Below, one piece after another: positions 1 to 64,000 of a stretch of DNA of 64,000 nucleotides. Within the stretch, counting starts at the first letter, position 1; every line of letters starts with the position of its first letter. Origin of the DNA: Nitrospirota bacterium (lineage in GTDB: Bacteria > Nitrospirota > Nitrospiria > Nitrospirales > Nitrospiraceae); NCBI GenBank assembly GCA_963703955.1, contig CAVPGK010000006.1, forward strand, positions 1-64,000. The letters are read 5' to 3'. Both the position numbers and the translations under genes were made by a program. Below the pieces are notes generated by a model. That model searched no databases. It worked only from the letters and a program-made list of their open reading frames with translations, and had not been told where the DNA came from.

Positions 1-408
1 TGGTGGAAGTAAAAATAAAGACCGCTCCGGGGGATACTTGCGGAAATTTTCCAGTAAACAGATATTAGTGGCATTGACGGTAAAATCGGTAAAAGGCTCC
101 CTGGCCGCCCAATACGTGGCTGGGCTGGGCGGCGGTATGAATGATCAGATCAAATTCATTCTTCTTGAATATTTCTTCAATTGTGTCGTTATTCCTGATG
201 TCCAGGGGATAATGGATATATTTCTATCTTAATCTTTTTTCGAGTTCTTTGCGGTTCCATTCGGTAGAAGCAGCCGCTCCGAAGAAATATCCGCAGATCA
301 TTGTCAATACCGGTCACCTGAAAATCCCTGTCCACGAGGAACTTTACGGATTCGGAACCGATCAACCCGGCAGAACCGGTAACCAGCGCTTTTTTCATCT
401 TTTTCCTT
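1..408 (-). pseudogene. NAD-dependent sugar epimerase/dehydratase fragment (CDP-paratose 2-epimerase-like), multiply frameshifted, runs off the window edge
   Basis: [16 protein letters not shown]ossmann motif. Across frame changes it continues as GIDND...DIR...DLIIHTAAQP...AAREPFTDFTVNA...AVFIFTST. Visibly AT-richer than the rest of the window. Confidence 0.7.
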
Positions 409-409
409 T

Positions 410-821
410 TACCTGTAGAATTAAGTGCCGCGATTTTTTTCAATCCAATCAGAAAATACATTCCCGAGGCGAGAATAGGATGCGCCAAAAGTTTTTTCCC
501 ACTTCCCATTTTCCATAAACACCCAGCAGCGGTATTTAAACCCAAGCTGTTTCTTTATTATTTCATCATTGCCCCACTTCACGTATCCGGAAGCTGTCCG
601 CGTAATAGCGTTTTTTTCGGAGATAACGGGTTAAATTAAATTCACCTTCATTATGAAAAAGCGGATGGCCGATGATGCCCACTCTGCCGGTCATGCCGAT
701 CCTGCGGTCGATCCCCAGATTTGCTTTCCGGCCCCGCCAATACCGGGTCGAATCCGCCTGTCTGCGGAACTTGTCCGCCCGGACAAACCGCACGCAGTCG
801 ATAACCGTGGCATCATAAAAA
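410..821 (-). pseudogene. C-terminal fragment of a family-2 glycosyltransferase, frameshifted and joined to secA
   Basis: [14 protein letters not shown]...(GGFD in a shifted frame)...DRRI...[18 protein letters not shown]...[14 protein letters not shown] resembles a GT2 C-terminus and is unrelated to SecA. Confidence 0.5.
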
Positions 822-2374
822 CCCCCGAGCAAAATATCCGTCCCGCGGCCCGCCATGTTCGTCGCGATCGTCACGGCGCTCTTCTGGCCCGCCTGGGCGA
901 TGATCTCGGCTTCCTTCTCGTGGTATTTGGCGTTCAGGACATTGTGTTTGATCCCATGTCGTTTCAGATACCCGGATAAGCGCTCAGATTTTTCGATCGA
1001 GATGGTGCCTACCAGCACAGGTTGGCCGCGCTCGTAGCAATCCTTGATCTCCTCGACGATCGCGTCGAACTTTTCCCTCTCGGTGCGGTAGATCACATCG
1101 GCGTAATTTTTGCGGATCATCGGCCGGTTGGGAGGAATGACGTTCACGTCCAGGTTATAGATCTTGGCGAACTCGCCCGCCTCTGTATCCGCGGTCCCGG
1201 TCATGCCGGCCAGTTTCTTGTACATGCGGAAATAGTTCTGGAAGGTGACCGAGGCCAGCGTCTGGTTCTCGTTTGCGATCTTGACGCCTTCCTTCGCCTC
1301 GACGGCCTGATGCAAGCCGTCGCTCCACCGGCGTCCGGGCATCAGGCGGCCGGTGAACTCATCGACGATGATGACCTCGCCGTCCTTCACCACATAATCC
1401 ACGTCCACCTTGTAGATCGCATGGGCCTGGAGCGCCTTCACGACGTGATGGACCAGGTCCATGTGGGCCAGGTCATACAGATTGTCCACGCCCAATAGCT
1501 TTTCGACCCGCGCGTTGCCCTCTTCCGTCAGTGCGGCGGTCTTGGTCTTCTCTTCGACCGTGTAATCCCGCTCGATCTTGAGCTGGGGAATGATCGAGTT
1601 GATGCGATAATAGAGGTCGGTGGATTCATCCGTCGGCCCGGAAATGATCAGCGGGGTACGCGCCTCATCGATTAGGATGCTGTCCACCTCATCCACGATG
1701 GCGTAATTCAATTCCCGCTGGACGCACTGGTCCAGGTTGGTGACGATCAGGTTGTCCCGCAAATAATCGAAGCCGAACTCATTGTTCGTACCGTAGGTGA
1801 TGTCCGCCCGATACGCCTCCTGTCGAGTGCAGGGCCGCAAATGCTGCAGTCGCTTATCCGATGCGTCATAGTGTGGATCGAAGAGGAAGGACGCATCGTG
1901 CTGGATGATGCCGACCGAGAGGCCCAGCGCATGGTACAGGGGTCCCATCCACTGCGCGTCGCGCTTGGCCAGATAGTCGTTGACCGTCACGAGATGCGCG
2001 CCTTTTCCCGACAGCGCGTTCAAGTAGAGCGACAGGGTCGCCACGAGGGTCTTCCCTTCGCCGGTTTTCATCTCGGCGATCTTGCCTTTGTGCAGCACCA
2101 TCCCGCCCAATAGTTGGACATCGAAATGCCGCATGGACAGGACCCGCTTCGAAGCTTCGCGGCAGACCGCGAAGGCTTCCGGCAGGAGATCGTCTAGAGT
2201 TTCTCCGTCTTGAACGCGCTTCTGATATTCGGCTGTCCTTTCGGCAAAGGCAGCGGTCGTCAGCGGCGCGACCGTGGCCTCCAATTCATTGATGCGCGCC
2301 ACGGTCGGCCGCAACTGATTGATCTCGCGATCGTTTTTACTGCCGAAAATCAGATTGAGCGCTTGTGCAAGCAT
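821..2374 (-). CDS. secA: Preprotein translocase subunit SecA, C-terminally truncated at ~821
   Basis: EMKTGEGKT Walker [36 protein letters not shown] and [15 protein letters not shown]. SecA similarity stops after about residue 518. Confidence 0.95.
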
Positions 2375-2422
2375 GAATCTAACCCATTCAGACTAAAAGA
2401 TTATTTTCACGGTGGGCGAGTT

Positions 2423-2450
2423 AGTATACCGCAATTCGACCCCGATTCAA
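2423..2450 (-). promoter_or_regulatory. Putative sigma70 promoter of secA
   Basis: TTGAAT-16 nt-TATACT on the minus strand about 50 nt upstream of the secA ATG. Confidence 0.5.
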
Positions 2451-2547
2451 AGGAGAAGCCGGACCGATCACATCTACACTCACTAGGTGCCGATGGGACC
2501 ATCAGATTCCCCCAGGCGCGCTCCTTAGCCGCGAAGTCTCGGCTGAG

Positions 2548-2619
2548 CGGCGTTCAAATAAATGCGCCCTCTTCATTGCGACCAGCCCGGCCGACGGCGT
2601 TCAAATAAACGCGCCTTCT
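2548..2619. repeat. Tandem 25-bp direct repeat, candidate transcription-factor sites
   Basis: CGGCGTTCAAATAAATGCGCCCTCT (2548-2572) and CGGCGTTCAAATAAACGCGCCTTCT (2595-2619). The second copy contains the dyad GCGTT-N6-AACGC. Confidence 0.75.
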
Positions 2620-2627
2620 CGGCGGCC

Positions 2628-2656
2628 TTGACACTCGAGAAGGGAACAACTAGTAT
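2628..2656 (+). promoter_or_regulatory. sigma70 promoter, probably giving a leaderless transcript
   Basis: TTGACA-17 nt-TAGTAT. The ATG at 2664 follows the -10 after 7 nt, and there is no SD. Confidence 0.65.
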
Positions 2657-2663
2657 CCACGCT

Positions 2664-2969
2664 ATGATTCGTCGTCTGCGGTCATTGCTTGCGGTGGGGT
2701 TGGCCGTTTGCATTCTACTTCTCAGCGGTCTGGTCTATCCCCAGGCAGTTGCGCACGCCGCGCACCACGCTCATCATAAAGCGGCGACCCATGCGACCGC
2801 GCTTTGCACCTGGATGTGCGCGGCCGGGCAGGGACTCGAAGCGATCCAGATTGTCCTGCACGCTCACATTCAACCCGTCACGTCTGTCGACGCCGCACCT
2901 TCCGAAGACCCGCGCGGCATAGTGCGTCTCCTTTCTCAGTCTCGCGCCCCACCGGTTGGCCCCGTCTAG
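2664..2969 (+). CDS. DUF2946/CruR-like leader protein 1, RAPP arrest-peptide candidate
   Basis: N-terminal hydrophobic segment, His-rich HAAHHAHH, LCTWMC and C-terminal SRAPP. First ORF of a TonB/TBDR operon. Confidence 0.75.
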   Translation: MIRRLRSLLAVGLAVCILLLSGLVYPQAVAHAAHHAHHKAATHATALCTWMCAAGQGLEAIQIVLHAHIQPVTSVDAAPSEDPRGIVRLLSQSRAPPVGPV

Positions 2970-3169
2970 CGCCATTACAATAGCAGTCGTCGTCTATCCA
3001 AACACGAAAAACCTGACTTCATAGGCTCAGTGCCGTTGCACACGACCCGATAAGTCGGGAGAAACCCTTAGCCGGCGGCTGCTCCTCACTACCCGGTTGC
3101 CAAACGCTTGAGTACGTTTCATTGATGAATCTGACTTGCCTCGGATCCGCAGGAGCTAGGAGAAACGAC

Positions 3170-3628
3170 ATGAAATTCGCATGGTCAACGCAGCGGTTCC
3201 GATGGGTCGGCCTGTACGCGGGCCTCATTGGTGCCTGGCTCGCATGCGAGCCTCTGGCCTTGGCGGAAACCAAAGGCGATAAGGCATTCACGGCTGTCGT
3301 CACGGACACGCAGGGTGTCGAAACAGAGATGAAAAATATTCTCTTCTACTGGGAAGAGAAAGTCAGCGAGACCGCCTTCGTTCCTCATGAATTGAAACAA
3401 CTCCCGGTCAAACGTGGGAACGCGACGGTCTACCTTAAATTTGACACGCTGAAGCAAATTGAAGCCAAGCCGGCTCAAGATAAGGGGAGCCAGACGCTCA
3501 CCGTGACGCTTGCTAACGGGAAAACCGGCGAGTTCACGCCTGCGATCGCCGGAAGCTTGAAGGGTGAGTCGGACTTCGGTCAGGTTGAAGTGCCGTTACA
3601 GAGCGTCGCCAAGGTCGTCTTTAAATAG
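3170..3628 (+). CDS. Exported hypothetical protein
   Basis: AGGAG RBS, signal peptide ending ALA, beta-rich mature part. Confidence 0.75.
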   Translation: MKFAWSTQRFRWVGLYAGLIGAWLACEPLALAETKGDKAFTAVVTDTQGVETEMKNILFYWEEKVSETAFVPHELKQLPVKRGNATVYLKFDTLKQIEAKPAQDKGSQTLTVTLANGKTGEFTPAIAGSLKGESDFGQVEVPLQSVAKVVFK

Positions 3629-3647
3629 CGGGATTGAAACAGCCGTT

Positions 3648-4860
3648 ATGAGCTCATTTGACTGTCCCACAGATTTTCGTGTTCAGGGATGGGGCGTTTC
3701 ACTCATCGCCCACGCGGCGCTCGTGAGCCTCGCCGTCATGGCAGTCGCCCAAGTGAAGTTTGTCCCCGATCGAAATGTGTTTCGATGGGAGGTCGCCATC
3801 GTGCGGCCGCCGACATCGGAACCGACAATGGCGACGACCGAGCCGCAGCCTCCGGCGTCATCCGTCTCCCAACCAACTCCAGCCACGACCTCGCCACCGG
3901 CTGCGCCGAAACCGAGCGTGGCACGGCAGATCGAATCCAAACAGGTGGAAAGCGCTCGGCTCGAGCCCAAGACTCTCCTGGCGAGGCCGATCGAGGAACA
4001 GGTTCTGGAACGGCGACAGGTCGAGCAGGTTCGGCCCATCAAGCAAGCGGAAGCATCCCGCCAGATCGAAACGGTCACCTCTCGTCCCGTGGAAACGGAG
4101 GCTTACGAAAAAGCACAGGTCGTTCAGGAACGACAGCGGATTGAGGACAAAGCCACTCCCGTGGTGACGCAGGCGCCCCATGAGGCGGCTACGGTTCACA
4201 AACAGGAAGTGGTCTCCACCACCCAGCCCATGGAGACGCCCCTGCCGACCACAGAAGTTGGCTCGGTGGAATCTCCGCAGCCGGTGACCAAGAAGATCGT
4301 TCCTGTGGAACAGACCCCGGTCAGGGCTGAACCCGCGCCGGTCACGCAGCAGATAGCGGCCGAATCACCGTCTCCGGCGACCAGGGACGTCGCGCCGAGG
4401 CTCACAGAGAGCCCGCCGGATGAACCACACCCGACAGCAGTTGCGCGCGCGGACCAAGGGCCAGCCGCCGACACGGTTACCCCGCCGGCTTCACCGGTTC
4501 CCTCGGCTGAAAACGTTCGGGAGCAGGCGCCTTCCACAGCCATGGTTGCGAAAGCATTTCCGACGCCCCGTGCGGACTTCGGTTGGCTGACACAAGCGCT
4601 CTGGCGAAAGATCGAACAGCTCAAGCGGTATCCGCACAAAGCTCGGTTAAACCGATTGGGAGGGCACCGTGGTCGTCCGCGCGGTGATCAGAGAGGACGG
4701 ATATTTTGCTGAGCTAACCATGGAGACAAGCTCGGGTCACGACGTGCTCGATCAGGACGCGATCGAGCTGTTACGCAAAGCTTCGCCGGTGACGTTGAAG
4801 CACGAATTGGGGCGGCCTGAACTGACCATTCGCATTCCGATCAACTACAAGCTCGAATAA
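3648..4860 (+). CDS. tonB: Energy transducer TonB, with a +1 frameshift near 4657
   Basis: TM anchor SLIAH, long Pro/Thr/Glu linker, and TonB C-terminal domain KRYPHKARLNR[fs]EGTVVVRAVI...SSGHDVLDQDA...IPINYKL split over two frames. Confidence 0.8.
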
Positions 4861-4884
4861 GAACGATCTGGACAAGCATGGCAT

Positions 4885-6174
4885 ATGAAACGTCCCTTCC
4901 TCGCCATGCCGTCCCTCTTGCCCATCCTCTGCATCAGTGTATTTTCAACCTCGACATTGGCTGAACCCGCTCCGGTCATGCCTCTGAGCTTGAACGCTAA
5001 ACAAACGATTCTGGAGGGCACTCAGCAGATCTCTCCCCCTGCACTCCAATTCGATCAGGCAGGGAACGTGGTCCTGGCCTGGTATGACAAGCAGGGAGAG
5101 ACGCGGGGGTTGCGCGCGATCCGGATGAGCAAGGAGGGCGTTCCGTTCTCCCCTCCTGTCCAAATCAATCCTCAGACCGTCGAGCCTGATGCGCTCCATC
5201 AAGCACCCGGCCTGGCATTGGGACAACTGGGCAACGTCTTCGTGACCTGGTCGATGCCGAAGAAGGCGCCGGATGCCCCATTCGCAGCCGATCTGCAGTT
5301 CTCGGTCTCACGGGACGGAGGAGCCACGTTCGCCGCTCCGATCAGGGTCAATGATGATCAAGCCTCCATTAATCATTCCTTTGAGAACGTCCACGCCGCG
5401 CCCGATGGAACAGTGTATGTGGCGTGGCTGGACAACCGTGGGAAGGAGAAGAGCGGAGCCGGGGCTCAATTCGCCTGTTCCCGAGACGGTGGGCGCAGTA
5501 TCGAGAAAAATATGACGATCGACGGCATGGCGTGTCCTTGCTGCCGCCCGAGCGCAGCCATCGCGCCGAACGGAGATCTCTGGGTCGCCTGGCGGAAGAC
5601 TTTTGAAGGAAACGTGCGGGATATCGTGCTGGCTACATCAACGGATCAGGGGAAGACTTTCTCTGAGCCGATGCTGGTGCAAAAGGACGGCTGGGCCTTC
5701 CCGGCCTGTCCGCATCGCGGTCCCTCGATTGGGTTTGATCGCTTCGGCCGGCTGTACGTAGCCTGGTATACCGAGGGGACGGATGAGCAGCCAAGGCTCT
5801 TCCTTGCCACCTCCGATGATCAGGGCAAGACCTTCTCAGCGCCGTTGTCGCTCCACACCTCGACGACCTCGCTTCCCGATCAGCTCAAAATGGCCGTGCA
5901 TCCCGACGGTGCGGTCGTCGCCGTCTGGGAAGAAGTCACCGGCGTACGCAAGCGGACGGTGATGCGCGTCTCCATGGATCGCGGCCAAAGCTTCGGGCCC
6001 GTCCTCGCCTTGAGTGATGGGGCGAAGGCCGAATATCCCACGGTCGCCGTCCACGAGAGCGGCGCCGTGGCCGTCAGTTGGACTGAGCATGCGTGGCCGA
6101 ACAACCGCCTTGTGTTACAGCGAGGGACTCTGGATCTGTCGCAGATCAGAAACCAGATGGCGCATGCTCCTTGA
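4885..6174 (+). CDS. Exported BNR/Asp-box (sialidase-fold) beta-propeller protein with CPCC and CPH motifs
   Basis: Repeated SxDxGxTF/SF Asp-boxes, ACPCCRP and ACPHRGP motifs, signal peptide. Confidence 0.85.
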   Translation: MKRPFLAMPSLLPILCISVFSTSTLAEPAPVMPLSLNAKQTILEGTQQISPPALQFDQAGNVVLAWYDKQGETRGLRAIRMSKEGVPFSPPVQINPQTVEPDALHQAPGLALGQLGNVFVTWSMPKKAPDAPFAADLQFSVSRDGGATFAAPIRVNDDQASINHSFENVHAAPDGTVYVAWLDNRGKEKSGAGAQFACSRDGGRSIEKNMTIDGMACPCCRPSAAIAPNGDLWVAWRKTFEGNVRDIVLATSTDQGKTFSEPMLVQKDGWAFPACPHRGPSIGFDRFGRLYVAWYTEGTDEQPRLFLATSDDQGKTFSAPLSLHTSTTSLPDQLKMAVHPDGAVVAVWEEVTGVRKRTVMRVSMDRGQSFGPVLALSDGAKAEYPTVAVHESGAVAVSWTEHAWPNNRLVLQRGTLDLSQIRNQMAHAP

Positions 6175-6186
6175 CATCAATCGCGC

Positions 6187-6735
6187 ATGTGGTCTCTACG
6201 CATGGACAGCAGACGCGTCTTGTTGACCGGCTTCATGGCCGTCGCGCTCACTGCAGACGCTGTCGATTCACCGGCCGGCGAGCTCTTCAAGGCGGTCGGT
6301 ATTCAGGAGGTGACAGGCAACCAGATCGCCCCTGCCTTCGCCCTGCCGACGATTGAGGGACGGGCGCTGGATTCCGCGGACCTTAGAGGCAAAGTCGTCC
6401 TCGTAAATTTTTGGGCGACGTGGTGCGGGCCGTGCAAGGAGGAAATGCCGGCCATGCAGCGGTTGCAGCAGGCGCTACCATCTCCCGATTTCGCCTTGAT
6501 CGCTATCACAACTGACCCGCAACGGAAGGCAATTATCGAATTCGCGCGCTCGTTGAGTCTCTCATTCCCGCTTCTGCTGGATGAATCCAAGGACGTGAGC
6601 GCCGCCTTCGGCGTCCGAGGGCTTCCAACCACGGTCATTCTCGACCGGGAGGGCAAGGTCGTAGGGCGCGCAATCGGTCCGCGGCAGTGGGACAACGAGC
6701 AAACCATTGCCCTGCTGACGGATTTGCTGCGATGA
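6187..6735 (+). CDS. TlpA/ResA-family thiol-disulfide oxidoreductase
   Basis: LVNFWATWCGPCKEEMP and GVRGLPTT cis-Pro motif. Confidence 0.9.
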   Translation: MWSLRMDSRRVLLTGFMAVALTADAVDSPAGELFKAVGIQEVTGNQIAPAFALPTIEGRALDSADLRGKVVLVNFWATWCGPCKEEMPAMQRLQQALPSPDFALIAITTDPQRKAIIEFARSLSLSFPLLLDESKDVSAAFGVRGLPTTVILDREGKVVGRAIGPRQWDNEQTIALLTDLLR

Positions 6736-7091
6736 TTGCCGGACACCTTCAGCCCCCCCGAGGACATCCCAGGTTCTGGTCCGTCCTCGCCGTCTCGCTT
6801 ACGACGATCTACAGCGTCCTCATCCTCCTTGCCGCCGCTTGCCCCCTGGACCCCGGGCACGCTAGAGCAGAAAGCCACCACCACGGAACAGCCCACCACA
6901 CGAAGCCGGCGCACTCTCTGTTGTGCGCGTGGGCGTGTCAGGTATCTTCTTCAGCCCTCATGGCCGACGGCCATGGGGCCGTCCCCGTCCTGCTTCTGAT
7001 CGCTCGGATCGCAGCTTGGTTCCTGCCATTCTCCGCGTCGCCGACAAGCCCGCTCCACTCTCGTGCACCGCCCGCTCTGTTGAGCCGGTAG
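6732..7091 (+). CDS. DUF2946/CruR-like leader protein 2, RAPP arrest-peptide candidate
   Basis: ATGA overlap with the TlpA stop, TM segment, SHHHGTAHH, LCAWAC and C-terminal SRAPP. Lies 43 nt upstream of a TBDR. Confidence 0.75.
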   Translation: MIAGHLQPPRGHPRFWSVLAVSLTTIYSVLILLAAACPLDPGHARAESHHHGTAHHTKPAHSLLCAWACQVSSSALMADGHGAVPVLLLIARIAAWFLPFSASPTSPLHSRAPPALLSR

Positions 7092-7134
7092 TCCGTCCTC
7101 ATCTCCACGTAGAATCCAAACCAGGAGGACTCGC

Positions 7135-9390
7135 ATGCGCTCGACATTTGTAACAATGACTTGCGTATTGATGCTCCCGCTCGGCATCGCGACGCGCTCA
7201 AACGCCGTCCTCGCTGCAGAGCCGCCTGCGGAAGAAGGCATTATCGCCATGGAGCCGGTTCAAGTCAGCGGGCAGAAGATAGAGAACATCGAGGACGTCA
7301 AGGCAGACCTCGCGCGGCGCCCCGCGAGCACGGTGCTGGTCGAAGAGAAGGACATTGTGGAATCGCGTCAGTTGAACCTTTACGACGTGCTCCAGTTTGC
7401 CCCAGGCGTGCTCTATCGCTCGCGGTTTGGCGCCGATGAAGGCCAGTTTCAGATTCGTGGGACGGCGCTCCGAAACAATTTCCATCATCGCGGGGTCAAT
7501 ATTTTGATCAACGGCATCTATTTCGGCGACGCGGACGGATTCTCGGACTTTGAATCCATCGAGCTGATGGCCTACCAGCGTATCGAAATCTACAAGGGCG
7601 CGAACGCGCTCCGCTACGGGGCGAACAGCATCGGCGGCGCGATCAACTTTGTACCACGGACCGGCTATCAGGCGTCCATGCTTCAACTGCGGGCCGAGGC
7701 AGGGAGCTGGGGGCTGGTGATGGGCCAGGTGTCCAGCGGCAAGGTCACCGAGCCGTTCAAGATCGGACACATGGACTCGACGATGGATTATTACATCAGC
7801 CTCAGCGGCAACCGGCAGGACGGATTTCAGAGCAACGCGCAGCAGGCCCGGGAGCGCATCAACGCCAACTTCGGGCTGCAGCTCGGGACCCACCAGGAAA
7901 TCCGCGCCTACTTCCTCCAGGCCAACGTCGCCGAGCGCATTCCAGGGTCCTTGACCAACATGCAGCTCTTCGACAATCCGCGGCAGGTTGGCGGCCAGAC
8001 ACCCGGCGCGGGCCCGGCCAGCGGCAACTTCTTTGCGTGCAATCTGAATAATCAGGTTTGCAACTACGGGCGGTACTACCAGATCTACCGCATCGGGGTG
8101 GCGTACCATAACGAGTTCGCCCCACGCCAGTTCTTCGAGATCATCCCCTACTACTCCTATCAGTACTTGGATCACCCCATCTTCCAGACCATCAAGCAGG
8201 ACAACAACAACGTCGGCGGCGAGTTGCGCTACGTCAATTCCAATAGCCTCTTCGGGTTCAACAATTCAGTCGTCTTCGGCCTGCAGACACGGTATCTCGA
8301 CCAGCACCAGCAACGGTTTGTGAACATCAACGGCAACAACGGATCGATTACGAACGATGCGCTTCTGAAGGCCTTCTACTTCGGTCTGTATGGTGAGGAA
8401 CAGGTGGATGTCAACGAGAAGTTCACCCTGGTGGCAGGGTTTCGGTTTGATGATTCGACGCGCTATGGATCCATCACAAACTATTTCCCGGTTGGACCTC
8501 CAGTCCAGACGGCGCCCTCTGCTCCCGGCCCCACCACGGACCCGCTTCGGAATTTCAACCACCTGAGCCCGAAGTTCGGGTTTGTCTATCGAACCACCAC
8601 GACCACCCAGCTCTATTTCAACGCCAGCCAGGCGTATGAAGCGCCGCTCAATCTCGAGCTCACCTCGGCTTTCAACCCGAACGGATCGCCCAATACCACT
8701 GGATTCCTGGACTTAGACGCCCAGTCGGCCTGGCAGTTCGAATTGGGCTGGCGAGGCGCGACACCGAACAATCGCGCTACGTGGGATTTCACTGTGTATG
8801 ATCTGGAGATGCGCAAGGAGATCCTCACAAACGTCGTGAACAACTCGAACACGTTCATGAACGCCAACGATACGCGTCACATGGGAATTGAGGCCGGCGG
8901 CACTTTGGTGCTCACGCGAGGGTTGTTTGCGCGTGGGCCCGGAGCTGAATATGACACGCTGTCCAACCGCTTTGCCTTCGTCTGGCAGCGGTTTATCTTC
9001 ACGCAGCCGGTCTTCGGCGCGTTCAACACCGGTGGCCCGACCGGTTTGATCGCGCAAGAAGGTAATAAGGTCGCGGGCGCCCCGGAGTACAACCTCTCCT
9101 ACGAACTCCGGTATGACCATCCGTCTGGCTGGTGGGTTGCGCCCAACATCGAATGGCTCATGGCGGGATTCTACGCCGACTATTTGAATACGTACAAGAA
9201 TCCGGCCTATTTTATCATCAACATCCGGGCGGGCTATCAGATCACCAAGAACTGGTCTTTATACGCTCAGGGCTACAACCTGACCAACAAGACCTACGCG
9301 GGCGCCGTTGTTGTGCAGGACCCGTTCCAACGGTTTGCCAATCCCTCTATGTTGGCGAGCGGATTTGCAGGGTTCGAGTACAAATTCTGA
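7135..9390 (+). CDS. TonB-dependent receptor
   Basis: AGGAGG RBS, signal peptide, TonB-box-like EPVQVSG, plug motif RIEIYKGANALRYGANSIGGAINF, C-terminal aromatic FEYKF. Confidence 0.92.
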   Translation: MRSTFVTMTCVLMLPLGIATRSNAVLAAEPPAEEGIIAMEPVQVSGQKIENIEDVKADLARRPASTVLVEEKDIVESRQLNLYDVLQFAPGVLYRSRFGADEGQFQIRGTALRNNFHHRGVNILINGIYFGDADGFSDFESIELMAYQRIEIYKGANALRYGANSIGGAINFVPRTGYQASMLQLRAEAGSWGLVMGQVSSGKVTEPFKIGHMDSTMDYYISLSGNRQDGFQSNAQQARERINANFGLQLGTHQEIRAYFLQANVAERIPGSLTNMQLFDNPRQVGGQTPGAGPASGNFFACNLNNQVCNYGRYYQIYRIGVAYHNEFAPRQFFEIIPYYSYQYLDHPIFQTIKQDNNNVGGELRYVNSNSLFGFNNSVVFGLQTRYLDQHQQRFVNINGNNGSITNDALLKAFYFGLYGEEQVDVNEKFTLVAGFRFDDSTRYGSITNYFPVGPPVQTAPSAPGPTTDPLRNFNHLSPKFGFVYRTTTTTQLYFNASQAYEAPLNLELTSAFNPNGSPNTTGFLDLDAQSAWQFELGWRGATPNNRATWDFTVYDLEMRKEILTNVVNNSNTFMNANDTRHMGIEAGGTLVLTRGLFARGPGAEYDTLSNRFAFVWQRFIFTQPVFGAFNTGGPTGLIAQEGNKVAGAPEYNLSYELRYDHPSGWWVAPNIEWLMAGFYADYLNTYKNPAYFIINIRAGYQITKNWSLYAQGYNLTNKTYAGAVVVQDPFQRFANPSMLASGFAGFEYKF

Positions 9391-9736
9391 CAAGAGGGGA
9401 TTCTCGTCTCAGCTGCGGATGAGCCGTGGAACCATCGGGTTCTCATCGACGGTGGCGTCATAATCCGGCATCGTCTGGTTTGGCGACGAGAACGGGTCGG
9501 TGATCGCCCAACCTTTCGGTGGAGCTGCTGACCGACTTGAAACTCTTTGCGATTAGTCTAGGAAAAACAAGCGTAGGTATCCACCCACCAACATTTTGTA
9601 TCTCAAAGCAAACCCGACCGTCCAGTCGTGATCAGAGTCACCAATCGTCATCAGTCGACCTTCGGTCCGCATTGATTTCGGTGACCGCTCCGTTTATAGT
9701 CCGCCGAGATTACCGACATAAGCTGAACGAGGGACC

Positions 9737-10795
9737 GTGCGGAGAGTTTGTCTTTCAATCAGAGTGCTGGTCATAACCTCTGCGTTCCTCCTCTTTCTGC
9801 AGGAAACTTCCCTTCACGCCGCCCCGTCCGATGCGGCCATCCGACAGTATCAGCAAGGAGCGACCCTGTTCCAACGCGGCGATTATGACGGCGCCGTCGA
9901 CGCGTTGAAGAAGGCAGTGAGCCTCTCGCCGCAATTTGCCGAGGCCCATCATCTGCTGGGGGTCGTGTATTTCAAAGGCAAACGACAGCCGGCCGAGGCC
10001 ATCGAATCCATCAAGAAGGCGATCCAACTCAATCCAAAGTTTTCACAGGCCTATTACGATCTGGGTTTGATCTATAAGAGCCAGGGCAAATCCGCGGAGG
10101 CCGAACAGGCCTTCACCCGTGCCATTGAGCTGTCCCCTCGCTTCGAGGACGCGCATCTTGCCCTGGCCAAGCTGTATGAGCATGACCAGGAGACGGGGAA
10201 AGCGATTCAGGCATATCGGTCAGTGTTGGCCATCCGACCCGATCATCCCGAAGCTCTGTACAACCTTGGGAATCTGTACGACAGCCTGGGCGACACCCGC
10301 CAGGCCCGTGCGGTGCTGACGCAGCTTACCCACGCGATGCCGGAACACGCCGATGGTTGGTACCTTCTGGGGCGCATGGCAGAAAAGGACAATCGGCTGG
10401 CGGAAGCCACCGAGGCGTATCGACGGGCCATTGCCGCCAAACCGGACCTGGTGGATGCGCATTTTAATCTCGGCTTTATTTACCGGAGTGAAGGCAAGCC
10501 GGAAGAGGCCGCCAGGCAATTCCTTGAAGTGATTCGCTACAGACCGGAGTATGCGGAAGCGCACATGAATCTCGGCATCGTTTATGTGAGCCTCAACAAA
10601 CTGGACGCGGCGGAACAGGAGTATGAGAAAGCAATCGCGCTCAAACCGAACATGGCCGAGGCCCACTACAACCTCGGGGTGTTCTACGAACTGCAGCAGA
10701 AAGACGCAGTGAAGGCCCTCGTCCAATACAGGAAATATCTTGAGCTAGGAGGGAAGGACGAGCGTGTGGAGCGCATCGTGCGGCAAGGACAATAG
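9737..10795 (+). CDS. Exported tetratricopeptide-repeat protein
   Basis: Signal peptide followed by many TPR units such as AEAHHLLG, AYYDLG and AEAHYNLG. Confidence 0.88.
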   Translation: MRRVCLSIRVLVITSAFLLFLQETSLHAAPSDAAIRQYQQGATLFQRGDYDGAVDALKKAVSLSPQFAEAHHLLGVVYFKGKRQPAEAIESIKKAIQLNPKFSQAYYDLGLIYKSQGKSAEAEQAFTRAIELSPRFEDAHLALAKLYEHDQETGKAIQAYRSVLAIRPDHPEALYNLGNLYDSLGDTRQARAVLTQLTHAMPEHADGWYLLGRMAEKDNRLAEATEAYRRAIAAKPDLVDAHFNLGFIYRSEGKPEEAARQFLEVIRYRPEYAEAHMNLGIVYVSLNKLDAAEQEYEKAIALKPNMAEAHYNLGVFYELQQKDAVKALVQYRKYLELGGKDERVERIVRQGQ

Positions 10796-10871
10796 AAGGT
10801 GATGAATGCTGAATGATGAACAAGTCGATCGTTATCATTCATCACTCATCATTCCTCCTTTGCCGATTCCA

Positions 10872-11438
10872 TTACCACCAATAAGGATAACCCCAGCCTC
10901 CCCATCCCCAGTAGGGTCCCCTGTAGGGCCAGAACGGGCCGGGATAGTACGGGTAGTACGGGCGAAGCCGATATTGCTCGATCGGAGGCCAGACCGCTAA
11001 ACTTTTGATATCGAGGGTTGGATAGGTATATTGCGTCTCATCAAGCGGGAGCGTGGTAGCGCCCGTGATTTCCCCCGTCACCGTCACTCGCGTCCCGGAG
11101 GGAAACTTGGCGGGATCCAGAAAATCTTTTTGGATGGCCAAGAATCGTCCCTGTGAGGCCGTACGATTGTAGACCGGGTCCTGACCGTCTTCGAGCGGAA
11201 GCTGCAAGATTTCGAGTCGTGTGCCTTCCTTCAGCCGTTTGGCGGACAACACCTCGCCGCCCAGGACGACCAGGCGTCCTTGATAGGAGTCAGGCGACTC
11301 CTTCAGTTGGCTGAACGTCACGGTATGGTCAACCTGTGACTCGAGCGTGGAAGGTACGACGTCGTATGAACGTGAAGCGCAGCCACAGGCGAGAACTAGC
11401 AGGAACGACATGACCATCGAAATGCGGTAAGAGAACAT
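10872..11438 (-). CDS. slp: Slp-family outer membrane lipoprotein
   Basis: Lipobox LACGC, VVLGGEVL...LEILQLPL...GRFLA...FLDPA motifs, Tyr/Pro/Trp-rich tail. Start codon uncertain. Confidence 0.8.
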   Translation of the reverse strand: MFSYRISMVMSFLLVLACGCASRSYDVVPSTLESQVDHTVTFSQLKESPDSYQGRLVVLGGEVLSAKRLKEGTRLEILQLPLEDGQDPVYNRTASQGRFLAIQKDFLDPAKFPSGTRVTVTGEITGATTLPLDETQYTYPTLDIKSLAVWPPIEQYRLRPYYPYYPGPFWPYRGPYWGWGGWGYPYWW

Positions 11439-11513
11439 AGTACCATTATACTCAACGAGGCTACTGTACTCGACCGTAATCCGAAGAGTGGTCTCCATCA
11501 AAGGAGTGGGTCA

Positions 11514-12164
11514 ATGAGATGTGAACGATCAGGGATTGTTCGAGTGAAGGCCATCATCACCGTCAGTGTGGTAGGGCTCATGATGAGCGCATCCACTCTG
11601 TTGGCCTTGCCGGCAGGGATCAAAGGAAAATTCGTTGAACTCAACAAAGAGCCGTCCATCCACACACGCGGGAAGGTCAAGCTGACGGAGTTCGCGGACT
11701 TCTACTGCCCTCATTGCCATCTGTTCGAACAGGCCGCCATCCCCATTCTGGAGAAAGAATTCGGTGATCGCCTGGAGGTCATCATGGTCGGGTTTCCCGT
11801 CATTCCCGGTAAATTGCCGACGGCGTTCGATATGTACGAACAAGCCAAGACGATGGGCAAGGGGCCGGAGATGAAGCGGGTCCTATTCCGGACGATTCAC
11901 AAGGACCATATGCACGTCTTGGACAAGCTCATCCGTGAATCCCTTATTAAGGAAGTTGGGTTGGATCCGGTGGCATTCGAGGCGGGGATGGCCAGCGGGA
12001 AACCCGCCAGGGCCGTTGAAGCCGGCAAGGCGTGGGGCAAGCGCATCGACATTCAACAGACCCCCACCGTACTCCTTGACGGCAATATCAAAGCGGAGTC
12101 CATCGACCCCGAGAACCTCAAGACGATCATTCAGAGTATTCTGGATACGGACGGCAAGCGATAG
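11514..12164 (+). CDS. DsbA-like thioredoxin-fold protein
   Basis: EFADFYCPHC active site, QTPT cis-Pro loop, signal peptide. Confidence 0.82.
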   Translation: MRCERSGIVRVKAIITVSVVGLMMSASTLLALPAGIKGKFVELNKEPSIHTRGKVKLTEFADFYCPHCHLFEQAAIPILEKEFGDRLEVIMVGFPVIPGKLPTAFDMYEQAKTMGKGPEMKRVLFRTIHKDHMHVLDKLIRESLIKEVGLDPVAFEAGMASGKPARAVEAGKAWGKRIDIQQTPTVLLDGNIKAESIDPENLKTIIQSILDTDGKR

Positions 12165-12549
12165 CTTCTGGCCAGCTGCCTATGATCAAACCGGTCGATC
12201 AATCCTGATGGGTCTTATTGGACGATCTTACGCTGTGGGCCCAATGTAATCTCCCGACGGCGTGCCTGCTCCTCCCTTATCAACTTCCCCTCACACAGCC
12301 TCTCCGGTATCGACTCTCTCCCGCCTCGGTTTGGACCTTCTACGTCATTCCCTCAAACGGTTGGATCGGCAGTGTCGGCGGTTCCTCTGAGGGGACTCTC
12401 TGCCGGTCGAAGCCTTGAGAACTGGTCAGGGCAGTGGCTCATCGAGCCCGCGCTCTTCGTTGTTTACAGAGTCAGGTGGCGCCTTGTAACATCAAAAGAG
12501 TAAGTCGGTCATCACGGCATCGACGGTCCGTCCCAGAGGAAGATAGTTA

Positions 12550-13962
12550 GTGAGGAATATACTGAGCTCTCTCATCCTATCCCTTGTCGTTGTTCTTGTG
12601 GCATCTGGAGGAAGCCCCGCGAGCGGAGAAGGTCCGCCAAGCGGCTCCCCACCCGCTGTCGCCGATCTTCAGAGCCAAATCAAGACCACCGCGGTCAAGG
12701 TCATCCCCGCCGTCGTGAACATCGCCTCCACGGTATTGGTGCGCGAACCGGGGATCCTTGACGACGGTCCCCTATTCGGAACCCTGCCCATTCCGCCGCC
12801 GCACCGTCAGCACGGGCAAGGCTCAGGGGTCATCGTCACCTCGGATGGGTACATTATCACCAACAATCATGTGGTCTCCGACGCAGCCGATGTGGAGGTG
12901 CTCTTGGCGGATCGGCGCCAGTTCAAAGGCCGCGTCATTGCGACTGATCCGAAGACCGACGTCGCAGTCGTCAAGATCGATGGGACAGGATTGCCCACCA
13001 TTCCCTGGGGCGACTCAAGCCGGCTGGGTGTCGGGGATTTCGTGCTCGCGATCGGCAACCCGCTGGGACTCAACCAGACAGTGACGTTTGGCATCGTGAG
13101 CGCCGTCGGGCGGGCGGACATCGGGGTTGCCGACTATGAAGACTTTATCCAGATTGACGCGTCGATCAATCCGGGGAATTCCGGCGGGGCGCTCGTCAAC
13201 ATCAAGGGCGAATTGATCGGCATTAACACCGCGATTGTCAGCACGACCGGCGGCAGCGTCGGAGTCGGGTTTGCTATTCCCAGCAACATGGTTCGAACGG
13301 CCATGCAAAGCCTCATCAAGACCGGTCGCGTGGTCCGCGGTTTTCTTGGCGCGTCAACGCAGGACGTGACTCCCCTGCTAGGGAAGTTGTTCAAGTTGCC
13401 CGACGTGAAAGGCTCGATCATCACCGATCTCATGCCGAAGGGGTCTGCAGAAAAGGCCGGCCTGCGACGTGGAGACGTGGTCGTCCGATACGACGGGAAG
13501 GAGGTGGTTGACGCGGGCCGCCTTCAGAATTTTATCGGCAGCGCCCCCATCGGCAGTAGGCATCGCCTTGAGATCATCCGCGACGGGAAGCCGGAACAGG
13601 TTGATCTGGTTGTTCAGGAAGCGCCGCGCGAGCGTATCCAGGGAACACCTCTGGCGCCACGGGTGGAATCGTCCGGCAATCCCTTAGGAGGAGTCCTGGT
13701 CGAGGAGATCAAACCCGCTGTGGCTCGCCAGCTTGGCCTTGGTCCGGTCAGCGGCATTTTGGTCACCGGCGTAGAAGAAGATAGTTTGGCCGAAGCCGCA
13801 GGGCTACAACAAAACGACCTGATTGTCGAAGTGAACCACCAGCCGGTCCCCAACTTGTTCCTCTATCAGCGACTCGTGGAGCCGCTCAAATCCAAGGACC
13901 CCACGCTCCTCCTGATCAACCGCCAAGGCACATTCCTGTACGTGCCGATCGAAAGCGAGTGA
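12550..13962 (+). CDS. degP: Do/DegP/HtrA-family serine endopeptidase with two PDZ domains
   Basis: GSGVIV, TNNHVV, DVAVVKI, IQIDASINPGNSGGAL and two PDZ domains. Confidence 0.92.
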   Translation: MRNILSSLILSLVVVLVASGGSPASGEGPPSGSPPAVADLQSQIKTTAVKVIPAVVNIASTVLVREPGILDDGPLFGTLPIPPPHRQHGQGSGVIVTSDGYIITNNHVVSDAADVEVLLADRRQFKGRVIATDPKTDVAVVKIDGTGLPTIPWGDSSRLGVGDFVLAIGNPLGLNQTVTFGIVSAVGRADIGVADYEDFIQIDASINPGNSGGALVNIKGELIGINTAIVSTTGGSVGVGFAIPSNMVRTAMQSLIKTGRVVRGFLGASTQDVTPLLGKLFKLPDVKGSIITDLMPKGSAEKAGLRRGDVVVRYDGKEVVDAGRLQNFIGSAPIGSRHRLEIIRDGKPEQVDLVVQEAPRERIQGTPLAPRVESSGNPLGGVLVEEIKPAVARQLGLGPVSGILVTGVEEDSLAEAAGLQQNDLIVEVNHQPVPNLFLYQRLVEPLKSKDPTLLLINRQGTFLYVPIESE

Positions 13963-14180
13963 GGAGAGCGGATGGCCCGGTGTAACCTTCGTCAGTTTTA
14001 TCCGAACCGGACTTGAGGGCACGTTTCGACCTCAGGGTTTCGCCAACCTCAAGATTGACCTCCGGTTGAACTTCCTTCCGGCGCCCCCTCGTCTGATACG
14101 CAGCGACGGGTCTGCCCGGAAGGACACTAACAAACTTCCGCTTCTTCCACCATCGCAATAAGGCGACCATCGGAAAACGC

Positions 14181-14238
14181 TTGACTGAATTGATTGCCGA
14201 TGATAAGTTCAGTGCCACCTTTATTATTTTCGTGTTAC
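14181..14238 (+). promoter_or_regulatory. nikR promoter with overlapping candidate NikR operator
   Basis: TTGACT-17 nt-TAAGTT with extended TG. GTGCCAC-N13-GTGTTAC at 14212-14238 spans the expected start site. Confidence 0.65.
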
Positions 14239-14259
14239 GCAACCTGTGATGATAGGGTC

Positions 14260-14676
14260 ATGAAGAAACTGGTGCGGTTCGGCGTCTCACTGGATCATCA
14301 CCTCTTGGACGGTTTCGACCGAGCGATCGCGCGGAAAAAGTACACGAACCGCTCCGAGGCGCTCCGAGATCTGATCCGGGACAACCTGGTCGGCCAGGAG
14401 TGGGACACTAACAAGGAAACCGTCGGCACGATCACGATCGTCTATGACCATCACGTCCACGATCTCACCGACAAGCTCACCGATATTCAACATCGGCATC
14501 ACCGGCTGATTCTCTCGGCCATGCACGTCCATCTGGATCACGATCATTGCCTGGAGGTCTTAGTCGTGCGCGGCAAGGGGACCGAGATCAAGAAGGTCTC
14601 GGACATCTTGATCGGTACCAAAGGCGTCAAACACGGCAAGCTTACGATGACGACGACCGGAAAGGGCCTCAGTTAA
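14260..14676 (+). CDS. nikR: Nickel-responsive transcriptional regulator NikR
   Basis: Ribbon-helix-helix start RFGVSLD...[11 protein letters not shown] and nickel site [12 protein letters not shown]. Confidence 0.95.
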
Positions 14677-14682
14677 CTAACC

Positions 14683-15114
14683 ATGCGTATCTGCGTGGTC
14701 GATGGCCGAGGTGGAGGATTGGGCAGCCGATTGATCGAGCGCTTGGTGTCGGTCATCGACCGGACTCATGACATCTTGGGTTTAGGAACGAACAGGATGG
14801 CGGCGCAGGCCATGGCCAAAGCCGGCGCCACGCAGGTCGTGGTCGGCGAATGGGCGATCATGCGGACGGTCCAGGAGGCGGACCTTATTGTGGGATCGCT
14901 CAACATCGTGCTTGCAGGATCCCTCCTAGGAGAGGTGACCGCCGAAGTGGCAACCGCTATTCTTAAGGCCCCAGGCCGAAAGCTCCTCTTACCGGTCAAT
15001 CGTCTGAAGGTCGAAGTGGTCGGAGCGGACGTCCCTCTTGAGCCGCTCATCGAACAAGCAGTCCAACGCGTGCAGACGATATGCACTGACGGCGCCTCTA
15101 GCAGTCTTCTCTAA
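14683..15114 (+). CDS. DUF3842-family protein
   Basis: MRICVVDGRGGGLG...LGTN..AAQAMAKAGA...GE...LLGEVT...KLLLPVN pattern. Confidence 0.75.
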   Translation: MRICVVDGRGGGLGSRLIERLVSVIDRTHDILGLGTNRMAAQAMAKAGATQVVVGEWAIMRTVQEADLIVGSLNIVLAGSLLGEVTAEVATAILKAPGRKLLLPVNRLKVEVVGADVPLEPLIEQAVQRVQTICTDGASSSLL

Positions 15115-15223
15115 ACCATCCCGCTACAGCCAGATCACGAGGGTCTGCGCCGGCTGCAAAACAGCCGCACGACGACCATTGTAAGCGTCTTCCCCACCCT
15201 AGAGATGTTCATCAGAGGAAGGA

Positions 15224-17284
15224 TTGATGAGACGTCTTCAGGTGCCCCGGCAACTATTCCTCGTACTGGCTCACCTCGCGATCCTCTCGGAGGTGTCATG
15301 GGGGCACGAACCGGACGACGCCATCACCATTCCCGAGGTGCCGGTGACGGCGGAGCGGCCGGTCGCCGCGTCGTCTCAACAGTTTATTCCTGATAAGGAA
15401 ATCCTGCTTCAACCCCAGGGACGCCCGGCTCAAGTCTTGCGCCTCATTCCAGGATTCGTCGCCGTTGAGCATTCAGGCGGCGCAGGCAAAGCGGACCAGT
15501 ACTTCTTGCGAGGCTTTGATGCCGATCATGGCACGGATGTCGCGTTCTTTGCCGACAACATGCCGATCAATCTTCGGACCCACGGACACGGCCAGGGGTA
15601 CACCGACCTCAATTTCATCATCCCGGAGACGATCCAGGGCCTAGACGTGGTGAAAGGAACCTACCACCCGGAATTTGGAGACTTCACGACCGCCGGCGCG
15701 GTGACGTTCAAGAGCCGAGATGTCTTGAAGGAAAACGTGGTGCAAGCGGTGGGCGGCATGTGGGATACGCAGCGCTATCTGCTCATGCTGTCGCCCACGA
15801 AGGACAAGGTACGAACGTTGTTGGCGGCCGAGGGCTATTATACGAACGGTCCCTTCGAGAACGACAATCGATACTTCCGGTTCAACGTGTTCGGTAAAGC
15901 CACGTTCAACCCGACGGTTCGGTCCGAATTCAGTGTGACTGGGTCCTATCACCAGGGAAAGTGGAACGCCTCCGGGGAAATCCCTTTTCGAGCCGTGACA
16001 GACGGCACCATCGATCGCTTCGGGTCTATCGATCCGAGTGAAGGAGGGAGCACGCAGCGGGCGACCGGTCGACTGCAATACCACTACGATACGACCTCCG
16101 GCGGCCGGTTCTTTGCCGATGCCTACGGAATGTATTACAACCTGAACCTCTTTACCAATTTCACCTTTTTTCTGAACGATGAGGAAAATGGTGACGGCAT
16201 TAATCAACAAGACCGACGCACCATGGTTGGGGGGAATCTGGGATACCGGCAAGCGGGAGATCTCTTCGGCATTCACAGCGCCGCGACCGTGGGGGTTCAG
16301 GTCCGTAACGACACCATCCCCAATATTCGGCTCGGGACGCAGACCAAGCGGAATCCGACCGGGACCATCATCCAGAGCGCGGTTGAAGAGGCCTCCTATT
16401 CCCCGTTCCTGAAACTCGAATTTCAGCCGACATCGTGGATGCGGCTTGCCGGGGGGGTTCGAGCCGACTACTTTACATTTGATGTTCGCAACACCTGCGA
16501 CACTTGTCCCGAGCAGCCGGCCGGCCGGAAGGATTCAGGTCAGGTCAGCCCCAAGGTCAACCTGATTCTGGGCCCCTGGGCCAACACCGAATTGTTCGCC
16601 AACTGGGGCGTCGGGTTTCACAGTAATGACGCTCGATCCACGGTCGTCGATGCCAGCACTCCACTGGCCCGGGCGCAAGGCGCTGAATTCGGCATTCGAT
16701 CCAGGCCCTGGGGGCCGGACCGGATGGAGCTGATCGCCACCTTCTGGACATTGAATCTGGCGTCCGAGCTCGTGTTCGTGGGCGACGAAGGGACGACCGA
16801 AGCGCGGGGGCCGACGCAACGCTACGGCGTCGAGGTCGCAGCGCGGGGGCAGGTGTGGGGTCCGCTCTACTTCAATAGCAGCTTCACGTGGACCCACGCC
16901 CAATTCGAAAACGGCGATGCGATCCCCCTGGCCCCCGAGCTGACGGCGTATGCCGCCGCTATTCTCCGATGGCCGGAGGGGTTGTCTTCACAACTCCAAA
17001 TGACCTACCTCGGAGTCAGGCCTCTCATCGAGGACCGGAGCATTAATGCCCCGTCGTGGATCGACTTTGACCTGACCGAGCGCTATTTGATCCCACTGAA
17101 GCTTCCGCACGGGCATCTCGAAGCGATCCTCTTTATCCAAAATCTCTTCAATACCAACTGGGAGCAAGCGACGTTTGCCTTCACATCCCGTCTGCCCAAC
17201 GAGCCGTCGGGCGGGGTACAGGACATCCACTTCGTGCCGGGCAATCCGCGGTTTGTGATGGGTGGCCTGGCGTGGTATTTTTAG
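15224..17284 (+). CDS. TonB-dependent receptor, probably Ni/Co uptake
   Basis: EVPVTA TonB box, His-containing plug HSGGAGKADQYFLRGFDADHGTD...RTHGHGQGY, C-terminal WYF. Co-oriented downstream of nikR. Confidence 0.9.
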   Translation: MMRRLQVPRQLFLVLAHLAILSEVSWGHEPDDAITIPEVPVTAERPVAASSQQFIPDKEILLQPQGRPAQVLRLIPGFVAVEHSGGAGKADQYFLRGFDADHGTDVAFFADNMPINLRTHGHGQGYTDLNFIIPETIQGLDVVKGTYHPEFGDFTTAGAVTFKSRDVLKENVVQAVGGMWDTQRYLLMLSPTKDKVRTLLAAEGYYTNGPFENDNRYFRFNVFGKATFNPTVRSEFSVTGSYHQGKWNASGEIPFRAVTDGTIDRFGSIDPSEGGSTQRATGRLQYHYDTTSGGRFFADAYGMYYNLNLFTNFTFFLNDEENGDGINQQDRRTMVGGNLGYRQAGDLFGIHSAATVGVQVRNDTIPNIRLGTQTKRNPTGTIIQSAVEEASYSPFLKLEFQPTSWMRLAGGVRADYFTFDVRNTCDTCPEQPAGRKDSGQVSPKVNLILGPWANTELFANWGVGFHSNDARSTVVDASTPLARAQGAEFGIRSRPWGPDRMELIATFWTLNLASELVFVGDEGTTEARGPTQRYGVEVAARGQVWGPLYFNSSFTWTHAQFENGDAIPLAPELTAYAAAILRWPEGLSSQLQMTYLGVRPLIEDRSINAPSWIDFDLTERYLIPLKLPHGHLEAILFIQNLFNTNWEQATFAFTSRLPNEPSGGVQDIHFVPGNPRFVMGGLAWYF

Positions 17285-17334
17285 GCGGCTGCTTTAGAGG
17301 GGCGCGGCATGTGGGGATTCGATGTGAAAACATC

Positions 17335-17985
17335 ATGAGAGAGAACATTCTTGGACGACGATATTTCAATCGCCCGACGCTACAGGTGGCACGTGGCCTG
17401 CTCGGCAAATACCTCGTTCGAACTGATGGGCACGGAACATTGACAGGCCGGATTGTTGAAGTCGAAGCCTATGTCGGGCCGCATGATCTCGCGTGTCATG
17501 CTTCCCGTGGCCGCACGAAACGCACGGACGTCCTGTTCGGCCCGCCCGGCATCGCTTACGTGTACCTGATTTATGGCATGTATCATTGTTTGAACGTGGT
17601 AACCGAGCGAGAGGGATATCCGGCTGCCGTGCTCATCCGAGCGGTTGATCTGAACGCTTCAGCGGTGGAAACGAATGGAATCGGAAAATCACCCGAGGCG
17701 CTCATCAGTGGACCCGGACGGGTCTGTCGGGCACTTTCCGTTGATCTTGAGCTGAACCGTTGGGATTTAACGGTCGGGCGCAAACTTTGGATCGAAGATC
17801 GCGGTGAACGAACTCCAACTTCTCACGTCATCGCATCCCCCCGTATCGGCGTGGACTATGCCGGAGAATGGGCGGCCAAACCATGGCGGTTCCTACTCTC
17901 GTACCACGCACGCCGCCCCACCAAACGGGCGATTAGAGGTTATCGCCGACCAAACCGTCAGTCGAATCAAAAGAAGCGACAGTGA
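17335..17985 (+). CDS. mpg: DNA-3-methyladenine glycosylase (MPG/AAG family)
   Basis: GRIVEVEAY, AYVYLIYGMYHCLNVV, AVLIRA, GPGRVC, RIGV and PWRF motifs. Confidence 0.9.
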   Translation: MRENILGRRYFNRPTLQVARGLLGKYLVRTDGHGTLTGRIVEVEAYVGPHDLACHASRGRTKRTDVLFGPPGIAYVYLIYGMYHCLNVVTEREGYPAAVLIRAVDLNASAVETNGIGKSPEALISGPGRVCRALSVDLELNRWDLTVGRKLWIEDRGERTPTSHVIASPRIGVDYAGEWAAKPWRFLLSYHARRPTKRAIRGYRRPNRQSNQKKRQ

Positions 17986-18015
17986 AACCCGCCTGTCTCT
18001 GAGTAGGGTCGATTA

Positions 18016-18201
18016 TCAATGGTCATGCATGTGATGATCGTCATGGCCATGCTGGTGCGAGTGCGTGACAGCCGCATGGGTATGCCCATGAGCATGTTGG
18101 GTCTCGCCGTCGGGATGCGGATGGTTATGATGATCATCGTGTGAATGCTCGTGCGAATGGGTCGTTGCTTTGTGAGCATGGGCATGTTGATGATCAGCCA
18201 T
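18016..18201 (-). CDS. Small histidine-rich protein (61 aa, 24 His), putative metal storage or chaperone
   Basis: GAGGTG RBS before the ATG, HxHxH runs, own promoter TTGAAA-17-GATAAT at 18241-18269. Confidence 0.75.
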   Translation of the reverse strand: MADHQHAHAHKATTHSHEHSHDDHHNHPHPDGETQHAHGHTHAAVTHSHQHGHDDHHMHDH

Positions 18202-18298
18202 GTTGGCACCTCGCTGAAAAAATGGTCGCTGTTGCGGAGGATTATCCCACCGTGCAACGACAATTTCAACGCCGTCGAGCTCACCACCCTTAAGGCCT

Positions 18299-19351
18299 TC
18301 ATACTCCATGCGTATCCGATTTCATCAGTTCACGGAGCACGCTGGTCGCATACGCACCGGGCGGAAGGCCGAAAGAAAGCCTCAAGGTTGAGCCGTGGAG
18401 GGACCAGGCCGGTTCTTCCAACCTGACACGCAAGGGCCGGCGCTCGCCCCGGAACCCGCATTCCGCTCCCGCCTGCGACAAAGATTCTGGTGTTTCGCCC
18501 GCTTCCGTGACGACCCTTCGTTCCAGTTCACCCGGCTCGCCGGCGGCCCATGGCGCGCGCGACCCAAAAAGCGGACCGGTCGGGCTGATCTCAAACCGAT
18601 CCGCACGGGCCTGTTCAGCCTCAACCGTTTCGACTTGGAAACAAGCTCCGTTCTCATGTTTCATCGCCCAGTCCCCAACGAGGATACAATCGAGTCGGCG
18701 GATCCGAGCCGCCAGGATTTGATTGAACAGGAAGGACTGATAGGCGTGAAGGAACCACAAGCGTTGTTGCCGCGATATGCGGGCCCGTCGGCGCGCGTCA
18801 TGGAGGAGCGCGGCGCCCTTTTCATGGTTCAGGCCGTCGCGACCCTGACGCTGAGGACCGAAATAATTCGGCACGCCCCGTCTGGCTAATTCGTCCAGGA
18901 CGGCGGGAACGGAGGCCGCGGCCGCTGAGGGGACCTCCCGAACAACAAGGTCAAATCGGTTGCCGGCATGGTGGCCCGTCCTCAAGCGATTACGATGTCG
19001 CCCCAATACCTCGACCGCAAGAATCCGAGGATCGCTTTGTACCCGAGCAATCGTATCCGGTTGGACGCCTTGCACGGACACCATCTGGGTGGTGACGGCA
19101 TGGGCATCCTTGAGACCGGCGACGCCGATGCAGCGGGCCTTCACTCCAAGAATGGAGGCGAAGTGTGAGACCATCCGCGGTGTGGACAGCCCGCGTTTCG
19201 TGACGCGCACGTACAGATGTTCGCCGCTTCCACACGGTAGATACAGGGGGCGCTCCTCGACACGAAAATCCTCCGGCTGGCTACGAATGATTCCCCCGAT
19301 GCCGCTCACGGCACCCGTCAAGAAGGGAAGAGCTTCATCGTTCATGGTCAT
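18299..19351 (-). CDS. truD: tRNA pseudouridine(13) synthase TruD
   Basis: PEDFRVEE, AGLKDAHAVTTQ, GNRF, PNYFGPQR, AYQSFLFN and LPPGAYATSVLREL. Confidence 0.93.
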   Translation of the reverse strand: MTMNDEALPFLTGAVSGIGGIIRSQPEDFRVEERPLYLPCGSGEHLYVRVTKRGLSTPRMVSHFASILGVKARCIGVAGLKDAHAVTTQMVSVQGVQPDTIARVQSDPRILAVEVLGRHRNRLRTGHHAGNRFDLVVREVPSAAAASVPAVLDELARRGVPNYFGPQRQGRDGLNHEKGAALLHDARRRARISRQQRLWFLHAYQSFLFNQILAARIRRLDCILVGDWAMKHENGACFQVETVEAEQARADRFEISPTGPLFGSRAPWAAGEPGELERRVVTEAGETPESLSQAGAECGFRGERRPLRVRLEEPAWSLHGSTLRLSFGLPPGAYATSVLRELMKSDTHGV

Positions 19352-19445
19352 TGCGCAGTTTAGTGATCCTCCGAACAGTCAAGCTGATGGACCGGTCATG
19401 AGGATACTCTCCCGTGCTATACTGCTGGCAGCCCCCTTGGGAGCC

Positions 19446-20081
19446 ATGGGTGCTGTGAAATCTTCGACGCCGCGTCATCTCCTTGTTCTGCTGATAGGCC
19501 TCCTGCTAGCTCCAGGGACCGTCATGGCAGAGGCCGACGTGTTCGGCGCGTTCACCGCTCACATTCGGCATCAGGTCCAAGCGGATAAGCACACCTTCGT
19601 AGCGGCGCAAACCTGCACCGAATGGTTTTATCGGGAGCTTCAGAAGAAGACACCTGCCAGGCCCAAGCTCGAAGGAGTCTCACTCCATCCAGTCGAAGCG
19701 GCTCCTCGACCACGCGAACATGCCTCAGACTGTCCCATGCGCTATCCAGACGGACTGGACGCGGCTCGAAAAGACTTCAGCCAGACCCAATCGTCGCTTT
19801 CGGTCAGCCTCACGTTTTACGAATTTGCGCTCGTCGGAGATCGCAACGACGATGGTCAATACAATCAAGTCGAGCTGCGCGATATGCTGGAATCGTTCGG
19901 CCTCCCGTTCAACGAGGTGCTTCCACCGTCCGCGCACCTCGCGGTCCTCAACGCCCAATTTGACCGCATCCGCGTCACGACGGCACTCGACACGCTCATG
20001 ACCGGGATGGGAGTCCTCTACGATCGGGGGTATCGTTTCACCGAACAGGACCGCGCCGCCCTTCATCTCATCGCCGGATAG
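19446..20081 (+). CDS. Exported hypothetical protein with an EF-hand-like loop
   Basis: Signal peptide. DRNDDGQYNQVE fits a 12-residue EF-hand loop. Start uncertain (19398 or 19446). Confidence 0.7.
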   Translation: MGAVKSSTPRHLLVLLIGLLLAPGTVMAEADVFGAFTAHIRHQVQADKHTFVAAQTCTEWFYRELQKKTPARPKLEGVSLHPVEAAPRPREHASDCPMRYPDGLDAARKDFSQTQSSLSVSLTFYEFALVGDRNDDGQYNQVELRDMLESFGLPFNEVLPPSAHLAVLNAQFDRIRVTTALDTLMTGMGVLYDRGYRFTEQDRAALHLIAG

Positions 20082-20097
20082 CGTTCGACGTCTCTCT

Positions 20098-20730
20098 TCA
20101 CGCCATCCTTTCCAACGCTTCCCGCGCCCGGCTTCGCACCGTCTGATCCCAATCTTCCTCCATCACCTGAGCCAGTTTCATCTTCGCCTCACTCGCTCGC
20201 ATTCGTCCCAAGCCCAATGCCGCACAAGCCCTCACATGCGCATGATCGTCCTCCAACGCGGCGATGAGGCAGGGAATCGCTCGCCTGTCTTGCAACACAC
20301 CGACATAGCTGGCCGCCATGCCCCGGATCCGGTGCTGCTTATCACCCTGCTCGGTGTTGATCGTCGTCAAGAATAGGTCAACCAGACTCGGGCCGACTCG
20401 TTCCAGGCCTTCCAGCCGATAGCGGTTGGTCTCGATCAAGGAAAAGGCCAAATCGCGTCGCTTCTCTGGGGATCGCTCCCGGTCAAATTCCGCCAACAAT
20501 CGACTCAACTCATGACGTCGTTCACGATGCCGGCGTATCTTTCCGACCGCGCTCCACAGAAACAGCATGGACAACAGGCCGATCAACGCGATTGGGATGA
20601 TGTTCTCGACGAGATAATCCTGAGTATCCGGTGACAGCCGCTTCCACGTCCATACTCCGGCCACGATCAGGCCGACGAACACCAAGATCGTCGTCAGATT
20701 GGCTTGACCATGTTGATCGAGCTTCTTCAT
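20098..20730 (-). CDS. Membrane-anchored HEAT-repeat protein
   Basis: Two TM segments, then AIPCLIAALEDDHAHVRACAALGLG and VRSRAREAL HEAT/PBS-lyase repeats. Confidence 0.8.
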   Translation of the reverse strand: MKKLDQHGQANLTTILVFVGLIVAGVWTWKRLSPDTQDYLVENIIPIALIGLLSMLFLWSAVGKIRRHRERRHELSRLLAEFDRERSPEKRRDLAFSLIETNRYRLEGLERVGPSLVDLFLTTINTEQGDKQHRIRGMAASYVGVLQDRRAIPCLIAALEDDHAHVRACAALGLGRMRASEAKMKLAQVMEEDWDQTVRSRAREALERMA

Positions 20731-20818
20731 CGCCGCGTATCATAGCCCGGCTGAGGCTCAATTCCTACTCGTTCCCGGAAAGCGAATGACGTCGGATGTT
20801 CAGAGATTCAGATTTTTC

Positions 20819-20847
20819 TTGACGCTAATTCTAATTAGAACTAATGT
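20819..20847 (+). promoter_or_regulatory. marR promoter with a palindromic operator
   Basis: TTGACG-17-TAATGT, with the perfect palindrome TTCTAATTAGAA (20829-20840) in the spacer. Confidence 0.7.
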
Positions 20848-20853
20848 GAGGTC

Positions 20854-21312
20854 GTGGATGTTCCTGATTTTAAAGACGACCCGTATCTGAAAGTCCTGCG
20901 TCCGTTGGTTGGAGCGTATCTCGCCTTCGCTCGGAAGGACAACCGACATATTCGGGCTATGCGGCTGACCCCCTCACAATTCGATGTGATCGCGACCCTG
21001 GGGGACACGGACGGCATGACCTGCTCTGACCTGTCGGCAGCGACTCTCGTGACAAAAGGCACGCTGACCGGCGTCCTCGATCGTCTAGAGCAAAAGGGGT
21101 TCATCCGGCGGGACGATGTCGCGGGAGATCGCCGGTGCACGAAGATCCGACTCACCGAGAAGGGCAAGATCCTCTTCGAAAAGACCTTTGCGGCGCATGC
21201 GGCATTCCTGCGACCGTACTTCGAACGCGCGCTGACGCAAAAAGACGCGGATCAGGCCCGGACCCTGTTGCTTCGCATCCGAGACAGCTTTCTACAATCC
21301 AGCCCGTCGTAA
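20854..21312 (+). CDS. MarR-family transcriptional regulator
   Basis: LTPSQFDVIATL...TKGTLTGVLDRLEQKGFIRR...DRR...LTEKG winged helix. Confidence 0.9.
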   Translation: MDVPDFKDDPYLKVLRPLVGAYLAFARKDNRHIRAMRLTPSQFDVIATLGDTDGMTCSDLSAATLVTKGTLTGVLDRLEQKGFIRRDDVAGDRRCTKIRLTEKGKILFEKTFAAHAAFLRPYFERALTQKDADQARTLLLRIRDSFLQSSPS

Positions 21313-21593
21313 CGCAGCTCATTCAGTCTGTGCAATGGGTGTCGGAACGGCCTATTGAGAAGGGTGAATGATGGAGAAGCCTGGCGAGAACCCAATACCG
21401 CATTCACGAACTCTTGCACCGACGGTGAAGCCCGCTGATCCTCATAGCGGCTGATCAATGAAGGAGATTGAAAGAACCAATTTCGGGAAAGCATTCCTAT
21501 GGGTGGGAAATCCTGACGGTCTGAGTCAAACAATTCACAAGGAGATGGCTGGATTGCGCCCACTGTGCGAGCACAAAGGGGAGTCCACCAATC

Positions 21594-22461
21594 CTACTGA
21601 CACTCGCTCCGCTTTCCTCCATCCAGGACCTGCATGAAACGGGTTAGTCTGGAGCCTTTGACCGGCTCATCGGTCTTGCTGTAGATCGCGACCAGGTTCT
21701 TCAACGTTCTAATGAGAATGGAGCGGGTTGGGCTCTTTTTCAAGTATTTTTCTTCAAATCCATATCCCGCCTGCATCAAGAACCGAGCGCAATCCTTTTC
21801 GGTCAACAATGCGCCGGCATTAAAGCAGTCGACGAAAACCTTGTACCGTTCTGATTCAAACTTCACCAAGAAATGACCCGGCATCCCGATTCCGTACAAA
21901 GGAAGTCCGAGCCGCCGCCCGACTAGGAGATAGACGATCGACAGGCTGATCGGAATCCCTGTGCGGCGATCGATCACTCGATTGAGATAACTGTTATCGG
22001 CTTCGTAATAATTCTTGGTGTTCCCACGGAATCCTTGTTCGGCAAAAAGATAGCGATTCAAAGTCTTGACGGCTTCTTCTCCCGACACTCTGCGCCCCAT
22101 CCGATCACGGACCTCCGTCGCCATTTCGTCGAGCTTGCGTGTGTAGACCTTCTCATCGAGGCTCGGGAACGCATAGCGCGCGATCAAGAAAGCGGCCTTT
22201 TCCAGATCGACAGGATCATCAACCCCTTCTACGAGAACACGCAGATTGTCCTCCAGCTGGTTCCCCCGGATTTCATCAAGAATCCATTCGATTCGCCTGG
22301 CCATGTCCGGCTGCTCGATTTCCGCTTCCAATAAGAGCGGTACCGCCGTGTCGCCTATTTCGATCAGTTTTCCGCTGATGGTTTTGGCGATCCTGTCGTT
22401 TTCATCGCGAAAGCAATCGGATCAAGGCTTTAATCTGATTTTCATCGGCGACCGACACCAT
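21594..22461 (-). CDS. SirB1/transglutaminase-like family protein, frameshifted near 22410
   Basis: GFRGNTKNYY...NSYLNRVIDRRTGIPISLS...GIGMPGHF. The N-terminus MVSVADENQIKALIRLL lies in another frame behind a GAGGTG RBS. Confidence 0.8.
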
Positions 22462-22522
22462 TCACCTCATACTCCGTCAAGTATACACGGCGTGAGTCGC
22501 ATCCGAAGGGTCGACTTCCGCT

Positions 22523-23303
22523 TCATCCCATCGACCTGCGGAAGGCGCGGGCGCCCCCGTATAAACACAAGGCATCAAAGGCCAGCATGATCATCACCAC
22601 CATCCCGACGCGGGGAAGAGCCTCGGCCCAGCCCGAGAGAATCGAGGGGACGCACTGCATCAATGGCCCACGTCATGGGATTCAACATGGCCAAGGCCTG
22701 CATCCAGCCTGGCATGGCCGTTAAGGGCACCAGCGCAGTGCTCAGAAAAATCATGGGCAGCGACAGGAAGCCGAGTACCGAAAAGAAATCACCATGGCTT
22801 TTGACCGAAAACGCCATCGCCATGGAGATCGCGGTCAGACCTACCCCAAACAACATACCGATGAAAAGGATAACGACTACGCCAAGCCAACCAGTCGCTG
22901 GACGGACTCCGAAGAGCGATGCCACACCGAGAATCACCAGGACCTGGAGCGAGGTGATCGTCATCACGAAAATGAAGCGGCTCAGAATGACAGAGGTTCG
23001 GTGAATCGGGGTGGACATGAGCCGCTCAAGAAACCCGTTTTCCTTGTCGAACAGGAGATCAACCCCGCCGGCCAGCCCATTGTTGAGGACGGTCATCACG
23101 ACGACGCCGGCCGTAAGGAAACTGATGTAATTGGGCGCCTGGACCAGCTGGGTATCGGCGGCCCGCTGAAATAGATTCCCGAAGAAGATGAGCCAGAATA
23201 GCATCGGCTGGACCAGTGTGAACAGCATGCTGAACTTTTCGCGACTGAGGCGCCGCACCCATCGCATCGTCAATGCGCGAATTTCTTGAAGGCGCTGCTG
23301 CAT
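22523..23303 (-). CDS. ABC-2 type transporter permease, frameshifted near 22643
   Basis: DKENGFLERLMSTP, FLSTALVP...MPGWMQ...NPMTWAIDAVR. The last TM helix continues in a shifted frame to TGA at 22523. Confidence 0.85.
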
Positions 23304-23343
23304 GTTGTGATTTGTGCCTCGTGAAGAGAACGACGGCGGATTC

Positions 23344-24321
23344 TTACGCATCGTCCGATTTCGGGAACTCTTCCCGAATCGAATGCCCGGTATAGGCAAC
23401 GAAGACATCGTCGAGCCGAGGACGGCGGTATTCAACTGCGTCCAGATGGCAGGCCAGCCGGTTGGCGGTCTCAAGGACTGCCGGCAACGCTTTTTCCGAC
23501 GATTCCACCCGGAGATCCAACCCGCCTGGTTTTGTGACAACCGCCCGGATCGATGGCAGGTCTTTGAGCGCGGTCGCCAGAGCATCGATTCGAGACGCGC
23601 ACGCCTGCTCGACTGTAAGCGAGATGCCATCCCCTCCTAAGCCCGCTTTCAACTCCGCCGGAGAACCCAAGGCTTTGATACGACCGCCATCGATGATAGC
23701 CACGCGATTGCATAATTGGTCGGCCTCATCCAAATAGTTGGTTGTCATGACAACCGTAATCCCTCGTTCGCGCAGTTGCCGGATATGATCCCAGATGCGA
23801 AAACGACTTTGCACATCGAGCCCCAGTGTTGGCTCGTCCAGAAAAAGAATCTTGGGATTCGGCACCAGACCGCAAGCAATATCCAGCTTGCGTTTCATCC
23901 CACCGGAGTAGGTTTTTGCGGGGAGATCGGCTCGATCTTCGAGGTTCACCAGCTTCAGGAGTTCGTCGATACGCCGGATGGCCTCTTGTTTCGGCAGATG
24001 GTAGAGATCGCTCAAGAGCAGCAGATGTTCGCGGCCGGTCAGGAACCGATCGATGGCCCGCTCCTGCGGGACGTAACCAATCAGCCGTCTGACTTGCTCC
24101 GGCTCTTTGGTGACATCGTGTCCCTGGACGACGGCTCGACCGGTTGTCGGCTGGAGCAGCGTAATGAGGATTCTGAGCGTCGTGCTCTTGCCGGCTCCGT
24201 TCGGACCGAGGAGACCGAAGATTTCTCCGGCCCACACCAGAAACGAGAGCCCGTGAATGGCAGTCACGCCATCGTAGGTCTTGCCGAGCGAGGAGGCCTC
24301 AATGGCCACGGTCCGGTCCAT
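23344..24321 (-). CDS. ABC transporter ATP-binding protein (DrrA/NodI-like)
   Basis: GPNGAGKST, YSGGMKRKL and ILFLDEPT. Confidence 0.92.
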   Translation of the reverse strand: MDRTVAIEASSLGKTYDGVTAIHGLSFLVWAGEIFGLLGPNGAGKSTTLRILITLLQPTTGRAVVQGHDVTKEPEQVRRLIGYVPQERAIDRFLTGREHLLLLSDLYHLPKQEAIRRIDELLKLVNLEDRADLPAKTYSGGMKRKLDIACGLVPNPKILFLDEPTLGLDVQSRFRIWDHIRQLRERGITVVMTTNYLDEADQLCNRVAIIDGGRIKALGSPAELKAGLGGDGISLTVEQACASRIDALATALKDLPSIRAVVTKPGGLDLRVESSEKALPAVLETANRLACHLDAVEYRRPRLDDVFVAYTGHSIREEFPKSDDA

Positions 24322-24995
24322 TACCCCAAGCCTTTCATGCCCTCCCGCTCATAGATCTTAAATTGAATCAGATCGCCGAGGCGACGAGCGCGCTGGCGGA
24401 GACCGTCCGCTTCCAGCAGCAGTTGCTTCTCAAGGGGAGTGAGATTCAGGTAGGTGGAAAGCATATTGATGAGCACTTCATCCTTCACGTTTGAATCCAA
24501 GAACCCACGCCAGACGTAGCCGTTGTCTTGCGTCTTCAAATACTCTCCCACCATGCGGATCAGTTCGGATCGGCTGGCAGTCTCCAGACTGCTTTCCAGT
24601 GAAGGAGGTTTGAGGGCGATGCTGGCCTGCCGATAACTCTTGCAATAGAGCTCTTCGCGGATTTCATATCGGTGCAGTCCTTGGAGGAGGATATTGTACC
24701 GACCATCCGGTAACCCTTGCGCGCTGACTAACCGCCCCACACACCCGATCTCGTACACCGGCGGGTTCCCGTAATAGTCGTGTTCCCACCCCTCCTTGAG
24801 CAGCGCAATGCCGACGCACCGCCCTTCGGCAGACGCGTCGCTCACCATTTCTCGATAGCGAGTCTCAAAAATATGTAACGGTAAATAGGTCTTGGGAAAA
24901 AATACGACATTAGGAAGGGGGAAAACAGGGATGCGGTTCGGCACGCTGAAAGGCGACCACTCATCGTCGGAGCGGCGACAAGACTCTTGTGACAT
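24321..24995 (-). CDS. Lon peptidase substrate-binding (N-terminal) domain protein
   Basis: IPVFPLPNVVFFP...LPLHIFETRYREM...LPDGRYNILLQG...EKQLLLE. Confidence 0.85.
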   Translation of the reverse strand: MSQESCRRSDDEWSPFSVPNRIPVFPLPNVVFFPKTYLPLHIFETRYREMVSDASAEGRCVGIALLKEGWEHDYYGNPPVYEIGCVGRLVSAQGLPDGRYNILLQGLHRYEIREELYCKSYRQASIALKPPSLESSLETASRSELIRMVGEYLKTQDNGYVWRGFLDSNVKDEVLINMLSTYLNLTPLEKQLLLEADGLRQRARRLGDLIQFKIYEREGMKGLG

Positions 24996-25168
24996 GCTTC
25001 ACGATAGCCGAAGGACCAAGATATTGTCAACCGACTACGACCGGCTGCATCAACCTTCTTAGAGCGGGAAAACCATTGCCAGCATTGCCGTTGCGCATCT
25101 TCCACGCGCGTGTTATAAGCCAGGTGAAGCGGTGGTCGGCATCTATCCTACTGGGTTCAACATTCAGC

Positions 25169-26335
25169 GTGAGCATCCTCGGACTCCATAAGCGACCTCG
25201 GTCGCCAAGCGGGTGTCTTCTCCTGCTCATCGGGTTGATGTTCCAATCAATTGGCATCGCTGCGGGGGACCTGGATCACGTAAATGCGCGCATTCGCCGT
25301 CAGGCCATACCCGGGTACTCGTATCAATTTCCCCACGATCATGGTTCTCACGACGAATTTCGCACAGAATGGTGGTATTACACGGGGCATCTTGTAGCTG
25401 GAAACGGCCGCCAGTTCGGTTACGAGCTGACGTTCTTTCGCTGGGGCGTGGACAAGGACTCGGTCAAAACCAACCCGTCGCGCTGGGCGATCCGGCATCT
25501 TTATCTGGCTCATTTCGCCCTGTCAGACCACCGGAATCAGACGTTCCGATATGCTGAGAAGGTCAGCCGAGCAGGACTGGGTAAAGCCGGAGCAGACACG
25601 GGGCAACTTCATGTGTGGATCGATCGCTGGGTTGCTGAATTGCCTGCTCTTCACTCGATGCGGCACCACCTCGAGGCTTTAGCTGAAGAATTTTCCATTC
25701 ACTTGGACCTGGACCCCCAGAAACCGCCAATTGTACATGGCGAAGGCGGCGTGAGCCGTAAGGGAAAGGGACCGACTCAGGCGTCCCACTATTATTCGTT
25801 GACTCGGATGGCGACAACGGGCAACGTCACGGTAGGCGCAGAGCGACTCTCAGTCACCGGCATGAGCTGGATGGATCATGAATTTGGATCGGGAGACTTA
25901 GGAGAGGATCAGATCGGTTGGGATTGGTTCAGCGCCCAATTGAACAACCAGACCGAGATCATGCTGTATCTGTTACGTCGACGGGACGGTACTATCGATC
26001 CAGTCTCAAGCGGCACGTTTGTGCTACCTGATGGTCAAGCACAGCATCTGTCTCTTGCGGACTTCCAGGTCGAGCCACTGGACCATTGGAAGAGTAGATC
26101 CAGCGGAGCCCGCTATCCGAACCGCTGGCGGATCTCAATCCCGCGAGTCGGCCTCATTCTGTCCGTGACTCCAAAACAGGCGGATCAGGAACTCATCACC
26201 GAGCGGAGTACACAGATCACCTATTGGGAGGGAGCCGTCGATATTTCCGGGGTCATGCGAGACATCCCACTAGTGGGCGAAGGGTATATTGAATTGACCG
26301 GCTATGCTCAACCATTCCGTCAGCGGTCAAGATGA
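25169..26335 (+). CDS. AttH/CrtC-like lipocalin-domain secreted protein
   Basis: FPHDHGSH..FRTEWWYYTG, WMDHEF, GWDWFS, YWEGAV and GYIELTGY. Start uncertain. Confidence 0.85.
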   Translation: MSILGLHKRPRSPSGCLLLLIGLMFQSIGIAAGDLDHVNARIRRQAIPGYSYQFPHDHGSHDEFRTEWWYYTGHLVAGNGRQFGYELTFFRWGVDKDSVKTNPSRWAIRHLYLAHFALSDHRNQTFRYAEKVSRAGLGKAGADTGQLHVWIDRWVAELPALHSMRHHLEALAEEFSIHLDLDPQKPPIVHGEGGVSRKGKGPTQASHYYSLTRMATTGNVTVGAERLSVTGMSWMDHEFGSGDLGEDQIGWDWFSAQLNNQTEIMLYLLRRRDGTIDPVSSGTFVLPDGQAQHLSLADFQVEPLDHWKSRSSGARYPNRWRISIPRVGLILSVTPKQADQELITERSTQITYWEGAVDISGVMRDIPLVGEGYIELTGYAQPFRQRSR

Positions 26336-27407
26336 GTTGACCGCCCACGCCAAAATCCGTCACCGGACTTTTCTGCTCAGAGACCTCAGTCTGGTTGTCA
26401 TGTTGATGCTCGGCTTCACCGCTTGCGGAAACCAGAGCGACACGATCGTTTCCATTGCCCTCCATCCGACCAACCCCAGTATCCTTTACGTGGCCACGAA
26501 TGATTCGGTCTATAAGACCCGGAACAGGGGCGCAACCTGGGAGCGCATGGCCACCGACCTCAGTTCATACCGTGTGCTCACCTTATCATTAGATCCTCAG
26601 CATCCGGCGACGGTCTACGCAGGGACTATGATAGATGCCGTTTACAAGAGTCCCGATGGCGGGCAACACTGGATGCCGTACAATGCTGGCCTTAAAGAAC
26701 ACATCTCGGTGGTGAATCAATTCGTGTTCGATCCACGTGGTACCGAGACGATCTATGCGGCGACAACGGTGGGTGTCTTCCGTAGCACGGACGGTGGACG
26801 ACTGTGGAACGAACAGATGACGGGCATGAAAGAGGTCCACATTGTTGTTGCGATCGCGCTCGACCCTAAACGGCCTCATGTTCTTTACGCAGGAACGACA
26901 GGGGGCGCCTACCGCAGCACCAACGGGACCGCTACCTGGCAGAAGGTTAACCAGGGTCTGATCCCTTCAGAAATTTTGGATGCTTCGCTCTCGCTCGGCG
27001 TCAATACACTCGTCATTGACCCTCAAGACAGTAATATCGTCTACGCCGGGACAACAAAGGGCCTTTTCAAATCGACCGACATGGCGGATTCTTGGACTCG
27101 CATTGGAAGTTCCTTGGCTGATCAGTACATCAGCAGCTTGGTGATTGATCCCACGCGTGCTCAGATCTTGTACGCGGGAGGTCGGGCGGGTGTTCAAAGA
27201 AGCCTCGACGGCGGCCAAAGCTGGGAAAGTATGAATGTTGGCCTTGAGACGCTCAATATCAGAACCATCGTCATCAGCCCATTCAACGCCCAAGTGCTAT
27301 ACACCGGAACCAACGGCAGCGGGCTCTATCGAAGCGATGATGGTGCCCAAACCTGGAAACGAATCCCACTCCTCATGGACCCAGCTAAAGCCCTATCTCG
27401 AAGCTAA
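26304..27407 (+). CDS. VPS10/BNR-repeat beta-propeller lipoprotein
   Basis: Lipobox FTAC and about seven YAGT..GxxxSxDGGxTW repeats. Confidence 0.82.
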   Translation: MLNHSVSGQDELTAHAKIRHRTFLLRDLSLVVMLMLGFTACGNQSDTIVSIALHPTNPSILYVATNDSVYKTRNRGATWERMATDLSSYRVLTLSLDPQHPATVYAGTMIDAVYKSPDGGQHWMPYNAGLKEHISVVNQFVFDPRGTETIYAATTVGVFRSTDGGRLWNEQMTGMKEVHIVVAIALDPKRPHVLYAGTTGGAYRSTNGTATWQKVNQGLIPSEILDASLSLGVNTLVIDPQDSNIVYAGTTKGLFKSTDMADSWTRIGSSLADQYISSLVIDPTRAQILYAGGRAGVQRSLDGGQSWESMNVGLETLNIRTIVISPFNAQVLYTGTNGSGLYRSDDGAQTWKRIPLLMDPAKALSRS

Positions 27408-27653
27408 TTAATCATTTTCAAGATCGGTGAACGTTCTCCTGAGTATCTTCTTTTCTCAGGGATGGCTCTAGTTAATTGTTATCTATTATTTTTTTCTCAA
27501 TCAAAGCATGTTTAAAAGTCTTGTGCATGAAGGATTCATTGCACCATCTTTGCGAGCGAAGTCTATGAGCAGTCCGTACAGAAACAATTTGCATTTTTGT
27601 TATTGACATGTTTTCTAAGCCATGCTACAAAGCAAGCATGTTCATAAGAGGTC

Positions 27654-28169
27654 TTGCTTGTGGAAGAGCTAAAGGACATCATCGTTGGTCTTGAGCAGCG
27701 TATCAGCGCCTACAAGAATCGATTGCAGGAACTAGTTAAGAAACGGAGCCGTTTGGAAGAGGAAATCGCGACCATACACAAATATTTGGAACTTGCCGAA
27801 ACACTTTACCGAGTTGAAGCCGATAAGGCCAAACTCGCTAGCCTCTCCAGCCAAATTATTACTGACGATAAAGGGGTTCGGCCTCTTCCAGTCATGGACG
27901 TCACCGATCAATCTCGAGAGATTCTCTTGGGGCGCAGCAAGTATGTGGGGATGAGTGTTCCCGAGGCCGCGTATCAGATTCTTCGTGAGGCTCAACATGC
28001 CATGCACGCGAAGGAATTGTTCCAACGCCTCGTGGAAGGCGGCATGCAGATTAAGGGGAAAACCCCCCTGACTTCAGTCGCAACTTCACTAAAAAGGGAC
28101 AAGCGCTTTCGGAAGGTTGGCCCGAATACATTTGAGGCGTTGGAGGAAACCTTGACCAAGGTGGTGTGA
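27654..28169 (+). CDS. Coiled-coil plus HARE-HTH-like DNA-binding protein
   Basis: N-terminal heptads. The C-terminal EAAYQILRE..HAMHAKEL...GKTPLTSVATSL..DKRF..VGPNTF matches the HARE-HTH pattern. Confidence 0.65.
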   Translation: MLVEELKDIIVGLEQRISAYKNRLQELVKKRSRLEEEIATIHKYLELAETLYRVEADKAKLASLSSQIITDDKGVRPLPVMDVTDQSREILLGRSKYVGMSVPEAAYQILREAQHAMHAKELFQRLVEGGMQIKGKTPLTSVATSLKRDKRFRKVGPNTFEALEETLTKVV

Positions 28170-28217
28170 GCTTCACGGTCGAGTAAGCCCTTAGCCCGTG
28201 AAAGGAGGTGAGTGCAC

Positions 28218-28256
28218 TTGGCGACGAAGAAGGCAGCGAAGAAGAAGAAGAAGTAA
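28218..28256 (+). CDS. Lys-rich micropeptide MATKKAAKKKKK (12 aa)
   Basis: Full-length SD AAAGGAGGTGA (28201-28211), 6-nt spacer, TTG start, TAA stop, terminator hairpin downstream. Confidence 0.6.
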   Translation: MATKKAAKKKKK

Positions 28257-28269
28257 CCCAGCCTGGATA

Positions 28270-28313
28270 ACGCCGGGGGTGAGGCCACTTGCTCCCGGCG
28301 TCACCTTTCCTTT
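28270..28313 (+). terminator. Intrinsic terminator, possibly bidirectional
   Basis: Stem ACGCCGGG/CCCGGCGT followed by a pyrimidine run, located between convergent genes. Confidence 0.6.
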
Positions 28314-28370
28314 GCCAGAGTACCCCAGCAGAAGAATCTACTCAACCGTTCGGTGAGAAACCGCAGGAAT

Positions 28371-29291
28371 CTAGTAGGAGGAAACCTGGAGGTGTGCGGT
28401 CTGAGAAGGCTTGGGCTTCGTGTAGACTGGTTTCTCTTCCATCGTGACCAAGCTCCACTTTTCTGGCTGCTCAAGAATACTTTGTACCAATTTGGCGTGC
28501 AGCGCGTGTCCGGCACGATCAGCCTTCAGATGGCCGATGAACGGCACACCGAGCAATGCAAGGTCGCCGATCAAATCTAAAATCTTGTGGCGGACGAACT
28601 CATCCTGAAAACGAAGGCCTGACTCGTTCAGCACTCCGTCTTCGGACAAAATCACCGTATTTTCCAACGACCCGCCTTTGCCCAATCCTTTCGCCCAAAG
28701 GTGCTTCACCTCGTTTAAGAACCCAAATGTGCGCGCACCGGCGATGTCGCGTTCAAAGGCTGAAACCTCCCACTGATACACATAAGTCTGCCGCCTGATG
28801 AGAGGATGATCGTACTGAATCGAATAGGAAATGCGGGTGGTGGTAGCCGGTTCGAAGAGAATTCGTCGATTACCATCCACCACCTCAATCGGCTGCATAA
28901 TTTTCAAGAATGGCTGGTGACTATCCTGCGGGGCGATACCGGCTGCTCGAATGAGGTGTACGAAAGGGGCAGCGCTGCCGTCCATCACCGGCACTTCCCC
29001 GGCATCCAGCTCAACGAAGACATTATCAATACTGAGACCAACCAGGGCTGCCAGTACGTGCTCGACTGTCTTGACGACCAAGCCGTTTGTGCTGATGGTC
29101 GTACACAATTCCGCAGGAACAAGGTTCCGAACCGACGCAGAAAGTGCGACAGGACCCCCATCCTCGGTTCGAACAAACACGATCCCCGTGTTGGGTGGAG
29201 CAGGGCGAAGTGTGAGCGTCACCGGATTGCCTGTGTGAAGCCCCACTCCTGAGCAGGTGATCGTCTGAGCGATGGACTGTTGATACCTCAT
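28371..29291 (-). CDS. lpxC: UDP-3-O-acyl-N-acetylglucosamine deacetylase LpxC
   Basis: GVGLHTG, TVEHVLAAL, PVMDGSA, ARTFGF, HKILDLIGDL and GHALH. Confidence 0.96.
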   Translation of the reverse strand: MRYQQSIAQTITCSGVGLHTGNPVTLTLRPAPPNTGIVFVRTEDGGPVALSASVRNLVPAELCTTISTNGLVVKTVEHVLAALVGLSIDNVFVELDAGEVPVMDGSAAPFVHLIRAAGIAPQDSHQPFLKIMQPIEVVDGNRRILFEPATTTRISYSIQYDHPLIRRQTYVYQWEVSAFERDIAGARTFGFLNEVKHLWAKGLGKGGSLENTVILSEDGVLNESGLRFQDEFVRHKILDLIGDLALLGVPFIGHLKADRAGHALHAKLVQSILEQPEKWSLVTMEEKPVYTKPKPSQTAHLQVSSY

Positions 29292-29334
29292 GGGTCCTCT
29301 GTGAGCCCTCTTGGAGCAAACTACTGCATGCACC

Positions 29335-29350
29335 AGCAACTCTCATGCCA
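29335..29350 (-). promoter_or_regulatory. sigma54 (-24/-12) promoter of lpxC
   Basis: TGGCATGAGAGTTGCT, which is GG-N10-GC, 43 nt upstream of the ATG. Confidence 0.7.
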
Positions 29351-29509
29351 CACTAAATTACACTGTATATGGGGTTATTGAGAAGCGAAGTAGGCTATTT
29401 ATTGTAGACAAAACATGAATTCTGTTGCAGAAACTAAACACCTGTGATCTTTAGGCTCTTCTCTTAACTTCGCATCATGGCTTAGGATTCGCGAAGATAA
29501 GCAAAGAAT

Positions 29510-29790
29510 CCCTGCCGGTAAGGGCAGGGGGTTGTGAGCCAGGTTGCTAACCTTTTGCTTCGCTGCGGGCTGCCGTTGACCCCCGACTCTTCCGAGTGGG
29601 GCATTCTCGGCAGGCTCGCAAAAACCGTGCTGTCTCCTCGCATGAAGCAACCCCGACACAAGACCCACCCTTTTGTTTCACCCATATGCTGGCGAGCATA
29701 GGGGGAGGAGAAGCATACCTTCCTCTGGACCATATTCAGCCCTGACCAGAGGCCTTTCGTTGCATCCCTCACCTGATCGAAAGTGCGGGT
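29510..29790. ncRNA. Candidate structured RNA, no family recognised
   Basis: At least eight nested or serial helices in an intergenic region with no credible ORF (see findings). Confidence 0.35.
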
Positions 29791-29860
29791 TTGACCGTAT
29801 ATGAACATTTTCTGTAGAATCCATTCTCGCTAACGCCCGCTGAAGGAGCGCCCACGTTTC

Positions 29861-30613
29861 ATGATCGGCACATCCCGTCCGTGGGTATCGGTCGTCATCC
29901 CCATCAAGGATGAACGCGACAACCTCTCTCCTCTCACTGAGCAACTACTAAAAGTGCTAGGGGCACGATCGGGGTCTGAGGTTACCCCGTTTGAAATAGT
30001 GTACATTGACGACGGAAGCACGGACGGAAGCGGCGCCTTACTCGACGGCCTTGCAAAACATCATGCCGAAGTAAAGGTTCTGCATTTCGATCGCAACTAT
30101 GGTCAGACTTCGGCCTTCGATGCCGGTTTCAGACACGTGGACGGTGAACTGATTGTCACCATGGACGGAGATCTCCAATTCGATCCTGCCGACATTCTGA
30201 CACTTCTCCCGCTGACATCACAATATGATTTAGTGTGTGGATGGCGTAAGGATCGCTACGATAACCTGGTCAGAAAGATTTCGTCCCGCATCGCATACGT
30301 GGTACGCAGCTCTGTCACCGGCGATTTCATTCACGACACCGGCTGTTCGCTGAAGGTCTTTCGCCATGCGTTAGTCGAGAAAATGCAATTGTTTGAAGGT
30401 ATGCATCGCTTCTTCCCCGTTCTGGCCCAGATGTACGGATTTTCGGTCACCGAAGTACCGGTCAAACACTTTCCTCGATCCCACGGGTATTCAAAATATG
30501 GAGTGGGCAACCGGCTCTTTAAGGGGTTATACGACCTCATAGTGGTGCGGTGGATGCAACATCGGTGTCTTCGATACCGTTACGGAATCACCGACGCGAA
30601 TCGTAAGGTATAA
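29861..30613 (+). CDS. GT2 polyprenyl-phosphate glycosyltransferase (ArnC/RgtE-like)
   Basis: VSVVIP..DE, IDDGSTDGS, RNYGQTSA, TMDGDLQ, DTGCSLK and GMHRF. Confidence 0.9.
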   Translation: MIGTSRPWVSVVIPIKDERDNLSPLTEQLLKVLGARSGSEVTPFEIVYIDDGSTDGSGALLDGLAKHHAEVKVLHFDRNYGQTSAFDAGFRHVDGELIVTMDGDLQFDPADILTLLPLTSQYDLVCGWRKDRYDNLVRKISSRIAYVVRSSVTGDFIHDTGCSLKVFRHALVEKMQLFEGMHRFFPVLAQMYGFSVTEVPVKHFPRSHGYSKYGVGNRLFKGLYDLIVVRWMQHRCLRYRYGITDANRKV

Positions 30614-30676
30614 GGTATTACGGCTGACCCCTAAGAACGAACACGGTTCACATGCGCTCCTGGTAGGGATTACGGG

Positions 30677-31006
30677 TTGCTGATGACTACGAATGAATTC
30701 ATCTGGGTGGCCATCGGGTTTATCGGACAGGGCATCTTTTTTATGCGGTGGGTTGTGCAGTGGCTCGCCTCCGAACGTAGCGCTGAAAGCCGCGTGCCCA
30801 TCGGCTTCTGGTATTTGAGCTTAGTAGGGGGTCTCATCACACTAGCCTACGCGATCTACCGGAAAGATCCTGTCTTCATCGCCGGCCAGAGTATCGGTGC
30901 GTTCGTCTACATACGAAACCTCATGCTTATCTACAAAACGTCAATCCGCGCAGATACTCCCTCCTCCCAGGCATCGATTTCCTCGACACCGAAAGGTGAG
31001 TGTTGA
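30677..31006 (+). CDS. Lipid-A-disaccharide synthase N-terminal (LAB_N) domain membrane protein
   Basis: IGFIGQGIFFMRWVVQWLASE...VPIGFWYLSL.G...YAIYRKDPVFIAGQ...YIRNL. Confidence 0.85.
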   Translation: MLMTTNEFIWVAIGFIGQGIFFMRWVVQWLASERSAESRVPIGFWYLSLVGGLITLAYAIYRKDPVFIAGQSIGAFVYIRNLMLIYKTSIRADTPSSQASISSTPKGEC

Positions 31007-32721
31007 ACAAGTGGGGCCAGCCGCTTGCCCTGTTTGGACTAGCGGTACTCCTTATGTTTCTTGGGCTAGGGGCACTCCGACTTACTGACCGGGATGAAGG
31101 CAGTAACGCCGAAGCCGCTCGGGAAATGCTCGAATCCGGTGATTGGATCACCCCCACCCTGAATGGTGAACCTCGATTCGCCAAGCCGGTGTTCGTCTAC
31201 TGGCTCATGAGCGGAACCTATCGATTGCTCGGTGAAAGTGAATTCTCCGCAAGATTCGCCTCCGCACTGTTTGGTGTCGCACTGATCCTGCTTCAATACC
31301 TGTTCCTCACGCGTCTGCGCGGACCGATCATTGGGCTCCTTGGCGGCCTCATGTTGTTGTTGAACCTTGAGATCGTCGCCATCGGTCGCCTGGCGCTGAC
31401 GGACAGCGTGCTCATTTTTTTTACAACTCTCTCATTGTACGGATTTTACCTTGGGCTCCACGGAAAAGGTCACCGACGTCACTGGTTCTGGCTCTTCTAT
31501 ATCGGGATGGCCATCGGAACTCTGACGAAAGGACCGATCGGTGTCGCAGTGCCTCTTCTTGGTGTGATCCCGTATCTGAGCCTCAGCCGACGATGGGGAC
31601 TGTACCGGTCCCAGGGGTTTCCTCTTGCCGGCTCACTCCTGTTTTTCCTTATCACCCTTCCGTGGTACGCCACCATGCTCATGATCCACGGATCACGGTA
31701 TATCACCTCGGCTCAGGCGGATACGGTCGGGCGCTTCTTCAATGTCATTGGCGGACACAGCGGGACTGTTTTTTTCTATATCCCTGTCTTGCTGGTTGGA
31801 TTTTTCCCATGGAGCGGCTTTCTTCCGTTTGCGTTGTACCAGACCTTGAAAAAATGGTGGCCGACTCGCCGCAACAAACCTGCGGAGGGGAGTGAAGGCG
31901 CAGATGATCTTGAATTGTTCGCCGCCCTGTGGGTCGTCGGTGTCTTGCTCTTCTTCAGTGTGTCCGCAACACGTCTGCCACACTACATCGGGCCACTCTT
32001 TCCAGCCGCCGCCATCCTGACGGCGTCCTATTGGAACCGTTGTCTCACAAACGTCGACGCGCCGAGCATTCGCGCCGCAGTCTTTACGCTAATGGGCATT
32101 GGGTACGGGCTGGGGTTGACTCTGACCGCCTCATCCTCGCTGTACTCAATGTTCAGTGAGAAGATCGCTAAGGAATTTCCAATGGCGACACAAGTTGATC
32201 CCGGCCCTGGGCTCACGGTAGCCGGTTTCGTCTTGCTCGTCGGCATGGCGTTTGTAGGATATTTTGGATTATCAGAGGATCGTCGAGCGGGAACCTTCTG
32301 GGCAGCTGGAGCGACGATCGTTCTGGTCCTTCTGGTTGTAATCCAAGTCACACTGCCACGCTTCAGCAAATATTTCATTGCACCACCCCAAGAACTTGCC
32401 TATACCGCCGGGGTGAATTTGCAACCGCAAGAGCGCTTGATTCTATACGGCCCTCCGAAGCCATCACTCATCTTTTATGCCAAACACCACGTGATCGTGA
32501 TCCGACCAGGTGAGGAAGACGAAATGAGACCCCACCTGACGCAGCCGGGTCGAACCATGATCCTGCTGCCAGCCCTCCTCAAATCCCAACTTCCATCCGA
32601 AGCAGCAAGTTTTTCGGTCATTCTCGACCGTTACGGATATAGTCTGCTAGCGAATGAGCCGATGGTTAGTATTCCTCAGTCACCACCACCCTCGGCTGTG
32701 GGTCCGCATGGGCTCCGATAG
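31000..32721 (+). CDS. ArnT-family (GT83) lipid A glycosyltransferase
   Basis: DRDEG..AEAAREMLESGDWITP..NG..RFAKP, LTKGPIG, many TM helices. Confidence 0.9.
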   Translation: MLNKWGQPLALFGLAVLLMFLGLGALRLTDRDEGSNAEAAREMLESGDWITPTLNGEPRFAKPVFVYWLMSGTYRLLGESEFSARFASALFGVALILLQYLFLTRLRGPIIGLLGGLMLLLNLEIVAIGRLALTDSVLIFFTTLSLYGFYLGLHGKGHRRHWFWLFYIGMAIGTLTKGPIGVAVPLLGVIPYLSLSRRWGLYRSQGFPLAGSLLFFLITLPWYATMLMIHGSRYITSAQADTVGRFFNVIGGHSGTVFFYIPVLLVGFFPWSGFLPFALYQTLKKWWPTRRNKPAEGSEGADDLELFAALWVVGVLLFFSVSATRLPHYIGPLFPAAAILTASYWNRCLTNVDAPSIRAAVFTLMGIGYGLGLTLTASSSLYSMFSEKIAKEFPMATQVDPGPGLTVAGFVLLVGMAFVGYFGLSEDRRAGTFWAAGATIVLVLLVVIQVTLPRFSKYFIAPPQELAYTAGVNLQPQERLILYGPPKPSLIFYAKHHVIVIRPGEEDEMRPHLTQPGRTMILLPALLKSQLPSEAASFSVILDRYGYSLLANEPMVSIPQSPPPSAVGPHGLR

Positions 32722-32734
32722 TCATTCCAGTCCC

Positions 32735-33877
32735 CTAGGACAGGAGAGGCAATAGCCCTTTTATCTGTTGAATAAACAGAACACCGAAAGGCAGCATGAT
32801 CGCGAAAGGGACTTCGGTCAACGCGGCCTGATAATTAACTGCCCACCGGGATGCGGGGAGAGATATGACTGACTGGGGCTGATCTTCCACGTCAACATGA
32901 CGGTACATCAACCAATACCCCACGCCTACGAATACGGCCATGATCGTCACCAGTCTTGATCCGGTCGTCAGAGCCAGACCGCTCCCAATCAAGACATTCG
33001 CTCCCGGGAGACCAAGGAACAGCTTCGGGGGATTTCGTCGCCTCGCGTCGAGCCTGTGATACAGCCGAACGGTTATGCCGAGGCCGAGCGTGATCATCCC
33101 CATGATTAGCATGACGAAAGTCATCGGTTCATCAAAAGACGGGTACACCGCGATCCAAATGAAGGTAAAAGCCGTGACAAGAAACGGTGTGCCCATGGTC
33201 AACGCTAGGAGGAGTGAGTGCCTCCAGGCTCGAAGCGGACGGGTGATGACACATCCGGCAAGAAGACCGAGGCTAACCCCGGCCATGACATCCGTAGGGA
33301 AGTGCGATCCCCGAACGATACGACTGAGTGCCACCAAGGCGGCCATGCTATACAACATCCATCCCATCCTTGGAAAATGTCGCGCGAAAACCGTCGCAAC
33401 GGCGAACGAGGCGGAGGCATGGCCTGAAGGAAATGAATCCAATCCCGGATCAAAGGATGGTCCAAAGAGAAACCCGCTGTCTCCATGAACCAGTCGAGGC
33501 CGCGGCCGACCGATCACGTGTTTCAAGGCCTGCGCAGCCAAGCCGGCGAAGGCATGAGCCAGAAGACTTTCGAGGCCAACCCTGCGAAGGGCGGGGTGCT
33601 TGAGCATCAGTCCGGTTACTAGGAGGACACTGCTGATCCCCACCAAGACCACCCCACTCCCAAGGCGATTTCCAACATTCCCCGCCCGTTCAAGCCAAGG
33701 GACATGAAGAGATCTCATGTAACGGGCCAACGGGAGATCCAGTTGTAAGAATCCCCAGAATACGGCTATCAAGGTGGTACACAGCAACAATGCAGCAAGT
33801 AGCGAGTCTCGAGTTCCCGTGAGTTCGACAGGATTTGTCGCCGGCTGCTCGCAGCTCTCAACGTGCGATCCGATCAT
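32735..33877 (-). CDS. PAP2-family phosphatase with extra TM helices
   Basis: K..IGRPRP, SFPSGH and SRIVRGSHFPTDV catalytic motifs. Confidence 0.88.
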   Translation of the reverse strand: MIGSHVESCEQPATNPVELTGTRDSLLAALLLCTTLIAVFWGFLQLDLPLARYMRSLHVPWLERAGNVGNRLGSGVVLVGISSVLLVTGLMLKHPALRRVGLESLLAHAFAGLAAQALKHVIGRPRPRLVHGDSGFLFGPSFDPGLDSFPSGHASASFAVATVFARHFPRMGWMLYSMAALVALSRIVRGSHFPTDVMAGVSLGLLAGCVITRPLRAWRHSLLLALTMGTPFLVTAFTFIWIAVYPSFDEPMTFVMLIMGMITLGLGITVRLYHRLDARRRNPPKLFLGLPGANVLIGSGLALTTGSRLVTIMAVFVGVGYWLMYRHVDVEDQPQSVISLPASRWAVNYQAALTEVPFAIMLPFGVLFIQQIKGLLPLLS

Positions 33878-34986
33878 GGCACCCAATCGGCTAGAAAGAT
33901 GTTGAACTCACCTCGCGTCGCTGCATGACGGTCAGAGACCCAGACGAGCTTGTTCCCGTCCGTGGAAAACATGGGAAAGCTGTTGAATCCGCCCGTGAGC
34001 GTGATGCGTTCAAGGCCGGTTCCGTCATCACGAATCAGGTAGAGGTGAAATTCTGCCCCACCGCCCTGTTGGTTGGAGGAGAAAATGATTCGTCGGCTGT
34101 CCGGATGAAAGAACGGCGCGAAATTCGAGAACCCGTTGGCAGTGACCTGCCGCTTTCCGGTGCCATCGGCATTCATAACGAAAATCTCCAATTGGCTCGG
34201 CTCGACGAGGCCTTGCTTCAAGAGAGTCTGATATCGTTCCACGTCCACCGGCTCCTTGGGATGAGAGGCCCGATACACAATCCGCTGGCTGTCAGGCGAA
34301 AAGAATGCGCCCCCGTCGTAGCCGATTTGGTCCGTCAACCGACGGACATGAGTTCCATCCAGGTGCATGGCGTATAGATCGAGGTCGCCGTCACGGATTG
34401 ACGTGAAAACGATAGTTTTTCCATCTGGTGAAATGGTCGCCTCGGCATCATAGCCGGGAGTCGTCGTCAATCGCTGGACTTGTTGGCCGTCCAGCTTCAC
34501 GGAAAAGATATCATAGTCATCCAATGCCCAACGATAGTGTCCCTCTCGCTTCGGCTTCGGCGGACAATTCGAACCGATGAGATGGGTCGAAGAGTACAGT
34601 ACCCGCCGATCACCTGGGAAAAAGTATCCGCAGGTCGTAGCGCCCGCCCCGGTGCTCACCAAACGAATGGTTTTCCCCTCCAAATCCATGACGTACATTT
34701 GATAACAGCCCAGGCCTTCATCATTGGGGACCTGATTGCTTGCGAAGCTGCCACTCATCCAATTGTTGGTCGATTGAAAAATGAGTTTCGATCCGTCAAA
34801 GGAGAAATACGCCTCGGCATTCTGACGACCAAAGGTCAGTTGCCGAATATTCTGAAGATGGCTCTCGATCGATGCGGATGGATGAGAAGCACCACTTTGC
34901 GCAGGCTGCGATTGAATGGTCAGGAGGGTTCCGTCAACCGCAAGAAGCATGGGAAGTACCAAGAAGATTGGGAACTTACGATGCAT
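33874..34986 (-). CDS. TolB-like PD40-repeat periplasmic protein
   Basis: NAEAYFSFDG, GYDAEATISPDG, GYDGGAFFSPD repeats. Confidence 0.85.
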   Translation of the reverse strand: MHRKFPIFLVLPMLLAVDGTLLTIQSQPAQSGASHPSASIESHLQNIRQLTFGRQNAEAYFSFDGSKLIFQSTNNWMSGSFASNQVPNDEGLGCYQMYVMDLEGKTIRLVSTGAGATTCGYFFPGDRRVLYSSTHLIGSNCPPKPKREGHYRWALDDYDIFSVKLDGQQVQRLTTTPGYDAEATISPDGKTIVFTSIRDGDLDLYAMHLDGTHVRRLTDQIGYDGGAFFSPDSQRIVYRASHPKEPVDVERYQTLLKQGLVEPSQLEIFVMNADGTGKRQVTANGFSNFAPFFHPDSRRIIFSSNQQGGGAEFHLYLIRDDGTGLERITLTGGFNSFPMFSTDGNKLVWVSDRHAATRGEFNIFLADWVP

Positions 34987-37201
34987 GGAATCGAACCTCC
35001 AATTCATTCACTTCTGGAAGAAAATCTCCCCGATCCACGACGGATCCTTCACGAAAGACCACATAGCTCTGCCATCCATAAAAGAAAAGAAGGCGAGCGA
35101 TCTTTGTGGCTGTTGCAGGTGTCTGCCCGAAGAAAACGGTCACGACGTGGTTCGGATGCTTCGGGTGTCGGCAGGACACAAGTACCGCTAACTCCGGTCC
35201 TTCGTAGACTCGACCATCCACCATCACGTTGTTGCCGTTGAGACGAATTCGGTCTCCACATCCGCGAATCGCCCACTCCGTCAGTCGATTGAGGATGGGA
35301 CCGCCCAAGACCAGCACTGATCCATTCAGCGATTCCGGTTCCTTGACAGCGGACATGTCGTGGTCCGTAATCACGATCACCGAACTGTCCGTACGGTCTT
35401 GGCTTTTCATTCGAGCCACCAGGTCCTCGTAGGGCTGACGTGCCGGAGAATCGTCACGTGCCGGCAGAATCACGAATCGGTCGTGGTCAGTCACAAAGAG
35501 GTTCAGCATGGGTGGAAGATTATTTCGGCCGAGCCGGCGGAAGGCATCAAAGTCCGGATCTACTTCGAAACTTGCAGGCTCACCGGGAACAAGCACAGTG
35601 AAGGCATACTCCGTCGAACGCATATCCAGTTCCACCTTCGAAACTCGCCCATCTCGCAGTTTGATGCGCACGGGAAGCCGAAGGCGGTACGGGGGATCGC
35701 TTTGAGTCAGCCGACCTTTGACGTGAACCCCGTTCTCACTCCCGGTTACACGCTGAGACGTTTGGACACCTGACACACTGAGGATTGGGGCACCTTTCCG
35801 TTCCACCCACTGTGAGAAGAACCACCGAAGATCTCGTTGACCGGTGCGGGCAAGGATCCGCTCGACGTCTTCCCATGTCGCACGCGATCCGCCAAAGTCG
35901 GAGACCAACTTTCGGATACCTTGCCAGAACGCCTCATCCCCAATCTCACGTCGAAGCATGTGAAAGATCATCGCAGCTTTCTGATACCCGATTGCGTTAT
36001 CCTTTTGATCGGTCTTGTGCCGAAACTCTCCGACCGGATAATCCTCGTCTGAACGAACATACACGGCATACCCCAACACCATCATGCGACGCTGCGTGCT
36101 TGCTTGCTCAGCGGTCCCGGTGAGTTCATCATAATAGTAGTTGGCAAGGTAGGTGGTGAGCCCCTCAACCCAATTTCCGGTTTTGGTATCATTGAATACC
36201 CAGTTGCCGATCCAGGAATGCACGATCTCGTGGCCGAGCGCGTAAGGTTGGACGTAATGCCGCTTCACGACTCCGCTCCCTAACAGGGTGAAGGAGGGCA
36301 TGCCGAGACCGCTCGCAAAGAAATTTTCCACAACAGCAAACTTTGGAAAAGGATAGGGACCCAACAATTTTGTGTATATCTCCAAATACTTTGAAGCCGC
36401 GTCAAGATATTCTTCGGCGAGCGACACATCCTCGGGGAACAGATATGTGGCAATTTCCACCTCGTGCCATTGTCGATGGTGTTTCACAAAGCGATTGGCC
36501 ACTAGCGTCAAGGTTTCTGTCCTTACCTCGACGTCCCATTGAGCGGTCATGTTTTGGTCATGCACGGTTTCCGCGACGAGCCGGCCGTGACTCACGGTGT
36601 GCCAGCCCTGAGGAGTGGTGACTGTGAGGTGATAGGTCGAGACTGAGCCCGCAAGATCCGGGTACCAGTGAGTTTCCCCGCTGAGATACACTCCCTCTGG
36701 ACCGATATGGCCAGCCGTTTCGCTTGGCGTGACGAATCGAATATGGCGAGGCTCGCGTGGTGGATCGTTGATGAATCCTCCGTAATGCCATTCCAGCGTG
36801 ACAGTGTGCTCAGGTGAACCCGACGGGTCCAAGATCACAATGAGGCGTTGCATTGCATCAGGAGAGTCCTTATCTATCCTGGATTCCGCCGTGAATGAAA
36901 GACGCTTTGCCTGCTCCCCACTACTCTCCACAATCTGAGTAACTTGCAGCGCGGCACTGAGCAAGAAGGAAACTTCACGGGGTTCATCCGCGAGGATTTT
37001 GAGCGCCATGCGATCTGTGGCGATCAGCCGATGGCGATCAGGATCCACCTCCACGACTAGTTGATGGGTTAATAGGCGGACATCGTGCGATTCAGAGATA
37101 TCGGTCACTGTTCCGTCAGCAGCCCAACCCTTTTCCATGGCAGGGACATGAAGAGTGATCAACAAGATGATGGTCAACCGGATCACGACAGTTGATCTCA
37201 T
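34976..37201 (-). CDS. M1-family zinc aminopeptidase, exported
   Basis: GLGMPS, HEIVHSWIGN...WVEG and GYQKA motifs. Confidence 0.88.
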   Translation of the reverse strand: MRSTVVIRLTIILLITLHVPAMEKGWAADGTVTDISESHDVRLLTHQLVVEVDPDRHRLIATDRMALKILADEPREVSFLLSAALQVTQIVESSGEQAKRLSFTAESRIDKDSPDAMQRLIVILDPSGSPEHTVTLEWHYGGFINDPPREPRHIRFVTPSETAGHIGPEGVYLSGETHWYPDLAGSVSTYHLTVTTPQGWHTVSHGRLVAETVHDQNMTAQWDVEVRTETLTLVANRFVKHHRQWHEVEIATYLFPEDVSLAEEYLDAASKYLEIYTKLLGPYPFPKFAVVENFFASGLGMPSFTLLGSGVVKRHYVQPYALGHEIVHSWIGNWVFNDTKTGNWVEGLTTYLANYYYDELTGTAEQASTQRRMMVLGYAVYVRSDEDYPVGEFRHKTDQKDNAIGYQKAAMIFHMLRREIGDEAFWQGIRKLVSDFGGSRATWEDVERILARTGQRDLRWFFSQWVERKGAPILSVSGVQTSQRVTGSENGVHVKGRLTQSDPPYRLRLPVRIKLRDGRVSKVELDMRSTEYAFTVLVPGEPASFEVDPDFDAFRRLGRNNLPPMLNLFVTDHDRFVILPARDDSPARQPYEDLVARMKSQDRTDSSVIVITDHDMSAVKEPESLNGSVLVLGGPILNRLTEWAIRGCGDRIRLNGNNVMVDGRVYEGPELAVLVSCRHPKHPNHVVTVFFGQTPATATKIARLLFFYGWQSYVVFREGSVVDRGDFLPEVNELEVRFHAS

Positions 37202-37232
37202 GGCATGCGCATTTAAGGAACTGATCAGGCAA

Positions 37233-38159
37233 TCATGCCGGCTCGAAGAGCGCATCGACAAATTCGCGGGCGTGGAAATCCTGTAAATCATCGGCCGCTT
37301 CCCCCACCCCGATTAAACGAACGGGGATCTTCAATTCCTCCGCAATCGCGACGACAATGCCGCCGCGCGCTGTACCATCGAGCTTTGTGAGCGCAAGACC
37401 CGTCACGCCGATCCCCTGATGAAACTGCCTGGCTTGTGAAAGCGCGTTTTGACCGACCGTCGCATCCAAGGTGAGCAGCACCTCGTGGGGAGCTCCGGGC
37501 AATTCACGAGCCAAGACTCGTTTGATCTTTCGTAGCTCGTCCATAAGGTTGACCTTTGTATGTAGGCGACCTGCCGTATCGATCAGGACCACATCGACGC
37601 TACGCGCCTTGGCAGCTGCCAGACCGTCAAAGACCACCGCCGCCGGATCTGCTCCATGACGATGCCTGATGACGTCGACACCGATCATATTCCCCCACGT
37701 TCCGAGTTGCTCGATGGCCGCGGCGCGAAATGTATCCGCGGCCACAAGGAGCGGAGTTCGCCCGTCTTGCTGAAGTCGCCGAGCCAATTTGGCCAGAGTG
37801 GTCGTCTTGCCGACACCGTTCACCCCCACGGTCAGGATCACAAAGGGGCGTGGTCCGTGTTCAATAAGATGTGCGATCGTGTCGGCTTCACAGGCACGAA
37901 GGGCTTCCAGAATCGTTTCTTTCAGAACGTCGACCATCCCGCCAGGAGTCCGATGATCCGATCCTCGGGGAAATGCTTTGAGTCGATCCATAAGTCGTTC
38001 GACGGTAAGAATCCCAAGATCGGCGGCGATCAGCGAGATCTCAAGTTCCTCTAGCACCGCAGGGTCCGGACCTTTTCCCATAAGTCGATCCACCGACTCA
38101 CGGACCTTGCTGCGAGTCTTCCCCAACCCTTCGCTGAGCCGTTGTAGCCAACCACCCAT
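37233..38159 (-). CDS. ftsY: SRP receptor FtsY
   Basis: GVNGVGKTTT, DTFRAAA, DTAGR and TKLDGTARGG. Confidence 0.96.
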   Translation of the reverse strand: MGGWLQRLSEGLGKTRSKVRESVDRLMGKGPDPAVLEELEISLIAADLGILTVERLMDRLKAFPRGSDHRTPGGMVDVLKETILEALRACEADTIAHLIEHGPRPFVILTVGVNGVGKTTTLAKLARRLQQDGRTPLLVAADTFRAAAIEQLGTWGNMIGVDVIRHRHGADPAAVVFDGLAAAKARSVDVVLIDTAGRLHTKVNLMDELRKIKRVLARELPGAPHEVLLTLDATVGQNALSQARQFHQGIGVTGLALTKLDGTARGGIVVAIAEELKIPVRLIGVGEAADDLQDFHAREFVDALFEPA

Positions 38160-38200
38160 CTCTTTGCTCCAGGGAAAACCGGATTTGCACCATCTGCGTT

Positions 38201-38659
38201 CTACTTTCTTCTCAATACAAGCCTCGGAAGCGGTGTGAGAGAGCGAAAGATCGCCTGTTCCCTCCGGCGCATACGACGGGCATCTCGCTCGCTGCGTTCA
38301 TGGTCGTAACCCATAAGGTGCAACGCGCCATGAACGATGAGCTTCACAATCTCTTGATCGAGAGATACTCCATATTCAAGAGCTTGACGTGCAGCCGCAT
38401 GAAGCGAGATCACCACATCACCTAGAAAAAAGGATGGAGGCCCCTTGGCCTCTTGCGTGGCAAAGGCAAGGACGTCGGTTGTAGCATCCTTTCCGCGATA
38501 CTTCCGGTTCAGCCTCCGCATCCGAAGGTCGCCGATGAGATCAAGGCTGATTTCAGCCTCAGGCTGACCGGTCGCAGTCAAAATCTGTTGTGTCACTGTC
38601 TTGATTTCAGGCAGGAGAACGATGGGATGTCGAAGCCGGCATTTAAGCCACACTGACAT
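38201..38659 (-). CDS. ybeY: rRNA maturation endoribonuclease YbeY
   Basis: LNRKYRGKDATTDVLAF, LGDVVIS and HGALHLMGYDH. Confidence 0.95.
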   Translation of the reverse strand: MSVWLKCRLRHPIVLLPEIKTVTQQILTATGQPEAEISLDLIGDLRMRRLNRKYRGKDATTDVLAFATQEAKGPPSFFLGDVVISLHAAARQALEYGVSLDQEIVKLIVHGALHLMGYDHERSERDARRMRRREQAIFRSLTPLPRLVLRRK

Positions 38660-39702
38660 CAGTGGGGCTGGCTCCCATGGCCCTCTCCTCGGCGTGGGGA
38701 GCGTCGGTGTCTCGCCAGCAGCGAAGTCCCCTTTCGAGGCTGGGCACTGACGGCGGGAGCAGGGCCATATCGGTCATAAGCCTTGATGATTTCTTGGACC
38801 AACCGATGTCGCACCACGTCCCGCTCACTAAAGTACACAAATTGAATGCCGGGGATGTCTCGCAAGATTTCCTTTACCTCGATCAACCCGGACACGCGAT
38901 CTGATGGCAAATCTACTTGTGTAATATCGCCTGTGATCACGGCCTTGGAATTGAACCCTAGGCGTGTCAGAAACATTTTCATCTGCTCAGCAGTGGCGTT
39001 CTGTGCTTCGTCCAGAATGACAAAGGAATCATTGAGCGTTCGTCCCCGCATGAAAGCTAGAGGCGCTATCTCAATCTCACCGCGCTCGACAAGACGGTTT
39101 GCTCTCTCCATATCCATGATGTCATAGAGCGCATCATACAGTGGCCGGAGATACGGATTCACCTTTGCATACATATCACCGGGGAGGAACCCCAACTTCT
39201 CTCCGGCTTCAACCGCCGGCCGAGCCAGTATGATCCGGCTCACCTCCCTACGGATCAAGGCACCGACGGCCATGGCCATAGCGAGATACGTTTTGCCCGT
39301 TCCGGCCGGACCAATGCCGAGAACAATATCGAACTTTTCAATAGCCTCGACATAGGCCTTTTGGGTTGGAGACTTGGGAGCGACGAATCGTTTCTTAGTA
39401 GCTATCGGAAACGTGTTCAGAAGAAGATCTTTCAGCGGAGCGTCATACCCCCCACGGCACGTCTTGAGCGCAAGTGTCACATCCTCCGGGCGCAGTTCGT
39501 ACCCTTCAAACGTGAGATCGGCCAGTTCTTGAAGCACCCGCTCCGCGCTTCGAACGGCCTCGCTCGGCCCCTCAAGCCCGACTTCCTCGCCCCGAGCGGA
39601 TATTCGCACCCCTAACTCTTCTTCGATCAGCTTGAGATGCCGGTCATGTCGGCCAAATAGGCTGGCAGTATTCGTTCCTTCTCGGAGTTTGATCTTACGC
39701 AC
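38659..39702 (-). CDS. phoH: PhoH-family ATPase (YbeZ type)
   Basis: GPAGTGKT, RPAVEAGEKLGFLPGD, AFMRGRTL and DEAQN. Confidence 0.95.
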   Translation of the reverse strand: MRKIKLREGTNTASLFGRHDRHLKLIEEELGVRISARGEEVGLEGPSEAVRSAERVLQELADLTFEGYELRPEDVTLALKTCRGGYDAPLKDLLLNTFPIATKKRFVAPKSPTQKAYVEAIEKFDIVLGIGPAGTGKTYLAMAMAVGALIRREVSRIILARPAVEAGEKLGFLPGDMYAKVNPYLRPLYDALYDIMDMERANRLVERGEIEIAPLAFMRGRTLNDSFVILDEAQNATAEQMKMFLTRLGFNSKAVITGDITQVDLPSDRVSGLIEVKEILRDIPGIQFVYFSERDVVRHRLVQEIIKAYDRYGPAPAVSAQPRKGTSLLARHRRSPRRGEGHGSQPH

Positions 39703-39743
39703 GCCCGGCCTGTACTTGCCTCCTTCAATAGGAGGGAAGTATT

Positions 39744-40740
39744 TTAGCAGAGCCTAAGAGTGGCTGACAAGACGAAGATCTCGCTGAAATGATTTGGAAT
39801 GAGAACGGCTCGGGGACACCGTTTTTGGGGGGGGAAGATTAGATCGAATTCCTGAAACGCAAACCCGTCGTGAGAATCCAGAACTTTCATTCTAACCCGA
39901 TGAGCACCCTTAGTACCCGCAGAAACTGACCATTCGAGTCGACCGGTAGTTTTGTCTAGCTTCATTCCTAGTGGGCCTGTTTCAAGCGAATAAATCAACG
40001 GATCTCCATCGGGATCAATTGCTGTCACAGGATACTCAAAGCGTCCTCTAGAAATAGCCGATGGAGGTACCGATGTGATTCTCGGGGGGCTATTGGCGAT
40101 CATCACCGGCTCGGCAAACATAGCCTTTCCTTTGCCGCCCACCCTATCATGCGGAATCACTTGCACCGTGATGATATCACCTCTTGCGAAGTCGGTCGTA
40201 TCCAGCGTGCTCTCTTCGCCTTCTGAAATTTCTTTGTTGTTCCGATACCATCGGAATCTATACTCGATAGGATCCTCGTCGGCATCTGATCCCTCTGCTT
40301 TGGCTTGTATTCGGTCCGCTATCAGAGCGTCGCGAGGTTCAAGAACAACGCTCGTTAGTTCTGGAAGAGCGTTTCCTATGACAACTTCTTTGGTACGATA
40401 CGGAACACCTTGAATTTTCCCATCATGGGGAATCACCTCGACGGCCAGCTTGTCACTACGCTTGAGCATCTCAAGTGTGAGAGTGCCGCCCTCTCTTCCA
40501 ACGATGGGACTCCCGTTCGCCAGCCACTTGTAGTGAAATGAAAGAGGATCTCCATCAAAATCTTGTGCGTCGATCTGCACAGTGACGGGCTTATTGAGGG
40601 TGGGCACATTGGGCGAAATGCTCGCAGATCGAATGACCGGAGGACGATTAGGTTGTCGCTGAGTCGCTTCATCTGCTGGAGCAGATGCTAGTGTACACCC
40701 AACGAGAATCGTTGATGCAAGGAACGCCAAGCAAGAGATA
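39744..40740 (-). CDS. Ig-like (cadherin/putative Ig) domain lipoprotein
   Basis: Lipobox LVGC and three repeats of NxxP...DxDGDP...Y.W. Start and 3' end uncertain (G8 run at 39827-39834). Confidence 0.7.
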
Positions 40741-40845
40741 CACCTAGGCGTCTCGATGGTTACTGGTTCAGTACTTATATTGGGGAAATGAGGGGCGTAA
40801 GTGAGCCGATTTCGATTTTTACGCCCCCCACAAACCGTCAGCATC

Positions 40846-43800
40846 TTAGCTCCGCAGGTTGATCCAGGAGATGTACCTGCTCCTAGCTCCACCCGCATTC
40901 GTACAATAAGAGTTTAGTGTGCCGGTACTGGACTGAATGAAGCCTGTCATGCCCTTCTGACACCCACCACCGGCTCCAGCGGTGCCACCACCACCACTTC
41001 CCTGACTCCCAAGGTGAACAGCAACCTGAGACGCCACGCCCGATCCAGTGCCGAGCGAAATGCTCTTATTGACATTGGTGTTACCGCCAGACGTCGTTGT
41101 GCCAACGACAGGGTCCTTGGGCGCGCTTCCAGTCAGGTAGAAGAGGCTGTAGAGATAACCATCACCTGACGACTTACAGATATCATTGACCGGTACAAAG
41201 CTCGTGAAGAGGACGACCCCACCGATGAGTGTTGGACTCACGACTACCCGTTCTCCTGTAATGGACAACCTCGTGAACCACCCTTCCTTGCTTTGAACTT
41301 TCCCTTGAAGTGAAGTCGTGCTCGTTCCCAGCAAGTCAGTAACACCCGGTACCCCCGTGACCTGGTTACCGCTACAGATGGTGCAAACCTGTGCACTGGA
41401 GACATCGACAAGATCATCTTCCATGCAGCTCGTAACGCTGGTCTGAGAACAAGTTTGATTCATCACTGAGTCTTTGAGCCCAAAGAAGTATTGCGTCTCA
41501 GTGTTTGTCTTATCGTCCCCACCATAATAGCGGCCTGTGCCGAAGAACACCCACATCTTATTGTTATCGTCCAGAGTGACAGTTGGAGCCGCGGTTATCG
41601 GTCCAACCTCCGTGCTGCCATTAAAGGTGTCGATCATCTCGGTGGGAACCCTGTTGGCACCAGAAGCTACCCCCCATGTTGAGGTTGTACAAGGGGCGCT
41701 ACTACAGGTCCCCATAGTTAAGCGGTACATTTTCCCTCGCCACGGAAGGACACCATCGTGGATCACCCTTCCGACGTATGCCACGTCCCCGCGATAATCA
41801 ATATCCTTGTCCACGCCAACTAGATCACCCATGAACGAATTCCAGCTTCCACTAGGCATGGTCGTAACCTGGCCGTTGGCTGCGCCCGGACCAGTTTTCA
41901 AGTCGACGGCGTAGATGTTGGCTGATTGTGCGAGGCCAGTCACATTGTCTTTGATTTCATAACTGGTCGGACCTGAACCAAACAGAACAAACCATTTTGC
42001 ATTTGTATTGTCAGTCTTTCCATCACTAGATGGACTCACACGCGTTACGCTCGGATAGCTAGTGGTCAATCCTTGACCAGCATCGCTGAATACCCAGAGC
42101 AATTTTGGATCCACTTCTGGATTTGTCACATCCAGTACAAAGTAGGCGCTGTAGAAGAAGCGAGTCTGGACTCCACTACCGAAATTCGCCGTGACGCTTA
42201 ATGGCGGCGCTCCCGCGGTAGGGCTGCAATTTCCACAACTCCCTCCCATCCGTAATCCGACAATCAAAACCGTCCCCCATCCATTGGGGTGATCGGTATC
42301 CGGTGTGAAAATACGAACATCAGTAGCCTTTGGTTTCAGGTCCACATAGTACACATGCTGATAGTTGGTGCTGGCCAACCACTGGAGCTGCGGAAGGACC
42401 TGATACGGTACGAACCCCCACAGTTCTTCGCCCAAGCCGGGGGTATTGGAGACAAGTGGAGGAGAAACCTGTTGGGTCGAAAACCAACCATGTTCCGTCA
42501 CACCAGACGTCGAAGCATCATCCCCCCGATTATAAAACCCGGCATTGAAAGCATGGAGCATTCCGTCATTGGCCCCCACGTAGGCCACATGCCTGCGGTT
42601 CCTGTATTTTAGGAAGAAGTCGGTATAGCTGCTGTCTCCATAGATGACGTCGTAGCGTTCTTTTGGAGCCGGCACGATTGTCGCCGTGGAGTGAATGATA
42701 TCTCCCAGCTTCCATACCTTGAGTGAACCGGACACCGTCAACTGGCGATCTCGAAGACCCGTGACTTGCTCTCCTCTGATGAAATTAACAATGTTGGCAG
42801 ACGTATAAGGGGATGCCCCTGCTCTGAGATATGGCGCGAGAACGGCAGAGTTGTCTGGGCTTGAGGCCTTAAATTCAATCTGCTCTCCACTGCCCACTAA
42901 GCCATTGTTATCGGTATCCACCCACGTCAGGATCTTGCGGGTACTCGCGTCTCTCAGTGCCAGTTGCTTTCCTGCCTCCCAAATAGGACGGATATCGCTG
43001 AGCTGCTTGTCGCAGTCTACGCAAACGGCCTTATCAGGAGTGCCATCGCCGTTTGTGTCCAGTGTCAGATCAGCTTTTCCATCCCCGTCACTATCCAGGT
43101 ACTTATCCACCTTCGTTTGGCCGGCGGCGGAGTCATATCGAGTGATGACTATCTTATCGGTCTTATAATTCAGTCTGCCGTCTCCATCGGTGTCTTCTCT
43201 TGTATTGCCGAACGTGTCCACGAAGAGTCCGTGCGTGTAACCTGTCCACTTCACATCGTTATTGGTGGCGAGCTCAATCGTGCTGGGATAGAAATAGGAT
43301 TGATACAAAGCACCCTCTCCATTGGATGAGGTGGCCAGCACCGACACCGAAGTCCCTGATGAACTCTTCCGGAGAATACTGCTGATCGTGGCCAGCATCT
43401 TGTCTTGAAGATCATCGACGTTGGATGATTCAAAATACGCGTCCGGAACTCCGTCCGGGGTTGGCGCCCCCGTCGCATTGTTCTCCTTATCATACTCGGC
43501 CGCCTGATCCGGAATATTATTTCCATTCGTATCATCAAACGACCCTTGCTTCGCCGTCTGCATCAAAACTTCTCGACCCGCCATGTTCCCGAACGCAAAG
43601 AAGCTATACACTGTCACGTTCTGCATCCCCGGTAGATCGTGACCTGCCACGTTGATTACCGGAACGGTACCTTGCCGTAGGTCAGTCGTATGCCCCCAGT
43701 AGGCCACGTCGTCCAAATAGTGGCTACCGCTTGAGGCATAATCGGTCTTGTGCTCCCCAGGCTGAGTTGCAACGCCAGGGTTTCCAATCAGAATAGTGGC

Positions 43801-45315
43801 CGGGGTTGCAGAGTTTGTATTGCAGGTCCCGTTCGGGTTGTGGATGGTCCCGCTGCCACCCGTGCAATGGAGTCCATGGATAGCAGACGGGACACCGCCG
43901 GCATGTGCCGGAAGACCTGGTTGGTCCTGCAAACTAGAAGGAACGCCTTGATCCTGGGTTGGCTCTCCATCTGTGAAAATCATGATGAACGTCTTACAGC
44001 AGGTGACCAGTTTCGAGGGATTCGACCATGCCGGCGAGTGATTGCTTCCGTAAAAATACGGGTCTCTCCCGCAGGCGCTGGCAATGTACCCGGCTGGGCA
44101 CGTCTCTGAGCCGGTGAGCGCACTGATCTCATTGGAGCCCACCGACCCTATTCCGTTCCCTTGAAAGGCCACCCCGTTCGAACTGCCTCCGGAGAAGGCG
44201 ATGGGATAGACATAACTGGTATTTTGAGGTGCGAATGCTGAATTCACTTGAGCGACGTACCGGATCGCGTCGTAAAGCGACTCAGAGAGCGGGGTCCAGG
44301 TTGAGGGGAACGACTCTCCGATCGCATCGAGCATTGCCGCCGTATTGGTGTTAAAGGTCTCAACGGTGGAGCCACTGAAGTCGATAGACTGGCGAGAACC
44401 GATACCAGTCAGCATTCGTCCACCGTTACCAGCTCCCTTAAATTCCAGCAATCCGAATCTGGCTTTACCTCCAATCTGTTGGATCACGCCGGTCGGCTCA
44501 CTACTTACAGAAAGACGCAGCGTCCTCTGCGATTCCGAAAACCCGTCACCATCGTTGCAAGATGTGGCCGTTGAACCGGGCTCAGTGGAATCATTATCCA
44601 CGCAGATCGTGCCACCCATCCCATTAGTTCCCCCTCGAAGATGGATCCAGAGGTTTGCCGGATTGCTGCCGGTTCCACCTTGCGCTGTGGTCACAGGGAT
44701 TCGCCCAACGTAACGATTTGAACCAGAGTTAGGAATCGAAGCTGTTGTAAAGTGTCCGTCGCCAGAGCTATCGAAGACAGTTTGAGCCTTGATCGTAATC
44801 ATGCTCGGTGAACCAGAAGCTGGACACGTCCCATCTGCATTACGCGTTACTACGCAATCTCCCCCTGACATGGCCTTCTTGACCGCATCGAACCGCCGGA
44901 ATGTCGCCCAATTGAGAAGGTTTCCGTCCCATTCAGTGCTTCCACAGGCCGCATTGACGGTGGCCGGAGATTTTGTAGCTGCTACGTCGAACCTCGTGCT
45001 CGTGGCATTGTAGGTGTAACACGACAGCGGATCGAACAAGCCACTGTACAAGGAATCGGCAACGAAACTTTGGTTGACCGGCGTTGTCGTGCCATCTGCG
45101 TGGGTTCCGCACCAGGTTGAATCACAGGCAGGGCCGGCCATGCTTCCTGAGTTATCCATAAGAATCAGAATATTCGGGGTCACCACATTGCTAATAAAGG
45201 GGGGCGTACTGCTGTATTGAGCGTTCGACTGCGCTGGAGAATCGCTCGGGTTCATCAGTTGCCCGCAAAGAGCAAGCGTCACGGTGGCGATCGCTATGAT
45301 GATCCGGGTTTTCAT
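40846..45315 (-). CDS. pilY1: Type IV pilus tip adhesin PilY1
   Basis: vWA MIDAS-like DNSGSM and FTDGEP, beta-propeller motifs KLGDIIHS, YVGANDGMLHAF, ELWGFVP, VFFGTGRY, multiple DxDGDG calcium loops. Confidence 0.93.
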   Translation of the reverse strand: MKTRIIIAIATVTLALCGQLMNPSDSPAQSNAQYSSTPPFISNVVTPNILILMDNSGSMAGPACDSTWCGTHADGTTTPVNQSFVADSLYSGLFDPLSCYTYNATSTRFDVAATKSPATVNAACGSTEWDGNLLNWATFRRFDAVKKAMSGGDCVVTRNADGTCPASGSPSMITIKAQTVFDSSGDGHFTTASIPNSGSNRYVGRIPVTTAQGGTGSNPANLWIHLRGGTNGMGGTICVDNDSTEPGSTATSCNDGDGFSESQRTLRLSVSSEPTGVIQQIGGKARFGLLEFKGAGNGGRMLTGIGSRQSIDFSGSTVETFNTNTAAMLDAIGESFPSTWTPLSESLYDAIRYVAQVNSAFAPQNTSYVYPIAFSGGSSNGVAFQGNGIGSVGSNEISALTGSETCPAGYIASACGRDPYFYGSNHSPAWSNPSKLVTCCKTFIMIFTDGEPTQDQGVPSSLQDQPGLPAHAGGVPSAIHGLHCTGGSGTIHNPNGTCNTNSATPATILIGNPGVATQPGEHKTDYASSGSHYLDDVAYWGHTTDLRQGTVPVINVAGHDLPGMQNVTVYSFFAFGNMAGREVLMQTAKQGSFDDTNGNNIPDQAAEYDKENNATGAPTPDGVPDAYFESSNVDDLQDKMLATISSILRKSSSGTSVSVLATSSNGEGALYQSYFYPSTIELATNNDVKWTGYTHGLFVDTFGNTREDTDGDGRLNYKTDKIVITRYDSAAGQTKVDKYLDSDGDGKADLTLDTNGDGTPDKAVCVDCDKQLSDIRPIWEAGKQLALRDASTRKILTWVDTDNNGLVGSGEQIEFKASSPDNSAVLAPYLRAGASPYTSANIVNFIRGEQVTGLRDRQLTVSGSLKVWKLGDIIHSTATIVPAPKERYDVIYGDSSYTDFFLKYRNRRHVAYVGANDGMLHAFNAGFYNRGDDASTSGVTEHGWFSTQQVSPPLVSNTPGLGEELWGFVPYQVLPQLQWLASTNYQHVYYVDLKPKATDVRIFTPDTDHPNGWGTVLIVGLRMGGSCGNCSPTAGAPPLSVTANFGSGVQTRFFYSAYFVLDVTNPEVDPKLLWVFSDAGQGLTTSYPSVTRVSPSSDGKTDNTNAKWFVLFGSGPTSYEIKDNVTGLAQSANIYAVDLKTGPGAANGQVTTMPSGSWNSFMGDLVGVDKDIDYRGDVAYVGRVIHDGVLPWRGKMYRLTMGTCSSAPCTTSTWGVASGANRVPTEMIDTFNGSTEVGPITAAPTVTLDDNNKMWVFFGTGRYYGGDDKTNTETQYFFGLKDSVMNQTCSQTSVTSCMEDDLVDVSSAQVCTICSGNQVTGVPGVTDLLGTSTTSLQGKVQSKEGWFTRLSITGERVVVSPTLIGGVVLFTSFVPVNDICKSSGDGYLYSLFYLTGSAPKDPVVGTTTSGGNTNVNKSISLGTGSGVASQVAVHLGSQGSGGGGTAGAGGGCQKGMTGFIQSSTGTLNSYCTNAGGARSRYISWINLRS

Positions 45316-45379
45316 GGCAGCCTTCCTCCTCATCCTTCTCAACGGCTCTCCATACCTATGACTGTTCAGGTCTTCAGGC

Positions 45380-45760
45380 TCACCTCGGTAGGATCAGCAC
45401 TATCTTGTCGATGCGTTCCTGTTTCAGGTGAAATTTGACTTCTGCATTCTCCACGATGTCATGGGGTTCCATCAGATTACCCCGTTCGTTCTTGATGACA
45501 ACTCCAGGCATGAGCTCGTAGCTTTTATTGTCGATCTCAAGCGTATTCCCTCGGATGCCCGTCACCATTCCAGACAAGAAAGTGCTCGAAGCATCCGAAT
45601 CCGATGTTTGGGCCAGCCCAGACGAGGCCGCATTTCCAAGTAACAACATTCCGACCATAAGCAGAACATGCGCGAACCGAAGCATAGCCATCCGTCGATT
45701 GGGCTTGTTGGTCTGTTCTTCAACCTGATCGTGGATGTATCTTGCCGAACGAAGTAGCAT
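45380..45760 (-). CDS. Small exported pilus-associated protein (PilY2-like)
   Basis: Signal peptide and a short beta-rich domain, located between pilX and pilY1. Confidence 0.55.
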   Translation of the reverse strand: MLLRSARYIHDQVEEQTNKPNRRMAMLRFAHVLLMVGMLLLGNAASSGLAQTSDSDASSTFLSGMVTGIRGNTLEIDNKSYELMPGVVIKNERGNLMEPHDIVENAEVKFHLKQERIDKIVLILPR

Positions 45761-45777
45761 GGCGTCACCCCTCGGAT

Positions 45778-46407
45778 CTATTTCTGACAACTGTCTCCGG
45801 TTGCCGTACAAGCATACACCGCGGCAATTCGGCTGGTTGTCCCAGTCGCCGCGTTGGTCGCTGTGCAATCGACCCGATAGAAAATATCGGCTCCACCACC
45901 TGCTAAGCCACTACCCATTCCGTCATACGCGTTGGCAAACATGATGGCGCCCCCGGCCTTTGTCTTTACGTAGAGACGGTCGATGTCTCCACGAACAGTG
46001 AACCCTCCGATGTTTGCAACCGTATTCGGAGCCGTATTGACATCATCGGCATTGTTGTCTAACTGCCCCATGATTTCTTGATTCAATGTCGGCCCATTCA
46101 ACGACGGCACCGGCCCCGCCGGGCTGGCCGAATCCAGATGAGTGGCTGGCAGTTGGCCCGCATCGATCGTCTGTTGAATAACATTGACGGCAGTCTCCAT
46201 GCAGGACTCAGCCGCTGTGGCCGCCGACTCGCCGGTGCGTCCGAACCCGGCCATTCGGTTCTCAAGTCCTGTTACTGAAATGGCCGCGATCCCGATAATG
46301 GTCATGACAGCCAGGATCATCAAGACGGTCAATAAGGTCACCCCGTGTTGATTTCCGGCGGCACTGTCTCTGAAGTACTGCGTCATAGGATCCTTTGGCA
46401 TGCTCAA
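45778..46407 (-). CDS. pilX: Minor pilin PilX
   Basis: G|VTLLTVLMIL prepilin without Glu5, plus E.RMAG...A..AAES. Confidence 0.85.
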   Translation of the reverse strand: MSMPKDPMTQYFRDSAAGNQHGVTLLTVLMILAVMTIIGIAAISVTGLENRMAGFGRTGESAATAAESCMETAVNVIQQTIDAGQLPATHLDSASPAGPVPSLNGPTLNQEIMGQLDNNADDVNTAPNTVANIGGFTVRGDIDRLYVKTKAGGAIMFANAYDGMGSGLAGGGADIFYRVDCTATNAATGTTSRIAAVYACTATGDSCQK

Positions 46408-47492
46408 AGCCCGATATTCCTGGTCTCTACAGTCCTCGTCAGAACACGCCGGCGGAGCGGCGAAGCGGCTAAATTGTTGTCGCCATCAACATTCATGGCC
46501 ACTGAGTTGTTCACGCCTTGGGATTTGCCTTCTCCAAATCCCAGATCGGCCCTAGTTTGTTGCGCGACGATCGTCACCCGGACCATCCTAATCGAGTCTG
46601 GGCTCATGGGCGGGAACGCCCAATTGGCGTTCGAAACGAAATCTCCCGCCGTAAACCCCCCGATGCCGCCTCCGTCCTGGTCATCAATGATTCGGTCAGC
46701 CACCCCTCCGTTCACAGTTGATACACATCCGTCACAAGCATAAGCTAATTGGAGATCCACGATTCCTTCAGCAATCGGGAGCAGGTTGGGGGCGACGCCG
46801 CGCAGAAGACAGGGGGCGTTCCCTCCACAAGTCGCCGCGTTGGTGTTGACCTGATAGGTGATGCATTGCAATAGAAACACGGGTGTGCCGGCCGGAAAAA
46901 CTGTCGGTGCAGGAACTTGAACCGGTGTGCCCGTAGGTGTCCCAAGCGCGAGCGAACCGGAGGCCGGATTAACAGGCCCTATGACTGCCTGTGACATCGC
47001 GCCACCAATTGATATGGATGAACCTGCCACAAGCCCAGCGGCCACCATATCGTTCAAATCCGAAGGGGAAAGCGAGAGTTGTGTAAATGGTCCTCTCGCC
47101 TCTGCGGTGAGCGTCCATAGCGCCCCGGTCGCACTTGTAAGTGGGACCACTATATTGGCACTATCAGCTCCAGCATCAGCTCCGGCTGGATTGTTATCGA
47201 GCGGCACAATCCCATTGTTGCAGGCTCCTATGGCTCCTGTAACCATACCGCCGTATCCCGCCATTTTGAGGTCATGGGTGATCAACTCCATGGCCACGCG
47301 AGCGTTTTGCTGAGTCTGAGCGGTCAGGTCATTGATATTGGTGGCCTTATCGCTTCCGATGAGCGCGGTCCCCGCAGTCGCAATCAGCACGAGAGAAATG
47401 GACAGACCGATCATGAGTTCAACAAGCGTGACCCCTTGCTGCCCTCGCCACGTCATTCTCAAATGTTCCTGACGGTTACCTTGTTGAGTCAT
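46404..47492 (-). CDS. pilW: Minor pilin PilW
   Basis: QG|VTLVELMI, QQNARVAMELITHDLKMAGY, IAEGIVDLQLAY and RN at the C-terminus. Confidence 0.88.
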   Translation of the reverse strand: MTQQGNRQEHLRMTWRGQQGVTLVELMIGLSISLVLIATAGTALIGSDKATNINDLTAQTQQNARVAMELITHDLKMAGYGGMVTGAIGACNNGIVPLDNNPAGADAGADSANIVVPLTSATGALWTLTAEARGPFTQLSLSPSDLNDMVAAGLVAGSSISIGGAMSQAVIGPVNPASGSLALGTPTGTPVQVPAPTVFPAGTPVFLLQCITYQVNTNAATCGGNAPCLLRGVAPNLLPIAEGIVDLQLAYACDGCVSTVNGGVADRIIDDQDGGGIGGFTAGDFVSNANWAFPPMSPDSIRMVRVTIVAQQTRADLGFGEGKSQGVNNSVAMNVDGDNNLAASPLRRRVLTRTVETRNIGL

Positions 47493-47493
47493 G

Positions 47494-48027
47494 CTATTCA
47501 GGAGCCACAACGGAGGTTAGTCGCAATGCCGTGCCCGTTAGCCTGCTGGTCTCACTGTTCATTGACCGATTCCACGTCACCGTGACAACGACCTGGTTTT
47601 GATTGAGTCCGGCAGGACCCATCGGCGTCACGTTCACCTGCCCTGTAATGCCGGGGATCCCTGATGCAGTCAATCTTGCTTGCCACTGTGCAAAATCACC
47701 AGCCGCCATCGGTTGAGTCACAGGATCCGGGCTCGTTAGAGCATTCGATGTCTGGATCCCCGTTCCGAAGCCCCCTCCCGCGCAGGGGCATCCATTGTAA
47801 GCAAGCACGTTCCGACGATTGAATTGGATACGTTCCATCATATCAGCGGCAAGATTTGTGACCTGGGATAGCTGATTCGCATCGATATTGCGTCCGAGCG
47901 ATATGCTTTGCATTCCAGCCAGAGCCAACAAGCCGACGGCGATAATGGCGAGCGAGAGCATGCTCTCAATCAGCGTGAAGCCCTCTTGATTGCTTAGGGT
48001 AATGGTTCTTGAGCCCAGCGCTTTCAC
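47494..48027 (-). CDS. pilV: Minor pilin PilV
   Basis: EG|FTLIESMLSLAIIAVGLLALAGMQ, LAADMMERI and VTVTW. Confidence 0.88.
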   Translation of the reverse strand: MKALGSRTITLSNQEGFTLIESMLSLAIIAVGLLALAGMQSISLGRNIDANQLSQVTNLAADMMERIQFNRRNVLAYNGCPCAGGGFGTGIQTSNALTSPDPVTQPMAAGDFAQWQARLTASGIPGITGQVNVTPMGPAGLNQNQVVVTVTWNRSMNSETSRLTGTALRLTSVVAPE

Positions 48028-48047
48028 GATGTTTAATTCCTAACCTA

Positions 48048-48497
48048 CTAACAGACGCCGGTCGCATTTGGGCACCAACGGGTTTTCCCTCCAGCAGAGA
48101 TCCCGATGGAATAGGTCTGGCCCGAGTTATTGCTTAACAGAATGGGACCCCCGGCCCCTACCAGCAGTCCCAGGGAATTGAATCGGACAGTTGTTGCCGC
48201 CGTCATGATTCCGATCGGCATGACCAATGGAGGTATCGCCCCGCCAAAGTCCGCCGTCCATTGACTACTGGCCATTGCTAAGGTCATGGTGACCGAACTA
48301 TTTCGATTCATAGCCGCCAACCGCGCCAGGTTTAGACTACCTTGGAGCTCGGTTGTCACTTGCTTGAGTTGAGACCTGGCACTCCACTGCAGGTAATTTG
48401 GAACGGCCATGGCCGCAGCAATCCCCATAATCCCCACAACAATCAGGACTTCTATCAAGGTAAATCCTTTTTCTCTTTGGGATTGTGGAATTTTCAT
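48048..48497 (-). CDS. fimU: FimT/FimU (GspH-like) minor pilin
   Basis: KG|FTLIEVLIV...AVP, LNLARLAAM and VRFNSLG. Confidence 0.85.
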   Translation of the reverse strand: MKIPQSQREKGFTLIEVLIVVGIMGIAAAMAVPNYLQWSARSQLKQVTTELQGSLNLARLAAMNRNSSVTMTLAMASSQWTADFGGAIPPLVMPIGIMTAATTVRFNSLGLLVGAGGPILLSNNSGQTYSIGISAGGKTRWCPNATGVC

Positions 48498-48512
48498 AGC
48501 GGTAGAAAGTGT

Positions 48513-48567
48513 AGCACGCGTTGTGCCGACACCTTTCAGAGGAGGAAGAGTTCCTAACGCATTGATT
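48513..48567 (-). promoter_or_regulatory. sigma54 promoter plus IHF site for the fimU-pilVWX-pilY1 cluster
   Basis: CGGCACAACGCGTGCT (48513-48528) is GG-N10-GC. AATCAATGCGTTA (48555-48567) matches the IHF consensus WATCAANNNNTTR. Confidence 0.65.
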
Positions 48568-48645
48568 TACGTAGGAGTGGGCCTTATGAGGAGTGGTAAG
48601 TCTGCTCTAATTACGTTCGATCAGGACAAATTTCGGCAATCTCCG

Positions 48646-50097
48646 TCAGTACTTCGGTCGCCAAGAGCCAGGGGCTAGGTAGACAAGAGGGACGCCTTGG
48701 AATAATCCACTCTTCAGATCATGGTTGTACCACACTTCAATAGGACCATAAGTTTTTGACAAAGCGAGCACTTTGCCTTCGGTCACCAAGGCTCCATAGA
48801 TACGAGGCTGCCCGTCATACAGAAGTTCGCCAGCGGTATAAAGTACGCCTTGAATATGTATGTTCGAAAGTTCGACGGGGATTCTGGATCCCAGAGAGGC
48901 TATCCCCTCAGTCGGTGGACTCAGGACAGGCACCGGCTTTCCTACCCCTGTCGGCTTTAGGTGCAGATGCGCGTTGACGATGAACAGGCCCTCGGCATAC
49001 TCCGTCGTCAGGGATACAGTCCCCAGATTGTCAGCACGTGGGGGAAGCCGGTCGAGCGTGTCGATGAACACAAGCCCATGATGATCACCAACAAATCGCG
49101 ATCCGAAGACCTCATCGGGGGTCAAACCTAATCCCGGCTGTATCGTGCCGTTTCGATATAACAATCCGTCACGGTCTCGTGCATAGTATGACCCAAAAAC
49201 AATGGCGTTCTTTTTCATGGTCTCATAATCCCAGGAGGTCTCGTGCAAACCGGGATACGGCTCCTGATTGGGATACAAATTTGACGGCAGGACCGAGGAC
49301 GAAGAAGGTGAGGACAGGAACAAAGCATTGCCGCCGACAAAGATCTCCAACCAGCGATCCTCTCGTAGGGACGACTCCGCATAGGACTGACCAGTCACTG
49401 ACGCCATTTGAGTTTTTGTCGGAAAGTCCTCCCTTCTTCCAAATCGAGCATCTCCTTTGATCTTCATCTCTCCCCAATGCATCCAGACCGGGAAAACAGT
49501 TTCGGAGTCTTCTGTGGTATTGCCGTTGTTGCCTACTTGGACGCCCACTCGAAGTGGCGGCACACTCCTGGCGCCAAGTTGTACGGCTAGAGTGCGTGTC
49601 AAATTTCGGGCTTCTGCCGTCACCTCCACTGTACACAGAAGACCTGGACGACTCGGACCGTAGACCTTCAACTTAAGAATGCGACCTAATGAACGAAGTG
49701 ATCGAAACCACCCGCGAACCGGGTCATTGAGGGTCTGATCATCCATTGGCCGAGAGGCGTCATACACAATATCCGGGCTCGTGCTGCTCCCGGTAAATTG
49801 AGAGTTTCCAGTTGAGTCGAAGAAGGACGGACCGTTTTCCGACAGATCAAATCGTTTTGCCAGCAGATCGGCTATCGTTCCCTCTGGGGCCGAACCTGGA
49901 TCATGAAACCATTGGATCACCAAATCTGACCCAGCCTCTGCTAGATGCTCTGCAACAGCCTCGTCTCCGGCCGCCCCAATTTGGACAATTTCATGGGTCG
50001 CTAGATTCAACGACACAGTCCCCAACATCGTAAGAATCACCGTCACAAGGACTGCTCCGAGCAGCGCAGTCCCTCGTTCATTTCTACGTGCTCTCAT
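48646..50097 (-). CDS. Large PilX-like minor pilin (second cluster)
   Basis: RG|TALLGAVLV without Glu5, A.HLAEAG PilX N-terminal motif, extended C-terminal domain ending GSWR. Confidence 0.75.
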   Translation of the reverse strand: MRARRNERGTALLGAVLVTVILTMLGTVSLNLATHEIVQIGAAGDEAVAEHLAEAGSDLVIQWFHDPGSAPEGTIADLLAKRFDLSENGPSFFDSTGNSQFTGSSTSPDIVYDASRPMDDQTLNDPVRGWFRSLRSLGRILKLKVYGPSRPGLLCTVEVTAEARNLTRTLAVQLGARSVPPLRVGVQVGNNGNTTEDSETVFPVWMHWGEMKIKGDARFGRREDFPTKTQMASVTGQSYAESSLREDRWLEIFVGGNALFLSSPSSSSVLPSNLYPNQEPYPGLHETSWDYETMKKNAIVFGSYYARDRDGLLYRNGTIQPGLGLTPDEVFGSRFVGDHHGLVFIDTLDRLPPRADNLGTVSLTTEYAEGLFIVNAHLHLKPTGVGKPVPVLSPPTEGIASLGSRIPVELSNIHIQGVLYTAGELLYDGQPRIYGALVTEGKVLALSKTYGPIEVWYNHDLKSGLFQGVPLVYLAPGSWRPKY

Positions 50098-50116
50098 AAT
50101 CCTGCTTTCTCCTTTC

Positions 50117-50851
50117 TTATTGTGTACGGAGACCCACTTCACTTGTTAGAACTCTATGATTTCTGCCACTGGCAAGCTCCATCTTCACACGAGAAACAAT
50201 CGCTGGGTCCAAGGTTGGTCTTCCATGTCTGTCCGCATAGCTGAGGGAAAAGAAGGCGACGTCGCTCACAACTGGATTGGCTCCCCCATCCACCTGTCGC
50301 ATGAGACTGACTCTTCCGCTACGGCTCTTGGACAAGTAATAGCGAACGCGATTCAAGATCATGACTTCACTTCCGCCCGGAAAAGCTTGCCCCAGTGGAC
50401 TGGCTAAACTCAATGATGTCCGTTGGCCATCCCGAGCCAAATGGTTTTCTACGCAGCGTTCGTTTGAACAAATCAAGACTCGTTTTCCTTTCACCCACCC
50501 GGATCCATCCACGACTGGCAGTTCCGCCACCTCAGGCGACACCGTTCCAGTCAGATTCGTTGTATACCCGCCAATATTGGCATTAAACTCAATTTCCTGT
50601 TGATCGGCACGAAGTACTGCAGGGGTGCGCGACACACCAGATCCCGCCAGTCGCAGTTCTTCCCGCATAACCCCTATACCGATTCGCTGGTCCTGATGCA
50701 GTCCGATCGTGTCATATTGATCCCACATCCGTTGTTGGAAGTGAGTAAGCATCTGGATGGTTGCGGAAAGCACGACCAGGCCTGCTGCTACGGCGATCAT
50801 CAGCTCAACCAGACAGACGCCCGAACTATTTTTCAGCGTTTGGATATTCAT
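50117..50851 (-). CDS. PilW-like minor pilin (second cluster)
   Basis: SG|VCLVELMIA, MREELRLAG and VRYYL. Confidence 0.78.
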   Translation of the reverse strand: MNIQTLKNSSGVCLVELMIAVAAGLVVLSATIQMLTHFQQRMWDQYDTIGLHQDQRIGIGVMREELRLAGSGVSRTPAVLRADQQEIEFNANIGGYTTNLTGTVSPEVAELPVVDGSGWVKGKRVLICSNERCVENHLARDGQRTSLSLASPLGQAFPGGSEVMILNRVRYYLSKSRSGRVSLMRQVDGGANPVVSDVAFFSLSYADRHGRPTLDPAIVSRVKMELASGRNHRVLTSEVGLRTQ

Positions 50852-50868
50852 GCAAGATCTCATTGCAG

Positions 50869-51357
50869 CTATCGGAACCCAACATATTTTGGGTTTGCCC
50901 GCAAGGTGCCTATTTTGACTTGACGCCACGCGCCACTACCTACCTGGTAGGTAGCTCTTACTTGAATCACGACTGCTCCAGCAGTGATAAAGGAATCCGC
51001 TCGGTCGGATTGAACGGTCCACACCAATCGAATGCCATCTTGTTCCATGCTCCCTGTATAGATGCCATCCCCCGCGGTCGTGTCTTCCTGAAGACCATCA
51101 TCACGCATGACGACGTCCGGGATACCATCCAAATTCAAATCGTCGGTTAGCAGTGCCTCCCAAGAAGCCGTGCGTTTTGCCTCGATCCGCGACTGCGCCA
51201 TCGCCAAGGCGTGAGTTCCCATCGCTCCCTGCCTCAAACCATGATCTCCCCACTGAAACATGCCCAGGACACCTAGCATGGAAAAAGCCATGACAACCAT
51301 CGCGACCATCACCTCAAGCAAGCTAAATCCTTGTTCGCTTCTACAAAGTTGGTTCAT
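50869..51357 (-). CDS. PilV-like minor pilin (second cluster)
   Basis: QG|FSLLEVMVAM and ALAMAQSRIE. Confidence 0.8.
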   Translation of the reverse strand: MNQLCRSEQGFSLLEVMVAMVVMAFSMLGVLGMFQWGDHGLRQGAMGTHALAMAQSRIEAKRTASWEALLTDDLNLDGIPDVVMRDDGLQEDTTAGDGIYTGSMEQDGIRLVWTVQSDRADSFITAGAVVIQVRATYQVGSGAWRQVKIGTLRANPKYVGFR

Positions 51358-51383
51358 ACACACCCTCTTTTCACGATACGCCG

Positions 51384-51818
51384 TCAAGAAATCGACACTC
51401 GTCCCGTGAGGCTGATCGTAAGTTGTCTGCGTTCTTCTTGAGCGCTGCGGAGTGTAATGGTTGTCGGCGTGGCGGCGCGGCCGCTTGGATAAAAAATAAC
51501 CGAAGGTCCGTTCGAAAGACTTTCGACGACCACTTTTCTGTCCTCAAAGTCGAACTGACGAACCACCTCTCCTGGCGTCCCTGCAAACTCAATCCGGATC
51601 CATGAAGTCTCCGGCTGGAAAATCACCCGTACTCGCTCTCGCCGCATCATGGCCAAATGACGGGCGCCCCGAAGCTCTGCAGCTAACTCGGCTGTGGCAG
51701 TCTTGCTCTTCTGCCGAGCTACGGCTGCACCGAGACCTTCTCCACCGATGACGAGCATCAGGCCGATCAACGCCACCACTACCATCATTTCACTGAGTGT
51801 GAGCCCACTTTCGTTCAT
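51384..51818 (-). CDS. FimT/GspH-like minor pilin (second cluster)
   Basis: SG|LTLSEMMVV, LRGARHLAM, FYPSGRA and ISLTGRV. Confidence 0.8.
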   Translation of the reverse strand: MNESGLTLSEMMVVVALIGLMLVIGGEGLGAAVARQKSKTATAELAAELRGARHLAMMRRERVRVIFQPETSWIRIEFAGTPGEVVRQFDFEDRKVVVESLSNGPSVIFYPSGRAATPTTITLRSAQEERRQLTISLTGRVSIS

Positions 51819-51870
51819 CTGTTCTCCTTCAACACCTTTTCAAGGAATGCTGTTCTTGCGACCCGTCCTA

Positions 51871-51886
51871 TCCAAATCTCATGCCG
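51871..51886 (-). promoter_or_regulatory. Possible sigma54 promoter with a variant -12
   Basis: CGGCATGAGATTTGGA, near-identical to the lpxC -24 region but with GG instead of GC at -12. Confidence 0.4.
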
Positions 51887-52079
51887 TACTAAGGGTAAAT
51901 ACTTTGTTTGATGGGGCCTGCCAGGAAAATCAGCAGGATACGAGCGTCCCAACGTAATACGTATAAATATGGAGTTTACGGAGGAGGTGGCCTGAGAGCC
52001 AATTAGATACGGAGCGTTTGCACAATTGGATACAGAAGGATAAGCAAGGGAAGCGATAACAAGGAGAAAAGAGATGGAG

Positions 52080-52853
52080 TTACCGAACGCCTGCGAGCAA
52101 GCTCATGTACCAACTCAGAATTTCTCGATGGAAGAACATTGCCACAACAGCACCCAACGCCAAAAATGGACCAAATGGAAGGTACTGATCTCTCCGAATG
52201 ACCTTCAGGAGAATTAACCCAATGCCGACAACCGACCCCACTATCGCCCCCACCAAAATCGTGAGAAGGGTCGGTTTCCAGCCTAGAAAGGCTCCAATCA
52301 TTGCGAGAAGCTTAATGTCTCCTCCGCCCATCCCCTCTTTGCCAAACAAATAGGGGCTGACCCAGGCCACGCCCCACAAGACTCCCCCGCCAATCAGTAC
52401 ACCCAAGACGGAGTTGAGCAACCCAACAGGAAGGATTGTAGCGGCACAGAGAAGGCCCAAGACGATTCCGGGCAAGGTAATCCGGTCGGGGATGATCTGA
52501 TGTGAGAAATCGATCCAGGTGACTACCAGAAGCGCCGAGAACAACAGCGCATAGATAAGTGAGGGCCATTCCAGACCATAACGCCAGACAATGAAGATAT
52601 AACCGAGCCCATTTGTGACTTCCACAATCGGATATCGCGGGGAAATCGAAGCCCGGCACGAACGACATCGAGCTTTCAAAAGAAAATAACCAATCAGAGG
52701 AATATTATCGTATGGCTTGATTGGACACGAGCAATTCGGACAATATGACAGCCGCCAGACGACAGATTTCTTCAAGGGAATCCTGTAAATACAAACGTTC
52801 AAGAAGCTGCCGATCGCTAATCCAATAACAAGCACGCCGAGATAACTCCACAT
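52080..52853 (-). CDS. pilD: Prepilin peptidase/N-methyltransferase PilD
   Basis: GSFLNVCIYRIP, CPNC...CRSC, ID..HQIIPD, GMGGGDIKL and PFGPFL. Confidence 0.95.
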   Translation of the reverse strand: MWSYLGVLVIGLAIGSFLNVCIYRIPLKKSVVWRLSYCPNCSCPIKPYDNIPLIGYFLLKARCRSCRASISPRYPIVEVTNGLGYIFIVWRYGLEWPSLIYALLFSALLVVTWIDFSHQIIPDRITLPGIVLGLLCAATILPVGLLNSVLGVLIGGGVLWGVAWVSPYLFGKEGMGGGDIKLLAMIGAFLGWKPTLLTILVGAIVGSVVGIGLILLKVIRRDQYLPFGPFLALGAVVAMFFHREILSWYMSLLAGVR

Positions 52854-52978
52854 CGTGTCAGATGTCTCCCTGGGACAGCCTGCTGCGACTGCTTAAGAAG
52901 TGATTCTTTAGTTTACATCTGATTCGCTGCCTGACATAATAGATAAGTAAGTAATTGGCTATCATCCAGGTGACCAAT

Positions 52979-53239
52979 ATGGCGAAAGTTCAAAGAGTGA
53001 GACAACCGACTCTTCATACTCCTAAGCGAAAGCGCCCCGAAACCCTGACGAGCCGGGAGCAGGAAATCCTCCAACTGATCTGGTCGGGACTGAAGAATCG
53101 CGAGATTGCACAGCGCTTGAAAATCAGCGTCAAAACGGTGGAAGCCCATCGAGCGACGATGATGAAAAAAGCGCGCGTCTCCAACACGGCTCAACTCCTG
53201 AAGGCCGCCATTCAGGATGGCATGATCAAACTACGCTAG
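52979..53239 (+). CDS. Stand-alone LuxR-type HTH regulator
   Basis: LTSREQEILQLI..G..NREIA..L.IS.KTVEAHR, no receiver domain. Confidence 0.88.
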   Translation: MAKVQRVRQPTLHTPKRKRPETLTSREQEILQLIWSGLKNREIAQRLKISVKTVEAHRATMMKKARVSNTAQLLKAAIQDGMIKLR

Positions 53240-53417
53240 TGTCCTGTCCCCAAAATTCATGGAACAATAAGTCGTATCTGCGGAAGCACGCCATCCGACT
53301 CGTACGCCCGACACCACCGCTCGTGTTGACGACGAACGAGAGACCTTGCAGCGGTGGCGTAGGGTGTTCAAGCTTCCCGCCCGATCCGCTGTGTGATCCG
53401 CCGCTGCTGACACGAGC

Positions 53418-54194
53418 CTAGACGTGTCGCTTCCAAAGAGGCGCTCGCTGTCTCACGGCTTCAAAGAGTACGATTGCGGCTGCGGCCGACACATTGAGTG
53501 AGGCGAGCTGCCCACGCATCGGGATTCTAACTCGCTCGTCGCATTTGTCCAGAACCCCGAGACGGATTCCTCTTCCCTCCCCTCCAAAGACCAAGGCAAG
53601 AGGACATCTAAAATCCAGTGCGGTATAGGGCTTTTCTGCGTGAGGAACCACCCCATAGACCCAGAGCCCTGCGGCCTGTAACTTTTCAATAAGCCTCGAC
53701 ACATTTTCAGCGCAGGCCACGCGTAAGTGCTCCAAGGCGCCGGCAGATACCCTCGCGACGCTCCTCGTCAACCCTGCCGCATGTCGCTCGGGCACGAATA
53801 CTCCGTGGACCCCGGCGGCCTCCGCCGTTCGTAGCACGGCACCCAGATTGTGCGGGTCTTCGATTCCGTCCAGAATGACGACGAAAGGCGGCTCGTCTCG
53901 AGCCCGCGCATGGTCCAAGATATTCTCCGTCGAGGCGTATCCTTTGGCCCCGACTATCCCGATGACCCCTTGATGCTTGCCATCGGGAACGAGACGGTCC
54001 AGAGCAGACCGTGGCTCAAGACGCACCGGCACTCCTGCGGCGTGGGCCAACTGGACAACATCTGCAAATTGACGATCCCGCCTCACGACCAGGAGCCGCA
54101 ACAGCGGTCGACTACCCGAGCGCAAGGCCTCCCGCACAGCATGAAGGCCATAGAGGATCTCCGCCTGCTTACCGCTTCCAGCGACTGGTCCCAT
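53418..54194 (-). CDS. rlmB: 23S rRNA (Gm2251) methyltransferase RlmB
   Basis: YGLHAVREAL, HQGV, DPHNLGAVLRTA, GGEGRG and SLNVSAA. Confidence 0.93.
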   Translation of the reverse strand: MGPVAGSGKQAEILYGLHAVREALRSGSRPLLRLLVVRRDRQFADVVQLAHAAGVPVRLEPRSALDRLVPDGKHQGVIGIVGAKGYASTENILDHARARDEPPFVVILDGIEDPHNLGAVLRTAEAAGVHGVFVPERHAAGLTRSVARVSAGALEHLRVACAENVSRLIEKLQAAGLWVYGVVPHAEKPYTALDFRCPLALVFGGEGRGIRLGVLDKCDERVRIPMRGQLASLNVSAAAAIVLFEAVRQRAPLWKRHV

Positions 54195-55656
54195 CTGGAC
54201 GATCCTCGATCGCGATACCTTGTGCGGCGAGATACCTTCTAATCTCATCGGCTCTCACAAAATCCTTTTGTCGACGGGCCTCGTTCCGTTCAGCTATCTT
54301 CGACTCTACGACAGTATCCGGTATGACAGCTGTCACACTAGCCGTCTCCTTAAGACCCACACTTAGGCTATCAGCCACACTCAGGCTCTCAGTTCTAGGG
54401 TCCTTGAATTGCCAATCCTTCAACTGAAAGAGCCCCAACATCCGACCAGAATGTCGAAAAGCTTCCAGCGCTTTGCCGCATGTCCTTTGACACAATCCCA
54501 TCTCAAGCAATCGATTGACCTCTCCCCGCAGCCGCTGCAATTCCGCAATCGCGGCGGGAGTATTGAAATCATCGTCCATGGCGCGGTGAAAAGCTGATTC
54601 CATCAGCTGGACAGCATTTTGCCACTGCGTATCTCCTGGGCCGTCTTCCACCGTGGATTCCTCAAGCCGCTGAAATAAGCCATAAAAGCCGTCCAGCGCT
54701 CGTTTAGCCTCTTGCAGAGCTTGATCGGAAAAATCGAGCGGACTTCTGTAGTGTGTGGCCAGAAGGAAATACCTGAGGACTTCACCGGTGACTTCTTCTC
54801 GATAACCATACTTCTCGAAGATCTCGCGGATGGTAAAGAAGTTTCCCAAAGACTTGGACATTTTTTCCTGGTTCACCTGTACAAAACCATTGTGAATCCA
54901 ATAGCGGGCGAACTCCTTGTCGGTGGCCCCGCTGGATTGGGCAAGCTCGTTTTCATGATGCGGGAAGATGAGGTCCGCTCCGCCGCCGTGGATATCGAAC
55001 GTGTCGCCCAAGTGTCTGATCGACATCGCAGAACATTCGATGTGCCAGCCTGGGCGTCCCGGTCCCCATGGACTCTCCCAGAACGGCTCGCCTGGCTTCG
55101 CGCTCTTCCAGAGGACGAAATCCATAGCATGTCGTTTTCGCTCATCCACCTCGACACGAGCACCTGCCTGCATCTCCTCCAGCTTCCGCCTGGAGAGACG
55201 CCCGTAGCCGGGGAATTTCTCAACCTGAAAGTACACATCCTGGCCTAATTGGTAGGCCATTCCCTTCCGAACAAGCCGCTCGACCAACGCGATGATGTCG
55301 GCGATATGCTCGGTGGCTTTAGGTTCGATCGTGGCCGACCGAACCCCTAAGCGACGCATATCACGATAGTACGCATCGATATAACGTGACGTGACGGCTT
55401 CCCAAGGCACACCTTGCTCTTGAGCTCGACGAATGATCTTGTCGTCTACATCAGTAAAATTTTTCACGAACGTGACCACATAGCCGCTCTCCTCGAGATA
55501 CCGTCGGATCACATCAAAGACCAGCGCGCTCCTGCCATGGCCGAGATGGCAGTCGTCGTACACCGTGACCCCACAGACATACATGCGAACCCTACCCGGC
55601 ACAAGAGGTTCGAACGAGTCCTTGCGGCCCGTGAGGGTATTGTAGATCTTCAGCAT
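54169..55656 (-). CDS. cysS: Cysteine--tRNA ligase
   Basis: CGVTVYD..HLGH, GRPGWHIECSAM, HHENE, KMSKS and MDDDFNT. Confidence 0.97.
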   Translation of the reverse strand: MLKIYNTLTGRKDSFEPLVPGRVRMYVCGVTVYDDCHLGHGRSALVFDVIRRYLEESGYVVTFVKNFTDVDDKIIRRAQEQGVPWEAVTSRYIDAYYRDMRRLGVRSATIEPKATEHIADIIALVERLVRKGMAYQLGQDVYFQVEKFPGYGRLSRRKLEEMQAGARVEVDERKRHAMDFVLWKSAKPGEPFWESPWGPGRPGWHIECSAMSIRHLGDTFDIHGGGADLIFPHHENELAQSSGATDKEFARYWIHNGFVQVNQEKMSKSLGNFFTIREIFEKYGYREEVTGEVLRYFLLATHYRSPLDFSDQALQEAKRALDGFYGLFQRLEESTVEDGPGDTQWQNAVQLMESAFHRAMDDDFNTPAAIAELQRLRGEVNRLLEMGLCQRTCGKALEAFRHSGRMLGLFQLKDWQFKDPRTESLSVADSLSVGLKETASVTAVIPDTVVESKIAERNEARRQKDFVRADEIRRYLAAQGIAIEDRPDGTSRWKR

Positions 55657-55784
55657 CAGGCACCTAGCAACACACCGCAGGTACTAGACTCAGGTCAGTT
55701 CCGTCCAACAGGGTACTCAGGCGGTTTTGACTACAAGCGTTCTCACCCATCCGCTCCGCGCGCCCGCTTCCGAGCGAGGACCTC

Positions 55785-56594
55785 TTACGCGCGCGGAGTG
55801 CGAGAACTGGAAACAACTCGGCCTCTGTCTTTCCCCATCCTTCCATTACTTAGCACAGTCTCCCAACGTCTTAGCTGCTCCAAGACTTCGTGGTGCGTAA
55901 TGTCAAGGTGAAGAGGTGTAATCGACACCATCCCCCGCCGTACGGCGTCATAGTCGGAGTCCCTCTGCCGCTCCCAGGACATGCGAGTACCGGCAATCCA
56001 GTAATACTTTCGCCCTCGAGGATCCATCTTCTCCACGATAGGATCGACGAAGTGACGCCGGCTAAGACAGGTTATTTTGACACCCGCAATCCCCGCCAGA
56101 TAGCGATTGGGCACATTGACGTTCAGTAACGTCTCCTCTGGCATACCGTATCGGAGCACCGCCCTGGCCACACGTAGGGCATACACAGCCGCCGTCTGAA
56201 ACTTGAAGGTTCCATGGCCATCCTGGGAGACGGCGATAGACGGGATGCCCAGCAGAGTTCCCTCCAGCGCGGCCGAGACCGTACCCGAGTATGTGACATC
56301 GTCACCGAGATTCGCACCACGATTGATCCCTGACACGACCAGAGCCGGCGGGACGCGAATGAGCTGTTTGACGGCCAAGGTGACACAGTCGGATGGCGTA
56401 CCGTTGACCGAAAAGACCTGTCTATCGATTCGGTTGATCCGCAGCGGCTTGTGAAGCGTCAATGAATGACCAACCGCACCACGCTCGCGCTCCGGTGCCA
56501 CGACGCAGACCGTTCCTAATTTCTTCATTGCAGCGGCAAGACTATGCAGGCCTGGCGACAAGATCCCGTCATCATTGGTAACCAGAATCTTCAT
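55785..56594 (-). CDS. surE: 5'/3'-nucleotidase SurE
   Basis: ILVTNDDG, GTPSDCV and SGINRGANLGDDVTYSGTV. Confidence 0.96.
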   Translation of the reverse strand: MKILVTNDDGILSPGLHSLAAAMKKLGTVCVVAPERERGAVGHSLTLHKPLRINRIDRQVFSVNGTPSDCVTLAVKQLIRVPPALVVSGINRGANLGDDVTYSGTVSAALEGTLLGIPSIAVSQDGHGTFKFQTAAVYALRVARAVLRYGMPEETLLNVNVPNRYLAGIAGVKITCLSRRHFVDPIVEKMDPRGRKYYWIAGTRMSWERQRDSDYDAVRRGMVSITPLHLDITHHEVLEQLRRWETVLSNGRMGKDRGRVVSSSRTPRA

Positions 56595-56739
56595 GGGCGT
56601 ACGGGAGACAAGAAAACTGCCCGTGGCAGCTGGCGAGGCGAGCCGTTGCGAGCGAATCGTTCGTAACCGACGTACCCCTGAATATCCACTCAGAGGGGGG
56701 TTGTCCTTAGACGACAGGTGACTGGAGATGCACCGCCGA

Positions 56740-56816
56740 TGGTCGGGGCGAGCCGATTTGAACGGCCGACCTCTCGCACCCCAAGCGAGTGCGCTACCAG
56801 GCTGCGCTACGCCCCG
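56740..56816 (-). tRNA. tRNA-Pro (GGG)
   Basis: CGGGGCGTAGCGCAGCCTGGTAGCGCACTCGCTTGGGGTGCGAGAGGTCGGCCGTTCAAATCGGCTCGCCCCGACCA: cloverleaf, GGG anticodon, encoded CCA. Confidence 0.97.
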
Positions 56817-56839
56817 ACTTCGCCATCCCGCGAGGTTGC

Positions 56840-56868
56840 ATTTTGTCCCACGGCTAGCTTGAGGTCAA
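56840..56868 (-). promoter_or_regulatory. sigma70 promoter of the intact tRNA-Pro, lying inside the island end
   Basis: TTGACC-17-CAAAAT. Confidence 0.55.
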
Positions 56869-57001
56869 GTGTCATTACAGTGTTAGCGTGGTACGCGGAG
56901 AGCTTCGAGGCAGCCTGATGCAAGACTTCCGGCGCAATCTGGTTATACCCATTACATTGATCCTTCATTCAGGGTAGGTTGCGTCTGGGTTGCATTTGTG
57001 C

Positions 57002-57631
57002 CTAACCAGTTCGGTGCCGCCGATAATGGGCTGCCACTTTGATCCGGTTGCCACAGACACTCATGCTGCACCAATGGCGAGCGTGGTTCTTGGTCGTGTC
57101 ATAGAAGAAGAGCACGCAAGCCGGGTTCTGACATCTTTTGATGAGCGACAAATCACACGTGCACAGCAAGTCACTCGCGGAGGTGGCGAGCAACCCAAGC
57201 AGTCGATGCGCCTCCTGTGACTCCGCCTGAAACTCTCGCTCGAATGTTCCATGGCGGTTCGTCAATTGGTCGTAGCCGACACGGTAGCGCAACATCCTGT
57301 TAATGGTCTCAATCGCGGCCGGCGGCACGGGCTTGCCGGCTGCCATCCGCTCGACCATCTCCCGTAGCGAAGCCCGGAACTGCCGTGCCTGGTCCAGGGT
57401 CCGCATGCCCTCGAGCTTCCCGCCCCATTTCCGTTCCGCCTTCGTGGCTTCCTCCTTATCCAGAAGACGCGTCTCCACCAGCCACATGACCAGATCCGAG
57501 AACGTCTCAAGCAGGTCCACCGGCTGCCCGTTCTGGGCAATCCGGGTGTTGATGAAATCCAGGCACGGGTGATTGCCGATGAACATGAACGTCTTCTCGG
57601 CCTGGCCGTCGCGTCCCACAGGTTTCCTCAC
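57002..57631 (-). CDS. ABATE/CGNR zinc-finger regulator
   Basis: CLDFINT and C..P.C.L.FYD.TKN.ARHWCSM..CGNR.K. Confidence 0.9.
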   Translation of the reverse strand: MRKPVGRDGQAEKTFMFIGNHPCLDFINTRIAQNGQPVDLLETFSDLVMWLVETRLLDKEEATKAERKWGGKLEGMRTLDQARQFRASLREMVERMAAGKPVPPAAIETINRMLRYRVGYDQLTNRHGTFEREFQAESQEAHRLLGLLATSASDLLCTCDLSLIKRCQNPACVLFFYDTTKNHARHWCSMSVCGNRIKVAAHYRRHRTG

Positions 57632-57641
57632 AAATAAATAG

Positions 57642-57713
57642 AAACCGTCTAAATAATACTTGACAGGTTAGCCCATGATTGATATAACTGTCAATATTAA
57701 CTTTAGAAGGTTA
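57642..57713. promoter_or_regulatory. Twin 29-bp operators overlapping divergent promoters
   Basis: AAACCGTCTAAATAATACTTGACAGGTTA and TAACTGTCAATATTAACTTTAGAAGGTTA, with TTGACA-17-TATAAC between them. Confidence 0.7.
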
Positions 57714-57796
57714 GTTAGACAACCTGGCAGCAACAGTCCTTACACCACCATGAAGAACCGGCTCGATGGCCGGCCGGACATTCCAAGGAGGGAACC

Positions 57797-58699
57797 ATGG
57801 CTCAGCATGACACTGCACCGTATTACCGCACTCAGGATGTGAACGGGCTCAAGATCTTCTATCGGGAGGCAGGCGCGCCGGCAGCCCCAACGATCCTACT
57901 CCTGCATGGGTTTCCCACGTCGTCGCACATGTTCCGCGACTTGATTCCCCTGCTCGCACGCCACTACCACGTGATCGCTCCCGACCTCCCAGGATTTGGC
58001 TTCTCTGATGCGCCGAGCCCGTCGCGCTTTCCGTACACCTTTGATCGGTTGGCCGACGTGATGGAGCAGTTTACGGACACGCTCGGCCTCAGCCGCTACG
58101 CCCTCTACATCTTCGATTACGGAGCCCCGGTGGGTCTCCGGCTGGCCATTCGGCATCCGGAGCGGATCACTGCGATTGTGTCGCAGAACGGGAATGCCTA
58201 CGAGGACGGGCTCAGCGCGGGCTGGAACCCGATTCAAACGTACTGGGAAGCCCCCACTGCTGAAAACCGGGCAGCGCTGAAGGCCTTTCTCACGCCGGAG
58301 GCCACTAAGTGGCAGTACACCCAGGGGACTGAGGCGTCGCGCCTGGCCCCAGAGTCGTATGCGCTCGACTCTGCCCTATTGGCGCGTCCCGGCAATGAGG
58401 ACATTCAGTTGGATCTGTTTCTCGACTATGCGAGCAATGTCAAGCTCTATCCCCAGTTCCAGGAGTATTTCCGCCTCCACCAGCCACCGACGCTCGCCGT
58501 GTGGGGAAAAACCGATCCGTTCTTTCTTCCAGCCGGGGCCGACGCTTTCAAGCGGGACAACCCGAGTGCGCAGGTTGTGTTCTTCGAAACCGGGCATTTT
58601 GCCCTCGAGACGCATACCGCAGAAATCGGCGCGAAAATCATAGAGTTTCTCAGCGCGATACGGCCGAGTGCCGCGTCTAACTCACGAGGACAAGCATGA
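57797..58699 (+). CDS. Alpha/beta hydrolase (epoxide hydrolase/haloalkane dehalogenase-like)
   Basis: LLHGFPTSS, APDLPGFG, FDYGAPVG nucleophile elbow and GHFALE. Confidence 0.9.
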   Translation: MAQHDTAPYYRTQDVNGLKIFYREAGAPAAPTILLLHGFPTSSHMFRDLIPLLARHYHVIAPDLPGFGFSDAPSPSRFPYTFDRLADVMEQFTDTLGLSRYALYIFDYGAPVGLRLAIRHPERITAIVSQNGNAYEDGLSAGWNPIQTYWEAPTAENRAALKAFLTPEATKWQYTQGTEASRLAPESYALDSALLARPGNEDIQLDLFLDYASNVKLYPQFQEYFRLHQPPTLAVWGKTDPFFLPAGADAFKRDNPSAQVVFFETGHFALETHTAEIGAKIIEFLSAIRPSAASNSRGQA

Positions 58700-58786
58700 G
58701 GTATCAAAGTCATCTCGTGATCAGACTAACACGTGAATCGCTTCACGAAGATGAACAACGCTCACGTTCGTCAGGAGGGGGATGAT

Positions 58787-59353
58787 ATGAGACTCGTTTC
58801 GGTGCAAGTCGGGCGTCCGCGCCCGGTGCGGTGGCATGGAAAGCCCGTGTCCACCGGTATCTACAAAGAGCCGGTGGCTGGCCGCATCGTGCTGTATCGG
58901 TTCAATCTCGACGGCGACCAGCAAGCCGACTTGACCGTTCATGGCGGTCCAGACAAGGCGGTGTATATCTATCCCTCTGAACATTATCCGCTCTGGCAGG
59001 CAGAGTTTCCTGATATGCGATTACCGTACGGAATGTTCGGTGAGAACTTTACGACGGAGGGGTTGGACGAGTCGTCAGTCCACATCGGCGATCAGTTCCG
59101 CATCGGGGGCGCGGTGGTCGTGGTGACGCAGCCGCGCATCCCTTGCTACAAACTCGGCATACGATTCGGGCGTCCAGACATGCCGAAACGGTTTCACGCG
59201 AGCGGTCGCTGCGGCTTTTATCTGGCCGTCCTGCGCGAAGGCGAAGTCGGCGCGGGTGATGTCTGGGAACGCATGGCACAAAACGTTCAGCAGGTTTCGG
59301 TGATGGAGAGCTACCGTCTGCTCACGAACCATTTTAGCAAGGAGATACGCTAG
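58787..59353 (+). CDS. MOSC domain protein (YiiM-like)
   Basis: GDQQADL.VHGG.DKAVY, FGENFT and QPR.PCYK. No C-terminal 3-alpha extension. Confidence 0.88.
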   Translation: MRLVSVQVGRPRPVRWHGKPVSTGIYKEPVAGRIVLYRFNLDGDQQADLTVHGGPDKAVYIYPSEHYPLWQAEFPDMRLPYGMFGENFTTEGLDESSVHIGDQFRIGGAVVVVTQPRIPCYKLGIRFGRPDMPKRFHASGRCGFYLAVLREGEVGAGDVWERMAQNVQQVSVMESYRLLTNHFSKEIR

Positions 59354-59717
59354 CCACGACAGAATAGAAGGTTTGGCTTGCGCGCGATCGGAATTTTCAG
59401 TCGGGACCCCCGCTGGTCGGCTACTCACTTCATTAAGGTGTGAAGTGCGTTGACATGTTTTTTGTAATTTTAGAAAAAGTCTGTTTATCGAAACACTGTA
59501 TGGCCCCATACCCTAACGGGATCGACAAACCACCTCGCTAGGAAACAAGGATGTCACCGGGCGGCATCGGCACTGGCAACCGGTTGCGCCTGTGCTGCGT
59601 CTTGAGAAGAGATGTCCCTTGATGACCCCTCTTGTCTAGATCCCCCTCTGTTTATGCGGTTTTGCTGGGGCTGTTATGATTACTTAGGCGACTCTTAGTC
59701 AGCAGGCCGCACGTGCT

Positions 59718-60616
59718 TTAAAGGAGATCCGAGGTGATGAAATCGCGTAGTGCCCCGATGTAGTGGCCGAGTTTCCACTTCGCTGTGCCCAGTAAGTCAT
59801 GAATTTCGGGGTCATTGGGCTTAATTTTGCTCGCCTGCTGGAAATCCTCAAGGGCACCACGGTAGTCTCGAAGAGCCTGCCTTGCCTTCCCGCGTTGCAC
59901 GTACACCTCGGGGCCTCTTGCATTGCGCTCGATCGCCTGTGTGAAACACTCAACCGCCTCATGGTATCTTCCTAATCCTGCCATTACCCAACCACGAGGG
60001 AAATACGCCATACCCATATTAGGGTTGAGTCGGAGCGCTTCCGCCGAGTCTGCAAGAGCGCCTTCGTAGTCGCGTAAATCCACCTTCATGCTGGAACGAA
60101 GGAAGTAGGCATTAACCTCAGCCGGATTCAGGGCAATCGCCTTGATCAGATCATCAATCGCGGCATGTACACCGTCCGTATAGGACTTCGTTCCCATTGG
60201 ATGTGCGTAGGCCTCTTTGCATTTCGTCCCGGCACGCTTGACATACGCCTCTGCATGATTTGGATCCAGCGTGAGCGCTTGGGTGAAATCGGCGATTGCG
60301 CCGGGCAGGTCCCCCAACTGGTCTTTCACGACTCCACAAAAGTAAAAGGCAAAGAAAGAGTTGGGATCGATCTTGATGATCTCACCGAAATCCTTGAGTG
60401 CTCCGAGCGGGTCGCCCAAAGTGAATCGTGCCAGGCCTCGCTGAGCATAGGAATCCGGGTTGTCAGGCTTGAGCCTGATCGATATGGTGAGGTCCTCGAT
60501 GGCGCCTTTGAAGTTGCCCGGTAGATTATTGGCACAGCCATGAACAAAATGGCCTTCGGCATCATTTGGATTCAACGCGATTGCCTGAGCTGAGTCTTCA
60601 AGCGCCCCTCGGTAAT
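59718..60616 (-). pseudogene. TPR-repeat protein, 5'-truncated by IS3
   Basis: D..GA..D...AI.LNP repeats stay in frame up to the IS3 terminus. No start codon or RBS. Confidence 0.75.
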
Positions 60617-60631
60617 TGATCTTTCCCCGAT

Positions 60632-61507
60632 TTAGTGGACAGCCCGTATGACTTGCCCTGCCTGCCGTTCAAACTCCGCCGGGCTGAGATAGCCCAAGGT
60701 GGAATGCCGCCGCCGCCGATTATAGAACCCTTCCAGATACTCGAAGATCTCGGTCTTGGCCTCCTGCCGTGTCTGAAACCGTCGGTGATGGACCAGTTCG
60801 GTCTTCAGCGTGGCAAAGAAGCTTTCCACCACCGCATTGTCCCAACAATTGCCGGGGCGACTCATCGAGCCGTGAATCCCCAGGGCAGTCAGCCGTTGCT
60901 GGTAGGTGACGGCGGCATACTGACAGCCTCGGTCCGAATGATGGAGCAACCCTGACACGGCCGGACGCTGGTGCAGGGCCATCTCCAATGCCTGCATGGT
61001 CAGGGCCGTGGTCATCTGCGTCCCCATGGCCCATCCCACAATGCGCCGAGAATAAAGATCCAACAACACGGCGAGATACAGCCACCCCTCGCGGGTCGCA
61101 ATGTACGTGATGTCGCCCACCCATTTGTGATTCGGGCGCGTGGCCGTGAAGTTCCGCTGCAAGTCGTTGGCGGCCATCATCTCTGGAGGACACGGCCGTG
61201 GCCGCCGATAGTGGCGACGGCAGATACTCCGCAGACCGTGCAGCCGCATCAGCCGGGCCACGCGATGACGGCCGACGCGAATCCCTCGGGCCTGGAGTTC
61301 CCGATGCAGACGCGGACTCCCATACCGTCCTCGAAATTCCTGATAACATGCCCGCAGGTGTGCCCCCAGCCAGTGATTCGCTCGATCGCGCGCCCTCTCG
61401 GGGTGCCGACGCCAAGCATAGAACCCACTACGAGCGACGGCCATGACCCGACACAACATCTCGACGGGATACTGCGCCTTCTCCGCCTGAATGAAGCCAT
61501 ACCTCAT
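60632..61507 (-). CDS. IS3 OrfB DDE transposase
   Basis: WVGDITYI, HHSDRGCQY, DNAVVESFF..LK.E and YNRRRRHSTLGY. Confidence 0.93.
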   Translation of the reverse strand: MRYGFIQAEKAQYPVEMLCRVMAVARSGFYAWRRHPERARDRANHWLGAHLRACYQEFRGRYGSPRLHRELQARGIRVGRHRVARLMRLHGLRSICRRHYRRPRPCPPEMMAANDLQRNFTATRPNHKWVGDITYIATREGWLYLAVLLDLYSRRIVGWAMGTQMTTALTMQALEMALHQRPAVSGLLHHSDRGCQYAAVTYQQRLTALGIHGSMSRPGNCWDNAVVESFFATLKTELVHHRRFQTRQEAKTEIFEYLEGFYNRRRRHSTLGYLSPAEFERQAGQVIRAVH

Positions 61508-61785
61508 GCCGACTCCTTGGCGAAGAAGGCTGCCGCCTTTTTTAGGATGTCCCGCTCCATGCGAAGCCGTTCAACTTCACGGCGTAACTGTTTGAGTTCC
61601 TCCGCCGCCTGAAATCCATTCGTCCCCGGCAGCGTGCTATTGGCCTCACGCTGCCATCGGCTCAACGTGGTTTGATTGATCCCCAGTTCCTTGGCCACCT
61701 GATTGGCACTCTGGCCACTGCGGCGCACCAGCGCGATGGCCTCCTGCTTGAACTCCGAACTAAATATTCGTCGGTCTCTCTTCAT
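61504..61785 (-). CDS. IS3 OrfA HTH
   Basis: AAGGAGGTG RBS, FSSEFKQEAI...VAKELGI and ERDILKKAAAFF. Confidence 0.9.
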   Translation of the reverse strand: MKRDRRIFSSEFKQEAIALVRRSGQSANQVAKELGINQTTLSRWQREANSTLPGTNGFQAAEELKQLRREVERLRMERDILKKAAAFFAKESA

Positions 61786-61846
61786 CGGATACACCTCCTT
61801 CTTGGCATTATGCCTAAGAGGTGTCCACAAAATCAGGGGAGGTTCA

Positions 61847-62365
61847 AAACTGAGTTGCACCAAGGTGACCTCATGATGATTGGCCGCATGCGTGCTCACG
61901 GAAAGCGGCAACCCATGGCGATCCACAATCGCGAGGATCTTCACGCCTTTGCCACGGCGGGTCGGGCCGATACCGTCGCCGCCGCCCTTGGCCGCGGCGA
62001 ACGTGGCATCGATGAAGCTCTCGCGCTCGTCAAGCGCGCCTTCCTCGCGCCATGTATTGGCCAACTGCGTGAGAATCTCGCGCAGCACCTCGCGTTCGCA
62101 CCACTGCTGAAATCGGCGATGGACCGTTTTGTAATTGGGGTAGCACTGCGGCAGCATGTGCCACTGTGCGCCGGTGTTCAGAATCCACAGCACTGCCTCC
62201 AAGACGGCTCGCGCAGGCACCGGCTTGCGGCCGGGACGACTTTCCGGGATGTGTTCCTCGGGAAAATACTCCCGAATTCGTTCCCATTGGTCGTCGTGCA
62301 ATCGCAACATGCGGGCGCATTGTAGCAGGTGTGTTCATCAACACAACCATTTTGAGATAGGTTCT
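61847..62365 (-). mobile_element. Truncated IS5-family element (transposase 5' part, 61847-62310)
   Basis: DDQWERI...VLWILNTGAQWHMLP...TVHRRFQQW...IDAT...VDRHGLPL, cut by IS3. Candidate terminal IR AGAACCTATCTCAAAA. Confidence 0.85.
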
Positions 62366-62478
62366 AGTTTTCAAAAATTCCCTGCATGACCTTAACGTAG
62401 CACCGCCTCTGTACCTCACCTGTGCCTGACGACCACCCCGCAAGCAAAACAGGGGTGGCACCCCCGTCAGCGACTCAC

Positions 62479-62506
62479 AGGTGTGATAGGTGTTATGTAG
62501 GTGTTA
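62479..62506 (+). repeat. Three AGGTGT direct repeats, candidate integrase arm-type sites
   Basis: AGGTGT at 62479, 62488 and 62499, about 130-150 bp inside the att repeat. Confidence 0.5.
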
Positions 62507-62634
62507 AAAAGAACGAGGAAAGGGAAGAAGAACCGAGGAAATGAAACAAACAGAAACGAAAGGAAGGTTTGCTAGGTTACGGTACGATAGAGGGGATGCC
62601 CCACATTTACATAGATTTAAGCATCCCCTCTTTT

Positions 62635-62682
62635 TCGCACCCAAGCGAGCGCGCTACCAGGCTGCGCTATGTCCCGACTTCG
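62635..62682 (-). pseudogene. Degenerate 5' half of tRNA-Pro (att repeat)
   Basis: CGGGACATAGCGCAGCCTGGTAGCGCGCTCGCTTGGGTGCGA, ending just after the anticodon arm. Confidence 0.85.
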
Positions 62683-62742
62683 ACTCTTATGGTCGTTCGC
62701 GGTCTTGACAGTCAAAGGCCGTCCCATCTCTCTCAGATGCAT

Positions 62743-63096
62743 TCAACGGTCATACGATTCCATAATGCGTAAGATCGTGTGCAATTCGCCGCGTACTCGT
62801 TCGGCGACTTCCCGTGGACGAATCTGTCGAGCCGCACGTCGCCCGCGCCGCGCCCAGAACCTCTTGACTCCTGCGATGGTGTATCCCTCCTCGTAGAGCA
62901 TGCGTTTGATTTCAAGAACCTGTTCGACATCCCGTCTGACATAGAGTCGCTGATGTCCTCGACTCTTCCTCGGCTTCAAAAAGCTGAATTCCGATTCCCA
63001 AAAGCGCAACACATAAGCGGGAAGCTTCGTAATGGCGCTCACTTCGCCGATCTTATAGAACACCTTGTTGCCCAGTCTGGGCACAGCCGCCATCAC
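62743..63096 (-). CDS. MerR-family HTH regulator (ihfA-associated type)
   Basis: YKIGEVS....LPAYVLRFWESEF..LKPRK..G.QRLY...EGYTIAG. Confidence 0.9.
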   Translation of the reverse strand: MMAAVPRLGNKVFYKIGEVSAITKLPAYVLRFWESEFSFLKPRKSRGHQRLYVRRDVEQVLEIKRMLYEEGYTIAGVKRFWARRGRRAARQIRPREVAERVRGELHTILRIMESYDR

Positions 63097-63139
63097 CGAT
63101 CCTCGTATCTATTTACTCGGTGACACCTGTTCGGCTAAC

Positions 63140-63412
63140 TTAATTGACGTATTTTTTGAAGACCTGACTCGGACGGAAGGTGACAACTCTGCGGGGAGTA
63201 ATCCCGATCTCCTGCCCGGTCCGTGGATTTCTTCCCTTCCGGGCTCCCTTGCTGCGGACCATGAAATTGCCGAATCCTGCGATCTTGACCGATTCTCCCT
63301 TTTGGAGAACCGACTTGAGCAGATTCAGGATTAGCTCCACGATATCCGCGGCCTCCTTTTTGGAGACGCCGACTTTCTCATAGATCTCATTGGCGATGTC
63401 AGCCTTTCGCAT
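63140..63412 (-). CDS. ihfA: Integration host factor subunit alpha
   Basis: VKIAGFGNF...GRNPRTG.EI.I.PRRVVTFRPS, upstream of the MerR-like gene. Confidence 0.9.
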   Translation of the reverse strand: MRKADIANEIYEKVGVSKKEAADIVELILNLLKSVLQKGESVKIAGFGNFMVRSKGARKGRNPRTGQEIGITPRRVVTFRPSQVFKKYVN

Positions 63413-63559
63413 GCCTGCCCCCTAGGTCAGCGCGTCACACACGTCTCTTCGATGGGTGATCAATGTTTGTGTATCGAAGGCGATGAAATTTCATCAAAGA
63501 TTATGTGAGGTTATCAGCCATGTCAAGGGAAATTCTTGGGAGAGAAGCCGCATGAGAGA

Positions 63560-64000
63560 TTAATGATCGTTCGGCAAAAGTTTGTATTCAATGCTGTCCG
63601 CCAACGCCTGCCAACTCGCCTCCATAATGTTCTCAGAAACGCCGACGGTTCCCCACTTTTTCTTATGATCCCCGGATTCCAATAATACCCGCACCTTGGA
63701 CGCCGTTCCATGGCTTGCGGCAAGGACACGAACCTTATAGTCCAAAAGGGTAACGTCCTTGAGCTGTGGGTAGAATTTTTCGAGCGCCTTTCGAAGGGCA
63801 TGATCCAGCGCGTTCACGGGCCCGGCTCCGACCGCCGCCGTGTGCTCGATCGCTTGGCCTACTTTAACCATGACCGTCGCCTCTGAAATCGGTGCCTCGT
63901 TTGCGTGTCGTTTTTCCACGATGACACGGAACCCCAAGAGTTCAAACGATGCTTGATGAAGGCCGACGGCTTTCCGCATCAGCAGTTCCAGCGAGCCTTC
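63560..64000 (-). CDS. cimA: Citramalate synthase, C-terminal part (gene starts beyond the window)
   Basis: SEATV.VKV....HTAA.G.GPVNALD.ALRKAL...DYKVRV...VRVLLES...WGTVGVSENI.EASWQAL allosteric domain. Confidence 0.85.
   Translation of the reverse strand, partial: EGSLELLMRKAVGLHQASFELLGFRVIVEKRHANEAPISEATVMVKVGQAIEHTAAVGAGPVNALDHALRKALEKFYPQLKDVTLLDYKVRVLAASHGTASKVRVLLESGDHKKKWGTVGVSENIMEASWQALADSIEYKLLPNDH

Follow-up and report, generated by a model that had tools for sequence, protein, structure and literature searches.

CruR (Bp2923, DUF2946/PF11162) of Bordetella pertussis is the leader of the cruR-crtA(bfrG)-bp2921 operon (PMC9426467, PMC12992588), and its function depends on a CxxC motif, a RAPP motif, the spacing, and Rho (PMC9426467). 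Toeprinting mapped the arrest to the Pro codons of RAPP (PMC12992588); in other members, the variants with which arrest has been demonstrated are RAPP and RGPP (PMC12992588, section 8). CutF of Rhodobacter capsulatus, known together with CutF-like proteins (PMC8456105, PMC9973294, 10.1101/2025.02.05.636593), was first interpreted as a periplasmic chaperone (PMC8456105); it ends in PPP, stalls with copper present, and opens a Shine-Dalgarno (SD) hairpin for a detoxifying oxidase. Both have so far been studied as single switches at the operon head. Fujiwara et al. 2025 catalogued RAPP/RGPP uORFs (PMC12992588, supplement file 8). Their list includes members of the leader family described here, for example NIDE0634 before the receptor NIDE0635, and some genomes with two leaders from one cluster; the main text of the paper has no passage on tandem leaders and no discussion of a Nitrospira locus.

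The window analysed (64,000 nucleotides of a Nitrospiraceae contig) encodes two putative leaders of this kind, both on the forward strand, as are all operon features given below: leader A (2664..2969, 101 aa), with a signal-peptide-like N-terminus, a His cluster, CTWMC, 41 residues, RAPP and 4 residues before the stop, and leader B (6732..7091, 119 aa), with a hydrophobic anchor reaching Cys37, a His cluster, CAWAC, 41 residues, RAPP and 5 residues before the stop. The common architecture that a sequence-only reading had described (hydrophobic N-terminus, His cluster, CxWxC, near-terminal RAPP) was confirmed, the key residues being C48-x-W-x-C52 and R94APP in leader A and C65-x-W-x-C69 and R111APP in leader B; in both, RAPP lies 41 residues from the second Cys and 45 from the first. 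Likewise confirmed were the Pro-Pro codons at 2949-2954 and 7068-7073, within the RAPP codons (2943..2954 and 7062..7073) at which stalling is predicted by analogy with the CruR toeprint (PMC12992588). Export of both leaders was judged from hydropathy (15-residue Kyte-Doolittle peaks of 2.7 for leader A and 2.3 for leader B), and the hydrophobic segment of leader B may stay uncleaved as an anchor. A six-frame scan of the genome returned 109 CxWxC sites, with RxPP 41-42 residues downstream in only two, which are exactly leaders A and B; the pairing is not a chance one.

Like CruR, these are small, putatively exported ORFs with a Cys pair, a fixed spacer, a C-terminal RAPP and a TonB-dependent receptor downstream, the C>G region being clear across the family and modest in the two window copies; leader B likewise has an extra Cys behind its hydrophobic segment. 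They differ from CruR in having CxWxC plus a His cluster instead of CxxC, and in Cys-RAPP spacing (45 in CruR; here 41-42 from the second Cys and 45-46 from the first). The cruR genes are in first position (PMC9426467, PMC12992588), as is leader A, whereas leader B is internal and translationally coupled. A profile search did not place the pair in DUF2946: both fall below the Pfam cut-off, leader B matching PF11162 with 17.7 bits (E 0.0063; gathering cut-off 23.7) and leader A having no Pfam match. Among ESM Atlas clusters that carry a Pfam family, the one closest to leader A is DUF2946 (score 0.94). The rules for CutF-like proteins (PMC9973294, PMC8456105) specify fewer than 150 aa, CxxxC, PP within the last 15 residues, and a co-oriented gene at most 1000 nt downstream; both leaders conform (101 and 119 aa; gaps of 200 and 43 nt) and share with CutF a putative export signal, so that the C-x3-C spacing formerly regarded as non-canonical is one that CutF already uses. 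Unlike CutF, leaders of this family carry RAPP/RGPP ahead of uptake-type genes and show weak SD masking. The proposal of CruR/CutF-like leaders is supported; they are likely an unnamed lineage variant of these switches and not a new mechanism.

The leader family is found in 57 of 57 genomes of the same bacterial family, mostly with 2-5 leaders per cluster, and conservation of the Cys motif, RAPP and synteny in Nitrospiraceae is supported. At 127 His-preceded CxWxC sites of related loci, chosen without reference to RxPP, this motif occurs at +41/42 in 125. In a set of 125 relatives, the variants are RAPP in 90, RGPP in 27 and RSPP in 7; CxWxC, carried by both window leaders, is kept in 116 of them, and the distance is fixed at 41-42 in 121. 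Because of relatedness and partial overlap among the genomes and loci, these counts overstate independence. PF11162 was matched at E ≤ 0.05 by 15 of 72 relatives (best 2.8e-4), and in a profile comparison of the family with five canonical DUF2946 proteins only the RAPP tail aligned (probability 52%). The family divides into two branches, leaders of accessory genes (leader A) and leaders of receptors (leader B).

Leader A is followed by a 200-nt intergenic region (2970..3169) with a short unpaired stretch and then hairpins, a candidate zone for pausing or Rho termination, and by an exported protein of an unnamed Nitrospirota family (3170..3628, 26 homologues among the related loci) with no credible Pfam match and with Atlas neighbours that share no common family. 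The TonB gene previously assigned to the operon is present (3648..4860; TonB_C, PF03544, E 5e-8, in the second frame), but a one-base frameshift near 4654-4658 interrupts its reading frame; the extra base is absent from relatives, and either an assembly error or a true lesion could account for it. No second tonB copy was found with a TonB C-domain query. Next are a periplasmic BNR-repeat protein (4885..6174), a candidate metal-binding protein with invariant C217, C219, C220 and C275 and no match among solved structures, and a TlpA/ResA-like thioredoxin (6187..6735, WCGPC), fused to the BNR protein in 3 of 120 listed homologues, which would keep the cysteines of the BNR protein, and perhaps also those of the leader, reduced. 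No relevant literature was found joining BNR proteins, TonB-dependent copper uptake and TlpA.

The receptor (7135..9390), 43 nt beyond leader B, belongs to a YncD/PqqU-related group with an invariant His347. It is not CrtA, the receptor of the CruR operon: membership of the CrtA sequence cluster was rejected, since YncD/PqqU (a PQQ transporter) is closer in both structure search (1e-20, versus E 1e-8 for CrtA 9RVQ) and profile search (2e-68 versus 1e-23), and OprC is not the closest structure either. The predicted receptor structure (mean pLDDT 50.6, plug not resolved) was set aside. The unstudied four-Cys BNR protein and the His-bearing receptor group are likely copper-uptake parts.

Transcription apparently starts at a sigma-70-like promoter (2628..2656; 10/12 consensus matches, 17-nt spacer), the single promoter-like site of the operon, none being present inside. 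Its -10 element ends 7 nt before the ATG of ORF A, which has no detectable SD and is therefore probably leaderless; the same 7-8 nt layout occurs in related loci L021, L089, L102 and L118, and most other head leaders lie 17-35 nt from the -10. Leader B is coupled to TlpA, the stop of which overlaps its start (ATGA). Promoter-like sites precede 0 of 68 coupled leaders, 1 of 34 near ones and 61 of 107 free-standing ones; because head leaders usually have a promoter and coupled internal leaders have none, checkpoints in series are supported. Of the earlier proposal that two serial checkpoints control accessory proteins and receptor separately, the serial layout and the separate leader branches therefore stand, and the control itself is predicted from sequence. 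Nothing relevant was found in the literature on arrest leaders in series. The secA gene was rejected as a target, since it is divergent and a stall cannot control it, and a 20-nt direct repeat (2549, 2596) was rejected as an operator, being absent from related loci with one further copy in the genome. An Rfam search over 2300-9800 matched no family, and hence no known riboswitch; the sequencing runs listed for this DNA include no RNA run (all shares 0.15 or less).

On balance we lean towards leaders A and B being CruR/CutF-like switches in which a RAPP stall under copper scarcity would allow a single uptake transcript to extend through two serial checkpoints. The nascent chain would be exported and, once the ribosome has reached RAPP, the His/CxWxC site would lie 44-48 residues from the P site, beyond the tunnel. 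With metal absent, the stalled ribosome would mask a Rho loading site rich in C and poor in G, so that transcription would continue; with metal bound, the chain would be folded or pulled, the ribosome would complete translation and Rho would terminate. Leader A would gate everything downstream, including the exported protein, TonB, the Cys-rich BNR protein and TlpA; leader B would act as a further gate on just the receptor, which would then need both stalls.

CruR-like Rho control is favoured by synonymous depletion of G around RAPP: at fourfold sites in the final 20 codons and tail of the leaders, G makes up a fraction of 0.23, against a genome value of 0.36 and a value of 0.34 for leader N-termini. 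Of 122 leaders, 84% have more C than G just past RAPP, compared with 41% of 1304 control gene ends, although the C-G skew of the window leaders is modest (84th percentile). The genome contains rho. A rather unlikely alternative is that the same serial leaders act on translation in the manner of SecM or CutF, the stall unfolding an SD-hiding helix with Rho secondary or not involved. A predicted helix (7078..7146), of doubtful significance, does pair the leader B tail and the 43-nt spacer, which is within reach, with the receptor SD and start; in locus L002 there is direct pairing between the Pro-Pro codons and the SD, and a stall cuts the cost of opening by half (21.9 to 10.6 kcal/mol); and the first Pro codon is CCT, giving CCUCC, in 53 of 122 leaders versus 24% of genomic Pro-Pro. 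However, folding is no stronger than in shuffles (z 0.25 for the leader B helix, 0.86 for the leader A intergenic region), a stalled-ribosome footprint on leader B lowers the opening cost of the receptor start by only 1.0 (11.8 to 10.8 kcal/mol), and many spacers are 110-250 nt. The free opening cost over 77 junctions is 12.4 and becomes 11.7 after shuffling of the 5' piece, against 10.5 in 150 control genes, and stalling lowers the cost by at least 1.5 in only 37 of the 77; a conserved SD-masking helix was accordingly not supported.

Copper is the likeliest signal for the leaders, judging by gene neighbourhoods, because relatives of the receptor and of the BNR propeller are located in DUF2946-led or copper loci: of five receptor relatives examined among 20 records (approximately 27-30% identity), four follow a DUF2946 gene and four adjoin YcnI, PCuAC or "copper uptake" genes; all three BNR relatives examined (of 174) lie in DUF2946 or copper loci. 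The original choice of Cu, Ni or Zn is accordingly narrowed in favour of copper, with Ni and Zn less favoured. It is improbable that the leaders instead sense Ni, Co, Zn or periplasmic thiol state, or that the branches sense different signals. In favour of this reading, both leaders have His-rich stretches, His-only CutF-like clusters occur beside Ni/Co genes (PMC9973294), the Zur dataset of Caulobacter includes DUF2946 genes (PMC4176598), a thioredoxin is translationally coupled to leader B, and SMBP and HMA genes are near some leaders. Against it, besides the copper neighbourhoods, CxxxC is the copper site in CutF and ScoI, and nickel could be served by a separate NikR-DUF3842-receptor locus (14263-17284). 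Ni, Co or Zn would also be compatible with the His clusters. The genome is 82% complete, and heme-copper oxidase and PCuAC were not found in it; a NirK-like match was the sole copper-enzyme-type match from that search set, in which AMO gave no match here or in any control genome. In the parts of the Nitrospira copper literature covered, no study of this locus and no characterisation of copper uptake was found.

It is very improbable that these proteins simply serve as secreted metal chaperones in which RAPP is a non-stalling relic. Although a signal sequence and metal ligands would suit a periplasmic chaperone, as CutF was initially taken to be (PMC8456105), invariance is confined to the two Cys, Arg and Pro-Pro (mean identity 21%), the spacer is fixed in length yet unconserved in sequence, the synonymous bias is at the RNA level, and the leaders are always immediately upstream of a co-oriented gene where one is assignable.

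If the preferred reading of serial Rho-dependent switches is correct, 2-5 switches on one transcript would give control of an AND type, or graded control, with no transcription factor involved, in a leader family present throughout a family of key nitrifiers. A more speculative extension, which we consider rather unlikely, is that Nitrospiraceae assemble their metal-uptake regulon from arrest peptides acting as modular gates on one transcript. The two old branches would have different thresholds, so that accessory proteins would be made first and receptors only at deep starvation, and the thioredoxin upstream of the internal leader would set the redox state of its nascent CxWxC, so that this second gate would sense copper and thiols together. 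The tandem arrangement is not as novel as first supposed: besides the two leaders per cluster in the published table (PMC12992588), canonical DUF2946 pairs occur in Paraburkholderia (AP028202.1, L166; leader-TonB-ExbB-ExbD-leader-YcnI-receptor, the receptor being of the same group), and in Ralstonia (L167; DUF2946-receptor-BNR-TlpA-like) the same BNR and thioredoxin-like genes follow a DUF2946 leader. Because canonical DUF2946 genes show this layout too, gating in series may be a general device and one approachable in tractable hosts. The Paraburkholderia and Ralstonia leaders, known from annotations and not as studied systems, have CxxC and score above the Pfam cut-off, with RDPP in the second leader of Paraburkholderia.

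By analogy with CruR of Bordetella pertussis and CutF of Rhodobacter capsulatus, the locus is best interpreted as an uptake operon with two checkpoints, controlled by arrest peptides and probably repressed by copper. Both small ORFs proposed by the sequence-only reading were confirmed in their coordinates, cysteine motifs, RAPP near the stop and Pro-Pro positions: leader A (2664-2969, plus strand, 101 aa) has C48-T-W-M-C52 and R94APP, then four residues to the stop, with Pro-Pro codons at 2949-2954 (plus strand), and leader B (6732-7091, plus strand, 119 aa) has C65-A-W-A-C69 and R111APP, then five residues, with Pro-Pro codons at 7068-7073 (plus strand). The two are only 21% identical, despite which the second cysteine lies 41 residues from the arginine in both. 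Six-frame translation of the genome yields 109 CxWxC sites, and these two alone have RxPP 41-42 residues further on. The operon encodes leader A, then after 200 nt an exported protein, TonB, a BNR-repeat protein, a TlpA-like thioredoxin, leader B, and after 43 nt a TonB-dependent receptor; the start of leader B overlaps the thioredoxin stop (ATGA), and the inner intergenic gaps are 12-24 nt. The tonB reading frame is broken by one extra base near 4654-4658, absent in relatives, which is either an assembly error or a real lesion.

Loci collected with the receptor and BNR protein as queries are, with few exceptions, labelled Nitrospiraceae or Nitrospirota. A motif scan identified 125 distinct leader candidates (one of them a false pick); the Cys-Arg spacing is 41 for 54 of them and 42 for 67, and the predicted stall motif is RAPP (90), RGPP (27) or RSPP (7). 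To avoid circularity, CxWxC sites preceded by at least three histidines were also picked with the tail disregarded. CxWxC and RAPP are conserved in homologous loci: RxPP occurs at +41/42 in 125 of the 127 tail-blind sites, and a profile of a 72-row leader alignment matches 57/57 genomes of the same family (2-11 matches per genome, which are not copy numbers), 28/28 in the rest of the order, 9/11 in the rest of the class and 3/204 elsewhere in the phylum. The only invariant columns of that alignment are the two cysteines, the arginine and the two prolines; one leader row in these sets, L007, derives from an unpublished genome (G006), on which no conclusion rests. At least two leaders occur in 84 of 94 loci of at least 12 kb, which is not an independent count because the loci overlap and are related, and four or five occur in 7 of the 94. 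Database homologues that bear a name, among the matches listed, are annotated as hypothetical proteins or exported proteins whose function is unknown.

Membership of DUF2946, to which the sequence-only reading had likened both peptides, was not borne out by profile search (leader B, 17.7 bits versus a cut-off of 23.7; leader A, no match). Weak DUF2946 matches were obtained for 15 of 72 leader relatives, the tail alone aligns in profile comparison with canonical DUF2946, and the nearest ESM Atlas cluster having a family is DUF2946 (score 0.94). The leaders carry CxWxC whereas CruR carries CxxC, and their first cysteine is 45 residues from the arginine, the distance of the second cysteine of CruR. 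Leader A and leader B conform to the rule set for CutF-like proteins in the accessible parts of PMC9973294 and PMC8456105; therefore the C-x3-C spacing, earlier considered non-canonical, is not new. The leaders would work like CruR and CutF, yet fail strict DUF2946 tests.

A quick tree of 59 leaders, based on few columns and leaving out rows more than 70% alike or without an assignable downstream gene, splits into two groups (SH-aLRT 97): one of 25, leader A among them, lies ahead of accessory genes, and one of 34, leader B among them, lies ahead of receptors (30) or an amidohydrolase (4). A sigma-70-like site (10/12 consensus matches) ends 7 nt upstream of the leader A ATG, and no further such site was found on the plus strand from there to the receptor end. 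No Shine-Dalgarno (SD) sequence was found for leader A, which is therefore probably leaderless. Among 209 of 217 leaders, those away from locus edges, a sequence scan for sigma-70-like sites found one ahead of 61/107 free-standing leaders, 1/34 lying at most 35 nt from the upstream gene and 0/68 overlapping or abutting the upstream stop. With a promoter-like site at the head and none found inside, and such sites almost confined to free-standing leaders, the layout fits two putative checkpoints on a single transcript.

In the accessible text of PMC9426467, CruR function requires CxxC, RAPP and the spacing between them, and copper triggers termination by Rho at a C>G region; that of PMC12992588 shows that CruR arrests with its Pro-Pro pair occupying the P and A sites, and that RAPP and RGPP both support arrest. 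These forms dominate the Nitrospira-type family, whose nascent chains would arrest at RAPP, with copper repressing the uptake operon. The genome contains rho. C exceeds G just past RAPP in 84% of 122 leaders versus 41% of 1304 control gene ends, although leader A and leader B reach only the 84th percentile of skew. Over the final 20 codons and the tail, G makes up 0.23 of fourfold-degenerate sites (n=1978), compared with 0.34 in leader N-termini (n=3954) and 0.36 genome-wide, a composition that points to selection on the RNA.

Less favoured is a CutF-like route, in which the stalled ribosome opens an SD-masking hairpin (accessible parts of PMC9973294, PMC8456105 and 10.1101/2025.02.05.636593). 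A helix is predicted at the leader B-receptor junction (7078-7146; z 0.25), but a stalled footprint lowers its opening cost by only 1.0 kcal/mol. Across 77 of 122 junctions (45 were left out because the gene was unknown, the gap long or the start weak), mean opening cost is 12.4 for the free RNA, 11.7 when the 5' piece is shuffled and 10.5 for 150 control genes, and stalling lowers it by at least 1.5 in only 37/77. Some loci, such as L002, nevertheless suit the model well, and CCT is enriched as the first proline codon (53/122 versus 24%); both the Rho and SD routes may therefore be used.

The signal sensed by the leaders is quite likely copper. The closest solved relative of the receptor is YncD/PqqU, with CrtA next; the receptor itself is not a CrtA (accessible part of PMC12914433). 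Twenty plasmid-collection records match the receptor at 26-31% identity; of five examined, four come directly after a DUF2946 gene, and four have as a neighbour YcnI, a DUF1775-PCuAC fusion or a gene labelled 'copper uptake system-associated'. His347 of the receptor does not vary among 20 Nitrospira-type and five proteobacterial relatives, and four cysteines of the BNR protein are invariant in all relatives compared. Of 174 records matching the BNR protein, the three examined lie, respectively, among copper oxidase and azurin-type genes, beside copper ATPases, and in a DUF2946-receptor-BNR-thioredoxin-like locus; BNR-thioredoxin fusions account for 3 of 120 homologues listed, and TlpA is known to reduce CX3C copper sites (accessible part of PMC6669012). 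Against copper, the leaders' histidine clusters would also suit Ni, Co or Zn, no heme-copper oxidase or PCuAC was found in this genome (82% complete), and its sole NirK-like match is below cut-off. NikR, DUF3842 and a second TonB-dependent receptor at 14263-17284 form a probable separate nickel-uptake locus.

Single leaders of the CruR/CutF kind are already known, as are the parts and logic of the operon. The accessible uORF table of PMC12992588 has rows from the Nitrospira-type family (including NIDE0634), with two leaders from one cluster in some genomes, and a two-leader canonical DUF2946 locus; an internal DUF2946 is reported in a Pseudomonas copper operon (accessible part of 10.1101/072470). 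Paraburkholderia locus L166 (315-5950) reads leader-TonB-ExbB-ExbD-leader-YcnI-receptor, with both leaders canonical DUF2946 and a receptor of the same group as here, making it a tractable model for serial gating. The earlier impression that no tandem arrangement had been described thus falls as regards the existence of two-leader DUF2946 clusters and stands in that no paper discussing or testing leaders in series was found in searches of text (such loci may appear in Fig. 7b of PMC9426467). The word 'tandem' is absent from the main texts searched on CruR/CutF-type leaders, and the string 'Nitrospira' from the searched parts of the supplements to PMC9426467 and PMC9973294. The lineage family, its two branches, thioredoxin coupling and arrays of two to five gates are undescribed in the literature found.

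Other RAPP/RGPP leader types, CxxC-rich or CxxFC with 53-54 spacing, precede other receptors in the same clusters (L086:611-1006 and 4860-5264, minus strand; L011:12762-13094). A third, divergent leader (G000:C2:6200-6529, minus strand; L075/L079) with one cysteine (C-x-W-x-Q), more histidines and RAPP precedes another TonB-dependent receptor near a cation-efflux gene, and may sense a different metal. Downstream of many accessory-branch leaders lies a gene for an unnamed exported protein carrying a pair of N-terminal cysteines (L080:17393-18466; L052:7998-9200); this protein has no Pfam match and is annotated only 'transporter' in the accessible table of PMC12992588. Across Nitrospiraceae, secA is very often found head-to-head with the leader cluster (566-2374 here; L018, L022, L025, L080, L083, L086), sometimes with a TPR gene between. 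Here secA (minus strand, from 2374) matches a relative only to residue 521, to about position 812, and bases 1-600 are 42-46% GC versus 57% for the contig; 1-820 probably represents a chimeric end of the contig. Immediately upstream of the promoter-like site, at 2549-2615, lie two 20-nt copies of nearly the same sequence, 47 nt apart; related loci have none, and contig C18 has one more.

Follow-up and report, generated by a model that had tools for sequence, protein, structure and literature searches.

The locus

Between a HARE-HTH gene and lpxC in a Nitrospirota genome lie twelve lysine-rich codons behind a long Shine-Dalgarno (SD) match, and the locus raises the question whether these codons are a gene and, if so, what so small and basic a product would do. 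The stretch of DNA analysed, here called the window, is 64,000 nt long, and its features of interest are the following.

27603-27631, + strand: predicted sigma-70-type promoter (TTGACA-17 nt-TACAAA) upstream of the HTH gene
27654-28169, + strand: gene for a 171-aa HARE-HTH protein, candidate nucleoid-associated; start at TTG 27654 or GTG 27660
28172-28202 (arms at 28172 and 28196), + strand: 5' inverted repeat TTCACGG/CCGTGAA, chance-level and outside the conserved element
28200-28211, + strand: extended SD site, a 12-nt complement to the genome's own 16S 3' end
28218-28256, + strand: micro-ORF MATKKAAKKKKK, 12 codons plus TAA, with 7 Lys and a TTG start
28270-28301, + strand: 14-bp hairpin with GCCA loop, likely the 3' end or terminator between convergent transcripts
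28371-29339 (ATG start 29291), - strand: lpxC, the convergent neighbour, found in 55/72 related loci tested

The first-pass annotation of this DNA had described an SD-led, TTG-initiated Lys micro-ORF with the longest SD match in the window, and both observations hold. The SD (AAAGGAGGTGA at 28201-28211) stands 6 nt before the TTG of the micro-ORF, whose codons are TTG GCG ACG AAG AAG GCA GCG (AAG)5 TAA, and its match to the 16S tail extends over 12 nt, with 9 nt for the runner-up in the window. Genome-wide, matches of at least 12 nt occur at only four sites, the 16S gene itself among them, and the (AAG)5 run occurs once. A GG[AG]GG motif leading into an ORF of 8-70 codons with at least 40% Lys is found for only two ORFs in the 3.3 Mb genome; the other one (contig C4, about 38143-38220, + strand, 25 codons, 40% Lys) is also Arg-rich, and a Pfam search with it returned no match. 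All seven Lys codons are indeed AAG, as had been remarked, but this is only mildly unusual (AAG has a share of 0.62 among the genome's Lys codons, giving 7/7 a P of about 0.04), and related copies of the micro-ORF use AAA too. GTG 28212 was rejected as an alternative start; it abuts the SD, and at the 40 loci whose spacer is 5 nt long it does not share the reading frame.

Conservation and coding signature

Relatives were located by way of the upstream HARE-HTH protein and not the peptide. The protein was matched in 51 of 61 close genomes, which are kin and not independent samples; 50 loci from those 51 genomes and 12 deeper-branching ones, drawn from 85 matches in a 301-genome search of the phylum, make up a set of 62 anchored loci. 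Two of these run off their contigs, and two of the anchors (L049, L050) are broken HTH genes. A micro-ORF with SD is present at 62/62, so that SD and frame, whose conservation the first-pass annotation had proposed as the check on its reading, are both kept throughout the set. The GG[AG]GGTGA core is found in all 62, followed by a spacer of 5-7 nt and a start codon that is TTG in 49, ATG in 11 and GTG in 2. With the 51st genome (L190) and five of the ten genomes that lack an HTH match, the micro-ORF is found in 56/61 close genomes. Of the remaining five, G004 and G012 (95% and 98% complete) carry a different gene next to lpxC and gave no match to the micro-ORF pattern, G048 has nothing at the lpxC locus, and for G010 and G055 no lpxC locus was obtained.

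Homologues of the HTH protein bear Nitrospira/Nitrospiraceae names, and the window likely belongs to that family. Eighteen twelve-codon copies belong to the window's family; they encode an identical peptide, and 25/25 of their minor letters fall at third positions. Over all 23 twelve-codon ORFs, five of them from another family, the minor letters divide 19/12/52 by codon position, a split that becomes less pure with distance partly because the five other-family copies are out of register. Among 31 aligned short copies the ORF lengths step by whole codons (31/31), and the spacer from stop to hairpin in the same copies represents all three frames. Adjacent AAA-AAA codons number 20 against a permuted mean of 40.4 (0/1000 permutations as low), an avoidance that fits selection against slippery poly(A). 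As judged from these substitution and length patterns, it is the peptide sequence rather than the nucleotide sequence that is conserved, and the twelve-codon micro-ORF is real, a conserved coding micro-gene that is likely translated.

Across the 62 loci the encoded peptides consist of Lys (52%), Ala (32%), Pro (7%), Thr (5%) and a little Arg (1.3%), with no aromatic residue, and end in Lys or Arg. They range from 11 to 71 aa, the long forms being H1-like repeats of KKAAKKKAPA or KKKPAA, and 11/62 loci carry a second copy of the micro-ORF; this range and the second copies fit a product whose charge and dose matter. Stand-alone paralogues of 52 aa (L188, in G058) and 30 aa (L189, in G018) were also seen away from the HTH locus, each with an SD and a hairpin.

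RNA structure and transcription

The hairpin behind the micro-ORF folds at a z of -4.0 (0/200 shuffles as good) and is maintained by covariation: in 31 sequences, both partners have changed in 11 of its 14 pairs, and pairing holds in 99.3% of cells. The loop is GCCA in 22, GCCC in 7 and GCTA in 2, closed by a G-C pair in 31/31; deeper lineages have other hairpin loops. Thus the structure behind the terminator of the first-pass annotation stands, but termination itself is less clear-cut, since only 4 T occur in the 10 nt after the hairpin, and a terminator scan found no terminators and did not call the 28270-28301 hairpin. At least five T follow the hairpin in 26/60 relatives (hand count).

The arms of the 5' hairpin that had been proposed do exist, but their fold is at chance level (z -1.43, 16/200 shuffles as good), their pairing probability drops from 0.55 to 0.00 once more flanking sequence is folded, and relatives do not conserve the stretch, so it was discarded as a functional element. 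Pairing of the SD with a C-rich stretch after the stop was also rejected, being absent from the consensus fold, and that stretch is missing from deeper lineages; the consensus fold has no conserved SD-sequestering or alternative structure. Rfam at gathering score found nothing at the micro-ORF site and a single tRNA in the whole window. The suggestion of a dual-function RNA accordingly finds little support, the 3' hairpin being the only strong consensus structure.

A -35/-10 pattern similar to the predicted promoter, TTGAC-17-TA(C/T)AAA, precedes the HTH gene in 44 of the 61 loci tested, while a stricter promoter scan did not list the 27603-27631 site. This shared promoter, and the lack of a conserved hairpin between HTH gene and micro-ORF, suggest co-transcription, and the promoter likely drives both genes. 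At 9 of the 12 deep-branching loci the TGA within the SD doubles as the stop codon of the HTH gene, an overlap that suggests translational coupling. Read-through into an HTH-peptide fusion at such coupled loci was considered and dismissed; several have a second in-frame stop right after the TGA, and no fusion is among the homologues listed. AAGC/GCTT words recur in the promoter region (27603-27660; L001-L048), often as palindromes overlapping the spacer or the segment after the -10, and could be a putative operator for autoregulation by the HTH protein.

Three of four RNA-library runs from one study contain near-identical contigs over the micro-ORF, one of them 787 nt long (27947-28733), and in two further RNA studies contigs of relatives cover it. 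These contigs are weak support for transcription: the runs were chosen for containing this stretch, assembled contigs give no strand or level, and the 787-nt contig enters the convergent lpxC, so that it may reflect DNA carry-over. In addition, runs X1-X4 and X6 hold many contigs of other organisms that match only 28217-28257 and have their own SD and ATG, and hence related genes are present in soil-type RNA libraries. The SD and start of the window copy are predicted to be mostly paired, with local sequence that is not conserved; together with the unstranded, unquantified RNA contigs and the TTG start in 49/62 loci, this leaves the high expression proposed earlier not established.

The upstream HARE-HTH protein

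The neighbouring gene had been called HARE-HTH-like, and the Pfam match bears this out (PF05066, E 3.5e-11, residues 100-160); no second match was found in this genome (82% complete). The predicted model has a 68-residue helix (2-69), a low-confidence linker and a C-terminal winged helix (mean pLDDT 79.9). A Foldseek search with it found nothing at E 0.001; the top row, not significant, was the DNA-binding domain of Rok (E 4.4e-3, 17% identity), closely followed by Z-alpha, forkhead and delta domains (delta E 0.03-0.3). As a homodimer the protein scores 0.57, against 0.00 for the best of three controls, with a mark that 20/30 solved pairs and 1/23 single chains reach, although coiled coils resemble many solved dimers and the pass may reflect that likeness. 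The dimer runs agree in at least 79% of contacts (pLDDT at least 72) and place residues 2-63 in antiparallel register. The prediction is thus of a dimer that joins two winged helices through an antiparallel coiled coil, a build resembling that of DNA-bridging nucleoid proteins. In 22/22 aligned sequences about 10 residues follow the winged helix, with no acidic tail.

Rok of Bacillus subtilis and Sso10a share its build of oligomerising helix, linker and winged helix, as described for the Rok/H-NS type (PMC11841835). Sso10a is reported to dimerise through an antiparallel coiled coil that carries a winged helix at either end (PMC11894785), the arrangement modelled for the HTH protein, but neither gives a significant structural match, the domain order of Sso10a is the opposite, and DNA bridging by the HTH protein is predicted from likeness of build. 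Distant proteins with a coiled-coil plus HARE-HTH build were also noted (P0157, P0160, P0163, P0166, P0181, P0237, P0248, P0263), some with two HTH copies; together these seem to form a broader family, as yet without a name, of candidate nucleoid proteins. No description of this candidate nucleoid-associated protein in Nitrospirota was found in the literature searched.

Relatives beyond Nitrospirota

A pattern built from the SD plus roughly the first nine codons, with no stop required, matched at least 120 stretches of genome contigs in the 24 of 64 database parts covered, of an estimated total of about 330. Record titles include Methylomirabilota/Rokubacteria, Eisenbacteria, Planctomycetota, Patescibacteria, Bdellovibrionales, Acidobacteriota, Verrucomicrobia and Omnitrophota, a few of which look mis-binned, and several Nitrospirota rows duplicate loci of the close-genome set. 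The pattern ORFs are short (128/129 have at most 50 codons and 77 at most 16; two are cut by contig ends). Matches to the HTH profile occur at 24 of the 120 loci, all within the 27 Nitrospirota-titled ones. Outside Nitrospirota, where the longest flanking ORFs of 65 loci were surveyed, neighbours are lineage-specific (an AbiEi-like gene with recG, a sigma-54 activator with uvrA, prmC, nrdR, secA and others), and no common partner or shared nucleoid gene was found among them. The sequence is of such low complexity that homology and convergence cannot be told apart, across phyla or with H1-like proteins. Within the phylum, a pattern shaped on the longer form hit 24/301 genomes, which is no presence/absence count as it misses this genome, and a looser pattern found the micro-ORF in 0/5 genomes of families without the HTH gene, a result that does not show absence.

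What the peptide may do

The reading we lean towards, with modest confidence, is that the peptide acts as a free polycation of minimal size, similar to an H1 tail; it would likely be co-transcribed with a nucleoid protein and would bind DNA or RNA by electrostatic attraction. The first-pass annotation had likened it to a histone-H1 tail, and the conserved SD, start and frame, the third-position variation and the H1-like repeats of the long homologues agree with that comparison. One transcript would run from the conserved promoter through the winged-helix gene and the micro-ORF to the hairpin end, and the extended SD would bring 30S subunits onto the weak TTG start. The initiator Met would be removed before Ala2, as expected from Met aminopeptidase, and the 11-12-residue, +7 Lys/Ala product would be disordered and neutralise nucleic-acid charge through the phosphate backbone, like an encoded polyamine. 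It would act alongside the co-expressed predicted dimeric DNA bridger without being bound to it. Going by its sequence, the product is likely among the smallest histone-H1-tail-like polycations, and it is kept in most of the related nitrite-oxidiser-group genomes examined.

By analogy with repeat peptides, it would bind and compact DNA. KPAA-repeat peptides (PMC9239181) and AAKKA/PAKKA-repeat peptides (PMC10739243) are reported to bind DNA in vitro, but in each series of the latter no significant binding to DNA was seen for the two shortest peptides, and the third required 150-200 uM (PMC10739243), so an 11-mer may bind weakly. The window peptide is short but denser in Lys, which makes strong condensation uncertain. 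Such a polycation could equally target rRNA or polyphosphate. A much wider proposal, which we regard as rather unlikely, would have ribosome-made polyamine-like peptides, encoded by as few as 11 codons and overlooked by gene callers, compact the nucleoid in many soil and groundwater bacteria across phyla; in Nitrospirota they would be co-expressed and ancestrally coupled with an unrecognised DNA-bridging winged-helix protein, making up a two-gene counterpart of linker histone H1 with its Lys-rich tail in trans.

Several other readings of the same peptide have to be weighed. It might be a small basic protein that associates with the ribosome and occupies an rRNA pocket, in the manner of bS22/mS38, Thx or eL41; its size and charge, the very strong SD and the spread of the gene over many phyla would fit, and translation genes occur among the neighbours outside Nitrospirota (prmC 5, rpmB 1 and aminoacyl-tRNA synthetase 2 in the 65 loci scanned). 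Such ribosomal peptides, however, keep a fixed length and are rich in Arg, whereas here Arg is rare, aromatic residues are absent, length varies six-fold through repeat expansion and second copies occur. The genome moreover encodes a separate COX24_C/mS38-type protein (PF08213, E 3.8e-11), a basic protein of 31 aa on the - strand of contig C7. Family profiles of ribosomal peptides gave no match for homologues of 24-71 aa, and a 33-aa homologue had no PDB sequence match at E 10; we think this reading unlikely. Somewhat less likely still is that the peptide is a by-product, with the docked ribosome stabilising the 3' end of the HTH mRNA or Lys-tRNA supply tuning termination at the hairpin. The pairing of a very strong SD with a weak TTG start in most loci speaks for this, as does a loop held to GC(C/T)(A/C) with its G-C closing pair in 31/31 while the stem covaries, which is more than a plain terminator needs. 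Yet no conserved SD-sequestering or alternative structure is predicted, and with lpxC convergent there is no same-strand gene downstream, so nothing to attenuate; the Ala/Pro/Thr repeat expansion and the AAA-AAA avoidance fit a selected product, and the unit survives loss of the HTH gene. A main target among other polyanions (polyphosphate granules, acidic proteins or anionic lipids) has a precedent in AlgP, whose H1-like KPAA domain is reported to associate with and space polyphosphate granules (PMC9239181), and a sequence-poor polycation has no evident target specificity; but no polyphosphate gene was found among the neighbours of the 65 loci scanned, and the linkage to a winged-helix gene in Nitrospirota points to DNA, so we hold such a target to be improbable. 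That there is no gene at all, only a conserved purine-rich spacer reading as Lys codons by chance, might be argued from the exact sequences of 13 longer-homologue references being missing from a collection of 15 billion proteins. A protein search with the 71-aa homologue had no match at E 0.01; both are weak tests for low-complexity peptides. Third-position bias, whole-codon length steps, start-codon interchange and fixed SD spacing make this the least credible of the readings, one to which we give almost no weight.

The first-pass annotation had also speculated on a split RNA polymerase delta subunit. As such a split delta, or as a split linker-histone analogue, the peptide would be a Lys tract separated from the HARE-HTH protein and would work in complex with it. 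HTH gene and micro-ORF are adjacent in 62/62 anchored loci, the stop-codon overlap at the deep-branching loci would suit such a split, and delta N-terminal domains are among the weak Foldseek rows. The likeness to delta (RpoE, TIGR04567) comes down to a HARE-HTH domain in the upstream protein and a short Lys tract nearby. Delta is one chain, with the opposite domain order and an acidic C-terminal region of its own, with which its K-tract is described as acting by pairing (PMC9674986); the HTH protein has its coiled coil first and then the HTH, lacks the acidic tail and scores 14.7 bits against TIGR04567, where the cut-off is 42. No fused HTH/K-tract form is among the 270 homologues listed, and a run of at least 6 K per 12 residues was found in none of the best 120 of 746 near and 150 of 673 distant HTH homologues. 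Beside the 93 loci without a Nitrospirota title, no HTH relative is detectable (40 of the 120 loci have only about 300-nt flanks). Eleven loci retain an intact micro-ORF although their HTH gene is broken (L049, L050, L190), reduced to a faint remnant (L183, L186) or undetectable (L051, L109, L184, L187, L196, L197); among the genomes concerned, some are identical or sisters to each other, and two are complete in a single contig. An intact HTH gene without the micro-ORF was not found among the fetched loci. The micro-ORF being kept after HTH loss, the peptide does not need an HTH partner, and the split-delta idea appears highly improbable.

Comparison with known systems

If the H1-tail-like polycation is the right reading, the nearest known systems are the bacterial H1-like proteins: chlamydial Hc2/HctB (PF07382), Bordetella BpH1, the Burkholderia H1-like proteins (NF038053) and the C-terminal domain of Pseudomonas AlgP. 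Common to these and the peptides are low-complexity repeats of Lys, Ala, Pro, Thr and Val and in-frame repeat gain and loss, by which H1-like proteins are reported to vary in length (PMC2848022). Their sizes differ (Hc2 165-237 aa, BpH1 182-206 aa and AlgP about 350 aa, against a whole product of 11-71 aa here, with 12 in the window copy). The length of the 12-mer does not suffice for a profile scan; the long homologue L031 has H1-like families as its best hits but stays far below their cut-offs (NF038053 23.4 bits against 80, PF07382 16.7 against 40). By score, then, the peptide is no member of PF07382 or NF038053 and would be a new minimal form of H1-like Lys/Ala/Pro tails. The AAKKA/PAKKA tails of mycobacterial Ku and HU-type proteins use the same residue alphabet but are fused to folded domains, where the micro-ORF is a free-standing gene; repeat peptides excised from such tails are reported to bind and condense DNA once long enough (PMC10739243).

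The peptide differs from bS22/mS38, Thx and eL41 in its variable length and Lys/Ala make-up, and the homologues tested had no profile match. Small basic ribosomal peptides are likewise tiny and highly basic and often go unannotated. Gene callers skip the micro-ORF, and standard proteomics would miss its product, which trypsin would cut to pieces. A description of the family was not found in the literature covered (titles and abstract openings of openly accessible papers), though small-protein catalogues in supplements could contain one. If translated, the micro-ORF is among the shortest conserved bacterial genes, and the 11-71-residue forms are a natural series for testing the shortest H1-like polycation that still matters; cultured Nitrospira bring the main predictions within reach of testing. 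The surprise is capped by the fact that the basic H1-like function class is already known.

Variant arrangements in other lineages

Some peculiar relatives were noted outside the anchored set. (i) Among viral contigs there were two pattern matches (L191, L192), neither a micro-ORF: the same SD and Lys-rich start, from about position 1515, introduce an ORF that is 100 codons or longer, the peptide thus forming the N-terminal tail of a longer phage protein. (ii) In the Methylomirabilota/Rokubacteria-type loci L064-L070, L074, L075, L091, L098 and L130, one or two tandem micro-ORFs lie between a gene of about 355 codons, with a weak AbiEi-antitoxin-like match, and recG, or rpmB in one locus. (iii) Eisenbacteria-type loci (L056-L058, L071, L073, L080 and others) have a near-invariant GGACCTGGCACGTCC after the gene for a 22-aa peptide and before a variable hairpin, and Rokubacteria-type loci have conserved hairpins of their own; such lineage-specific conserved RNA tails may be part of the micro-genes.
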